DNA of 64,000 bases from contig CM059432.1 of assembly GCA_030390025.1 (NCBI GenBank), forward strand, positions 77,192,001-77,256,000, written 5' to 3'. Positions 1 through 64,000 of the stretch are shown in pieces; positions within the stretch are counted from its first letter, which is position 1, and every line of letters starts with the position of its first letter. Origin of the DNA: Squalus acanthias. Taxonomy: Eukaryota. The position numbers were made by a program, and so were the translations under genes. The notes below the pieces were generated by a model. It had not been told where the DNA came from, did no database searches, and saw only the letters and a program-made list of their open reading frames with translations.

Positions 1-1119
1 AGCAGAAAAGGACATTATATAGGCAATAGTATAGATTACAGCAGTTTTTTTTTGTTGGCAGGAACCCGGGTCCCATTGAACATTTTCAGGTCAAGTATGA
101 GCATGGGAAAGGTGTATAGCTCCCTCTACTCTGTTCTACCAATGAGCCCCTCAACTTCATTGCCTTTAGTACCAATATACCATTTCCAATTCCCACTTCA
201 GCCATCACTTTCCTAATGTTTAGTACCAATTGTTGTGGGCAATTTTTATGTTGAGCCACTGCCTACTAAAAGCTGGGTTGACAATGCCCAACTCATCCCC
301 CCCGCCGCCCCAAAATCCTTACAGGTAGCAGAAAGAGGAAACTTTCACCCCTATCCGAGCTGGATTTGAACCATGTATAAAGGTAATTTTACCCCACTAC
401 TATAATCTTCAGTCACTGAGATGGAAATTGGTTATGCCCGTTTTCAAATCCATAACCAGGAGCACACTGACAGCATTTGCCCCAACCGGGAGGCCCAAGG
501 CCCACCTAAAATTCGTCCTCGGGTCTCATTAACATATGTTTGCGTGAGTTGATGGCACCTGTCGCAAATCCACAGGCAGCTCGCGCATTTTACCAAGAGT
601 AATATCAGGCCACTTGCCTCGCCAGCAGCAGCCTGAAGTCAAGTCCCGAGAGGGGGGTTGGAGCATCAACAATCACTAGGACTGTGAAGTTGAGGGAGCA
701 CACCTGCTCCTCCTGGCTCAATAGCAACGATTTCTAAATTTAAAAAAATTACCTTACGTTGACAACCATAAGGGGCCGTTGAAGAATCCCGAGTGGAGCA
801 GAACTGGCTCCTGCTCCACTCATCACCAATCAATTTCGGCAATGGGATCTAAAATAGGCATTAGAGCCCTCATTTATATTTCATGGATGCCTGAAAAATG
901 GGCCTGATGATCTTAGCAGGGGCCGGAACACTTGTGGCGTGTGGGTGCATGCCATCCCACTGCTAAATTGTTTGCGCCTGTTGTACGCTCATAAAACGGG
1001 TGCAATGATGTTGAATTTAGGCCCCACTGTGTCTACATCCAGGATCTGTTTGCTTTGGCACACTGTAGTTATATAATTTGTTTTTTGGACTGTTACATTT
1101 AGTGTACAAAACTCTGTAA

Positions 1120-1690
1120 TGGAGTATTTTCTGTATCAGGTAATTTAGCAGCATGGATAGCAAATTGGTTGATGGATGAAAACAAGAGAGTTAGTGTACA
1201 TGGGTGTTACTCAGGTTGGAGATGGGTTGGAGGTACCCCAAGGGTCAGTGCTGGGTCCACCTTTGTTCTCAGTATATATAGCTGATTTGGCCTTGGTTAT
1301 AGGAAGCATAGGTGATTTGTATTTGGTTATAGGAAACACAATCTTGAAATATGAAGAAGAAGAAGAAGAAGAAGAAAGTGAAATGGGGCGGGTTGGAAAA
1401 CAGACGGCTGATCCAATCCCGTCAGTTTCCTGCTGGGCATGTTCGGTTAAAATGACCCTGAAGGGTTGTTGGAGCATTGAATTTGGAGCTTTGCCACAGG
1501 GAGCAGCTGAGGCAGAAATCTTTACATCTTTTAAGGGAAAGTTGAATAAATACTTAAAGCAGATGAAAATAGAGGGCTATGGGAAGAGTGAAGGGCAGTG
1601 GGATCAGTTTTAGATTGTTCTAGCAAAGAGCCAACACTGAAACAATGGGCCGAACGGTCTCCTGTGCTGTAAACTTCTATGGCTCTGTTA
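1120..1690 (+). mobile_element. Degenerate, internally deleted CR1 LINE fragment (RT motif and 3' end)
   Basis: VPQGSVLGPPLFSVYIADL RT motif; FTSFKGKLNKYLK ORF2 C-terminus; CR1-type 3' UTR ending ...gtgctgtaaacttctatg; interrupted by a (GAA)n tract at ~1352-1376. Confidence 0.8.
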
Positions 1691-2049
1691 ATAGCTGTAT
1701 GGTAGTGGTCCTTTTCACATGACTTTAATGCAGATTGCTGTAACATTGCTAAAAGCATTAAGGGATTGAATTTCCACAGGAGTTCTCCCAAACATCCTCC
1801 ATAACTTTAGCAGAAGATCCCCGGAAACCCTGGTAGATCCATTGGACCCCCTGTGACCCACCTCATTGTCTTAGCTGTACTCTGATGTGTCTTTGATGTA
1901 ATGCCTCCCTAACAGATTGTATCTCTGCAGACACATTGTTCTCTGTGTATATATACGGTTCTGATGTGGAGATGCCGGCGTTGGACTGGGGTGGACAAAA
2001 ATGAGAAGTCGCACAACACCAGGTTATAGTCCAACAGATTTATTTAATT

Positions 2050-2087
2050 TTACAAGCTTTCGGAGCTATCGCTCCTTCGTCAGGTAA
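2050..2087 (-). ncRNA. Minimal type-I hammerhead ribozyme motif
   Basis: Exact reverse complement of the 2640-2677 motif. Confidence 0.75.
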
Positions 2088-2639
2088 GTTAGCAATGAGA
2101 GAATCTCCCAGAATTCACAATTTAAACCCAGACAAAATCTATTCACATTATTCGCTACAACAAAGAGCACAGCCAAGACAATGAGATGTGTCCCAGGGGG
2201 TCCAGCGTGTCAAACCACCTGCTGGCTGCATATCCTGTCAATTTGTGTTCTTGTGTTTTTAAAAAAAAAACAAAAAAAAAACAAAACAAAAAAAAAACAA
2301 AAAAAAACACCTGGGAAGACCGGCCATGATGTCAAGTCACGTTCTGTATCGTGACATGAACCCGATATCGCGATATCGGGTTCATGTCACGATACAGAAC
2401 GTGACTTGACATCATGGCCGGTCTTCCCAGGTGTTTTTTTTTTTTGTTTTGTTTTTTTTTTTTTTTAAAAACACAAGAACACAAATTGACAGGATATGCA
2501 GCCAGCAGGTGGTTTGACACGCTGGACCCCCTGGGACACATCTCATTGTCTTGGCTGTGCTCTTTGTTGTAGCGAATAATGTGAATAGATTTTGTCTGGG
2601 TTTAAATTGTGAATTCTGGGAGATTCTCTCATTGCTAAC

Positions 2640-2677
2640 TTACCTGACGAAGGAGCGATAGCTCCGAAAGCTTGTAA
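2640..2677 (+). ncRNA. Minimal type-I hammerhead ribozyme motif
   Basis: ttac-CTGACGA-a-ggagc(gata)gctcc-GAA-AGCT-T-gtaa: stem I ttac/gtaa, CUGANGA core, stem II, GAAA, palindromic stem III. Confidence 0.75.
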
Positions 2678-2772
2678 AATTAAATAAATCTGTTGGACTA
2701 TAACCTGGTGTTGTGCGACTTCTCATTTTTATATATACGGTGTAATCGATTTGTATTCCCTCACTGTACCTG

Positions 2773-2807
2773 TACCTGAAGAAGGAGCGGAGCTCCGAAA
2801 GCTCGTA
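2773..2807 (+). ncRNA. Minimal type-I hammerhead ribozyme motif
   Basis: tac-CTGAAGA-a-ggagc(gga)gctcc-GAA-AGCT-C-gta. Confidence 0.7.
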
Positions 2808-3200
2808 ATTTTAAATAAAACTGTTGGACTATAACCTGGTGTTGTGCGACTTCTCATTTTAGATCCATTTATGCCAGGTGTTTGCAGATCTTAGCCGCAG
2901 TTACAGCAGACAGACAATCAGGAGAACCTCCGTTGAAATTCAACCCATCAAAGTTTTACCGGATAAAATAAAGCACATCCTGTCCTGTCTAAGGATGCCA
3001 CATAACCAGAGTAAAGAAGGATCAGTATTGTGTTTGGGAATCATGCAATGTTTGCAGCTAACACCATATTACTGCAGTCAATTTTTAAAACTGCTGTCCT
3101 TTTAATAGGTTTATAGTCTGAAGTAAATTTTAAATTCAGAATCAGATAGATGCAAAACAGAATCAAGTTTAGATCAAAGATTATTTATCTCAAAATCTAG

Positions 3201-4097
3201 GGGGGAAAAATTCAGTTGGTTGCACCTCCCGTTAGCGCCTTAAGAGGGCGCTAATGGGGCGCAAAGCAACTAGCGCCCGGGCGCGGTGATGTTTGCGCCG
3301 CTCACGAAATTAGCTAGACATTTTGCGGCGGCGCTAAACACTACCGCCACGATCTCCTGCGCCGGCAGATCGTGACGTCAGTCGAGTGTGCAACGCCCCG
3401 GTAGCGCCCCGGAGCGGATATTGAGTGGCGCCCCCTGCCTTACCGCCTGCCGCTAGCAACGACAGGTTGAGGGGCGCGTTTTGCAGTCAGGAAGGGACTG
3501 GGGGAGCGCTATTTAAAGGTGACCGCTTCCTGCCTTTTTTTGTTGGTGACATTTTTGAACCACGTATTCTGAGAGAGAGAGAGAGAGAGGGACTTCTGGA
3601 GAGATTAAAAGCTGTGTGAAGGAGTTTTGGATACTGAGCAGCACTTTGCAGGTTCATTTTGATTTGCCCTTCCTTGTATCGATTTAGAAGAGACTGTGGG
3701 GGTTGCACGCTGAGCTCTTTCCCTGGGCCTCTCCATTGTTCTTTCCAGCAGATTTGATGTACAGGTCTCTCCAGGCCGAGATTCAAGGCTGCAATGAGCA
3801 GGATGGGGATGGAAAGCAAGATCAACCCTCCCCTTTAAGAACTGGCCAGTGCCATTGTGTCTGTGTTCCATTGCTGACCGACATCACATGTGCTTCGCCA
3901 GCACTCTGAGTTAGCGCCTCGCTCCTCGACCTTTGCGCCTTAAGACAGATGTGTAGCGCCTGATTTAGCGCTCCAATCACCTCCATGGGCGATAAAAGTC
4001 AAGTTTGCAGTCGGAGGCGATAATTAGCGCCAGGCGCTAATCTTTGTGCCCGGCCGATAATTGCGCCCCAAACGGGGCGATTCTGAATTTTTCCCCC
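3201..4097 (+). mobile_element. ~900-bp non-autonomous PIF/Harbinger element (MITE), copy 1
   Basis: Perfect 15-bp TIR gggggaaaaattcag; 3-bp TSD TAG; close copies at 18364-19270 and 35119-36014. Confidence 0.9.
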
Positions 4098-4111
4098 TAG
4101 GAGTCCTATAA

Positions 4112-4243
4112 TTACAAAAGCAAATTACTGCAGATGCTGGAAATCTGAAATAAAAACAGAAAATGCTGGAAATACTCAGCAGGTCAGGCAGCATCTGTGG
4201 AGAGAGAAACAGAGTTCACGTTTCAGGTCGATGACTTTTCATC
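4112..4243 (-). mobile_element. Penelope-like pLTR fragment (family 2), degenerate hammerhead
   Basis: Same sequence as the arms of 10878-11115 and 17399-17691. Confidence 0.7.
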
Positions 4244-4245
4244 AA

Positions 4246-4511
4246 TCACATTGCTGTGGGTCTGGTGTCATATATAGGCCAGACCAGGTAAGGACGGCAG
4301 ATTTCCTTCCCTAAAGGATATTAGTGAACTAGATGGGTTTTTACGGCAATCCGGTAGTTTTGATTACTGATACTAGCTTTTCGTTTATTAATTAACTGAA
4401 TTTAAAATTCCCCAGCTGCTATGGTGGGATTTGAACTCATGTCTCTGGATCATTAGTCCAGGTCTCTGGTTTACTAGTCCAGTAATATAACCACTAATGC
4501 TACTGTAACCC
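4246..4511 (-). mobile_element. tRNA-derived SINE (5' part)
   Basis: Minus strand shows A-box-like tagcattagtgg and B-box gagttcaaatcc followed by a non-tRNA body. Confidence 0.65.
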
Positions 4512-4899
4512 ATACCCCGTGATCCCGACTATTGACAATTGCTGCACCAATTTACTGACGTTCAGTAAGTGACACTGTGCTATTGAACCATTGAATCAGC
4601 CGATCAGTCATGTAGCCCCCAAAATGAGGACACTTGTACGTACTGACTCAAGGCTGCCTTGAGTGTCAATTTGCACATGGTATAGTAAGCTACCTCATAA
4701 ACTCATAATCCTTGTTAGGGATTTGATACCTGTAGTAGTTTTGCTGCTTTTATACAGCATTTTTCAAATTAGTGCAACACTCTCCTGGGCATAATCACAA
4801 TACTAAAAGTCTAGTAATGAATGGGCAAGCGCACATTGGTACACTTTTAGTACAGATTTCCATTTGCTCTACAACATCAGCCACCTCTGCCCCTACCTC

Positions 4900-5675
4900 A
4901 GTCAACCTTCCACTGAAGACCTCATTCATGCCTTTGTCACCTCCAGACTTTATGTTAATGCTCTCCTGGTCAGCCTCCCATCCTCACCCTCCGTAAGCTT
5001 TATCGCAACCAGAACTCTACTGCCTTTATCCTGTAGGAGTTAAAATATTTTATAGGGTTTTAATAAGAAATGTAAAATTAAAGAATGTGCCGTAAGAAGT
5101 AAATTCGTAAATAGAGAATGGTTTCGCTGACAGTGCGATGAGTAATGTCTGTGGTCAACATTGAGGCCCACCAAGGAGGCCACCAAGGCAATAATAGTAC
5201 AACGATTACACAATCACCGCATGACCGGCTAGACCGGCTAGTCCGAATGGACAGATGTGAGGCAAACCGCTATGCTTGTAGTTTCGGTAGGGAAACATTT
5301 GAACCTAACGTACATATTATAATTAGAAATCTGTTGCTAAGGCTATGTGATTGGATGAATAATGTATAAAAGGAATCTCATACCACTGTAATTTCGAGAA
5401 GAAGTAAGTCACTAGGCTGCGGAGTTTATGGCTTCTTCTCCCAGAGATCTCTGAATATTAATAAACTGTTTGCTTGTACCTATCAACACAGATTGGAGTG
5501 AAGTAATTTCTCCACAACAATCCGATTCCGCTCCAAGTCCCACACCTTTATCCGATTCTGCTCCAAGTCCCGCTCACCCCTGTTCTCACTGACCGAGATT
5601 GATCCCGGGTTTCCCCAATGCCTCAAATTAAAAATTCTCATCCTTGTGTTTAAATTTCTCCATAGCCTCGCACCG
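4900..5675 (+). mobile_element. Old L2 LINE 3' fragment interrupted by a solo LTR
   Basis: Similar to the L2 3' region at 16480-16730 (ctcattcatgcctttgtcacctccagac ... aaaattctcatccttgtgtttaaa). Confidence 0.7.
5032..5519 (+). mobile_element. Solo LTR, copy 1
   Basis: TGTAGGAG...CTCCACAACA ends (TG..CA); 4-bp TSD atcc; internal tataaaa (~5365) and aataaa (~5460); second copy at 43385-43862. Confidence 0.85.
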
Positions 5676-7749
5676 TGAGAAGTTAATTGTAGCCATTGGC
5701 ATAAGCCAAGGCACCCTTTGCATGTAAATGGCATCAGGTGCCATGGGACAAATGACACAAGATAAAATAGGATCACATGTAACTGAACAGAAACCGTTAC
5801 AGTGGCACCCAGGCGGGTAAACTTAGAAGCCAAAGGGGGGGGGAGGTGGGGGCGGTTGCAGTTAAAATGGAGCGCGTGACTTACCCACTCCTTTCCCATC
5901 CCTACCTGGCCATTTTAAATTGCAGGCGGCAAGGACATCCGCAGCTAGCTGGCAGGATCCTCTTGAAATATAATGTCATCGGGCTCGATCTGCCATTTTA
6001 ACCTGAGGGCAGCAGTGTTGGCTACCCCACCAGGTCAAACCTGCCGAGAACAGCAGCCAGGGCCAGAAGAGACCCCCCACCCCCGAGACTTGGCTAACTG
6101 CAAACGACCATTCCCGCGAGTCTCGCGCCGGCCTTGTGCTGCCCGAATTCCCGCTGCTGTCCACTGCCATGCAGTGATTTCTGCTGGGTTCGGACAGAAG
6201 TCTAATCCCGAATATGGAAATGAGGCCCGGGAGCTCAAATCTCACTGGGCCTCAGCATGAGAGCTTGACGCTGGCCCTTGCCCTGGCTACGGCCTTCACC
6301 ATTCCCATCGAGCCCATGATTCTTTGAATCAGATAGTTGTCAGGATATTGTGTTGAGGATATCATGTTGTATGCTCAGTTACAGAGACTTCATACTAACT
6401 GGCTGTTCCAAATACATCGTCCTATTGAAACCTTTAAAGCAACACAGCTTTGAAAGTTAAAATTAAAATTAAAAATAAGTGATTACCAATTAAAAATGTT
6501 AAAAAGTATTCACAACTTAAACCAAATAAACCCTCAAAACATATATACACATACTTCGACAACCACAGTGCAACAGAAGGCCCACTCGCCAGAGGGCAAG
6601 ATGGATAAAGTCAGTTTTTCACCCCTCTGAGATAAGAAACCCTACTTCCATGGAGTGCCACATCTAGCAACCCAGCCAAGCACTGACAAACCTCATTACA
6701 CATGTGGCTGGTGGATTTGAGCATTAGGCAGCCTGGGGTCCAACACTGTGAACCCAGGGATGTGAAGCAAATATTATAACCTTTTGACTGGCAAGCCACT
6801 AGCAAACCTACAACTTTCTGATTTACTGGTTGTCAACGTTCTCTACCTGGATCTTCATAGTCCGTAGATCCGGTAATGAACATCTCAAAAAAAGCAAATG
6901 CAGTTAACTTGTTTTAATTGTGCAAAAATAGAAAATAAACCAAAGCTTCATTTGACATGTTCTTGGCATCATAGATCCCTGCAAACCAAATGGAACTGTC
7001 TTTGCTTCTTAGCCTAAAGAATCAAGAGAAATTGTTTGTCAAATCAATGTCTACAGGGGGTGTTTGAAAGACACACTTCTGAACATGAGTGGAGCTACAT
7101 GACTGCCAGGCAACCAATACTGCAATGGACAGGACAAGTAAAGTGAAAACGGAGATCAAAGCAGTCACCCATTTATTTTCACTATTAACTATTTGAGTGC
7201 TGAATTTGTCCTTTACTCTCCATAGCTTGAAAAAAAACTTTTAATCCAGAATAAAAAAATGGCCACATGCTAAAAATTAAAAGAAACATTTTATGAAATG
7301 CTGATGTGGAATTATGAGTCATGTAGTGCCTCTAATCACAATAAAAAGGATAATGTGCGAGAACATTGCTCCCGTTGGCATTTTTATTGAATTATCCAAA
7401 CAACAGGGTATCTAAAAACCTAATCTAATTTGTCCCTTGGACAGAATTAAACATATTTTTTTTTAAATACACTGGAGGAAAATTATCACTAATCACTTTC
7501 AATAACACTTATGATTGCGATTATATTGACATAAATCAATCAATACAATTGGAGCATTACTGACAATTGGGCCCAGATATTTATGGGGAGGCTGAAAATG
7601 GCTGAAGAACCCAAACTTAACAGCAGGACCTCATTCAGATTTCTTTAGCTCATTGCCCACCCGGCAGCCAGCCAAATGGACAGCCCGGCCTGCTTCGGGA
7701 TGGAACACCATCAGCAGGAGGCCGTTGCCAGGGACTCTTATGGACGGTC

Positions 7750-8760
7750 TTCTGCATGGATGGTCACGTGCCGGGCTCCGCCATCGTTGAGGATGGGGAA
7801 TTCATGGAGCCTCCTCCTCCCGTTAGTTGTTTAATTGTCCACCACCATTCACGACTGGATGGGGCAGGACTGCAGAGTTTTTATCTGATCCGTTGGTTGT
7901 GGGGTTGCTTAGCTCTGTCTATAGCATGCTGCTTCTGCTGTTTATCATGCATGTAGTCCTGTGTTGCAGCTTCCCCAGGTTGGCACCTCATTTTTAGGTA
8001 CACCTGGTGCTGCTCCTGGCATGCTCTTCTGCACACCTCATTGAACCAGGGTTGGTCCCCTGGCTTGATGGTAATGGTAGAGTGAGGGATATGCCTGTCC
8101 TTAAGGTTACAAATTGTAGTGGAATACAATTCTGCTACTGCTGATGGTCCACAGCATCTCATGGATGCCCAGATTTGAATGCTAGATCTGTTCTGAATCT
8201 ATCTCATTTAGCACGGTGGTAGTGCCACACAACATGATGGAGGGTGTCCTCAGTGTAAAGACGGGATTTCGTCTCCACAAGGACTGTGCAGTGGTCACTG
8301 CTACCAATACTATCATGGACAGATGCATCTGCGACAGATAGATTGGTGAGGACGAGGTCAAGTAGGTTTTTCCTTTGTATTGGTTCTCTCACCACCTGTC
8401 GCAGGCCCAGACTGGCAGCTATGTCCTTCAGGACTCGGCCAGCTTGGTCAGTAGTGGTGCTACCAAGCCACTCTTGGTGATGGACATTGAAGTCGCCCAC
8501 CCAGAGTACATTCTGTGCCCTTGCTACTCTCAGTGCTTCTTCAAAGTGGTGTTCAACATGGAGGAGTACTGATTATCAGCTGAGGGAGGGCGGTAGGTGG
8601 TAATCAGCAGGAGGTTTCCTTGCCCATGCTTGACCTGAAGCCATGAGACTTCATGGGGTCCGGAGTCAATGTTGAGGACTCCCAGGGCCACTCCCTCCTG
8701 ACTGCATACCACAGTGCCGCCACCCCTGGTGGGTCTGTCCTATCAGGACAGACCCAGGGA
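7750..8760 (-). mobile_element. LINE ORF2 fragment (APE endonuclease and linker), CR1-group family distinct from the vertebrate-type CR1
   Basis: TYRPPS, GDFNVHHQEWLGS, LDLVLTN, SDH motifs; frameshifted; homologous to 56570-57860. Confidence 0.85.
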
Positions 8761-9760
8761 TGGTGATGGTGGAGGAGTTTGGGACATAGGCATACTCACA
8801 GAATCATACCTTTCAGCCAATGTCAGGCTGTTGCTTGACTAGTCTGTGGGACTCCTCTCCCAATTTTGGCACAAGTCCCCAGATGTTAGTGAGGAGGACT
8901 TTGCAGGGTCGACTGGGCTGATGTGCCGTTGTCGTATCCAAAGCCGGTGCTGAGGTCGATGAGCTAGGTGGGGGGGGGGGGGGGGGTGACCTTGCGAGAG
9001 AAAAGAGAGTGCCTGTGGTCAGGAGATCTGGGGGAGGTCGGTAATCGAGAGGGAGGGGGCGGAGGAGGAGGCTGAAGGCTTCCTTGAGGGGCCGGCGGGG
9101 GGGGGGGGGGGGGGGGTGCGGAGCAATCCCACTCCTGGCCCACGAGGAGTGCTGAAACACACACTTACCTTGTGGAGCCAGCAGCTTCTTTTCTTTGCCG
9201 GGTTTCCTGACCCCTGGGAAGCCTGTGCAGTAGTCAATGAAATCAAGCTCCCAATTGCAATGTGGCAACCCGATTTAAATGTTAATTAAGTGCCCAGTCT
9301 CTCCACCGCGGGACACTCGGACGCCCCCATAAAAAAGGTGGTAGATGCATGAGCGGTGTGTTAAGCTCGCGTTCCCCGTATTTAACACTTTAACCCCTCC
9401 AAACCCTCTCCCACCTGTTGGGTGGCCGGTAGGGGGGGGGGGGGGGTTAATATTCAGGCCTTCAATTACATCTAAATAACCTACAAGAATGCTTAAGAGC
9501 ACCGAATCTGACAACAGCTTAAAAAGCAATTAGTTTAGAAAAAAGGGAATTCTATGTTTAAACAATGTCTTGTAATACTGCTCTGGCTCATCTTTCACCT
9601 CCCCCCCACCCCCAACTCCCCATGAAACTTAACATGCCCACTTTAATATCGCTCAACACATAACACAACAACAACTGCAGGTACAACTGAGGAGGATTTA
9701 GAAGCAAAAAATTGTATCTAATAGATTTTCAGTGCACCAGTATTTAGTTAGGAACACAAA

Positions 9761-9906
9761 GGGGGTGAATTTCCAAGAGGAATTCTCCTGCTCTCCTGCT
9801 GTGACTTTGGAGGAAGAGCCACGGAACCCCCGGAAAAATGGTGTAAATGGCGCTTACACTGTTTTTCCGAGGCTCTTCCGAGCCAACCCCACGGAAATTC
9901 ATCCCC
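9761..9906. mobile_element. Small palindromic MITE
   Basis: TIR gggggtgaatttcc / ggaaattcatcccc; flanking AAA/AAA 3-bp duplication; internal dyad symmetry. Confidence 0.65.
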
Positions 9907-10877
9907 AAAGGGCACTGAAGTGCTGCTGTTGATTCACTAGGGAAGTTTTCAGCGGAACAAACTCCTCCGTCACATTGAACACCAGGAAAAAGTGTGTCGA
10001 TCAAACCTTTAGGGTTTCCAAATTCTTCATTTAGCTATAATAAACTTAATGAATTAGTGGCTCTAAATGCAATCAGCAATGATATCATCATCATCACAGC
10101 CTTGTGTTTAAACCAGTATGGGGGTAGATTTCCTCTGTGCTGTGTGTAACGACATCATAAAGGGGTTCTTTATAAACAGGTTTACAATTTTGTTACACAC
10201 TGAGGGAATCTTGCTCCCATATGTTTTCTGAGACATTTTACCATTAATGCTGCCAACTCTTTTAACGATCATAACTGTTGACTGCATGGAAGTTCAAACC
10301 AACAACTCTATAGTATTTACTGTTGAATTTTTAAGTTGAAACACTTTTGTATATGCACTCGTAGTGGGAGAGAAAAACAGACTACATATGACAGGATTTA
10401 GTATGAACTACAGTTAGTGGGAAAATCTTAGTTGGACCATTGGGAAGAATAGCCAATTTCAAAATACTATATAGCATATATTTTTAAATATTGCTTGCTT
10501 TTTCATAAGTGAAGAAAAAGAAAAATATTTAAATATCAAAGCAAACATAAAATTTACAAACTGGCTTAAATGCTGTAGATTACTTTAAAGGCAAGCAGTT
10601 TGCTTGCTGTCTGCTAATGTTTTAAAGAGTTTTATTTCCTTCTCAATTAATGGGGTTTTTTAAGTTAGGAAAAGGCGCAGAGATAAATCAAACTGGTTGG
10701 ATCTTGACACTGCAAGCAGCATTGCTGCAGTGTGCAGGATTTGAAGTTTTATGATGTGTAGTGTGAAGGGTTGTGAGCAAACAACACACAGCTTGTGCTG
10801 GCCTTTCTTGTGCTTCTACTGCACCTCGAAAAATTGTCAGTGGCTTGTCAGAATCAAGCAGAGAAACCAATTCAGTA

Positions 10878-11115
10878 CAATAGCAAAATACTGCGGATGC
10901 TGGAAATCTGAAATAACAACAGAAAGTGCTGGAAACACTCAGCAGGTCAGGCAGCATCAAGGAGAGAGAAACAGAGTCAACGTTTCGGGTCGAACCCTTC
11001 GTCAGAACTCCTGTTCTGGGTTCTGACGAAGGGTTCGACCCGAAATGTTGACTCTGTTTCTCTCTCCTTGATGCTGCCTGACCTGCTGAGTGTTTCCAGC
11101 ACTTTCTGTTGTTAT
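10878..11115. mobile_element. Inverted-repeat Penelope-like insert (family 2) with two outward-facing hammerhead motifs
   Basis: 13-bp TSD aaccaattcagta (10865-10877 and 11116-11128); ~96-bp arms, 11-nt spacer; gtt-CTGACGA-a-gggt(tcg)accc-GAA-ACGT-T-gac on the minus strand, with ATGT in the plus-strand copy. Confidence 0.85.
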
Positions 11116-14100
11116 AACCAATTCAGTATATTTGCAATCTACAAGTTTGGACTGAAACACATCAAATTGCTGTTACTGCATATCAAGCACTACATGAGAG
11201 CAGATAATCTTTATTACAACATTATTGGGAATCATAATAGGTTTTTAAAAAATTTGAAAAAGTCTAAAAATTTAAAGCACAATTCAACACAATGAAAATG
11301 GCTAAGATTTCATCGACTGATTTATTCATATTGTTGTGCGAAATATCAATCACTATTAAAGAAAACACAACACAGAAGAAAACCTGCAGGATCATCTAAA
11401 AAGTTAGAAATGAAGACAGACGGCCACACTGAATTCAGCGCACAAAAACGCATGCACTTGACAAGAGGAGAAAAAGGACCAACAAAATTTAATGCATGCA
11501 ATTGACAAAAGTTGTTTTCATTAGATGGGACAGATTGCTACATGTCTGACTGATTTTATCTGTTTGATTACCCTTTGAGGGGCCGAGCAATGAGCAGCTT
11601 TTAGGTTCACAGGCCTCAAACAGCCCAAGATTCATGCTAATAAAAAGCCTTTCACTAACACAGACTGAACAATCGAATTAAAGCTTTATTTATTGGCGCT
11701 AAATATCTTGCTCAGTTTTCAACCATACGGTCCATTTCACTCCATCAGCTCTTCACAATGGTTGTGAGGCTGGACAATCTGTCTTGTGTCTGTATTGGGT
11801 AAAGCTCCAACTGACCAGCATCAATTAAAGAACAAAAACACACAAAAAACTGAAACTCATTAAAATAAACTTTTAATGGAAAGACTTCACAATTGCAATT
11901 GAATTGATGTGCTTTCTTTTTGCTGGTGAAAAGTGCATAATTGAGCCATACATTCATTTGCTTTTGCCTTGTGCCTTTATGTGAATTTTAACTTTTGGTT
12001 CCTCCCAACAGTCCTTTAAACAATTCAAAAAGAACCACAAAAGAAATGATGCATTTTTATTGAGCAGAATTATCAGTCCATTACTCCAACTTAAAAATGC
12101 ACCTCTTTGATTTTGCTGGCCACCAGATGTCCATACTCACGTCTACATGCTCAAATTGCTAGCACAAGAAGTGACTTGCACACAGAGCAGTGATCAGGTG
12201 TCAGCATATAACAATAGACACTACATCAACTCGAGCTGCAGCAGTGAGATCAGTGCTTTGCCAATATAATCAGATGCACTCATTTCTCCATGGAAATTCT
12301 GAATTTCAGGGCAGCAGTATTTGCTCAGCACATGTGCTAAGATTTCTTTAAAAAATGTATTCTACAATATTGCAGGAATAAGTGTTTTTCCTAATTAACA
12401 CAAAGAATGTATCTTTCACGTCAAAACACTCTCAGAACCACTTGCACATCCAAAAGTTCAAATGGGAATTGTCTTCATAACTGTTATTGATAAGTCATTT
12501 CCTTTATTTGCCAACACATGATATGATCATGTAGAACCCATCAGTGGTGTCACGTTGTGTTGTCTAATTGGCATAAAACTCTTCAGTCTCGTTTCTCTCT
12601 CCTTGAACAAAGAAAGTCTACCAAACCCACGTAGAATGTTCAACTAGGCAATACATATCTCAAAAATAATTCACCTCAAAACATTTACCCTGGCAGGTGG
12701 CAAACATCATGCGGGCCCATTTTGCGACTATGCGCTGTATAAAGTACCGCACAGTACTTCAAAGTTACAACCATTTTTCTGAAAATGCCATCCCAGTTCT
12801 CCACAAGAGTGAACTGATGTGCGAGACGCTGTAGCAAACAAAGAGTGTCCCTTCTGGTGAAACAGTGGACAAAATGAGGTGAACTGTGATAAGCAATTTG
12901 GAGACTCGAGGGAAAATTTGACAAGGAAAGCTGCTTCAAAAGCAAGGAGATGGGAGAACTGCTGAAAAGTTTTTATACTTTAACAAAAATTAAACAAGTG
13001 CATGCAGTAGGTAAAGTAGAAATCATTGCTTCACTAACCCAGAGGAATGTAGTCACATTTGCACCAAAATAAAACATTTTAGTTTTAGTTCATTGAAACA
13101 ATATGGGATATTTTTTCTGGTCAAAAACATAAAGTAGACCTGAATAATCAGTGAGCATGACTGGTAAAATGTGGTTAAAGGTCTATGCTAAGTTGCACAG
13201 AGACAAAGATTTAAAAAAAGTGAACCTTGAACTCCATACAGAACATGTGCTATGAACAACAACAATTCTAACCAGCAATACAGCCAGCTATGAGGCTGAG
13301 GCAGTAGCGTCAGGCTATTTGACTGTTGGACATTCAAACAGAATATAGGCAACAAAGTGGCTATTTATTGCTGGAGCTTCCAGAAAAAAGAAAACTGAAG
13401 CAAAACATTATGCATAATTCAAGACAGAGATAAGCTACAGACTGCCCTGCCAAGAATGACAAAAAAAACTTAACATAAACTGAATATTCCTGATGTGTAA
13501 GGTTGTAAAATATTGTAGCAGCTACAGTTCCTTGACACTGAAATACCATCAATGCTGAACACTGTCAACAGCAGCACTGTTTCTGCAGTTCTGAGAATAA
13601 ACAACATAAGAAAATAAGAACATAAGAAATAGGAGCAGGAGTAGGCCATTCAGTGTCCTGTTACCATGTCCCTCATAGTAGATTCCAGCATTTCCCTACC
13701 ACGGACGTCAGTATTACCTGTGCCCAAGTCGGAAGTTATTATTTTGATTCTGTTGAAACTTAACTCTTTAAAAGATTTCAGTTGCACTTCAAATTCAATT
13801 TTCCTTTCCTCAGAACAGAGGAGGAGATTTTGAGGCCTGTCACTCAACAGAAATGGGTATTGTAGGGGAAATGGTGGGGAATGACTTTTGGCCGCATTCA
13901 CGCTATCGATGTTGCCAGAACTAACTTTCCCCGGGGCTATCGCTGAGTGGCCAGAGTGTCCACCTAAGTCAGGTGATTGACGCTTTTACTATGCAAATTG
14001 ACGGACCCGTTTGCCATTTTAGGACAGTACTGGGCGGAGGGTGCACCACGCATGCTCCGCCCAGTATCAGCTGATGGTCCAGCCAAAGAGGAGCCATAAT

Positions 14101-14589
14101 GTTCAAATATATTTTTAGGTCAAAGTACTGAAAATCAGCAGTGCCATCGCATGGACTTGTATGGCAACAGTTTTATGTGTTTATCGGTTGTTCCAGCCAG
14201 TGCAATACCTTTCTGCATTTCCAACCTACATTAATGTATGATAAGATAACTACGGATGAGGGAGGCCATCCCACCCATTTAATTCATCCATCCAGAAAGA
14301 CCCTAAAGTTCCCTATTGCCCAATCCAATTGTTTCTTCAATTATTCTAGGGATTTTGACTCCACTGCTCTATGCAGGAGTCTATTCCATGTTTCAATCCC
14401 TTCTTCTGCGCACAACCTCCTGGTAGCAGTCCTAAATTTGCCTTTTACTATTTATGTCCCCGTATCTAATTCTTGCAATTTAATTTGAAGTGATTTTCTG
14501 GATTTATCTATCCCATACAATTTACAATCTTATATACCCTTGAGTTCCTTTACTACAATGTACTTGTGTTTACACAGTACATTATTGTA

Positions 14590-17093
14590 GGCCTCTGCAC
14601 CGAACGACTTCTCATCCTCGGTGATTTCAACCTCCATCTCAATTCATCATGCTCTCTCTCCTCTGAGTTCACTAGCCTCCTATCCTCCCTTAATCTCTCC
14701 CTCCATGTAAACTCCCAATCCATATTCACGGCCACCCTCTCGACCTTGCCATCTCTCGTGGGCTCGCTACTCCCATCGTGTCAATCGCAGATAAGGCCAT
14801 CACTGACCACTTCCTCGTATCGCTCTCCACCCACATCCCCCTTCCACCCCCGCCCCCTAATCCTACTACCTTCTGTGTCCGCCCCTGGAAAAAACTCTCT
14901 CCCAACTCTCTTACAACTGCACTTATGAAATCCCAACTGTCCAGCTTTGGCCCCCCATTCAGCATGACATTTCTGCAGCTACCGATCTGGTCAACCACAC
15001 CCTCACCACCACCTTTGATGACCTAGTCCCTATTAAAACAATTACTCTCTCTCACCCTGGCCGTTCCCCCTGGTACGGCTCTCATCTTCGCTCCCTTAAG
15101 TCCAAGGAACACAGACTTGAACGGATATGGCGGACAACTGGTTTAGCCATTCACTGCCAGATCTGGCTGGACCACATAAAGCATTATCGGGTCCTGCTCT
15201 CGCCTGCCAAAATTGCTCACCATTCCAGAATCATTCTGGAATGCAAAGATAAACCCCAACTTCTATTCTCCACTGCTAACCGTCTTCTTAAACCCCTCTC
15301 CCCTGTCTCCTCCACCCTCACCTCCGACAACAAGTGTGAGGAGCTCATGGACTTCTTTGTCTCCAAGATTGAGACCATCCGTTCAGCTGCCTCTGCCACT
15401 TCCCTTCCTTCCCCTAGCCCACCAGGCCAAACTTCCTCTAAGGTTCCCCCTTGCCCTAGCCCTGAACTCACATCTTTCTCCAGTTTCTCTCTGATCTCCC
15501 CTCATGACCTCTCCATGCTCATCTTGTCCATGTGACCTACTTCCTTCTCCCTCGACCCTATTCCCACAAAACTGCTGACCACCCAACTTCCTTTCCTGGC
15601 TCCCATGTTAGCTGTCATTGTTAACGGTTCTCTCTGATCAGGTACTGTCCCCTCTCCCTCAAATCTGCCATCATTACCCCTCTCCTCAAAAAAACAACTC
15701 TTGACCCCTCCGTCCTTGCAAACTACCGCCCCATCTCCAAACTCCCTTTCCTCTCCAAAGTCCTTGAACGTGTTGTTGCCTCCCAAATCCGTGCCCATCT
15801 TTCCCGCAATTCCATGTTTGAATCCCTCCAATCAGGTTTCTGCCCTTGCCACAGTACCAAAACGGCTCTCATCAAAGTCACAAATGACATCCATTGTGAC
15901 TGTGACAAAGGTAAACTATCTCTCCTCGTCCTTCTTGACGTGTCTACAGCCTTTGACACAGTTGACCACTCCATCATACTCCAACGCCTCCCCACCATCG
16001 TTCAGCTGGGTGGGACTGCACTCGCCTGGTTCCATCGTTACCTCTGGTGTCCCCCAAGGATCTATCCTTGGCCCTCTCCGATTTCTCATCTACATGTTGC
16101 CTCTTAGCGACATCATCCGAAAACACAGCGTCAGCTTCCACATGTACGCTGACGATACCCAGCTCTACCTCACCACCACTTCTCTTGACCCCTCCACGGT
16201 CTCTAAATTGTCAGACTGCTTGTCCGACATCCAGTTCTGGATAAGCAGAAATTTTCTCCAATTAAATATTGGGAAGACCGAAGCCATTGTTTTCGGTCCC
16301 TGCTACAAACTCCATTCCCTAACATCTGTCTGAGGCTGAACCACACTGTTTGCAACCTTGGTGTCATATTTGACCCTGAAATGAGCTTCCGACCACATAT
16401 CCGCAGCATAACTAAGACCACCTATTTCCACCTCCATAACATCACCCGTCTCCGCCCTTGCCTCAGCTCATCCGCTGCTGAAACCCTCATCCATGCCTTT
16501 GTTACCTCTAGACTTGACTATTCCAACGCACTCCTGGCTGGCCTCCCACATTCTACCCTATGTAAATTTGAGGTGATCCAAAACTTGGCTGCCCGTGTCC
16601 TAACTCGCACCAAGTCCCGTTCACCCATCACCCGCGGCTCGCTGACCTACATTGGCTCCCGGTTAAGCAACGCCTCAATTTCAAGATTCTCATCCTTGTT
16701 TTCAAATCCCTCCATGACCTCGCCCCTCCCTATCTCTGTAATCTCCTTCAGCCCCACACCCCCCACCCACACCCGAGATATCTGCGCTCCTCTAATTCTG
16801 CCCTCTTGAGGATCCCTGATTATAATCGCTCAACTATTGGTGGTCGTGCCTTCTGTTGCCTAGGCCCTAAGCTCTGAAATTCCCTCCCTAAATCTCTCCG
16901 CCTCTCTACCTCTCTTTCCTCATTTAAGACACTCCTTCAACCTACCTCTTTGACCAAGCTTTTGGTCACCTGCCCTAATTTCTCCTTATGTGGCTCGGTG
17001 TCAAATTTTTTGTCTTAAATTACTCCTGTGCAGTGCCTTGGGATGTTTTACTACGTTAAAGGTGCTATATAAATACAAGTTGTTGTTGTTGTT
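14590..17093 (+). mobile_element. 5'-truncated L2 LINE (APE end, RT, 3' UTR, (GTT)n tail), pseudogenised
   Basis: ILGDFNLH, NYRPISKL, FESLQSGF, LLDVSTAFDTVDH, GVPQGSILGP, YADDTQLY, SRLDYSNALL; ends gctatataaatacaagttgttgttgtt. Confidence 0.95.
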
Positions 17094-17398
17094 TAGGCAT
17101 AGGCTAATTAAGTGTCAAGTTCCAATGTACAGACCCAGGTTCATTGAAAAGTACTTAAATTTAATTAAAGAAGTCTCTATATATAATTTGTTTTACTGTA
17201 ATACACAAATGCATGTTTGCTTGATTTTCTTTAACATGTTGGTGGATTTCCAGACTATATTATTGTGGTTCACTTGAGTATTTAAAAGTATCTTAATTGT
17301 AATATAAGTTTGCATTTGCAGACTGCTTTACTCTAAAGTGCCACAAGTTAATTTACTGAAGCAATTTTATGTATAAACTGAAAGTTTTTTTAAATAAG

Positions 17399-17691
17399 AA
17401 CAGAAAATGCTGGAAATACTCAGCAGGTCAGGCAGCATAAGTGGAGAGAGAAGCAAAGTTAACGTTTCAGGTTGATGACTTATCAGAACTAGAAAATGCT
17501 ACAGATCTAACAGGTTTTAAGCAAATACAGAGGCAGGGAAAGGGGGATTTTCCAGTTCTGATGATAGGTCATCGACCTGAAACGTTAACTCTGTTTCTCT
17601 CGCCACAGATGCTGCCTGACCTGCTGAGTATTTCCAGCATTTACTGTTTTTATTTCAGATTTCCAGCATCTGCAGTATTTTGCTTTTGTAT
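17399..17691. mobile_element. Inverted-repeat Penelope-like insert (family 2)
   Basis: 14-bp TSD tttttttaaataag (17385-17398 and 17692-17705); hammerhead agtt-CTGATGA-t-aggtc(atc)gacct-GAA-ACGT-T-aact at ~17554-17590. Confidence 0.85.
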
Positions 17692-18363
17692 TTTTTTTAA
17701 ATAAGTGCTTTACTCTCTTGGCCATATCTATTTAAAGTCTCTTTACTGTTAAGTGTGCATCTATGGCTCACTTTCTGTCATATGTGTTTTTCTAGGTTAC
17801 TATACTGTACCTCTAAAAGAGATAGTATATTTTCATATACTATGAACACAGACTGGTTAATTCCAAGGCATCAGCTTGCTCATCATAAAAAACAGATATA
17901 CTGATATGTAGTTATACTGAAACAGCCTGTAAATACACTTATTTTCTGTAAAGCAGCTTGTGAATATAGTAAAGAAGCCTTCAAGTACAATATTTTTCCT
18001 GTGAGGGAAACTGTAAATACTGTAATACACCAAAGTAAACCAATGTGTATATGCACCAGCTTTTCAGTAAAGAAGCTCCTGACTATACTCATCCGTCACA
18101 GTTAAGTATCCTTAACATACTCAGATATTTTCCACTGACGTAGCCTGTCAGATCATTGGTACTCTATGCTATATCAGGTAGTAACCACAATGGCACTTTA
18201 CTGTTTTGTAGACTACAAGTGCATCAACAGCTGTCAATATCAAGTGGCTGTGAAGAATGCCATTTATGATTAGTAGTGGGTTTAGTTTGCTCTTATTGCA
18301 GTGATTGTCTGTTAAATTAGAGATTTTTTTCTCATTATTTTTTGGCACATTTGTAGAAATGTC

Positions 18364-19270
18364 GGGGGAAAAATTCGGTTGCTTGGCGCCTCCCGTTAGC
18401 GCCCTAAGAGGGCGCTAATGGGGTGCAAAGCAACTAGCGCCCGGGTGCGGCAATTTTTGCGCCGCTCGCGAAATTGACTAGACATTTTGCGGCAGCGCTA
18501 AACACTACCGCCACGATCTCCTGCTCCCGCAGATCGTGACGTCAGTTGAGTGTGCAACGCCCCTGATAGCGCCCTGGACCGGATATTGAGTGGCGCCCCC
18601 TGCCTTTCCGTCTGCCGCTAGCAACGACAGGTTGAGGGGAACATTTTGCAGTCAGGAAGGAACTGGGGGAGCGCTATTTAAAGGCGACCGCTTCCTGCCT
18701 TTTTTTGTCGGTGACATTTTTGCACCACACATTCTGAGAGAGAGAGAGAGGGAGAGAGAGAGAGACTTCTGGAGAGATTCAACGCTGTGTGAAGGAGTTT
18801 TGGGTACTGAGCAGCACTTTGCTGGTTCATTTTGATTTGACCTTCCTTGCATCGATTTAGAAGAGACTGTGGGGGCTGCACTCTGAGCTCTTTCCCTGGG
18901 CCTCTCCATTGTTCTTTCCAGCAGATTTGATGTACAGGTCTCTCCAGGCCGAGATTCAAGGCTGCAATGAGCAGGGTGTGGATAGAGAGCAAGATCGACC
19001 CTCCCCTTTAAGAACTGGCTGGCGCCAGTGTGTCTGTGTTCCATTGCTGACTGACATCACATGAGCTTCGCCAGCGCTCTGAGGTAGCGCCTCGCTCCTC
19101 GGCGTTAGCGCCTTAAGAGAGGTGTGTAGCGCCTGATTTAGCGCTCCAATCACCTCTAGGGGCGATAGAAGCCAAGTTTGCAGTCGGAGGTGATAATTAA
19201 CGCCAGGCGCTAAACTTTGCGCCCGGCCAATAACTGCGCCCCAAACAGGGCGATACCGAATTTTTCCCCC
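18364..19270 (+). mobile_element. ~900-bp Harbinger MITE, copy 2
   Basis: TIR gggggaaaaattcgg / ccgaatttttccccc; colinear with 3201-4097; no clean TSD. Confidence 0.9.
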
Positions 19271-21535
19271 ATACAATTTACTCATAGCACATTCTTGGAA
19301 TGCAGATGCATTTTAATTGGCACATAATGGTCGGTGCGTTAATCCTGCTGTGGAACATCCTACTCCTCCTGGCTCACAAAGAGTTCAAAGAGCAGGACAT
19401 TTTTAAAACTTACCTTGGCCTCTTCTGTCCCGTCGTCTTCTCCCGCCATGGTTCTGTTGCCAGACAGCAAACAGTGCGGGGCTCCCCCATCGTTCATATT
19501 ACGTTGTGGCGCAGCTGACGTCATCGGGCTATGACTCATGCATCTTAAGTAGGCGCCCACCTGCTTTTAGCGGGAGCCTCACCGAGGGCCTGAATTGCCG
19601 CTGTTAATATTACGGGGGCTGGGAACGCGGCAGAATTTCAATTTTCAACTCGCCAAGGCTTCCTTGCTATCACCTTCCAAACCAACACTTTTGATTATTA
19701 ATGATAAAAATATTGGAGTTGAGTAAAAAGGCTGTTTGACAAACAGTCAAGAATTATCCAATCAGGTAACAAAGAGTTTGTTCACTTTCCAATTGGCATG
19801 GGAAGATGGTGCCCCACGACAATGGACACGACAGGTGACCAATGGCGGAAGTCTGGGGGCGGAGAAGTTGGAGGAGGCAGTTCCTGTGATGAAACTTCTT
19901 GGAATACACCCAACAAGTGTTGGCAACCCTAATGGCAGTGAGGGAGGTCTGTGCTGATCCTTCTCTTGCAGTTGGAGACCCCGCCTGGCTGGGGTATATC
20001 GGAAGAATATAAAGCCTTCCTGTGTTTTTTCAGGTGGGAATTCGGCCTGCTTTGTTTGCTCGACACACAGAGATCAATTTTCCATTGACTTCCATGGACA
20101 GGAAAATTGGACAAGGTGTAAAACAGTTGGCCAACCCACTGATGTGCATTTCCCGCCTGGTGGGAACAATTAAAATCAACCCCACAAAATGAAAGCTGTG
20201 AGATAGCCCCGATAATGGGTCTGCTGAAGCAGAAGCTTTTACTCCCCTCAGTGCTGCGGGCGAGCTCCATTCTTGCCTGTACCTCGACTGAAACACATTA
20301 GGGAAGAAAACTACTTATGTTGTTGTTGTAATTAAACTTTGTTTAATTGCTTTAAAAAAAATTCACATCTGACTGTTTCTATTTGTTTTGCACCGTGTTA
20401 ATTTAGAACCTTGCGTGAAGCTGGCCCTAATTGTATCCCAGTAAATAGGCCTCCTCCTGTCAACTTACAACTGTTAATGACTTTACTTTGGAGTGAGTGC
20501 CAATTATCTTACACTGGAGAAATGCCTATTTAAAAAGGAGGTTGTAGATGACAGCCACATTTGCCCAAATAGCTTCACACAAGTACTTTTAATGCTGGAT
20601 CTCAATTACAAAAGAGAGGTAATAAAGGATATTTCTGAATTATTACAATATGCTATAAAAGAAACCAGACCTCCTTACTAGCAACTGAGAAATTCTGCTC
20701 ACTAATTATTCTATAGCAATGCTTTTCACTTTCATCAGGAATTCTCCTCTTTGGGGTGGATTTCCAGTGGTGCATGACTTCCAGCCCTGCCCCCTCCCAA
20801 ATCCATGCTGACCCTGCCTCATTTTCCTGAGTTAGGGCTAATTTCTGATGCATTGCTGGCTTCCAACAGGATTCCCACTACCAAGAGGGAGCTGACCAGC
20901 GCAAAGCGGAGAATCCCAATGGTGCCATAGTTAAAAGGGCACAAGCGACTGAAGACTGCATCAAGGATCTCACTGAAAACAAATGCTGAGATGAAGGCCT
21001 TCAGCAGTGAAGTGATGGGCCCAAATTTAAGGAAGAAAAGGCCTCTACAAGGTCCTATCCCTCCACTGGGGGAGCTCAGGGCATTTACCACCGCTTCCCA
21101 GGGTCCAACCCCACGTTTCACATTGCAACCCGGAGAAGCAGCAGTGAATAGGGCAGACGGTAGGCAGGGGGAAACACACACCTAGGCCCAATATCCCCCT
21201 ACCTCCGCTACCTTTTGCAGGCAGTGGGCAGCAAAGGACCAGCCAATGTCCTGCATCCAAGATGCTACATAAATGCAAATTCCTTTTTCCAAAAAAGAAA
21301 ATGAGCAGACCAAAGCACATGGGGAAAGTACAGCTGCACAGATTTTACACACACTGACTCATGGGGCATGATTTCCCTGCACTTTCCTGGCCATTTTTGG
21401 GGGGTCCCAGGGTAAGAGAAATTGGGCAGAGACTTCCACCAAATCCCTGCCCAAAGAAATGATCGCATTCATCTTCCTCCTGCCCCCTTATTGGCAGATC
21501 ATAATACCCGCCGTTTGCCCACTCTGTCTCATGTA

Positions 21536-23218
21536 AACAACAACAACTTGTATTTATATAGTGCCTTTAACATAGTAAAATGTCCCAAGATACTTCACAG
21601 AAGCATAATAAAGCAAAATTTGACACCGAGCTACACAAGGAGAAATTAGGGCAGGTGACCAAAAGCTTGGTCAAAGAAGTAGGTTTTAAGGAGTGTCTTA
21701 AAGGAGGAAAGAGGTAGAGAGGCGGAGAGGTTTAGGGAGGGAATTCCAGAGCTTAGGGGCTTGGCAGCTGAAGGCACGGCCACCAATGGTTGAGCAATTA
21801 TAATCAGGGATGCTCAAGAGGCCAGAATTAGAGGAGCACAGATATCTCGGGGAGTCGTGGGGCTGGAGAAGGTTACAGAGATAGGCAGGGACGAGCCCAT
21901 GGAGGGATTTGAAAACAAGAATGAGAATTTTAAAATCAAGGCGTTGCTTAACCGGGAGCTAATCTAGGTCAGCGAGCACAGGGGTAATGGGTGAACGGGA
22001 CTTGGTGTGAGTTAGGACACAGGCAGCCGAGTTTTGGATGACCTCAGATTTACATAGGGTAGAACGTGGGAATAGTCAAGTCTAGAGGTAACAAAGGCAT
22101 GGATGAAGGTTTCAGCAGTTGTTACGGAGGTGGAAATAGGTGATCTTAATGACGGCACGGCTATGTGGTCGGAAGCTCATTTCATGGTCAAATCGGACAC
22201 CAAGGTTGCGAACAGTCGGGTTCAGCCTCTGACAGATGCTAGGGAGAGGGATGGAGTCGGTAGCTAGGGAATAGAGTTCGTGGCAGGGACCGAAGACAAT
22301 GGCTTCAGTCTTCCCAATATTTAGTTGGAGGAAATTTCTGCTCATCTAGTACTGGATGTCAGACAAGCAGTCTGACAATTGAGAGACAGTGGAGTGGTCG
22401 GGAGAGGTGGTGGTGAGGTAGAGTTGGGTGCCGTCAGCGTACATGTGGAAACTGACATTGTGTTTTCAGAGGATGTCGCCAAGGGGCAGCATGTAGATGA
22501 GAAATCAGAGGGGGTTAGGGATAGATCCTTGGGGGACACCAGAGGTAACGATGCAGGAGTGGGAAGAGAAGCCACTACAGGTGATTCTCTGGCTACAATT
22601 AGATAGATAAGAATGGAACCAGGTGAGTGCAGTCCCACCCAGCTGGACGACGGTGGAGAGGCGTTGGGAGGAGGATAGAGTGGTCAACCATGTCAAAGGT
22701 TGCAGACAGGTCGAGAAGGATGAGGAGGGATAGTTTACCTTTGTCACAGACACAAAGGATGTCTTTGTGACTTTGATAAGAGCCGTTTCAGTACTGTGGT
22801 AGGGGCAGAAATCTGACTGGAGGGATTCAAACATTCAAACGAGAAAGATGGGCACGGATTTGGGAGGCGACAACACGTTCAAGGACTTGAGAGAATGGGA
22901 GGTTGACGATGGGGCGGTAGTTTACAAGAACGGAGGGGTCAAAGTTGATTTTTTGAGTAGGGGGGTGATGACGGCAGATTTGAAGGAGAGGGGGACAGTA
23001 CCTGAGGAGAGAGAACCTTTAACAATATCAACTAACATGGGAGCCAGAAAAGGAAGTTGGGTGGGCAGCAGTTTAGTGGAATAGGGTCGTGGGAGCAGGA
23101 AGTGGGTCTCATGGACAAGGTGAGCTCGAAGAGCGCATGAGGGGAGATCGGTGAGAAAGATCTGAGTTCAGGGCTGGGGTGGGGGGAGCCTCAGAGGAAG
23201 TTTGGCCTGGTGAGCTAG
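21536..23218 (-). mobile_element. 5'-truncated L2 LINE
   Basis: (AAC)n tail at 21536; FESLQSDF, GVPQGSI, MSRNFLQLNIGKTEAIVFG; same family as 14590-17093. Confidence 0.95.
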
Positions 23219-25087
23219 ATGCCCAAGAGGGGCGATCTCCGCCTACTTAAGAACTGGCGCCCGGTCTCCCTCCTCGGCACGGACTACAAGATTTTTGGCA
23301 GGGCAATGTCTGCTCACCTTGGCACCGTGCTGGCCCACATGATTCACCCTGAGCAGTCCGACAAGGTCCCAGGCCGGATCATCCACAACAACATCCATCT
23401 GGTCCGGGACCTAATCTACCATTCCCAGAGGGCTGGTCTGTCGGTCGCCTTCCTTTTCCTGGATCAGGAGAAGGCGTTCGACAAGGTGGATCACGAGTAC
23501 CTCTTAGGGACTCTGCATGCATCCGGGTTCAGGACGCATTTTGTTGCCCGGATCCAACCTCTGTACGCCGCCGTGGATTGTCTGATTAAGGTTAACGGGT
23601 CTTTGACGAGGCCCCTTCGCTTCAGGAGAGGGGTGCGTCTGGGATGCCCCATGTCCAGCCAGTTATATGCCATCTGCGTGGAGCCTTTCCTGCGCCTCTT
23701 GTGGAAGAGGTCGACGGGACTCTGCAAGGGCCGGGCGTGGAGGTCATCCTCTCAGCTTACACGGATAACATGCTCCTCATGGTCACAGATTCCACTGACT
23801 TGCGGAGGATGCGAGTGCCAGCAGGTCTACTCTGCCGCGTCCTCTGCGAGGATTAGTTGGGAGAAATGTTCTGGACTCTTGGTGGGTCAGTGGCGGGTGG
23901 ACTCCCTGCCGGAAGAGCTCCGGCCTTTTGCCTGGAGCACCACTCATCTCCTCTACCTGGGAGTCTACCTTAGCCCTGCTGAGGAAGCCTGACCAGCAAA
24001 CTGGCAAGAGCTGGAGGCCAAAGTCACCACTCACCTAGGATGCTGGACAGGATTGCTCAGAGTGCTGTCCTACAGGGCTCAAGCACTGGTCATAAATCAA
24101 CAGGTGATCACTATGCTGTGGTACTAGTTGGTCACTTTGATCCCTCACCCTGAGTTTGTCGCCAAGATACAGAAGAAGCTTGTTGACTTTTTCTGGAACA
24201 AAAGGAAGCATTGGGTCTCTGCCGTGGTTCTGAGTCTCCCACTTAGGAGGGCGGTCAGGCACTGGTGTGCATGCGTACCCAGGCGGCGACTTTCTGTCTT
24301 CAGACCCTGCAGAGGCCTGTACGTTGAGAATCCTCCCAGATGGCGTGCGCTGGCGACGTATTTCTTCCGCCAGCTGCACGGCCTCAATTATGACATGCAG
24401 CTCCTGTTTATAAAACGGAGGTGTAGCCTTGCCTCCTTGTAGGAGCTGCCTGTCTTTTACCAGGAACTGATTAGGATCTGTAACCTGGTCGCCTCCAGCC
24501 AGAGTTCTCCCCCGTTAGGAGTGGTGGCTATCCGACGGGAGCCGCTGTTCAGGAATCCGCATCTCCTCGACCGCGGTTTCATGTGGCTGGCGGAGGGGAG
24601 GGCCCTGGCTGGCAAGGTAACCAGAGTCAGGGATGTACTGGATCATGGAGGAGCGGGCTGGATGTCACCAGAGGAGCTGGCACGGCGTCCAGTTCGTGGC
24701 CGAAGTTATCGAGATGCTAAAAGAGGCAATAGGCCCTGACTCCACTAGGTGTGTCGAGGAGGCTCAAGCGTGTGGAGCGATCCAGTCTGAACTGACCCCC
24801 ATTCAGACGGAATTTCTCTTTGGCACCAGGCCCTGAAACCTCACAGCTTGAGCCGTCTCTCGGAGATCCCTTCCATGCCTTTCCACTGTGCACGGAGGGG
24901 TTTCCTGGAAGGGCTGCTCTTGCACACTCTCCTCATCTTTGGTCCGGACACGCCTTCATGGGCAGACCAGAGGACCTCCTTGTTGGACTGCTCCTGGGTT
25001 TGGCCAAGGTGGCCATTAACAGGTCCAGGCAGCGGGCAATTGAGGGGGTCATTCAGCCCGACTGCCTGCCTCTCTTCCGCGGCTACC
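23219..25087 (+). mobile_element. Tx1-clade (L1 group) non-LTR retrotransposon ORF2 fragment, decayed
   Basis: PKRGDLRLLKNWRPVSLLGTDYKI, VPGRIIHNNIHLVRDLI, LDQEKAFDKVDHEYL, GVRLGCPMS, SAYTD, C-terminal LLLGLAKVAINRSR. Confidence 0.85.
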
Positions 25088-25830
25088 CTTCGATGTCCTC
25101 GGAGTCAGAACTGTATGCTCTACCAAAGAGAAAACAAGGCATGGCCCTGGCTTTGTCGCTTCCTGAACAAAGTAAAATCAGAAGTTACGGTATTTTCTGA
25201 GATGGAAGCCGATCAGTTGGATAATGATGAAGGTTCTGACTTTCTAATGGATTTCTAGGATAAAATCTACAAAAGATGACCTGTTAAATGCCTATGAGGC
25301 CTGGTCAGAATTTGACAGATTTCGGAAAACGGATGGTTATTCAATGGAAGAGTATATCATAGACTTTAACAAATTGTACAAAAGTTTGACAAAGTTTAAT
25401 TTGGGAATCCCTGGATCGGTTCTAGCATTGAAATTACTAGATTGTGCAAAGGTGTCTCGTATGGAGAAGCAACTTGTCCTAACTGGCGTCCAGTTCTCAG
25501 AAAAGGAGACTGTTGGAGCAGATGTCTGCTGCCTTAAAAAAAATTCCTGGGGATTCAGTCATTCCCTTCAGCCTTCATGGAACAAATGAGGCATTACGCC
25601 GTGACACAAAGAATAGAAGATTCAATGGTTACCAGATTTTGAAATATTCCCAATACCGGACGCAGGCGTCAATATAACAGAAGGATTAAAGTCAGACAGA
25701 ATGGTGAGGAAAGCACGTATAGAAAATCCGGTTATATCAACAGAAGACAAAATTGGCACAGTAATAATGGGCAAATTAATTCCAGGCATGCCCAAGGAAA
25801 AGTCAATAGATGCTTTAGATGTGACTCTAA

Positions 25831-26860
25831 GTTTTTTTTTTATTCGTTCCTGGGATGTTGGTGTTGCTGGTAAGGCCTGCATTTATTGCCCATCCCTAAT
25901 TGCCCTCGAGAAGGTGATGGTGAGTCACCTTCTTGAACCGCTGCAGTCCATGAGGTGAAGGTACTCCCATAGTGCTGTTAGAGAGGAAGTTCCAGGATTT
26001 TGACCCAGCGATGATGAAGGATCGGCAATATATTTCCAAGTCAAGATGGTGTGTGACTTGGAGGGGAACTTGGAGGTGGTGGTGTTCCCATGCGTTTGCT
26101 GCCCTTGTCCTTCTAGGTGGTAGAGGTCACGGGTTTGGGAAGTGCTGTCAAAGCAGCTTTGGCGAGTTGCTGCAGTGCATCTTGTAGGTGGTACACACTG
26201 CAGTCATGGTACGCCCGTGGTGAAGGGAGTGAATGTTTAAGGTGATGAATGGGGTGCCAATCAAGCGGGCTGCTTTGTCCTGGATGGTGTCGAGCTTTTT
26301 GAGTGTTGTTGGAGCTACACTCATCCAGGCAAGTGGAGAGTATTCCATCACACTCCTGACTTGTGTCTTGTAGATGGTGGAAAGGCTTTGGGGAGTCAGG
26401 AGGTAAGACACTCAGCACAGAATACCCAGCCTCTGACCTGCTCTTGTTGCCACAGTATTTATGTGGCTGGTTCAGTTACATTTCTGATCAACAGTGACCC
26501 CCAGGATGTTGATGGAGGGGGATTCGGCAATGGTATTGCCGTTGAATGTGAGTGGTTTGACTCTCGCTTGTTGGACCTAGTCATTGTCTGGCACTTGTGT
26601 GGCGCAAATGTTACTTGCCACTTATCAGCCCAAGCCTGAATGTCGTCCAGGTCTTGTTGCATGCGGGCATGGACTGCTTCATTATCTGAGGAGTTGCGAA
26701 TAGAACTGAACACAGTGCAATCATCAGCGAACATCCCCACTTCTGACCTTATGATGGAGGGAAGGTCATTGATGAAGCAGCTGAAGACGGTTGGGCCTAG
26801 GACACAGCCCTGAGGAACTCCTGCAGTGATGTCCTGGGGCTGAGATGATTGGCCTCCAAC
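25831..26860 (-). mobile_element. LINE 3' fragment (RT C-terminus, poly(A) tail) inserted in the Copia element
   Basis: MFADDCTVF, QQDLDDIQAWADKWQVTF, YKTQVRSVMEY, LDTIQDKAARLI; T-run at 25831-25841 is the minus-strand poly(A). Confidence 0.9.
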
Positions 26861-27253
26861 AGATTGGTTATAATGTTATCTTCATTCACTAAGTAGTGAT
26901 GATTGACACAAGGTTAAGGAACATAAAAGTACGACATGCTTTAGGTTTGGAGATGACAACACTTTGAGGTCACTCAGGAGTGGTAATTCCAGGTAAGATA
27001 GCTGGAGTAAGCCATTGTACAGATGTAGTCTTCTGAGATACCTATGCTATTGAGTAAACCTTCCATGAAAAAGGCACAAATGAACTTGACATGGAATATG
27101 ATAAGACAATTATTTTTGGGAAAATTAGTTGATCTGCAATTTACCCAGTCAGGACATTATTGTATCCCCTTAACATAACCTGATGTTTCTCATCAGAGTG
27201 TTAGGCAAGTATTAATGGCATCAGGTGATAAGGATAAGAGGGAAAAAAACATT

Positions 27254-27964
27254 GGGCCGGATATTCCGATCCCTACGGGTGGGTACGCGCTGTGTACACA
27301 CCCGTAGGGACATCGGAAATGCCGGTTTCAGGCATGCCAAGCGCATGCGCTGAAAACCGGCATTTCCAATCTGTCAAGAATGCTCTTGACAGATCGGACG
27401 CCTGTCCTGGAGAAGGGCCTTCGCGGGCAGAGAGTTCCGCTTTCTGGAGACCCTCCGCCTGCAGAAAACCCTGCTTTTACCAGGATGAGTTGGAAAAAAA
27501 GTAAAAAAAAAAAAAAATTCACTCATTTAATCATTTAAAAATACTTTAAAAAAGGTAAGTTTATTTTTAGCCCTGTAAAATACTTTAATTTTTTTCAAAA
27601 AAAAAAAATTTTTGTTTAAAATATTTAATTTATTGTAATTTCAACTAATTTTAAAAAGGTGATTTAAAAAAAAAATTATTTAAAGTTTTACTATGTTTTT
27701 GGGGTGATCTCCATTCATATATTTGACAGGTCTATCTGTATGAAGGGAGATTCCCTTCTTCTATTGGCTCCCCATGGCCCACATGATCCCAGGGACGCTG
27801 CGAACTGCATGCGCCTCTGGGATACGTGGGCCCTGCGCACTTGGCGTTTGGAGAGGCCCAGGATCAGAAGTGTCTGGACCTCGGGAGCCCTCAGGTATGT
27901 TCGTAGATTTTTCCAGATGAGAGGCTTCCGCACGCAGGAGGCTTCCGATCGGAAAATACGGCCC
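27254..27964. mobile_element. MITE (Harbinger-like) inserted just upstream of the Copia integrase HHCC region
   Basis: TIR gggccggatattccgatc / gatcggaaaatacggccc; flanks att/aat; removing it rejoins the pol sequence. Confidence 0.75.
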
Positions 27965-28441
27965 AATGTCTTAAAGTTACATAGACAATTTGCCCACCCT
28001 ACTAGTCAACATTTAAAATTCCTGCTAAAAGATGCAGGTATAGTTGATGAGGTGTATGCAAGGATAATAGAAGAGATTAGCGAGAACTGTGAAATCTCTA
28101 ACAAGTATAGAAGGACGCTCCCACGTCCTTTTGCAGGTCTTTCATTGGCACGTGACTTTAACGAGGTAGTTGCCATGGATCTAAAGTTATGGGACAAAGA
28201 CAGAAATGTTTTCATCTTACATTTTATTGACCTGAATACGAGATTTAGTATTTCTACATTAATATATAGTAAGGAGAAGGTTATTATCGATAAAATTATT
28301 GAAAAATGGATAGGGACTGGACTTGGGACACTAGCAAAGTTTTTGACCGATAATGGAGGTGAATTCGCTAATGAGGAGTTCAGAGATATGTGTGAACATA
28401 TGAATATCATTGTCGTGACTACAGCAGCTGAGAGTCCTTTT

Positions 28442-28640
28442 AGGACAGAAATTGTGGTTCATGCTGGAAACAATGACATGGGGAAGAATAGGTTACAAAT
28501 CCTGCAAAAAGCGATCCAGGAGTTAGGTCATAGATTAATAAGCAGGACCCCAAAGATACTAATCTCAGGATTACTACTATTGCCACAAGATAGCTAGTAG
28601 AGGAACAGCCAGATTTAGGGAGGCGAATCCACGGCTAGGG
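28442..28640 (+). mobile_element. CR1 ORF1 SGNH-esterase fragment
   Basis: IVVHAGNNDMGK...QELGHRLISRTPKILISGLL matches the VVHxGTND...ISGLLP esterase block of CR1 ORF1. Confidence 0.7.
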
Positions 28641-29424
28641 ATTTGGGCTGCACAAATCTGCAGGCCATCGATCCCGGCAAAACTGCTGGAATCCACGCAC
28701 CAGTGGCCAAAGTATGTGGCGTCAGGGGGCGGTCACTTAATTTAAATATTCTGGGCAGGCACCCGCACCGGTAAAAGAACATCTCAGGCACTCGCCTGCC
28801 GAAGGATTATTTATTAGACCCCTAAATAACGGGACCTAACAAAAAAATCTTTTGCCATCTTCATGGTCCAAGCCATGACTTAGGTCTGGATCAATAGCTG
28901 GGCCCCACTTTCAGCAAATGTTGGGACAACAGGACTGCTCTCACGCAGCACCTCAATCTGCAGCTCTTCCGCCAGGCCAGGTACGAGGTTGAGGGAGAAG
29001 CCGCATGGCAGTGGGCCAGGTTATTTTTGTGGAGCCTGGGAGGAGCACGCCTGCTCGTCCTGGTCCCACAAAAATAAGTAAGTACTTACCTTCGGGCTCC
29101 TCTTCAGCTGGACAGTGAACTGATAACTGGGTGAGTGCGTGCTGCCCAGTTGAGTACTGAAATAGTATCAGGGTCCCAATAACATTATTAACGATGCTAT
29201 TTTAGCACTTGCTTCAGATGGCTGCCCATTTCGAGGACCCTAGCAAAAAGGCAACGAACACATCGACAGTAGGAAGTTCTTCCCTGCAATTTTTGGAGCG
29301 CTAACACCTTGTTTCCACCAGGCAGGAGGCCTCAATCTCCCCCAGTGGCTCATACGGAAAAACTAGCAAAGACTTGATGGGCCAATGGATTATTTCTGTG
29401 CTGTAACATTCTATAGTTATTTGT

Positions 29425-29585
29425 CTGATTTGCTGTTTGTGGGACCTTGCTGTACACACATTTGGTTTTCATGTTTGCCTACTTGACAACACTGACTGCA
29501 AAAATAATTCATCGATTGTGAAGCGCATTAGGATGTCCTGAGGATGTGATAAAGGTGCTATATAAATGCAAGTTCTTTCTTTCTA
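29425..29585 (+). mobile_element. DeuSINE-type 3' fragment
   Basis: Similar to 36370-36527, ending gtgctatataaatgcaagttctttctttct. Confidence 0.65.
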
Positions 29586-29851
29586 ACTCATTTCATCTGA
29601 AGTTTTTAAAAAGAAATTAGCCAGAGGTAGCACAGTTGGTTCCCTCCCCCCCCAAAAAATGTTGTTAATCAAGATCACAAACCAGTAGATAATGAGACAA
29701 TAAAAGGTGGGAACTGCCAAGAAGGTATTATAGGAATGTTAAAACCTTTTCAATAACACGGATATAAAAAAAAATCAAAGCACTTTTTATATTCACAGAA
29801 ACACATGGTAAATAGATGCCACTTGCAGATGTACTGTTAACACTTGCATAC

Positions 29852-29927
29852 TTATTTTCAGAAATGGGCCGCTTCTTATATTCTGGAAAGAGTTTTTTTA
29901 TATCTGCAATATTTTCAAGATGGAATT
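29852..29927 (-). CDS. Candidate 76-nt internal coding exon of an unidentified host gene ((E)FHLENIADIKKLFPEYKKRPISEN)
   Basis: Minus-strand acceptor ctttgtttcAG and donor GTatgc; only one frame open; lies in non-repetitive-looking DNA; protein not recognised. Confidence 0.3.
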
Positions 29928-30519
29928 CTGAAACAAAGTTGACGTTCACTGTCAAAATGCAATTAATGCATATGCTACCTGCGTTTCTTTCAAAAGAATG
30001 AATTTAATTGACTAATAAATATTATCTCTAGCATACTGATCCCAAGATTTATTCATAGTAGTTATGTGTAATATGATAAGATTGGGATGCATCTCATGAA
30101 GTGTTCTATAAAACAAGCAACTAGTTCGCTAGTTAGCAACTAGGAGGTGGGTACTCGAGAAGCAATTACAAAATAATTCGGAAAAAAGATGCATGATGTT
30201 GCTGCAGTTAATGTGAAGTCAAAGGGTGCGACTATAACAACATACTGCAAAGTAGTTTCTAGTTCACAGTGATGCTCAAGTTGGAGTCACAACCCAATCT
30301 GGCTCCAAAAAGCAGTGCGAGAGCCCCTGGAGGGGCTAGTCTCACACTGCTTGGGTTTGACAATGTATGGAGTAGCTGCAGTACAGTGTCGTGTGTGTGT
30401 GTGTTTTCACGTATCTGCCAACCTCTCTCCGGGGCAGGGGAACTGAAATTTCAGCCATGCAGTATAAATGATATATTGCTTGGCCACAACCCATATTGCA
30501 GCTACCAATCTCACACCCT

Positions 30520-31565
30520 GAATCCCTTTGAGCCCATTTTCTCCCTGGACACAGCATTGAAACTGCCCTGGTCAAAGTCACCAATGACATCCTTTGCACA
30601 TTATCCCTCCTTGAGCTCTCCACGACATTCAACACAATTGACTAATCCAGCCTTCAGCACTTAATTAGTGCAAAGTAGGGAACCAAAGAATATGGGGATA
30701 GTGCAGGAAAGTGGAGTTGAGGTAGAAGATCAGCCATGATCTTATTGAATGGTGGAGCAGGCTCGAAGGGCCTATTCCTGCTCCTATTTCTTATGTTCTT
30801 GTGTAGTGCCACCTCTCTGCTACGTTGTACATATCTGTAGGAATGCCCCTGCATCGTACAATTGCTACTTATCCCACCCAAGCTAGTACATCTCCAAAAA
30901 TGGCTTCTTTTCCCACCCCCACATAGTCACTGCTGGATTACCCATGGAGTACCAGAAGGTACCATTCTTGGCCTGCTCCTTTTCCTCATTTACCTGTTGA
31001 CTCTCAGCAATATTATCTGTAGACATGGGCAGATCCAGACACACACTGTTAACACCCAAGCTCGACCTCTCTACCAACACCACCACCGCCAGCTTGCATT
31101 TATATAGCGCCTTTAACGCAGTAAAATATCCCAAAGCACTTCACAGGAGAGTTACCAAACAAAATTTGACACCGAGCCACCTAAGGTGGTATTAGGACAG
31201 ATGACCAAAAGCTTGGTTAAAGAGGTAAATTTTAAGGAGCATCTTAAAAGGAGGAGAGAGAGGGAGGGATTTCCAGAGTTTAGGGCCTAGGCAGCTGAAG
31301 ACACAGCCGGTAAGGGTGGAGTGATAAAAATTGGTGATGCACAAGAGGCCAGAATTGGAGGAGCGCAGATATCTCAAAGGCTTTCAGGGCCGAATGAGAC
31401 TACAGAGATAGGGAGGGGGCGAGGTCATGGAAGGATTTGAAAACAAGGATGAGAATTTTAAAATTGAGGCGGTACCAGTCCGGGAGCCAATGTACAGGGG
31501 TGATGTGTGAGGGTTTTGGTGAGAGTTAAGATATGGGCAGCAGAGTTTTGGAATGAGCACAAGTT
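30520..31565. mobile_element. Cluster of old L2 fragments (+ 30520-31075, - 31076-31565) with a CR1 3' end at ~30680-30800
   Basis: GVPEGTILGLLLFLIYL; L2 tail gcatttatatagcgcc; CR1 tail cctgctcctatttcttatgttctt. Confidence 0.7.
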
Positions 31566-33339
31566 TATGGGCGAAAAATTCCGTATTGACCATTTTGGGG
31601 CACTAACATCGCCTGGCTGCTAACTTTAGTGCCGGCGACCGCAAAATTCAGTTTTAGCGCCCCACGAGGGAAGTGGAGCGCTATATCAAGCTCTACGCTC
31701 TCCTCTTAGGGCGCTAACGTCGGAGAGCACGACTCAAGTTCCGGCGCTGTCATTTACAAGCACTCAGACAGACCGGCGCCTTTCAGTTCTTAAAGGGGAG
31801 GTTCAATCATGCTGCACAGCCTCACTCTGATCATTGCTGCTTGTGACCTGGGCCTGCAGGCCAAGCTTGCTCATAACAGGAGGGAGCAGCCACGCAAGGG
31901 AGGAGGTCAGGCAGAGCTGCACCCCCTTACAGACCTGAAGGAGCGAGTGCACAGAATCATTGCAGAATCATTGGTGCTGTGGCAGTCGGAGACGTCGACC
32001 CCCTTGGGGACAACAACGGAATGTTCATCACCACCCGCTCTTCTCTCATACCACTTCCCCCTCACAACACAAGCCCTTCTCACTTTCCATCTAAATATAC
32101 TGTCTCTATTCCTTGCTCCCTTCCTGCCCCCCTCCCCCGACATTAAACCCACTCTTGTGCCTTTATGCGTTTAGATAGTGAGCCACCAGCTGACCAGCCT
32201 GTCCCTCAGCCTCCCAGTGGCAGCGACGCGGGAGATTAGGAGAAACAAGAAGCCAGAGCCTCACTGCCTGTGTCTCCTGAGGACGAGAGGTCTGATACGG
32301 TCACTGGAGGGGAACCTAGGATATGGCTCTGATGTGGGTGAAGCTCTGCGACCCAGCGAGCTGCAGCAACGCCACGGGGAAAGGGAAGCTCGGGGGCCAT
32401 CGAGCCCATCCTTGGCAGTTTGCAAAGAATGATTGCCTTGCAGAAACACCGTGGGGACACAGACTTTATGCCGCGTGTCATGGGTGAGGTGGCAGCAGCT
32501 ATTGCAGCCCAGGCCAAAGCAACGCAACAGCTTAGTGCTGTAATGGAGTCATTGGTTGGTGGCATCCAGTCTCAGACTGCTCTCATGCAGTATCAGATTG
32601 ATGCCACGCAAGCTCTGACTGCTGCCCACAGTCCACTGGGGATCTCACGGTGCCACAGCAGGCCAGCAATCTGTGCTCGAGCAGATTGCTCCGGATGCTG
32701 AGGGTATGCCCCGGGGGAGTGGCAGTGTGTCGATCGAGCAGGAAGGTGCTGTCCTCTCACGATTTGCTGCCACCACTGCCACTCCGCCATTGCACTTGCC
32801 GCAGCCTGTAACCCAGCCAGCCCAGACTGCTGCCGCCTATGCTGAGGTGTTGCAGTCTGCAGCCGGGCCTTCCAGGCCCAGAGGTGGCCGAGGGCATCCT
32901 GCAAGGCCATCTGCAGTCTCTGGCTCCCAGACTCAGCAGCCTTCCACCAGCCTTGCTGCAACCACTGGAGCCACATTACGGAGAAGCAGTAGGGTTGGGA
33001 GGGGGGAATTGCAAAGGGGAGGGAAATAATTGAGGAAGGGCGAGTATATAATACGTTATTAGCAAATGGGGGGAGTGTGTGTAAATAGTTTGATGTGCTT
33101 GTAAATAATATTTTGTTGAGTTTGGTAACAAATAGTTCAGTTTGCTAAGAACCAGTTGTGTTTGTTGATAAATTGTTGTGTTTGTTTATTATTGGTTGTG
33201 TTTCATAAGAGAGAGTAGTGCACAATATTAAATTTTTATTTCTACATAGCACATTTTGTGATGTTTCTCATTCGACCTTTGCCCGGTGATGGGGGCTGCG
33301 AGCTGGCTGTAATGATGTGGTTGTTCTGCACAAAGCCCA

Positions 33340-34680
33340 TGTGCTATCTCATTTATTGGAACGCTGTGTAATGAGGCGATCACGAACGGCCCTTGCAGAA
33401 GCAAGATTGAGTGCCTCCCTCCTACGTTACTGCTGCTCCTCCTCCTCCGGCCCCTCTTCCTCCTCCTGCCCGTCTTCCTGCTCCTGAGGTGGACCTGCAA
33501 TCCCTGTTGGCAATGGCTGGGCCCTCAGAATGACCAGGTTGTGCAGCATGCAGCACACAACAATGAAAAGGGAGACTCAATCAGGGGAGTATTGCAGGGC
33601 TCCTCCAAAGCGGTCAAGGCAGGGGAGCCGTTGCTTTAGCACCCAGACAGTCTGTTCGATCAGGTTCCTGGTGGTGCTATGGCTGTCGTTGTATGCGTGT
33701 TGAGCAGGAGTGTTGGGTTGCGGAGGGGTGTCATCAGCCAGGTGGCGAGTGGATAACCCTAGTCTCCGAGCAGCCAGCCGGGAGCTTCATGTGGTGGGTG
33801 GAACAGTGCTGGGACACCAGTCTATCGCAGGATGAATGCATCGTGGCTGCTGCCAGGATAGTGGGCATTGAGGGCGAGGATGAGCTGTCTGTGGTCGCAC
33901 ACCAACTGGAGTGGTAGCCTTTGTGGTTACGGAACATCTCTGCATTGTGATGAGGTGCCCGCAATGCCACATGCGTGCAGTCAATGGCGCCCTGAACCAT
34001 GGGGAAGCCCGCTATCCTTGCAAAGCCACATGAGCGTTCATCTATTGTAAATCTATTTCATTTCCTGCTTTTTTCCAGTTCTGACGAAAGGTCTTCGACC
34101 TGAAACGTTAACTCTGTTTCTCTCTCCACGGATGCTGCCTGGCCTGCTAGTTTTTCCAGCGTTTTCTGTTGTTATTTCGGATTTCCAGCATCCGCAGTAT
34201 TTTGCTATCGTATGAGCGTTCATCCTGTTTCTCCCTGGTCATGGGGAGTGAGATGTACTCCCTTCTCCTTCTGTACAGAGCATCTGTCACCTCCTAGATG
34301 CAGCAATGGATGGCGAACTGCAAAATGTTTGCAATATCCCCTGCTGAAGCCTGGAAGGAGCCGCTGGCGTAGAAATTGAGAGCGACTATGACCTTCACTG
34401 CCACTGAGAAAGATGTCCTGGTCCTGATCTGAGGCTGGAGGTCTGGCTGCAGGAGGTGGCAAACCTCTGTGACCACCTCCTTGCTGAAGTGGAGCCTTCT
34501 AAGGCAATGCTCTTTTGACAGATGAATGTAGGAGAACTGCTTCCAGAATACCCTGGGAGGGTAAGGTCTACTGTTGAGAGCCCTGTTGTCCCTCCTCCCT
34601 CTGGCCACGTTTTCCAATCTTTCGCTTTGCCTCCGACAGTGAAGCTGAAGGGCGAGGTCCAGTGACAGTACAGCTCCCAT
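33340..34680 (-). pseudogene. HARBI1-type DDE transposase pseudogene
   Basis: ALNFYASGSFQ, VQGAIDCTHVAL, YPGSSHD, WLLGD*GYP, TRNLIEQT..LKQR; frameshifts, stops and a Penelope-like insertion. Confidence 0.9.
34043..34211 (+). mobile_element. Penelope-like pLTR (family 2) inserted in the Harbinger transposase
   Basis: 13-bp TSD atgagcgttcatc (34030-34042 and 34212-34224); intact hammerhead agtt-CTGACGA-a-aggtc(ttc)gacct-GAA-ACGT-T-aact. Confidence 0.85.
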
Positions 34681-35118
34681 TAAATGTTGCAGTATCAAAT
34701 GTAACACAAATGAAACTGAAATTTTTCTCAGGAACAAAAGTCCTTCAAGTAGGAAAAGCTCAAATCAGTCAAACCGCCTGTCTGCTTCTGTCAAACTGAC
34801 AAGGCAGCATTATTTGCCGACTAAAAAAAAACTGAAGTGCACGCCTTTAAATAGAGCTCCTCCAGTTCTCAACCAACTGCAAACCGCCTCCTCTACCCAT
34901 CGTTCCTAACGGCAGGCGCTGAGGCAGGAGGCGTGAGAATCAATTTCTGGTCCGGGGTGCTACGCCGCCGGATGATGTCACGATCTCCGGCCGCAGGCGG
35001 GCGTGGGGACAGTGGTTAGCGCCGCCGCAAACCGGCAGGTGAATTTCACCAGTGGCACCAACATTGCCGTGCTCGGGCGGTAAGTAGTTTGCACCCCCTG
35101 GAGGTGCTAAGGTACCTA

Positions 35119-36014
35119 GGGGGAGAAATTCAGTATCGCCCCATTTGGGGCGCAATTATCGGCCGGGCGCAAAGATTAGCGCCTGGCGCTAATTATCGCC
35201 ACCGACTGCAAACTTGACTTTTATCGCTCCTGGAGGTGATTGGAGCGCTAAATCAGGTGCTACACATCTGTCTTAAGGCGCAAAGGCCGAGGAGCGAGGT
35301 GCTAACTCAGAGCGCTGGCGAAGCTCATGAGATGTCAGTCAGCAATGGAACATAGACACAATGGCGCAGGCCAGTTCTTAAAGGGGAGGGTTGATCTTGC
35401 TTTCCATCCCCATCCTGCTCATTGCAGCCTTGAATCTCGGCCTGGAGAGACCTGCACATCAAATCTGCTGGAAAGAACAATGGAGAGTACCAGGGAAAGA
35501 GCTCAGAGTGCAGCCCCCACAGTCTCTTCTAAATCGATACAAGGAAGGGCAAATCAAAATGAACCTGCAAAGTGCTGCTCAGTACCCAAATCTCCTTCAC
35601 ACAGCGTTGAATCTCTCCAGAAGTCTCTCTCTCTCTCTCTCTCAGAATGCGTGGTTCAAAAATGTCACCAACAATAAAAGGCAGGAAGCGGTCGCTTTTA
35701 AATAGCGCTCCCCCAGTCCCTTCCTGACTGCAAAACGCTCCCCTCAACCTGTCGTTGCTAGCGGCAGGCGGTAAGGCAGGAGGCGCCACTCAATATCCGC
35801 TTCGGGGCGATACCGGGGCGTTGCGCACTCAACTGACGTCACGATCTGACGGCGCAGGAGATCGTGACAGTAGTGTTTAGCGTCGCTGCTAAATGTCTAG
35901 TTAATTTCGCGAGCGGCGCAAACATCACCGCGCCCGGGGCGCTAGATGCTTTGCGCCCCATTAGCGCCCTCTTAAGGCGCTAACGGGAGGCGCAAGCAAC
36001 TGAATTTCCCCCCC
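35119..36014 (-). mobile_element. ~900-bp Harbinger MITE, copy 3 (inverted)
   Basis: TIR gggggagaaattcag / ctgaatttccccccc; TSD CTA; reverse complement of copies 1 and 2. Confidence 0.9.
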
Positions 36015-36073
36015 CTAATGTCCACGGGCAGCATGCAGAGCAGCGAGTGGATGAGTATCATCACACAGCGAGT

Positions 36074-36527
36074 GTCAGCTGTGGCTCAGTTGGTAGCACA
36101 CTCGCCTCTGAGTCAGAAGGTTGTGGGTTCAAGTCCCACTCCAGGGGACTTGAGCACATAAAGCCAGGCTGACACTCCAGTACAGTGCTGCACTGTCGGA
36201 GGTGCCGTCTTTCGGATTAGACGTTAAACCCCCGTCTGCTCTCTCAGGTGGACGTAAAAGATCCCATGGCACTATTTCGAGGAAGAGTAGGGGAGTTATC
36301 CCCGGTGTCCTGGCCAATACTTCTCCCTCAACCAACATAACCAAAACCGATTATCTGGTCATTATCACATTGCTGTTAGTGGGAGCTTGCTGTGCGCATA
36401 TTGGGTGCTGCATTTCCCACATTATTACAACAGTGACTCCACTTCAAAAGTTCTTCATTGGCTGTAAAGTGCTTTGAGACGTCCGGTGGTTGTGAAAGGC
36501 GCTATATAAATGCAAGTCTTTCTTTTT
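36074..36527 (+). mobile_element. Full-length tRNA-derived DeuSINE (SacSINE1-like)
   Basis: A box tggctcagttgg, B box ggttcaagtcc; Deu-like core gatcccatggcactattt...ccccggtgtcctggccaa; 3' tail gcgctatataaatgcaagt shared with the local L2. Confidence 0.85.
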
Positions 36528-36893
36528 ATGACGCAAATGTGTGCGCAACGCTGATTTAAAGCCATCGCTGCCATTTTCTAACTGCCCAGTCCAGTCTCAA
36601 CCTCACACAGCTGAACACAACATTAAGCGCAATGAAGGACACGTCATCAGCTCTATTTAAAAGGGATCATGAAGAATCATAGAAATTTACGGCACAGAAG
36701 GAGGCCATTCGACCCATCGTGACTGTGCCGGTTAATTGCTGGATTATTTTTTCTGACTTCTGGTGGAATTGTACACATTTTGGTTTCCTATACTTGGCTG
36801 AAGTTTGAATAATCTACATGGAGTGGCCTGGCTGGTTTTTCAGTACTCTTGTTGGCATATAAAATATTGCGCTGAAAGAAGTTGCTTCGAGAC

Positions 36894-38000
36894 ATGGGTG
36901 GCCTGTTGGGGCTTCCTCTTGGACTGGGAGAATGAAGGGAGGTCACGCAGAGCAGGACAAGCAGTTAGGAGGAGGAGGACGACGAACAGGGAGGAGGAGG
37001 AGGAGACTCAGCAGGAGGATGTACCCACCAAGAGTCTTCAGGGAGCAATTCTCTGACCTCAGCTTCAGCAAAGACCAATGCACGAGACGTCTTCGCTTCA
37101 CAAGATTTAGCAAATGAAATCTGCCAACTGCTGCAGACACAATTGCAACTTCAAAGCAGGGCAAGGACAGCACTGCCTGTGGCTGTCAAGGTGACCATGG
37201 CTCTTAATGCATCTAGCTCCTTTCAAGCTGCTGCTGGAGATGTAAGCAACATCTTGCAGTTTGCAGTGCACTGCTGCATAAGGGAGGTCACTGAGGCGCT
37301 CTATACACGGAGAGACAACTTCCCCTCTTGCCAGAGACAAGCAGGCAGAGCAAGCACAAGGACTTGCATGGATTGCAGGCTTCCCCCTGGTGCAGGGTGC
37401 CACTGACTACACACAAATTGTCTTATATGCTCCTCATCTGAACTCAGTCATTTTCATCAACCAAAAGGGATTCCACTCTCTCAATGTGCAGTTGGTGTGT
37501 GATCACAGGCAGCACATCATGCAGGTGAATGCCCAGTATCCTGGCAGCAGTCACAATTCTTTCATTCTGGGGCAGTAACTGTTCCACCTGTATTTGACCC
37601 ACCACGACAAGCCAAAGACTGGCTACCGGGCGAGCAGGGTTATCTCCTCATGACAATGGCTCATGACTCCAGCCAGGAACTCACATAGAGCTGACCTACA
37701 GGAGCCATACTACCACAAGGAACATTATAGAGCACGCCATCGGCGTATTCAAGCAAGACTTCCGCTGCCTGGACCGCTCTGGAGGAGCCCGGCAGTACTC
37801 AGCTAAGCGAGTATCAAGATTTGCGGTAGTATGCTGCACAAACTGGCCATTATGGGGGAACAACCCTTGCCCCCGCCTATTAGGCGAGAAGCTGAGGAGC
37901 AGGAAGTGGAGGAAGAGGAAGAAGAAGGCAGGCTGCAACATGAACAGCTCCTACTGCCCGGGTTCTACGTGATCAGATTATTCATGAACGACACCAGTAA
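36894..38000 (+). pseudogene. HARBI1-type transposase pseudogene
   Basis: YPPRVFREQFS, LPVAVKVTMALN, QGATDYTQI, GFHSLNVQLVCDH, YPGSSHNSFIL; frameshifted. Confidence 0.9.
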
Positions 38001-38149
38001 TCTCAACTACATCTCCCCATTCACTAACAGTCCCACACTCCTTATCTTACCTCTATCTCTGACCATCACATCACCCTCTTTATGAAACACAAAAATAAAA
38101 CTACTAGGAAATGCACATTCAAATCCAATTTTATAAATTCTCATTACAT

Positions 38150-40964
38150 AATGCATACAAAATGAAAATCACCCTTCTGCATTCCCTTAGCGCCTGTCTC
38201 TTTGCCTGCCCTAGTGCTCCTACGAGGTGCTTCCCCAGTGGCTGCAGCTTGTGGTGGAAGGCTGCTGACCTTCAATTGAGGAGACTGCAGATGGCCTTTG
38301 AGGACAACCTCGAGCAGCTCTGGGCCTAGAGAGCCCGGCTTCAGACTGCACCATCTCTGCCTGGGCTGCAGCAGTCTGGGCTGATTGGCTGACAAGCAAC
38401 AACAAAGGCACTGGCAAGGGTGGGAGCACGAATTCTGTCACCCTGAGAGGACAGCAGGTTCGTGCTCCATGGAGCCACTGCCACTCTCCTGGGGTGGCAC
38501 CTCAGCAATCCTGTTGATCTGTTGGAGAACAGATTGACGGACTGCTGAGACACCCTGGAAGCCACTTTGAACAGTGGTATCCAAAGCCACAATGGCAGCA
38601 GTCTGAGATTCCACTGCAGCACTCAGACCTTTGATGAAAGCGGTTTGTGCTGCATTGGAAGCTGCAACATCGGTCATCAGGCTCTACATCATGATGGGTT
38701 CCACAGGTGTGTTTGTGCTGCAATTGAAACGGTTTGTGCTGGGACATGGTCATCAGACCCTGCATCATGGTGGGTTCCACAGGTGTGCTGATGGAGATGA
38801 CCACCCGTTCCATGTTGGAAAGGATGGGCTCCAAGCTCTGTGCAAAGCCCTGTGCCAAGTTGGAGCTGGATTCCACCATGCTCCTTGACATTGTGTGCAG
38901 TCTTTCTGGCAGGCTTTCCAGTGCACCAAGCATTTGGTTGTGTACACCCATCGGCCTTCTTCTGTAGCCTGGGCCATCGAAGTCTGCATCTGACTCCTCT
39001 GCAGCAGAACTAGTGTGCAACCTCGCCCTCCAACGAGCTGGCACTTGCACTATCCTGGCTCCTGTACACTTGTGCCTGGTGTCTCAACACGTGCAGATCC
39101 CTCCTCCATGTGCACGGTCAGTCGCTGAGCTGGTGGCTGCGCATGCAAGATCGAGTGACGGTCTCTCTTCATCGTCACTGTCTTCCTCCTCTGACTGGGA
39201 AGATTCCAGTTCTTGGGTATCTGAAATGAAAAAGGGGTAAGGGATAGGGTGTGGTGAGGGGAAGAGCAGAAAATAAGCAGTGTGTGCGGCTTGCGAGTCA
39301 GAAAAGACTGTGGGATGAGGGAGAATGGGAAGAGAGGAGGATTAAGTATGCAGATACCCTCCTCATCAATTGCTTCAGCGCTACCATATGCCATGGCCTC
39401 AGCGATGCCCCTTCACATGATTACATAGTATTTACAACACAGAAACAGGCCATTCAGCCCAACAGGTCTATGCCAGTGTGTATGCTCCACAGGAGCTTCT
39501 TCTCACCCTTCATCTAACCCAATCAACATATCCTTCCATTCCTTTCTCCCTCATGTGCTTATCTAGCTTCCCCTTAAATGTATCTATTCGCCTCAACTAC
39601 TCCCTGTGGTAGCAAATTACACATTCTAACCACTCTCTGGGTAAAGAAATTTCTCTTGAATTCCCTATTGAATTTATTAGTGACAATCTTATATTTATGA
39701 CTCCTAGTTCTGGGCTCCCGCACAAGTGGAAACATCACTATGTCCACCCTATGAAACTCTTTCAGATTAAGATCTCCATCACGTCATGCCTCAGTCTTTT
39801 TTCTTGAGAAAAGCGTCCCAACCTGTTCAATCTTTCCTGATAGTTAGTTCTGGTTTCATTCTAGTAAATCTGTTTTGCACCCTCTCCAGTGCCTCTATAT
39901 CCTTTTTATAATATGGAGACCAGAACTGTTCACAGTGCTCCAAGTGAGGTCTAACCAAGAATCTATCTGTACAAGTTTAACATAACTTCTCTGCTTTTCA
40001 ATTTTATCCCTCCAGAAATGAACCCCAGTGTGTTGTTTGCTTTTTTTAAAAAAAAAGCAGCCCTATTAACCTGCGTCGCTACTTTTAGTGATTTGTGCAT
40101 CTGCATCCCCAGATCCCTCTGCTACGCTACCCCATTTAGACTCTTATTGTCCAAGGAGTACATGGCCTCATTCTTCCTACCAAAATGTACCACCTCGCAC
40201 TTATCTATAATGAAGCGCATTTGCCAATTACATGCCCATTCTGCAAGTTTATTAATGTCTTCCTGTATTTTGTTGCAGTTCCCCTCTGTATTAACTACAC
40301 CACCACCTAATTTGGTGTTGTCCGCAAATTTTAAAATTGTACTTCCGATCGCAAATTTTTCCCCTCCATGGGGGTTAAAATGTGCAGATGTGCTTGTCCT
40401 CCTCCAATTCTTTCCTGCTGCCTCCCGTTATGTGCCACCTTCTCCTGCAAGAAAGAGGGAAATGTGTTAGTGAGTGTCCTGCAATATGTTGTGATGTGGC
40501 GGTCATGGTGAATAGCTGCCAGTGTGTGTCAGCTGTGAATTGTGGGTACGAGGCTTGCCACAATGTCAAGTGTGTGAGGGTGAAATAAATCAAATTACTT
40601 GAAGGGTTGAGTACTAATTGATCGAGATTGGTGGTAGGTAGGTGATGGGGGTGTGGTGAATTGAGAAGTGGATGAGGGTAGTGGTGCAGTTGGTAGTATA
40701 TGCCATTTAAAGATTGAACTCTCGCACCTTGACAACTCGTGTGAGATCATTAAACTTCTTCCTGCACTGCATCCATGTTCTTGGAGCTACATTCCTGGCA
40801 TTGACCTCCGCCGTTATTTCTTCCCACTGCCTCCTGAACATATGTCTGGAGGGCCTCCTGCCCAACCCCCCCGCAGATACAAGACGTCTCACCTCATCTT
40901 GCCCCGAGGCCTCCAGTGCATTGTCTGAAAACCTTTGTGCACGCTCGCTTGCATGTTCAGCCAT
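38150..40964 (-). pseudogene. Harbinger Myb/SANT-like DNA-binding protein pseudogene (3 exons)
   Basis: RAQRFSDNALEA...RRQWEEITAEVNA...RTWMQCRKKFNDL; donor aag|gtgcga, acceptors ttgcag| and tttcag|; long helical Ala/Gln-rich C-terminus. Confidence 0.85.
39425..40350 (-). mobile_element. CR1 LINE 3' fragment inserted in exon 2 of the Myb gene
   Basis: CR1 3' end acatagtatttacaacacagaaacaggccattcagccc; RT C-terminus (KFADNTKLGG) on the minus strand. Confidence 0.85.
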
Positions 40965-43384
40965 TGCTCAAAGTATCAGAGCACAGATTCAGTTTTCAAA
41001 TGACTCCCACCACTTCTTGCAACCACAATGCACTTCCCCTTTAAGAGGTGCAGGCTGCCTTTCAGTCGTGCTAGCCACCGCGATATCAGGGCCCCTGCTG
41101 ATACGTGCGGCCAATGAACAGCATGGGTAGCATGGCTGCATGTAAAACAGCAAGCACGAATTTAACGTGCTGCCTGCAACACAATGAACGGGCGCAGGTT
41201 AATCGCGTCCACCATCCCCACAGCTGTTTTCGGGGGTTATCTAACTTAACCCCCTAGTTGTTTAAGTTCAGCAACAAAAACAAAACAGTTAAAAAATGTA
41301 CAGAAATCGCTCCCTGTAACATTCCCTGCAGGGGCCAATATAAAAATCTTACAGCAAGTGGAGGAGCCTTACAAAAACAGAACATTATTTAAAGAAAAAT
41401 TTGTAATTGGGGATCCATAAGCAATGTAAACCCAAATCTCCACTCTGGCTGTGTAACTGTTGTGGTGGGGGGGGGAGGCAGGAGGTACAAAAATGGGCCT
41501 ATTTCAACCCCAATAGCACTTGTGCATGCTGAGATTATGTGTGTGCTCTGTTTATGAGCCTTCCAAAGGCCCTAAAATGCCTGAGGGAATTATCCCAAAG
41601 GGTTTTGATTTCCTTGCGGAGATGAGCAGCCTTTGGGAGCTGAAGACTTTGCGGTTTCTTTTTCTGTGGGGCCCTTCCCATGCCTCCTCTGCTGCATCAG
41701 AAAGGTATGGAGCCACTAACATTCCGAGCCTCCATAAGGGTGGGCGCTAATGATACGCCCTTATGGCGCCAGGCACATTCAGAACAGGCGAATGGCCCTA
41801 TCCCCATAGCTGAAAGCAGCTGGGAGCTCCACTCTGCCACCGATGCAGCAGGGAACCCAGAATTTCAGGCCGTATGTATTTATTAGATGGCTTACAGTGA
41901 GGAGGTTACTACATTACCATAAACTTTACTTCTGTAGTACTCCAAAATAGCATTTACAGCCCTCGTCAAAACCTATTTTAAATCCAAAGCAGTTTAGAGA
42001 GCCCTCTGGCTTTCAAACAAGTCATAATGTGCTAGCACACAACCTATTTGCATCTCTAAACTATCTGTGTCAACAATTAAGTCACCCTCCACTTTTTCAG
42101 ACTGGTAACAGTGCTACAAACAAGAGTTTGATTTTCATTGCACTATAGTATGCTTGGGCAATGCCTGTGAATACAAGTGAATTGCTCGGAGACAAAGACC
42201 TGGTCCATTATCCAGGACTTCCCTATTGAAGCAGCTGCCTCCACCACATTCACGCTGACAACTTCCAGCAAAACAGATGGTTTGAGTATTCATGACTGGT
42301 TCTGTGGAAGCCCAAGAGTCAACTATTCAAGGGACTTTCTGTCACCGATTTGATAATGAGTCTTTCTACTCTGGTGGAAAGATTAGACCAGATCCTTCAT
42401 CAAAAAATATCTTTATTTTTTTATAAAGAGATCATCCACACAAGCCAAAAGCAGTAATAATACACATGAGCTCAACTGGTCTTGATAAATAACAGCACTT
42501 AAACTATATCCATCCCAATACATTGACAATATTATAATTCTAGCTTTAAAAGTATTTTTTATTTACACCTGTGTATAGGTTGTCCATAAAAGAAAAAAAA
42601 TCAAGTTCTCCTGCACTAAAGAATATAGGATGTTTCTTTTATTTTTATTTAGAAAAGTACAATATTAGTATTAATGCTTGTAATAAATAACTTTCCTCAG
42701 TTTTATGCAATATACAATCAAGAAATCTGAATTGCTAATAAATCATTGTTGCATTTTAGTGTTCCAGTTCAACAATTTAGATTGTCAGAGATACTTGGAA
42801 ATTTCAAAGCATGAGAGAGAAATAAGCACAGCATTTAACAGGCAGAGCTTGCAGCACTATTTATATAACAGTGAAGTATAAACTTGCTCAACTGATTGGC
42901 CCCAAAATGTCCTTGTAATGTTGCAGATAGACAGTGCTCCAATTCCATCAGTTAAATATTAACTTTAAATTATATCGTTAAAAACAACAAGAGGCTATAG
43001 AATAAATTTTGCATGTCCATTCACTGCCAGCAGGTCCTCACAAAGCCGCTTGTTCACATTGGAAAAGCACACAAGCAAAAAATTTAGTCTCACAAATCTT
43101 AATTTTGCTATATTTTGAGGTGAAAGAGAAAAAAAAGTTGGTATTGAACAGAATTTAACCTAGATCTATAGTGATTGATTGCAGATAAAAATTATTTCAT
43201 AAAGGGAAGGGCATGAAAAGATTCTATATCATTTTAAGAGGGATTGTTTAATTGAACCAAAAATACTTTTTATCATGGAATGATACAGCACAGAAGGAGG
43301 CCATTCAGCACATCGTGCCTGTGCTGGCACTTTGGTAGAGCTATCCAATTAGTCCCACTCCCCTGCTCTTTCCCTATAGCCCTG

Positions 43385-43862
43385 TGTAGGAGTAAATTTA
43401 TTATAGGGTTTTAATAAGAAATGTAAAATTAAAGAATGTGCCGTAAGAAGTAAATTCGTAAATAGAAAATGGTTTCGCTGACAGTGCGATGAGTAATGTC
43501 TGTGGTCAACATTGAGGCCCACCAAGGAGGCCACCAAGGCAATAATAGTACAACGATTATACAATCACCGCATGACCGGCTAGACCGAATGGACAAATGT
43601 GAGGCAAACCGCTATGCTTGTAGTTTCGGTAGGGAAGTAACATTTGAACCTAACGTACATATTATAATTAGAAATCTGTTGCTAAGGCTATGTGATTGGA
43701 TGAATAATGTATAAAAGGAATCTCATACCGCTGTAATTTTGAGAAGAAGTAGTCACTAAGCCAAGGGGTTTATGACATCTTCTCCCAAAGATCTTTGAAC
43801 ATTAATAAACTGTTTGCTTGTACCTATGATACAGAATGGAGTGAAATAATTTCTCCACAACA
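43385..43862 (+). mobile_element. Solo LTR, copy 2
   Basis: TG...CA ends; 5-bp TSD ccctg (43380-43384 and 43863-43867); highly similar to 5032-5519. Confidence 0.85.
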
Positions 43863-44089
43863 CCCTGTAAAAAAAATTCCCTTTCAAGTATTTATCCAAT
43901 TCCCTTTTGAAAGTTACTATTGAATCTGCTTCAACCACCCTTGCAGGCAATACTTTCCAGATCACAGCAACTCACGGTGTAAAAAACAATCCTCATATCG
44001 CCACTGGTTCTTTTGTCAATCACCTTAAATCTGTGCCCTCAGGTTACCGACCCTTTTGCCACTGGAAGCAGTTTCTCCTTATTTATCCT

Positions 44090-44712
44090 ACAACAACAAC
44101 AACGTATTTATATACCGTCTTTAACATAGTAAAACGTCCCAAGGAGTATTTCAAGACAAAAAATTTGACACCAAGCCACATAAAGGAGAAATTAGGGCAG
44201 GTGACCAAAAAGCTCAGTTAAAGAGGTAGGTTTTAAGGAGCGTCTTAAAGGAGGAAAGAGAGGTAGCGAGGCAGAGAGGTTTAGGCAGGGAATTCCAGAG
44301 CTTAGGGCCTCGGCAACAGAAGGCACGGCCACCAATGGTTGAGCGATTATAATCAGGGATACTCAAGAGGGCAGAATTAGAACAGCACAGATATCTCGGG
44401 GGGTTGTGGGGCTGAAGGAGATTACAGAGCTAGGAAGGGGTGAGGCCATGGAGGGATTTGAAAACAAGGATGAGAATTTTGAAATCGAGGCGCTGCTTAA
44501 CCGGTAGGTCAGCGAGCACAGGGGAGATGGGCGAGTGGGACTTGGTGCGAATTGGGACACGGGCAGCTGAGTTTTGAATGACCTCAAGTTTACGTAAGGT
44601 GGAATGCGGGAGGCCAGCCAGGAGTGTGTTGGAATAGTCAAGTCTAGAAGGTAACAAAGGCATGGATGAGGGTTTCAGCAGCGGATGAGCTGAGGCAAGG
44701 GCGGAAACGGGC
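44090..44712 (-). mobile_element. L2 LINE 3' fragment nested in CR1
   Basis: (AAC)n tail; SRLDYSNTLLAGLP...IQNSAARV. Confidence 0.9.
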
Positions 44713-47700
44713 AAAACTGTTCATGATTTTGAACACTTCTATCTAATCTCCTCTTAACCTTCTCTGCTCCAAGGAGAACAACCCCAGCTTCTCCAATCTC
44801 TCCGCATAACTGAAGATCCCTCATCCCTGGTACCAGTCTAGCAAATCTCTTCTGCACTCTCTAAAGCCTTGACATCCTTCCTAAAGTCTGGTATCCAGAA
44901 TGGAACACAATGCTACAGCTGAGGCCTAACCAGTGTTTTAAAAAGGCATAGCATAACTTTCTTGCTTTTATACTCTTAAAAAAGCATATGGGAGACTTGG
45001 CTTTATTAACAGTCTTCCCAACTTGTCCTGCCACCTTCAAGGATGTGTGTACATCCCAGGTCTATGTGTTCTTGCACCCCTTTAAAATTGTACCATATTG
45101 CCTCTCCTCATTCTTGCTTACAAATTGCATCACTTCACACTTCTCTGCATTAAATTTCATCTGCATGTGTCTGCCCATTTCACCAGTCTGTCTATGTCCT
45201 CCTGAAGTCTGTTGCCATCCTCCTCATTGTTTACTACATTACCAAGTTTTGTGTCATCTGCAAACTTTGAAATTATACACTGTATACCCAAGTTCAGGTC
45301 ATTAATATATCAAAAAGAGCAGTGGTCCTAACATCAACCCCTGGGGAACACCACTGTATACCTCCCTCCTGTCTGAGGAACAACCGTTCACTACTACTCT
45401 CTGCTTTCTGTCCATTAACCAATTTTGGATCCATGCTGTCCCTTTAATCCCATGGGCTTTAAATTTTGCTAACAAGTCTATTATGTAGTAATTTGTCAAA
45501 CGCCTTTTGAAAGTCGATATTCACATCATCAACTGCACTCCTGGTCAACCCTCTCCATTACTTCATCAAAAGAACTCAAATCAAGTTAGTCAAACACAAT
45601 TTACCTTTAACAAATCCGTGCTAACTTTCATTTATTAGCCCATACTTTTCAAAATGCCAATTAATTTTGTCCCAGATTATTGTCTCCAAGATTTCTCATC
45701 ACCAATGTTAGGCTGACTGGCCTGTAGTTGCTGGGTTTATCCATCTCCCCTTTTTTGAACAGGGGTGTAACATTTGCAATCCTCCAGTCCTCTGGCACCA
45801 CCCCATTGCCAAGGAGATGGAAGATTGTGGCCAGAACCTCCACAATTTCCACCCTTACTTCCCTCAGTAACCTAGGATGCATCCCATCCGGACCGGGTGA
45901 CTTTTCTACTGTGAGGACTGCCAACCTTTTAAGTACCTCTTTATATATTTTTATCCTATCTACTGCCTCCTCCTTTATTGCTACATTGCTGGCAAAGTAC
46001 TCATTAATACCTCAGCCTTCACAAGAAGATCTCCATTTTAGTCCCACCCTTCCTTTGACTACCTTTTCACTATTGTGTGTTTTTAGGTTCCCTTCTACGT
46101 TAGCTGCTAATCTATTCTCATACTCTCTTTGCCCCTCTTATTCCATTATTTAGATCATCTCTTTACTTTCGTATTCAGCTTGGTTCTCTAGTGTATTATG
46201 AACTTTACATTTGTCATAAGCCTCCTTTTTCAGTCTATTTTAACCTCTATATCTTTAGTCATCCAAGGAGCTCCAGCTTTGGATGCCCTTCCATTCACCC
46301 TCATGGGAATGTGTCTATTCTGTATCGGAACCATCTCCTCTTTGAAGGCCATCCATTGATCAATGACTGTTTTGCCTACCAATTTTTGATTCCAATCCAC
46401 CTGGGCCAGATCCCTTTTCAACTCACTGAAGTTAGCCCTCCTGCAGTTAAGTATTTTTACACTTGATTGTTCCTTGTCCTTTTCCATAACTATTCTAAAC
46501 CTGATGATATTATGATCACTGTTCCCCAAATGCTCTCCTACTGAAACATGCTCCACTTCATTCCCCTGAACTAGATCCAGCATGGTTTCCTTCCTCGTTG
46601 GGCTGGAAACATACTGATCAAGAAATTTCTCTTGTACACATTTCAGGAATTCCTCCCCCCCCCCCCCTTTGCCCTTTACACTGTTACTATCCCAATCTAG
46701 ATTACAATAATTGAAGTCCCCCATTATCCCTTCTCTGTAGTTCTGTATTAGCCAAAAACACACCTGTATGTGCATCATCATTAAAGTATCACAAATACTT
46801 GGTGATCTTGTACTGCAGTGATCTTGTAACAATTCTATTTTATGAATGAAAACTCAAATTTCTCTTCTGTCAATGTTCACATTTTTTGTGCCTTGGTGCA
46901 GAAATACTATTTCCTTTATTGCTGCAGAACACTACTCCCATTGTATTAATAAACATGCACTGCATGGGCATTGTGGCATGTTCTTAGCCAGGTTGGATAC
47001 AGAATCTATTCAAATGGCAAGACCACAATTGTCCTATATCATTTTTCTGAATCTCTGAAAATATACATAACCTACCTTGTCGGTTTTCATTTTTCACACA
47101 ACATGCCTCGAACATACGACTTAGGAATGAAGCCTAGCCGTATCGATCCTAGGGAAACTACGGAATAGATCTTAACTTTGGGTATCAAATCATCAGTGAT
47201 AAAGCTCAAGAGGTCCAAACCATTTTCTTTGCTGCCCACGAGTTTTCAGACGTTCATGGGCAGCTCGCCAATGTAAGGGGTGGGAATTCAGGCAGGCCCA
47301 GTGTCATAAAGAGAGAGGCGCTCAGGCTTGATTCCATTCTATAATGTGATCGTGGATCCTAGCTGGAACAGCAGTGGAAAAGCTGCAATTGGACTCTTGA
47401 AAGGGGGAAATAAAATAATTCATCTAGTATTTGTAGTTCTGATCACTACCCAATTACTGCAGTTGAAAAATGCATACGTGAACGCTGGCTGTGATTTTAT
47501 TTTTATCCAATTGTGTTCCAACTCCATACGCTTTGAAAAATACAGACAGAAACAACAACCATTCTTCCTGTGCTTTACAGATTAAACACTGAGGAGGTGT
47601 CGGTCTTTTTTAAAAAAAAGAAATGCAACACCTCCAGAAGCTTTCAGAAGTTGCTGTTGTGTCACATGGCCATGACCATACAAAAGGGGGAATTTTAACT

Positions 47701-48236
47701 GGGAGCGAGATTCAGGTGGGCGGGACAAGCACCAAACATACCCGACATTGGCACCACCAGGCCCCAGGCAATTTAACTCAAGGGCTTCATCTGCAAAGGA
47801 GGGCTCACTGACAAGATGCTAAATCTCGGGGAGAAGGTTCTGCAGGAGGAATTGGGGGAGCTCAGGGCAGGAGAGTCTTTTGCTTCTGCTCCTCCTGGCC
47901 CCACAAGCAAAGTGAAAAAACAAACTTGTCTTATGGTCTCCAATTCCATTCGCTGTCTTCACCGGATGGGAAAGCCACAGCGACTCCCCCCACTCAGGTC
48001 ACAGTTAAAATTGCAGCCAGTGCCCGATGATGTCATCGGAGCCCAATCTGCATATTTAAAGAAGGACCCCACTGACTTCAGGAGGGTGCTTTTGCCACCT
48101 GCTCAAAAGAGCAGGATAAAAATCAGGATCAGCGCGAAGCAGGCAGGAAAGTCACCCAGGGCATTTTAACTGCCCTGCCACAGGGCATTCACTGGGAAGG
48201 TCGAGTTCAAATCAGCGGCAAACAGTTTAGACAGAA

Positions 48237-50596
48237 AGGCCGTGAAATTCGGCCCCTTAGCGCCGGCTGATAAGGCCAATTTGTGAAAAAATGGCAGCCG
48301 CCAGAGAAGGGGGTGGGGAAAGAGAAGGAGGGGGGGGAAAGAGAAAGGGGGGGGTTGGAAAGAGAAGGTGGAGGGGGGGAAAGAGAGTGTGCGCGAGAGG
48401 AACAAAGAGGAAGAGGAGGAAGGGAGGAAGTAGGCAACAGAACCCCATTCTGGACGGGCTGTCCACGAGTGCCTCATCAGACTCCGGTTCCAGTGAATGG
48501 GAACCCCAGATCCCCGCTGTTCACTTCCTCACCTCACTATCCCTCTGTCACAGAACATCAGTGTCCTCTTGGGCACAAAGCTGAAAACCACCACAAATCA
48601 AACATCCAAACATAAATTTATCAATTCCAATACTACACAACGTCAACTAATCACACTTGTGCATTCCCTTAGTGTCTGTCTAGAAGGTCCAGCAGTTGAC
48701 TGCACCAACTCGGCATGGGCAGTTTGGATGTCAGGTAGGGCACTGCCAGAGTGGCAGTGGTGAGAGTAGGAATGCTGTCATCCTGAGAGAGGACAGCAGG
48801 TTCTTGCTCCACGGAGCCACTGCCCCGGGGCGGCGCCTCAGCATTCCTAGCAATCTGTTGGAGCACAGATTGCTGGACTGCTGCGAGACCCTGCAAGCCC
48901 CTTTCCACACTCGTAAACCCAGCGATGATGGCAGCGGTCTGAGCTTGCGTGGCAGCAAGCAGAGACTGCAGGAGAGCAATCTGAGCTTCCACTGCAGCAC
49001 TGAGACGTTGGGTCGCTTCCGCCTGTGCTGCAATGGAAGCCGCGACATCGCCCATCACACCCAGCACCATGGTTGGGTCCAGAAGTTCTCTAATGGAGTT
49101 GCCCATCATTTCCATCCTGGAAATTATGTGTCCCAAGCTCCGCACAAAACCCTGTGCAATGTTGGAGCTGGACTCCTCCATGCTCCTTGACATGGATAAG
49201 AGGCTCTCTGGCAGGAACCAAGCATTTGTGTGTGCATGCCCAGCACCCTTCTTCTAAAGGCCACCCATCGAGGTCATCATCAGAGTCCTGTGCAGCGTAA
49301 CTCGTGCGCGAACTCACCCTCTGGGAGCTGGCCCCTGAGCTACCCTTTCCCCCTGGCCTGGCTGCAACCTACTCATGCCCGGTGATTCACCATGGGCAGA
49401 TCCCGCCTCTATACTACCCTCTAAAGTCCACGCAGTGTCATTTTCTGAGCTGATGTCTGGAAGTGTTAGATCGAGTGACTGTGCCTCTTCTCCTTCACTC
49501 TCCTCCGCCATAACTTCAGGGACAAGCTGGGCTGGTGGGACTTCTTGGGTATCTAAAAGGAGAAAGGCACAAGGGTTGGGTTGTGGTGAGGGGCGACCGG
49601 GGCGGGGGAAGCAAGATGTGCACCCTTACACCATCAGTAGTTTGTAAGTGAGAAGAGATTGCTGGATGAGGGGGAAGTGGGATATGAGAAGGAGGGTTAG
49701 GTATGAGCAAACCATCATCAGCAATGCTTTCAACTTCGCCGCTCGCCATGGCCTCAGTGAAGGCCTCTCCAATTATCTCCAGCACATTGTCCTCCAGCTC
49801 CGTGAGGTTGTAAAGTCAGGCTTCCCCTCAGTCTGTCTGCTGCTCACGGCAGTTATGAGCCACCTCTGCCTGCAAGAGAAAGGGAAGTGTGTCCGAGTGT
49901 GGTGCAATGTGTTTGGGTGATGTGCCTGCTATGGTTGAATAGCTGGCAGTGTGTGCAAGGTGTGAGATGTGGGTGCGAGTCTTGCAGCAGTGGTAAGTGT
50001 GTGAGGGTGAGGTGCAGCTATGATTGTGAGGTATGAGTGGTGATTGCGAGAGATTGCTGGTAGGTGAGTGATGGGGGTGTGGTGCATTGAGCAGTGTGCA
50101 AAGCTAGTAGTACAGCTGGTGGGATATGACATTTGAAGATGCATTCACTCAGCGTGACCACTTGTGTGAGGTCATTAAACTTCTTGCGGCACTGGATCCA
50201 GGTCCTGGGGACAACACTCATGGCACTGACAGCTTGTGCTATTTCCTCCTACTGGCGTGCTGCCTGGAAGGCCTCCTGTGGGTAGAGGACCTGATGTTGT
50301 CTGTGAACCCCCAGGAGCAAGGCCTCCAGTGCCGCATCAGAAAACCTCCTCACCCTCTCACTTTTTTGTTGGGTCATGACTTTATCCAGACTGACAATGA
50401 GGCGCTTGTGCAACAAAGCTTCCCCTTTAAGTAGGCCAAATTTTAATCGGCCAGTAGACTGCACCCGATATTGGCCCCCATTTAGTGCTGAGATCAGCGC
50501 TCCAATCATCACGAATTTTGCATGCTGCCTGCACCACTTTGAACAGGCGCATTGCGATCATCGCGCCTGTTTTAGGCTTTATCCAATTTCACCCCC
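48237..50596 (-). mobile_element. Harbinger derivative C: Myb/SANT gene retained (48660-50377), transposase almost entirely deleted
   Basis: RVRRFSDAALEALL...PRTWIQCRKKFNDLTQVV; exons 2-3 homologous to element B (MSRSMEESSSNIAQGF); right end ccaatttcaccccc. Confidence 0.8.
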
Positions 50597-50901
50597 ATAA
50601 TGTATAATGCACGTTAGTGGTATAAAATGTTGATACCATTAAGGTTCCATGATCACAGAACTCATGAAAGACCATCATGAATGGGATGTGTGCTTTGCAA
50701 CCTAATTAGTGCAGATTAAGTATGTACTTTAAAATAAAGCTAAACTTTCTTTTTAAACTGTATTTTTATTGCTATACTTCTCTGTTCATAGGGTAAAGCA
50801 GCATCCGAGTGACAAGTCTGAAATGAGCAATCCCAAAGTCTGAAGACTGAAGTCTGGTGCACTCAGAGAGCAGTCAGTTACAAAGCCTATGGTAGTTGAC
50901 T

Positions 50902-51000
50902 TCACCTGAGGAAGGGGCAATCGATAGCTCCGAAAGCTTGTGATTTCAAATAAAACTGTTGGACTATAACCTGGTGTTGTGCGACCTCTCAATTTTGTTG
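50902..51000 (+). mobile_element. Penelope-like pLTR fragment (family 1) with hammerhead motif
   Basis: tcac-CTGAGGA-a-ggggc...gctcc-GAA-AGCT-T-gtga then aataaaactgttggactataacctggtgttgtgcgac. Confidence 0.75.
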
Positions 51001-54000
51001 CACAAGCAACATGGCAAAATTCATTACCCTTCCTATTCTTTCTTACAAATCCATTTCCTGTACCAAGCTGAAGCTCATAAATTAGCCAACTGAATATTCA
51101 AACACCAGAGCGAGAAAGACTCATGGTGAAGCCACTAAAAATGAATTGTCAAGGACAAAATATTATAAAACCTCCAGTACAGCATTACCCCAGTAACCAG
51201 AAACATCGTTTAAAAAATGCTGAAGTGATACCTGCTTACTGGGAGGCAGATCCCTATTAAAAACTATACATATTACAGTATAAATATTGTTCATGGACAG
51301 ACATGTCTGATTTACCTCATTTTAAAAATCTGTTGAAGAAAAAGCAGAAGATAAGATAAGATATGAGCTTTGGAGAGTGAATTTTAGCATACAAAACATT
51401 AAAATTACACTTCTTTGCCTGGTATTTTAATGGCGGCATTAAGTTTAATTGGCTCATACGCTAATATCTGTACAATGTAATTTCAAGGGCAACTAAAAAA
51501 GAATTCAAATGAGGTAAAAGCCAAGCATGGCTCCAAATACAACATTTCTAAACTCTGCAGTGACTATTACATAGTGTACACTAACTGTAATGTTCAACAA
51601 CCAAAAGAAAGGACAATGCATTGAACCTGTCAGGAGTCAAAAAATAGATTTTGTAATGCCTGTATATAATGAGGACTCATGCTTACTTAAGAAAAGCAAA
51701 AATGTAATGTGCTACATGTTACATCATAACATTATTAAGCCAGTTTCATCTGCATATTTTAGATTCCCAACATACACAGAAACAAGATATTTTAATATTG
51801 TCCAATCACATGTTTTAGCATAATAGATGTGCTGCAGCTTGATGTAATACATGAACCCAGTTTAAAAGCAAGGCTGTAATTTCAATGAAAAATTAACAAC
51901 CAAAAAGTCACTGCATGCAAATTACAAATAAAAATGCAAAGCCAATGTAATCAGTAGACAGTAAACCTAGCTCAAGCTGCATTAAACTGATTGGTCAATT
52001 TTGATGTATGTCCACATTATTTAGCCTGTAATCCATTAGTGTCAGTCGTCCATGGACAGTAGGCAGGCCTTAATTTCACGGACTGATACATGATTAAATT
52101 CAAGCACACCTGCACGATCCAAACCCTTACCCTTGTAGGGCTTGGCTGCACTAGATCACAGAGCTGGACACCAAGGGTAGCTAAAACACACAACATTCTT
52201 CATGATGAAAATGGGCTCAACTTAAGAAAAGCTTGAAAATCTAGTACTTTACCAAGTACATCTTTGCACCACATGCATAAATACTTGGAAGTGCACGGTT
52301 CATTTTGTCCCTTAACAACAAAAAAGCCAGGTGTAAAGCTTTTCTTATCCTCTGAATTTATTGGACTGTTTCTAGAGATATTTCTGTTTCCTCATGCAGT
52401 CCAGAAATATGATTGCAGTTCAGATGGATTGAACAAATCTTGGCCAAGGCTATTTTCAGTATTATCCAATTCCAAGAACAATCGCAGTTTTTTGTGGCCA
52501 TACTCCAAGCCATCTGGATGCAATCAGAGTTTCTGAAATTCTCCACACTTGTTTCTAAAATGACCAGAGCTGCAGATTTCACAGATTTGTTGTTAACACA
52601 TTTCATACAGCCTATTGTAGCCAATAATTCATTTCTGCTCAAGTTAGGCCTGTTCATGGATAAAGACCAGGAGTGGAAACGGAAATGTAAATACGTGAGA
52701 AGAGTGCATTTCGGAATAGACTTCTTTAGCAAGCTTTAAAAAAAATAGAAACTAAGGGTGCATTTAAAAGAATACTGCTGGGTTCCCACGGTGACTCCGA
52801 GTTTATCCAGTAAATAGCTAAGCTGTACTGACCAGAATGGTTCCAGGCTTGCTGAGTAAGCTGACCTTAGTCTGACCAAGCCTAAATGCATTTCAATTGA
52901 CCGCAATGTCCCTGGATTCAGGGGAGGAAAATTTCCCAGGGTTGATATTCCAGATTGCGGTCTCGCTGCCACTGGAGAAAGTGCACATGGTGACGTCAGG
53001 TGAGGACCAGATAGGGCTCAGCTATGATGCTTCCCACAGTTGAATAGCCTGGTGACACTCCAGCTTTCCCAACCCGCCCGCTTTCGGCGGGAATCTACCG
53101 GAATGAGCGACTGGTCTCCCGAGCGCTGCTGCTGGCGACTCGGGAGAAACGGTCTTTGTTTGTGCGGTTCAACGGCTATCGGGGCTTGCAACCAAACCGC
53201 GGCGTCTCAGCGCTGCTGGTCTCCTGTTATTTGGAAACACCGCTTCATTGCCAGTTGTGAGGATGACAGCATCGGGACAAGCGAAAATCGCCTGGAAACC
53301 GAGTCCTAAGAGAGCAACTGGGGAGGGAAGAGAGAGAGAGAGAGAGAGAGACACACATACAAACTGGGGAAAGGGAGAGAGAGAGAGAAATACAAACTAG
53401 AGGGAGAGTTCATGTCAGCCTGTGATGTGCGCTGTTGTACAATGTGTTTTGTTCTGGGAGTCAGGCAGCTTTGGTGCTTCTCTGAGATCACCTCCCTGAA
53501 GCTGGGCTTCAGTGGAGGGGTGTAGGATCAGTGAATTGAATTAGGGTTGTTTTGGTTTTGTAGTTATAATAACGTGCTATGTATTGTAAAAAGTCAGAAG
53601 ATTGTAGGAAAACTTCAATGATGTTTTTATTGAATCAGTGGAACTTCTTGTTTCTCACTGCGGTCGCTCCTGTAGAAACATCACAGAAGTAGTTTTTATT
53701 TAAACATTACTTATCCTTAAATATTTCTGTTCTTTGTTTTTATGTTATTCATCTCACTATAAAATGTTAAACATTTTATTCAGGGCTTGGTGATATGTAG
53801 ATACTCAACTAAGGTAAATGGAATGACATTTGCCAACAGTGGGCAAATGTCATGTGATTAAGCATCACATGATCGAATGCCATGTGATCAAATCTCCAGG
53901 AATATGTCAAACCAGAGTTGGTAATCCTGCGCCAGAGGTGCCCAGCACAGATGGAATTGAACTGCAGCAAGGGATCAGTACATTCAGGAGAGCATAGGGA

Positions 54001-54599
54001 AAAATTTAGAAAAAATACTGTTGTAGTTGTCTTTATAAATATTGGTTATTTATTTACAGGGAAAATCCTTGGTCGTTACAAGTGGTGGAACCTCTCTAGT
54101 GTTTGGACGGATACACTACAGGGGTAATTCCACAACCCTATGGTCCCAGCAGGAAGCCATGCTTACAGGGAGCTGGCAGTTGGAGATAGTGCTACAACAG
54201 TGTAGCCCTGGTACTCTGACCTGCGCTCCCAGTGAGTGGACTCATTACAGAGAACATGGGATTGCTGCATTACCCCATACACCTCTTCCTTCTTTTACAA
54301 AAGACTTAAATAAATTAGACTTTCTAAAATGAACATCCAAACTTTTGAACAGCATAGTCCTTCAAGTGCGGCAAGGGTCCCCTGTTCCCAAAAGAGAGAA
54401 TGCAAGTAGGAGGTGGTTGATCTGGATATGGATGGTTGAATCAGAACCACTAAAGTCAGCAATCTTTTGGACCTGTACATGTAGAGATTCTAGCACAGCT
54501 AAACTATCTTTAAGAAAGATGCATTTCTAGTAATTTGATGGAACCAAGTTTGCAAATCACTGTGTAGACAATCGGTTTCTATTATTTTTCATTGCTCAT

Positions 54600-55250
54600 T
54601 ACTTCTCAATAGGATGTGATCACCAACTCTGATTTTACTCGATGATATGTCTGAACGGCATGCTCCTTCAGTGTTGCCTTAGCATTGTGATCTTTCTTCA
54701 AAAGTACAAGATTCTGTGTTGCTCGTTTGATATCATCTAGAGTGACTGCCTTAGGTGCAGAATGTTGAGCTACCAAATTAATTACTTCCTTCCACTCTAT
54801 CCAAATAATGACTAATGGCAGCATCCGATCTGGGGGTCATGCCTGTAGTCAACAGGACCATCAGAGCCAGAGTGATAGTTAATGATCATATCATAAGACT
54901 GGACCTGAATTCTCGAAGGCGGCTTAGACTGTGGCTTGGAGAATATGGGAATTAAAGGCTTATGATCTGTAAACACCATAAATTATCTATCACAGAAGTA
55001 TAGATGGAATTATTGCATAGCCTATGTAATCGGCAACACATTATCGGACTGTAACGTTGCTCTGTGGAATTTAGTAAATGTCTACTATAGAGGATAGTTC
55101 TAGCTGCACCCAAGATCATACGGATAACTCCTAAACCCACTGGACTGGCACGAACATAAATCTCTGTTGGTCTATCAATACCAAAATTAACCATTACCAT
55201 ATGACGAGATAGTGATTGATTGATCTGAAGTAAGCATAATCATGCCTGTC
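54600..55250 (-). mobile_element. Highly decayed Ty3/Gypsy pol remnant (RNase H and linker)
   Basis: PTEIYVRASPVGLGVI, LNSTEQRYSPI resemble the DAS..GLG and E.RYS RNase H motifs; APKAVTLDDIKRATQ linker. Confidence 0.65.
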
Positions 55251-55264
55251 TTCCCACTTGAAGA

Positions 55265-55975
55265 TACTGGGTAGTTTCCCCACTTTGGGCGCAATTGCTG
55301 ATTCCGAAGCAAATTGCGCAGTTTTGAAAAGTGTTTCTCCCCGCCGAGTTTCTGCTCAAACTCAATATCACCGAACGCAAAATCTGCCATGAGCCAGTGC
55401 AATCGAGCAGCATTTTAAAATGTAACAAATATTCCTAGATATATTTAAAGAGTGGTAACTTGATAATTTGATTAATACAGGTGAAAATGGGTTTCACACA
55501 AAAAAATATTTTAAATCGCAGTATCAATCCATCACCTGTGTGAGTAACCCATTTTAAATTACTGAAAATGATTTTTAAAAATGTACAAAACTATATTCTA
55601 GTTAGATTGGGGTACAGTAGTCAGTTCCTTAGTAATTTTTAAAAATGTCAGTCATTCAAAGCATACCTATAGTGTCCTCGCGCCCAAAGGATCCAGCTAA
55701 TTTTTGGAGCCTCCTCAAAGGCCTGCAAGCGAGCGCAATTAGTGGAAACTCCCGGTGGTGATTAATTCACCCTGGGGGCGTGGCCAGTTTTGTGGGCGGG
55801 GCCTGCTTCTCACACGATGTTTTTAAACTAGTGCAAAAGATCGCAGAAACTCAAGTTGTGCTGAACGCAATTTGCGCTTAACGCAATTTGCGCTTAAAAT
55901 TCCACGATCTTTTGCGCGGATATCGGGGGAAATGTGCCGAAAAAACCAGCGCAATCGAGCAGAAACTCCAGGCCA
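55265..55975. mobile_element. Probable MITE (GC-rich ends, AT-rich core)
   Basis: Subterminal gcgcaattg/ttgcgc repeats at both ends; 16-bp tandem duplication aacgcaatttgcgctt at ~55865-55896. Confidence 0.45.
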
Positions 55976-56569
55976 CTACTTTTAGTTGTTAGTTCTCACA
56001 ATGGGTCTGTATTCGGAGTCAAATTGGGAAACCGGAAGTAACTAAGTCTAGAAGGCTATGGATTCTGACCTGTTACTTGATGCGATATATTGAAAGTTAG
56101 CATTTTATACTGCTTCAGACCAACATGTTGTAAACATTGTAATATAGTAGCTCTCCCAGTCAAGGTCTAGTTGGTGATACCAAGATTTCAGTCCCACTTT
56201 GAGGAGACACATGGGCCTAGAATTTTGAGTACAACCAAAAATGGGAGCACATGCATGAGGCGCACCTGATATTGGGCCTCGGGCCTCATCATCGATCCGG
56301 TGAACTGTAGATATCCAATAAGCATCCCCAGGCAGCTCACCGGTGAAGAGGAATCGAAGAAGATCGGGCCGCTGTGACACTCAGGTAAGTTGCTGATGGA
56401 AAAGCGATAGGGTCAAGAGGGTGGCAGTGGGAGTCAAGTTCATGATGAGGGGCGGGGAGCGGTGGTCAATAGCGGCCCACGTAGTTTGAATGTGGAGTGG
56501 TGTGGGCATCCTACTGGGCTATTTAAAATTAAGGGAATTCACCCCAACTCTGCAAATTTTGGTAATGAC

Positions 56570-57860
56570 TCCTCCATCATCATCGCTGGGTATGTCCTGT
56601 CCCACCGGTAGGACAGACCCACCAGAGGTGGTGGCACAGTGGTATACAGTTGGAGGGAGTGGCCCAAGGAGTCCTCAACATTGACTCCGGACCCCATGAA
56701 GTCTCATGGCATCAGGTCAAACACGGCCAAAGAAACCTGCTGCTGATTAACACCTACCGCCCTCCCTCAGCTGATGAATCAGTACTCCTCCTTGTTGAAC
56801 ACCACTTGGAAGAAGCACTGAGGGAATGTACTCTGGGTGGGGGACTTCAATATCCATCACCAAGAGTGGCTCAGTAGCACCACTACTGACCGGGCTGGCC
56901 GAGTCCTGAAGGACATAGCTGACAGTCTGGGTCTGCGACAGGTGGGGAGAGAACCAACACGAGGGAAAAACCTATTTGACCTTGTCCTCACCAATCTACC
57001 TGTTGCAGATGCATCTGTCCATGACAGTGTTGGTAGCAGTGACCACCGCACAGTCCTTGTGGTAGAGGAAGTCCCGTCTTCACACGGAGGACACCCTCCT
57101 TCGTGTTGTGTGGCACTACCACCGTGCTAAATGGGATAGATTCACAACAGATCTAGCAACTCAAAACTGGGCATCCATGAGGTGCTGTGGGTCATCAGCA
57201 GCAGCAGAACTGTATTCCACCACAATTTGTAACCTCATGGCCTGGCATATCCCTCACTCTACCATTACCATCAAGCCAGGGGACCAACCCTGATTCAATG
57301 AGGAGTGTAGAAGAGAATGCCAGGAGCAGCACCAGGTGTACCTAAAAAGGAGGTGCCAACCTGGTGAAGCTACAACACAGGGCTACGTGCATGCTAAACA
57401 GCGGAAGCAGCATGCTATAGACAGGGCTAAGCGATCCCACAATCAACGGATCAGATAAAAGCACTGCAGTCCTGCCACATCCAGTCATGAATGATGGTGG
57501 ACAATTAAACAACTAATGGGAGGAGAATCCATGAACATCCCCATCCTCAATGATGGCGGAGCCCAAGACTGACAACATCCCGGCTGTCGTGCTGAAGACT
57601 TGTGATACAGAACTAGCTGCGCCTCTAGCCAAGCTGTTCCAGTACAGCTATAACCCTGGCATCTACCTGACAATGTGGAAAACTGCCCAGGTATATCCTG
57701 TTCACAAAAAGCAGGATAAATCCAATCCGGCCAGTTACCGCCCCTTCAGTCTACTCTCAACTTCTCAGATAATGAAGCAGTCCATGCCCACATGCAGCTC
57801 AACCTGGACAACATTCAGACTTGGGCTGATAAGTGGCAAGTAACATTTATGCCACACATT
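56570..57860 (+). mobile_element. LINE ORF2 fragment with internal deletions (same family as 7750-8760 and 25831-26860)
   Basis: GDFNIHHQEWLSS, DNIPAVVLK, KSNPASYRP, QTWADKWQVTF. Confidence 0.88.
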
Positions 57861-58994
57861 TTTAACAAGGGCCATTGTCACTGGAAAGTTTTCATATAGG
57901 ATTAGTTCTTAAAATAGCCTTCTTGGAAAGCAGCTTCATCACCAGGGGAGTTTGCAGTGTAGAAGATGTCTGTCTATTACTCTTCTAATGCATAAAGTTT
58001 TGCTATATAACGTGTTATATGGGGGGGAGGGGGGGGGGAAGCAATGTTGGTAGCATCATTTCTACTCTTAAATTTGTAAGATGCAACATTTTTGACAGCA
58101 TTTACAATTTGCAATAAGGGGACTTCCCTGTATCACACTTTGCTCAATGTCACTTTAAAACATGTGCAAATTCTAAACGGGAACTCAAATTTATTTTAAA
58201 GCACTCTTCATTGTACAAATCCTTCCATACAAACACAGTTCATTCAGTCCAACCTTCTAATTACAGATCAATTGGAGATTGGATCTATTGCTCTGAACTG
58301 AATCTGATCGTCGTAATAATGGAACTTACAACCAGATGTGTACCTGGTGTGTACCACAGAACTGAAAACCATCAAGCAATTTAAAAAAAAACACACAACC
58401 CAATTTATACACATTTAATTGCCAGCTGGTTTCAAACTGGCAGATTCATCCTCCACAGTAACAGCAAAGTAAACAAATTTACATGGTACAATTTGTTTCA
58501 AACAGCTACAAATTCTGTGCAAAGCGTATTTAACAGCTGTCATGTAAATGGAATATTTGAGTAGACTCCAAGATGGGGCATCCATAGGAGAGCACCAAAA
58601 GGAAACATCTGTCAGCATGAGAAAGCAGCAACAAACTTTCAAAACGTTCTTCATAATGGAGGCGATTCAACCTACATTTTCACCATATTAAATATATGAC
58701 AGGGGAACTGACAAAAGCACAAATCAAAAGTGCTGTAATGAAGAGGAAAACTCAATATTTAAAAAAAAATAAAGCCAACGTATCTTTGCTCCTAATTACG
58801 AATAGCTATTGGGATTTTCCTTTGAAACATAAAAGGTCAATTCAGAAACAAATTGGTATTACACATGAAGTCAAACATAAAATGTATGCTCACTAAGTAT
58901 TTTTTCTGAAGATATTGATATTCACAGGTCACAACAGGAAGGACTTTGTTTTCAATAATATGTACTGTGGAAATTATTTTTAGAAAAGGACCAC

Positions 58995-59447
58995 TTCAAT
59001 TCATCCAAAACTCTGCTGCCCATATCCCATCTATCAAGTCCTGCTCACCTAGAAACCCATCCTTAGTGTCTTACATTGGCTCCCCTGTCCTACACCAGCT
59101 CCAATTTAAAATTTTCACCCTCTTATTAAATCCCTTCATGGCCTCGCCCCTCCCTAACCCTATAACCTCTTCCAGCACTACAACCCCCACCGCACTCTGG
59201 CCTCGTGTAGCCCCCCCGCCCTTTGTCCCAGCACTGGTGGCCGGGCCTTCAATCATGTAGGCCCCATGCTCCAGAATTCCTTCTTTAAACCTCCCTCAAG
59301 ACCCTCCTTAAAACCCACCTTTGTCAACCCTCTTAATATCTCCTTCTTTGGCTCGGCGTCCAGATTTGTCTAATTATGCCTCTGAGAAGCACCTAGTGAT
59401 GTTTTTCTACATTAAAAAAGATACCATACAAATGCAAGTTGTTGTTT
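58995..59447 (+). mobile_element. Old L2 3' fragment
   Basis: IQNSAAHI; tail aaatgcaagttgttgtt. Confidence 0.75.
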
Positions 59448-60217
59448 GTAGGAGTCACCATTAAAAAAGGACCAGAAAGAAGATACACAAGGTAAGGCAA
59501 TTCTTAAACCTATCTAAACTCATAAAACATCAGATAGCCTAACCCTGAAAATCCAAGAGTTCTACTCTGCTGCCATAAAAATGGTGGCGTGGGACTTCGG
59601 GCCATTAGCCAGTAGTGCCCATGCTGGAGATCAAAGGCATTAGCATAAGTAGGTGGGCACCTACACTATTTGCAGTGCAGCTAGGCCACTGCATCGAAGA
59701 GTTGGCGGTGCGAGATGAAGATCCTTAAAGCAGCTCGTTTGCCCAAAAGGCCAGTCTCCTTACAGCAACCAATCACTCCACGATCGGTTGGCCAAAAGAA
59801 CTTGGCCTCATTTTCACCAGGTTAAGATCCTGGCACATTTTGTATGTCTGCTTCTTGCAGAGACTGATGTGGATTTTGAGCCTAAATCTTGGCCCTCGAG
59901 TTCTAGACAAAAATGTTTGCTTCCAGACAGTAACCCGCAGCTCTATATGATAACACCGAACATGTATTCAGTAGAAAGCATTCTTGCTTTGGAAGTGAAT
60001 ACTGAATGGGATATGCTGATTATATTAAATATAGGGCTGGTTTTTCCAAAGTGGGTGCTCTAGGCACAGAGTTTTTTAAAAAATCCTACATATTACAAGA
60101 AATTCTTTTTCAATTTTAGTTCAAGTCAGCAAGTTGTCAACTTCTCCAAAGCACTTAAATGTGGTAAATGTTTGGAAGCAGTAAGACAGAAACACACGTG
60201 CACACACACACACACGA

Positions 60218-60552
60218 TACAGAGAGAATGTTTCCACTTGTGGGGAAGAGCAAAACTAAAGGCTATCAATATAAGATAGTCACCAAGAAATCAAATAGGG
60301 AATTCAGAAGAAACTTCTTTACCCAAAGAGTGGTGAGAATGTGGAACTCGCTACCACAGGGACTGGTTGAAGCGAATAGTATAGATGCATTTAAGGGGAG
60401 GCTAGACAAGCATATATGAGGGAAAAGGGAATAGAGGGTTATGCTGATAAGAGTTAGATGAGGAAAGACGGGAGGAGGAACATAAACGCCGGCATAGACT
60501 GGTTGGGCCAATTGGCCCGTTTCTGTGCTGTATATCCCATGTAATCCTATGT
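60218..60552 (+). mobile_element. CR1 3' fragment
   Basis: RRNFFTQRVVRMWNSLP...FKGRLDK followed by a CR1-type 3' UTR. Confidence 0.88.
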
Positions 60553-62779
60553 AAAGGGAGTCTAGCCAGCGGTGCAATTAACTTGGAACAGGAAAACCAG
60601 CGAAACAGCAATTTCTGCACCCCTTTAGAGGGAGTGCTTTTTAAAAAAAAAAATCATCACTTTGCTGGTAAGGGAACAGAGGCAAGGAGGAATATGGGGG
60701 AAAATCCCTCTTTTGAAGAGGACACCTCAGAGGTTTTGCTGCAAGAGATTCAGAAGAGGAGAATGCCAATCTCCTGTCAAAGCAGTGGTTGCAGCTGCTT
60801 GGATGGAGTTTGATGGGATAGTGAATGATGAGGAAGATGTTTTGTGCTATCAGGAGGAGTCCCAAAGTAAGTGCGTCAGGCCAGGATTAGACTTGCACCC
60901 ATTCATATGGGTGAGATGAATGCTGGGGCGGAAATCACCCAAAGAAATTTGGATGGGACTTGATCACCATAATAAAGTGTATTACAATGAGTCTGGTGTT
61001 GGCCATCAGCCTCCCTTGCCATGAAGTATAGCACACTGAAAATCAGGAATACAGCCCCTCTTGCTTGATTCCCTGGCCCGTGCTTGTTCCCCAACGAAGC
61101 TCCAGACAGCTAGTGGAAACTCAGAAAATCATGATTATACAGTTTGCAACCAACCAGTTATTTTATTTTGTCAGTGGTAGATTTTATGGAAAATAGTGAC
61201 GAGCTCTTGTAATTGAAGCAAGTACTTTGAACGCAAGTGTTATTGTACCCCATATTTTCAACTGCATTGATATTAGACTTTAATGACATTGTGGGTAAAT
61301 AGCATATGCTGTGTACTTTAGGACAAATTCATGCTCCCATTAGGACCAGAAATCTAGAACTCTTGCGCAAAGGTCAGAGGTCCCTACAAGATTTTTAATG
61401 CAACACACTGAATCTTCTCCTCCTCCTCCCCCCTCCCCCCCCCGCCCTGCAAGTTCCATATGTGATCCCAGCAGGCGATGCTCCACATCCAAAGTTGGAA
61501 AATTGACCCTTTATTTATCTAATGTATCAAATAGCTGCTCTAGAAGAAAAAATAAATTGTTTTGCACAACTCAGGTTTAAAAATAATTTGAACTGCTAGC
61601 TTACGATTCATTGCAAACTAAAAGGTAACATCCAAATATAGTGACCGTCTTCATAACTGTGTTGGACCTACTAAAATTTCTGCCTTCTTCCAATCTGCCT
61701 TCCCAATTGGTTGATGCAAATAACTTAAGTTTGTCAAATTTACCACGGCTAAAATAGCATTGTGGAAGAACTAACCATGTATAGCAACCAGGAGTTTCAC
61801 TTGTGCTTAACAATTACATTTTCTGCCGTCTGCCCATCACTGTTCTGGTCTGCAGAACAGACACTCAAAATAATTATGATATGAACATCACTTCTAGCAT
61901 CCAGGTGCACATCACAGCACTTTCCTTGCTGCAGGGTTGCTTGCAGTTGTCTGCTCCTGATTAGTTTGGGACTTTTGTACTGAATTTCCTGTACCTTACA
62001 CCCCTTGTGCACCACCTCCCAGGGCAATAGGGACAGGAAAAAGGGGCCGAGACCCATAATGCATATGTCATGTATTTGTGAGATTGAGATAGGTGGGGAG
62101 GGAGTATTTAGATCCTATGTAAATGATGCGGACGGGACATCACAATGCCTTCTGAACCCTAACTCCAGAGATACTGGTGGGCGGATGCCTGGGTTGAAGG
62201 CCCCCAGTGGAAAGTGTCGTTCAGATTAGATGGTAAAGCGGCAGCCAGTAACCTCCACTTACCTCAGATAGGGCCACTTTTGGTCTTGTCAAGTGCACCA
62301 GGGCCAAGCGTGCACTGTGATATGACTGTAGGAACACAGGTTCTTGCCCCAATTTGTACATCCAAGGCAGTAGTCCCACCTGACAGTTGCCCAAAACATG
62401 CAATGGGCTGAAATCAAAAACAGCTGGAAGTCAATTGAAAAGAAAAAATCGGGAGAGATGTATAAAAGGTGATTGATCAGATATTGCCAATTTCACACAT
62501 CAACTAAAGTCAAAATTACCCCCAGCTGATTTCCAACCTCTACAGACACAGAAGGTTTGGAGAAAGGTTGAATGCAATGTCTAAAAAAACAAAAATGAAT
62601 GAATATTACTGTGAAATTGCCATGTGTACAGAGCTCCTGTCATCATATTATCCCAACGTCTGTGCGTGGTGACAAAAGTGAACTGAAAGGAGAAAAATAC
62701 AGACAGCAGTGTTGTATCAAGCCACCTGGATCTGTATTGTATTCCCTCAGGCTATTAGAGTACAAAAGAGAGGGACAAT

Positions 62780-63515
62780 GGCCCGGACTTTGTGGACAGC
62801 AGCAAAGCAAAGGAGTTCGCTGCTGGCCCCGGAGTATGCTTTGCACAAGGATCTCCTGATCTGTGTCGAGAACTTCGGGTTTCCGACTTTCAATTCAACG
62901 GACGTTAATGGGGATTCCCTAGTGCGAACTGCTGTGATGTCAACAAGCTGTCTGAGCAGCCAATCAAAAGGTAGAATTCTCACAGACAGCGAACAAGGAA
63001 GTGAGTAAGCTCTTAAAATTTTAACTTTTTAAAAATGTTAGAGAGAGCAAAACAAACCTGGGGCACTCATGGGGAAAAGGCAAACCTGAAATAAAGAGGA
63101 CAAACATTTAAAAAATGTAAATATTTTTGAAAAGTTTCTTAATTTTAATTTTTATTAAAATGGAAACATTTCATACTGCACAAAATTAAAGTTAGTTTTC
63201 CAGGTCCTTAACATTTGTTTAGCAGTAATAACACTGTCAAAACCCCAGTTACACCTCATCCCTTTGGGTCTAATTTTTAATGGGGAATTTAACAGCGTAC
63301 TTACTGCGGAAGAGCCGAAGTTTTTGTCAGTTTCAATGATTTGGCTGATTACACAGATTGCCGGCTCTGTGCCTGTTTTGGAGCGTTCAATGACTGACCG
63401 CAACTTCTGGATTTCCGCGTGCGCATGCACCAAATCCCGAAGTTGTGGTCAGTTCCAAAGGCGGAATGACGGCAAACGCTGACAGTTCACAGTCATTCCG
63501 ACTGCAAATTCCGGG
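62780..63515. mobile_element. Probable MITE
   Basis: Ends ggcccggactttg ... caaattccgggc; GC-rich termini with AT-rich centre, architecture like 27254-27964. Confidence 0.45.
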
Positions 63516-64000
63516 CAAATATTCATTCAACCTTTGGGTCTAATGAGATCAGGTAAATGTTGCAACATGTTGGGGGTAGATATCCCCCCTCCCCTGGTGG
63601 AATTTAAGTGGCTGGCCAGGATAACGCACCTGCCGGCCGCCCCATAGTCCCAATGGGAGGCAAACCCATTTTAAGGGCGGGGCCTCATTAGCAATGGGCT
63701 GGCAGACTGCAGGCACAGATTGAGCACTCAACTCAGGGCCACTACACTATCAGGTGACCTGGCCGGCCGGCCTCCCAAGTTACAATTATGTAGATTCATG
63801 AGTGGGGTGGGGGGAGAAACGGGACGGAGACTTCGATCTCAGTAGAGGGGGAAGCTGGAGTGGCAGCTGGTTTTGTGGAGCCTGGGGAGCACACCTGCTC
63901 CTCCTGTCCCCCCATAAATAATGTAAAAATGACCCGTCGGCTCCTCTTCGGCCCAGCCTCCAGCTGATACTGTGCGGAGCATGCGTAGTGCACACTCTGC

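Follow-up and report, generated by a model that had tools for sequence, protein, structure and literature searches.

The palindromic unit found in the window (the whole stretch of 64,000 nucleotides of Squalus acanthias DNA analysed here) is almost certainly an inverted insertion of a Penelope-like element (PLE). The best overall explanation, and in our view a probable one, is a young 5'-truncated inverted Penelope insertion whose centre lies on a native palindrome of the parent element and which was likely twin-primed. Inverted pLTRs with junction palindromes are an already published structure, of which the window unit is a real and young example. The same centre is found at other loci, and this recurring centre is a microhomology hotspot and not a mobile palindrome. 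Furthermore, a family-wide rule emerges, by which each inverted insertion has one tail, on either arm, and one haplotype across its arms.

Alignment of the two arms (1997-2370 and 2371-2730) displays no substitution and zero spacer at the centre, and the only differences are two indels of 6 and 8 nt, both within the A/C tract. This agrees with the loop-less palindrome described in an earlier note on this DNA, identical between arms except for the A/C tract, and the absence of substitutions between the arms agrees with the very young age proposed there. The exact palindrome extends 72 nt either side of the boundary between 2370 and 2371 and is the sole perfect palindrome with arms of at least 8 nt across the 64-kb window. 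The 12-bp TSD (TATATATACGGT) and the one-arm tail of about 37 nt that had also been reported were both located (1948-1959 with 2730-2741, and 1960-1996 respectively); the T at 2730 can be assigned to the arm or to the TSD, and the 37-nt tail is present on the left side only, its family-derived part matching other copies over 35-38 nt. The final 10 codons of the parent ORF, with its stop, are contained in each arm, so that the description of the unit as a very young non-coding insertion holds for its youth and fails for its non-coding origin. The whole unit is nested within an older pLTR stub (1844-2859), which has its own 10-bp TSD (Table 1).

Table 1. Features of the palindromic insertion and of the older stub that surrounds it, in window coordinates
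Feature	Position	Strand	Remark
TSD of the older pLTR stub, left copy	1834..1843		identical 10-mer at 2860-2869
5' part of older, diverged Penelope pLTR stub (insertion target)	1844..1947	+	88% to 2523-2563 over 41 nt, by alignment
Left 12-bp TSD of the palindromic insertion	1948..1959		
One-sided tail, parent sequence between pLTR end and ORF start codon	1960..1996	-	matches L039 just upstream of ATG; on one arm at 8/8 exact-centre loci
Left arm, Penelope-like element 3' end, antisense	1997..2370	-	
Minimal type I hammerhead motif, left arm	2049..2088	-	core 2083-2058; predicted cut between 2054 and 2053, from canonical numbering
A/C tract, left arm	2261..2307		14 nt longer than right-arm tract
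Centre, native 8-nt palindrome ATCG/CGAT of the parent ORF	2367..2374		codons for N-R-D of GLNRD
Right arm, element 3' end, sense, without tail	2371..2729	+	
End of the parent ORF, 10 codons plus stop (DIGFMSRYRT*)	2372..2404	+	mirrored at 2337-2369 (-)
T/G tract, right arm	2434..2466		
Minimal type I hammerhead motif, right arm	2639..2678	+	core 2644-2669; predicted cut between 2673 and 2674
Right 12-bp TSD of the palindromic insertion	2730..2741		
3' part of the older host stub	2742..2859	+	own hammerhead motif 2771-2810; 94% to 2660-2729 over 70 nt
TSD of the older pLTR stub, right copy	2860..2869		

The landing site of the young element is the AT-rich TATATATAC stretch of this older related pLTR stub. 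At another locus (L110), the same AT-rich stretch is uninterrupted and lies beside another inverted unit. pLTR sequences are possibly preferred targets.

Perfect palindromes are a known long-read artefact, and the unit could in principle result from fold-back during sequencing or from assembly. No sequenced piece was found to cross the unit or the junction on its left (four runs over 1500-3200 and four over 1880-2000, the target and the insert both being high-copy repeats), and the 24 sequencing runs listed were all assembled contigs. However, the unit is bounded by a TSD, its tail and tract are asymmetric and its flanks are not mirrored. Moreover, nine loci with the same centre have distinct TSDs and haplotypes, and a TSD of at least 9 nt is observed in 92 of 99 inverted copies, with exactly 12 nt in 50 of them. 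An artefact is hence extremely improbable. A separate candidate, an A>G difference at 1794 taken as RNA editing, was rejected since it is present in DNA runs too.

A 32-mer taken from the arm is matched 5,620 times in the 3.7-Gb assembly, and at the 30 loci fetched the sequence runs on beyond the centre into an ORF. The locus L039 contains a partial tandem in which an ORF of 892 aa is intact, at 817-3495(-), its last residues being GLNRDIGFMSRYRT; the 3' end of the L039 element shows 95-97% identity to the arm. This ORF displays an RVT_1 domain (E 2e-8) with YIDD, an endonuclease core VVY-CxxxC-YIG at residue 790 and, in the RT-EN linker, a C-x4-CxxC motif (CHGNLCKTC at residue 753). Its nearest named homologues are shark proteins with 80-92% identity. 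GIY-YIG was not called by Pfam on the L039 query itself, and PF01541 was called on many of its homologues. By these motifs, L039 is an autonomous EN+ Penelope-like element with RT and C-terminal GIY-YIG in a single ORF. The arm therefore corresponds to the final 10 codons of this element together with its 3' UTR and pLTR, and the tail to the stretch leading to the next start codon in the partial tandem. The earlier note had called the element Penelope-like and had suggested a search for an autonomous GIY-YIG/RT partner with the same pLTR; the identity is supported by the match of the arm to the L039 3' end and by the tail and inverted pLTR, which are typical of PLEs, and L039 is such a partner.

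The features expected of EN+ PLEs were all found in the family, namely a single ORF with RT and GIY-YIG, a partial-tandem pLTR, inverted truncated copies, a 30-40-bp tail at one end, a TSD and a minimal hammerhead descriptor in the pLTR. In the portions of Arkhipova et al. 2013 (PMC3846280) and Craig 2021 (PMC8557442) considered here, EN+ PLEs likewise show an inverted 5'-truncated copy, a one-sided tail of 30-40 bp and a TSD, as well as junction palindromes and a parent with RT, C-terminal GIY-YIG and partial tandems, a role taken here by L039. The family differs from those described in these papers in being very large and young, which permits counting (a tail on one arm in 98/99 copies, independent of arm length), and in that its centres track native micro-palindromes. 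According to the sections on clade features in Craig et al. 2021 (PMC8557442), the Neptune clade is marked by a CX2-5CxxC motif in the RT-EN linker and by a C-terminal EN in which a Cys pair separates GIY from YIG. L039 resembles this clade in its C-terminal EN, its GIY/YIG Cys pair and its linker motif of the CX2-5CxxC type. The linker and the Cys pair thus point to Neptune/Nematis rather than Penelope/Poseidon, in a class assigned by motif. No shark Neptune elements were found in the literature searched.

The hammerhead on each arm that had been noticed earlier matches minimal descriptors at 2639-2678 (+) and 2088-2049 (-), with a helix I of 4 bp, a helix II of 5 bp and a palindromic AGCT in place of helix III. 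In Rfam, neither a hammerhead nor any other family passed the threshold, and the sub-threshold miRNA-type hits were generic hairpin matches. The architecture is that of minimal motifs in metazoan PLEs (Cervera and De la Pena 2014, PMC4209133); in the results given in that paper's covered part, a single minimal motif showed no detectable cleavage while dimers cleaved weakly, and opposite-strand motif pairs 100-700 bp apart were already noted. Either strand of the window unit is predicted to fold as one rod, 94-95% paired at ~-670 kcal/mol, in which the hammerhead is paired to the other arm with a predicted probability of ~1. Non-LTR retrozymes, as presented in the part of bioRxiv 10.64898/2026.07.22.740005 covered here, share with the unit a type I hammerhead, a non-autonomous nature and PLE-derived sequence. 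However, they consist of monomers in direct tandem that carry at least two hammerheads on the same strand, whereas the window unit is inverted with one motif per strand, and direct tandem monomers with same-strand hammerheads were not observed within it. A second motif on the + strand (2771-2810) lies beyond the TSD of the palindrome and is part of the older host stub. The analogy with retrozyme or viroid-like RNAs drawn in the earlier note therefore loses its ground, given one hammerhead per strand, for which complete pairing with the other arm is predicted.

The centre is found at eight exact loci, all with a tail on one side, and at a ninth with one CpG-type SNP, and each of the nine has a separate TSD of 12-14 bp. 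Thus the recurrence of the centre with independent TSDs, which the earlier note had put forward for checking, is observed at nine loci, and its opposite case, in which every other inverted copy is centred differently, does not apply. In this family, inversion is the rule. Among the first 100 matches listed of the arm 32-mer, 14 convergent pairs were counted, corresponding to ~790 inverted copies genome-wide as a rough extrapolation from one contig, counted from the matches listed; the window's own subfamily gives 27 inverted pairs (counted by eye) in its first 100 matches listed, and the subfamily of L005, L007 and L078 gives 21 in 100. Junctions number 25 within 30 nt of the centre and 149 just upstream, older subfamilies included, and the same-centre class represents about 1% of inverted copies. 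Other centres recur across subfamilies as well: GAAGG/CCTTC (a slash marks the junction) is found in L091, L095 and L122, and GAGG/CCTC is shared by L064 and L079, which belong to different subfamilies. At L002, a second short inverted unit made of pLTR plus tail (L002:980-1160) directly adjoins the same-centre palindrome.

A recurring centre had led the earlier note to propose that the palindrome itself is the mobile unit, that is, a loop-less non-autonomous element, retrozyme-like or MITE-like, spreading with a fixed centre. One centre at nine loci with their own TSDs is what such an element would give, and haplotypes are shared by the trio L005, L007 and L078 and by the pair L001 and L003. 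In order to place the same-centre loci, a tree of 74 arm sequences was used, with the tract excluded and a few rows representing one locus fetched twice. On this tree the nine loci require 7 changes, at least 5 of which are forced by well-supported branches, and a single origin was observed in 0 of 200 bootstrap trees, the bootstrap being unsettled. The divergence among them reaches 8.9%. The nine same-centre loci are polyphyletic, falling on at least 5 subfamily branches, which refutes the set of nine as a single mobile palindrome, and a single clade with private variants, as expected of a self-propagating family, was not found among the same-centre copies. Furthermore, the window copy is 0.0% divergent outside the tract from L036, L042 and L038, three copies without the same centre, and it was very probably formed at insertion instead of being copied from another palindrome.

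The trio L005, L007 and L078 belongs to one subfamily, with 185 matches genome-wide, and shows a mild excess of same-centre copies (3 of ~39 inverted copies vs 2 of ~175, P 0.04, uncorrected and with extrapolated denominators). No private variant shared by the three was found relative to the fetched copies of their subfamily, in a test of low power. A deletion considered as a private marker of the trio was rejected, being common to the whole subfamily. Besides these at least five origins and the trio without a private variant, the small share of same-centre loci among inverted copies, the recurrence of other centres across subfamilies and a single hammerhead per strand that is predicted to be sequestered in the rod (pairing probability ~1.0) all argue against the spread of a mobile palindrome, which we consider improbable. 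The earlier proposal thus gives way to a polyphyletic set of loci centred on a native micro-palindrome of the parent ORF. It is just as doubtful that a minority of loop-less palindromes would be self-propagating, with the trio as such a lineage, a hairpin-RNA non-autonomous parasite of Penelope. If this were true, twin-primed cDNAs of a palindrome transcript would turn complementary past the centre and rebuild the same element exactly.

At the centre the parent reads CTCAATCG directly followed by CGATATCGG, which constitutes a native 8-nt palindrome. Over its final 600 nt the parent has three 8-nt palindromes, all within 22 nt, plus TTTT/AAAA in the tract. The loop-less junctions at these three number 9 for ATCG/CGAT, 2 for CTCA/TGAG and 1 for CGAT/ATCG. 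The predicted self-duplex energy of the favoured ATCG/CGAT is -10.0 kcal/mol, compared to -8.1 and -8.4 kcal/mol for the others, a ranking of three sites only in which the two weaker ones are not ordered by energy. In contrast to these duplexes, hairpins of the 8-nt palindromes are predicted to be unstable (+1.2 to +2.5). Near the centre 16 of 25 junctions are loop-less, vs 4 of the 49 upstream (P 8e-7, in a junction sample picked by position and hence non-random), and looped junctions display microhomology of at least 2 nt in 28 of 51. 'Loop-less' therefore only means a microhomology that happens to be palindromic. Under the twin priming proposed below, the same centre would arise repeatedly in different subfamilies because two cDNAs that both end at ATCGCGAT would pair over 8 bp with no spacer.

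In order to examine the ends of the inverted copies, 124 junction rows were reduced by 17 duplicates and 8 miscalls to a set of 99, into which L065, whose right arm is interrupted, was not recovered. The tail is present on exactly one arm in 98 of these 99 copies, and the outer ends cluster in two windows ~38 nt apart. Of the 63 copies with a loop of at least 8 nt, 33 have a short-arm tail and 30 a long-arm one; with 5 more doubtful rows removed, the figures are 32 and 28 of 60, at all loop sizes, and for loops of at least 100 nt they are 9 and 7 of 16. Both arms of a copy carry one haplotype, with a median arm divergence of 0.36% within loci vs 4.3% between loci (48 pairs). At L002 the arms show 8 differences within a patch, 6 of them at shared variable sites, the patch having alleles of another subfamily. 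In four inverted copies (L045, L048, L050 and L052) the arms reach 1-3 kb and take in near-full ORFs, so that this rule for the ends seems to hold whatever the length of truncation.

We infer, with somewhat better than even confidence, that the arms were made by twin priming from both target nicks, with two RT start sites on one RNA. The endonuclease of the element would nick both target strands ~12 bp apart, and each nick would prime reverse transcription on one RNA, from a start site that includes the tail in one case and from a start site without it, ~38 nt away, in the other. Both cDNAs would then halt early and pair via microhomology, and repair would fill in the joined cDNAs. The product would be a dead-on-arrival copy, whose hammerheads are inherited from the pLTR. 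The tail rule is explained by such a model and not by simple self-priming. It is possible that a duplex palindromic intermediate with one end trimmed at random gives the same 50:50 tail split, and the identity of the arms could also be explained by two RNAs of one source locus or by arm-to-arm conversion.

Fold-back provides another route, in which one cDNA or antisense RNA self-primes at a micro-palindrome and the endonuclease step then removes one tail. This accounts for the identical arms, for the microhomology of looped junctions and for the recurrent centres, and self-priming was proposed for junction palindromes of this kind in Arkhipova et al. 2013 (PMC3846280, in the part that reports them). 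However, simple fold-back is contradicted by about half of the looped copies, because the short arm would be a copy of the long arm, unable to hold extra terminal sequence; yet it carries a tail absent from the long arm in 33/63 copies, and in 9/16 of those with loops of at least 100 nt. An extra step of random trimming would be needed, and exactly one tail is nevertheless found in 98/99 copies. The predicted instability of the 8-nt hairpins also speaks against self-priming, as do the L002 arms, drawn from two haplotypes over the patch, although later gene conversion could explain these too. Taken together, fold-back appears unlikely, at roughly less than half the weight given to twin priming, and the fold-back second-strand synthesis proposed in the earlier note is disfavoured because roughly every second looped copy has its tail on the short arm.

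Turning back to twin priming, the anole PLE protein PAc, a predicted dimer, nicks and extends both strands in vitro, and its RT starts at two positions that flank the tail (Frangieh et al. 2024, PMC11167929); these data concern a Poseidon element, of a different clade from the apparently Neptune-type family studied here. The two systems are alike in their two RT start zones bounding the tail, in AT-rich targets including the pLTR and in a pLTR hammerhead, as far as described in the part of the paper covered. They differ in that the PAc start sites lie 111-118 nt inside the ORF while the tail ends here at about the start codon, and that same part of the Poseidon work models no inverted-copy formation. 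Craig 2021 (PMC8557442), in the part considered, presents the inverted copy with its tail as general, with an undefined mechanism, and states the formation of inverted copies and one-sided tails of PLEs as unresolved. No twin-priming model for PLE inversion was found in the literature searched; older reviews may discuss one.

The proposed twin priming with its microhomology join would work like that of L1. In L1, as reportedly put forward by Ostertag and Kazazian in 2001, both nicks prime cDNA on one RNA and joining by microhomology leads to an inversion. The second priming of L1 is internal and variable, so that a different segment is inverted, whereas here both primings would occur at fixed near-3' sites and duplicate the same segment into a palindrome.

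Through this family, hundreds of near-perfect palindromes are scattered over a vertebrate genome; they may be regarded as potential sources of long dsRNA and potential fragile sites. Elsewhere in the window, a smaller inverted unit at 10900-11120 belongs to a different hammerhead-bearing repeat family and has outward-facing motifs at 10983-11005 (-) and 11023-11045 (+) separated by a short spacer. A GC-rich stretch of ~900 bp (~3196-4100) has short inverted ends (CTAGGGGG...AAAAATTCAG / CTGAATTTTT...CCCCTAG) and is possibly a non-autonomous DNA transposon. Finally, solitary minimal hammerhead motifs of the PLE type are found at 17553-17590, 34076-34113 and 50901-50980, in which helix II is changed and still pairing.
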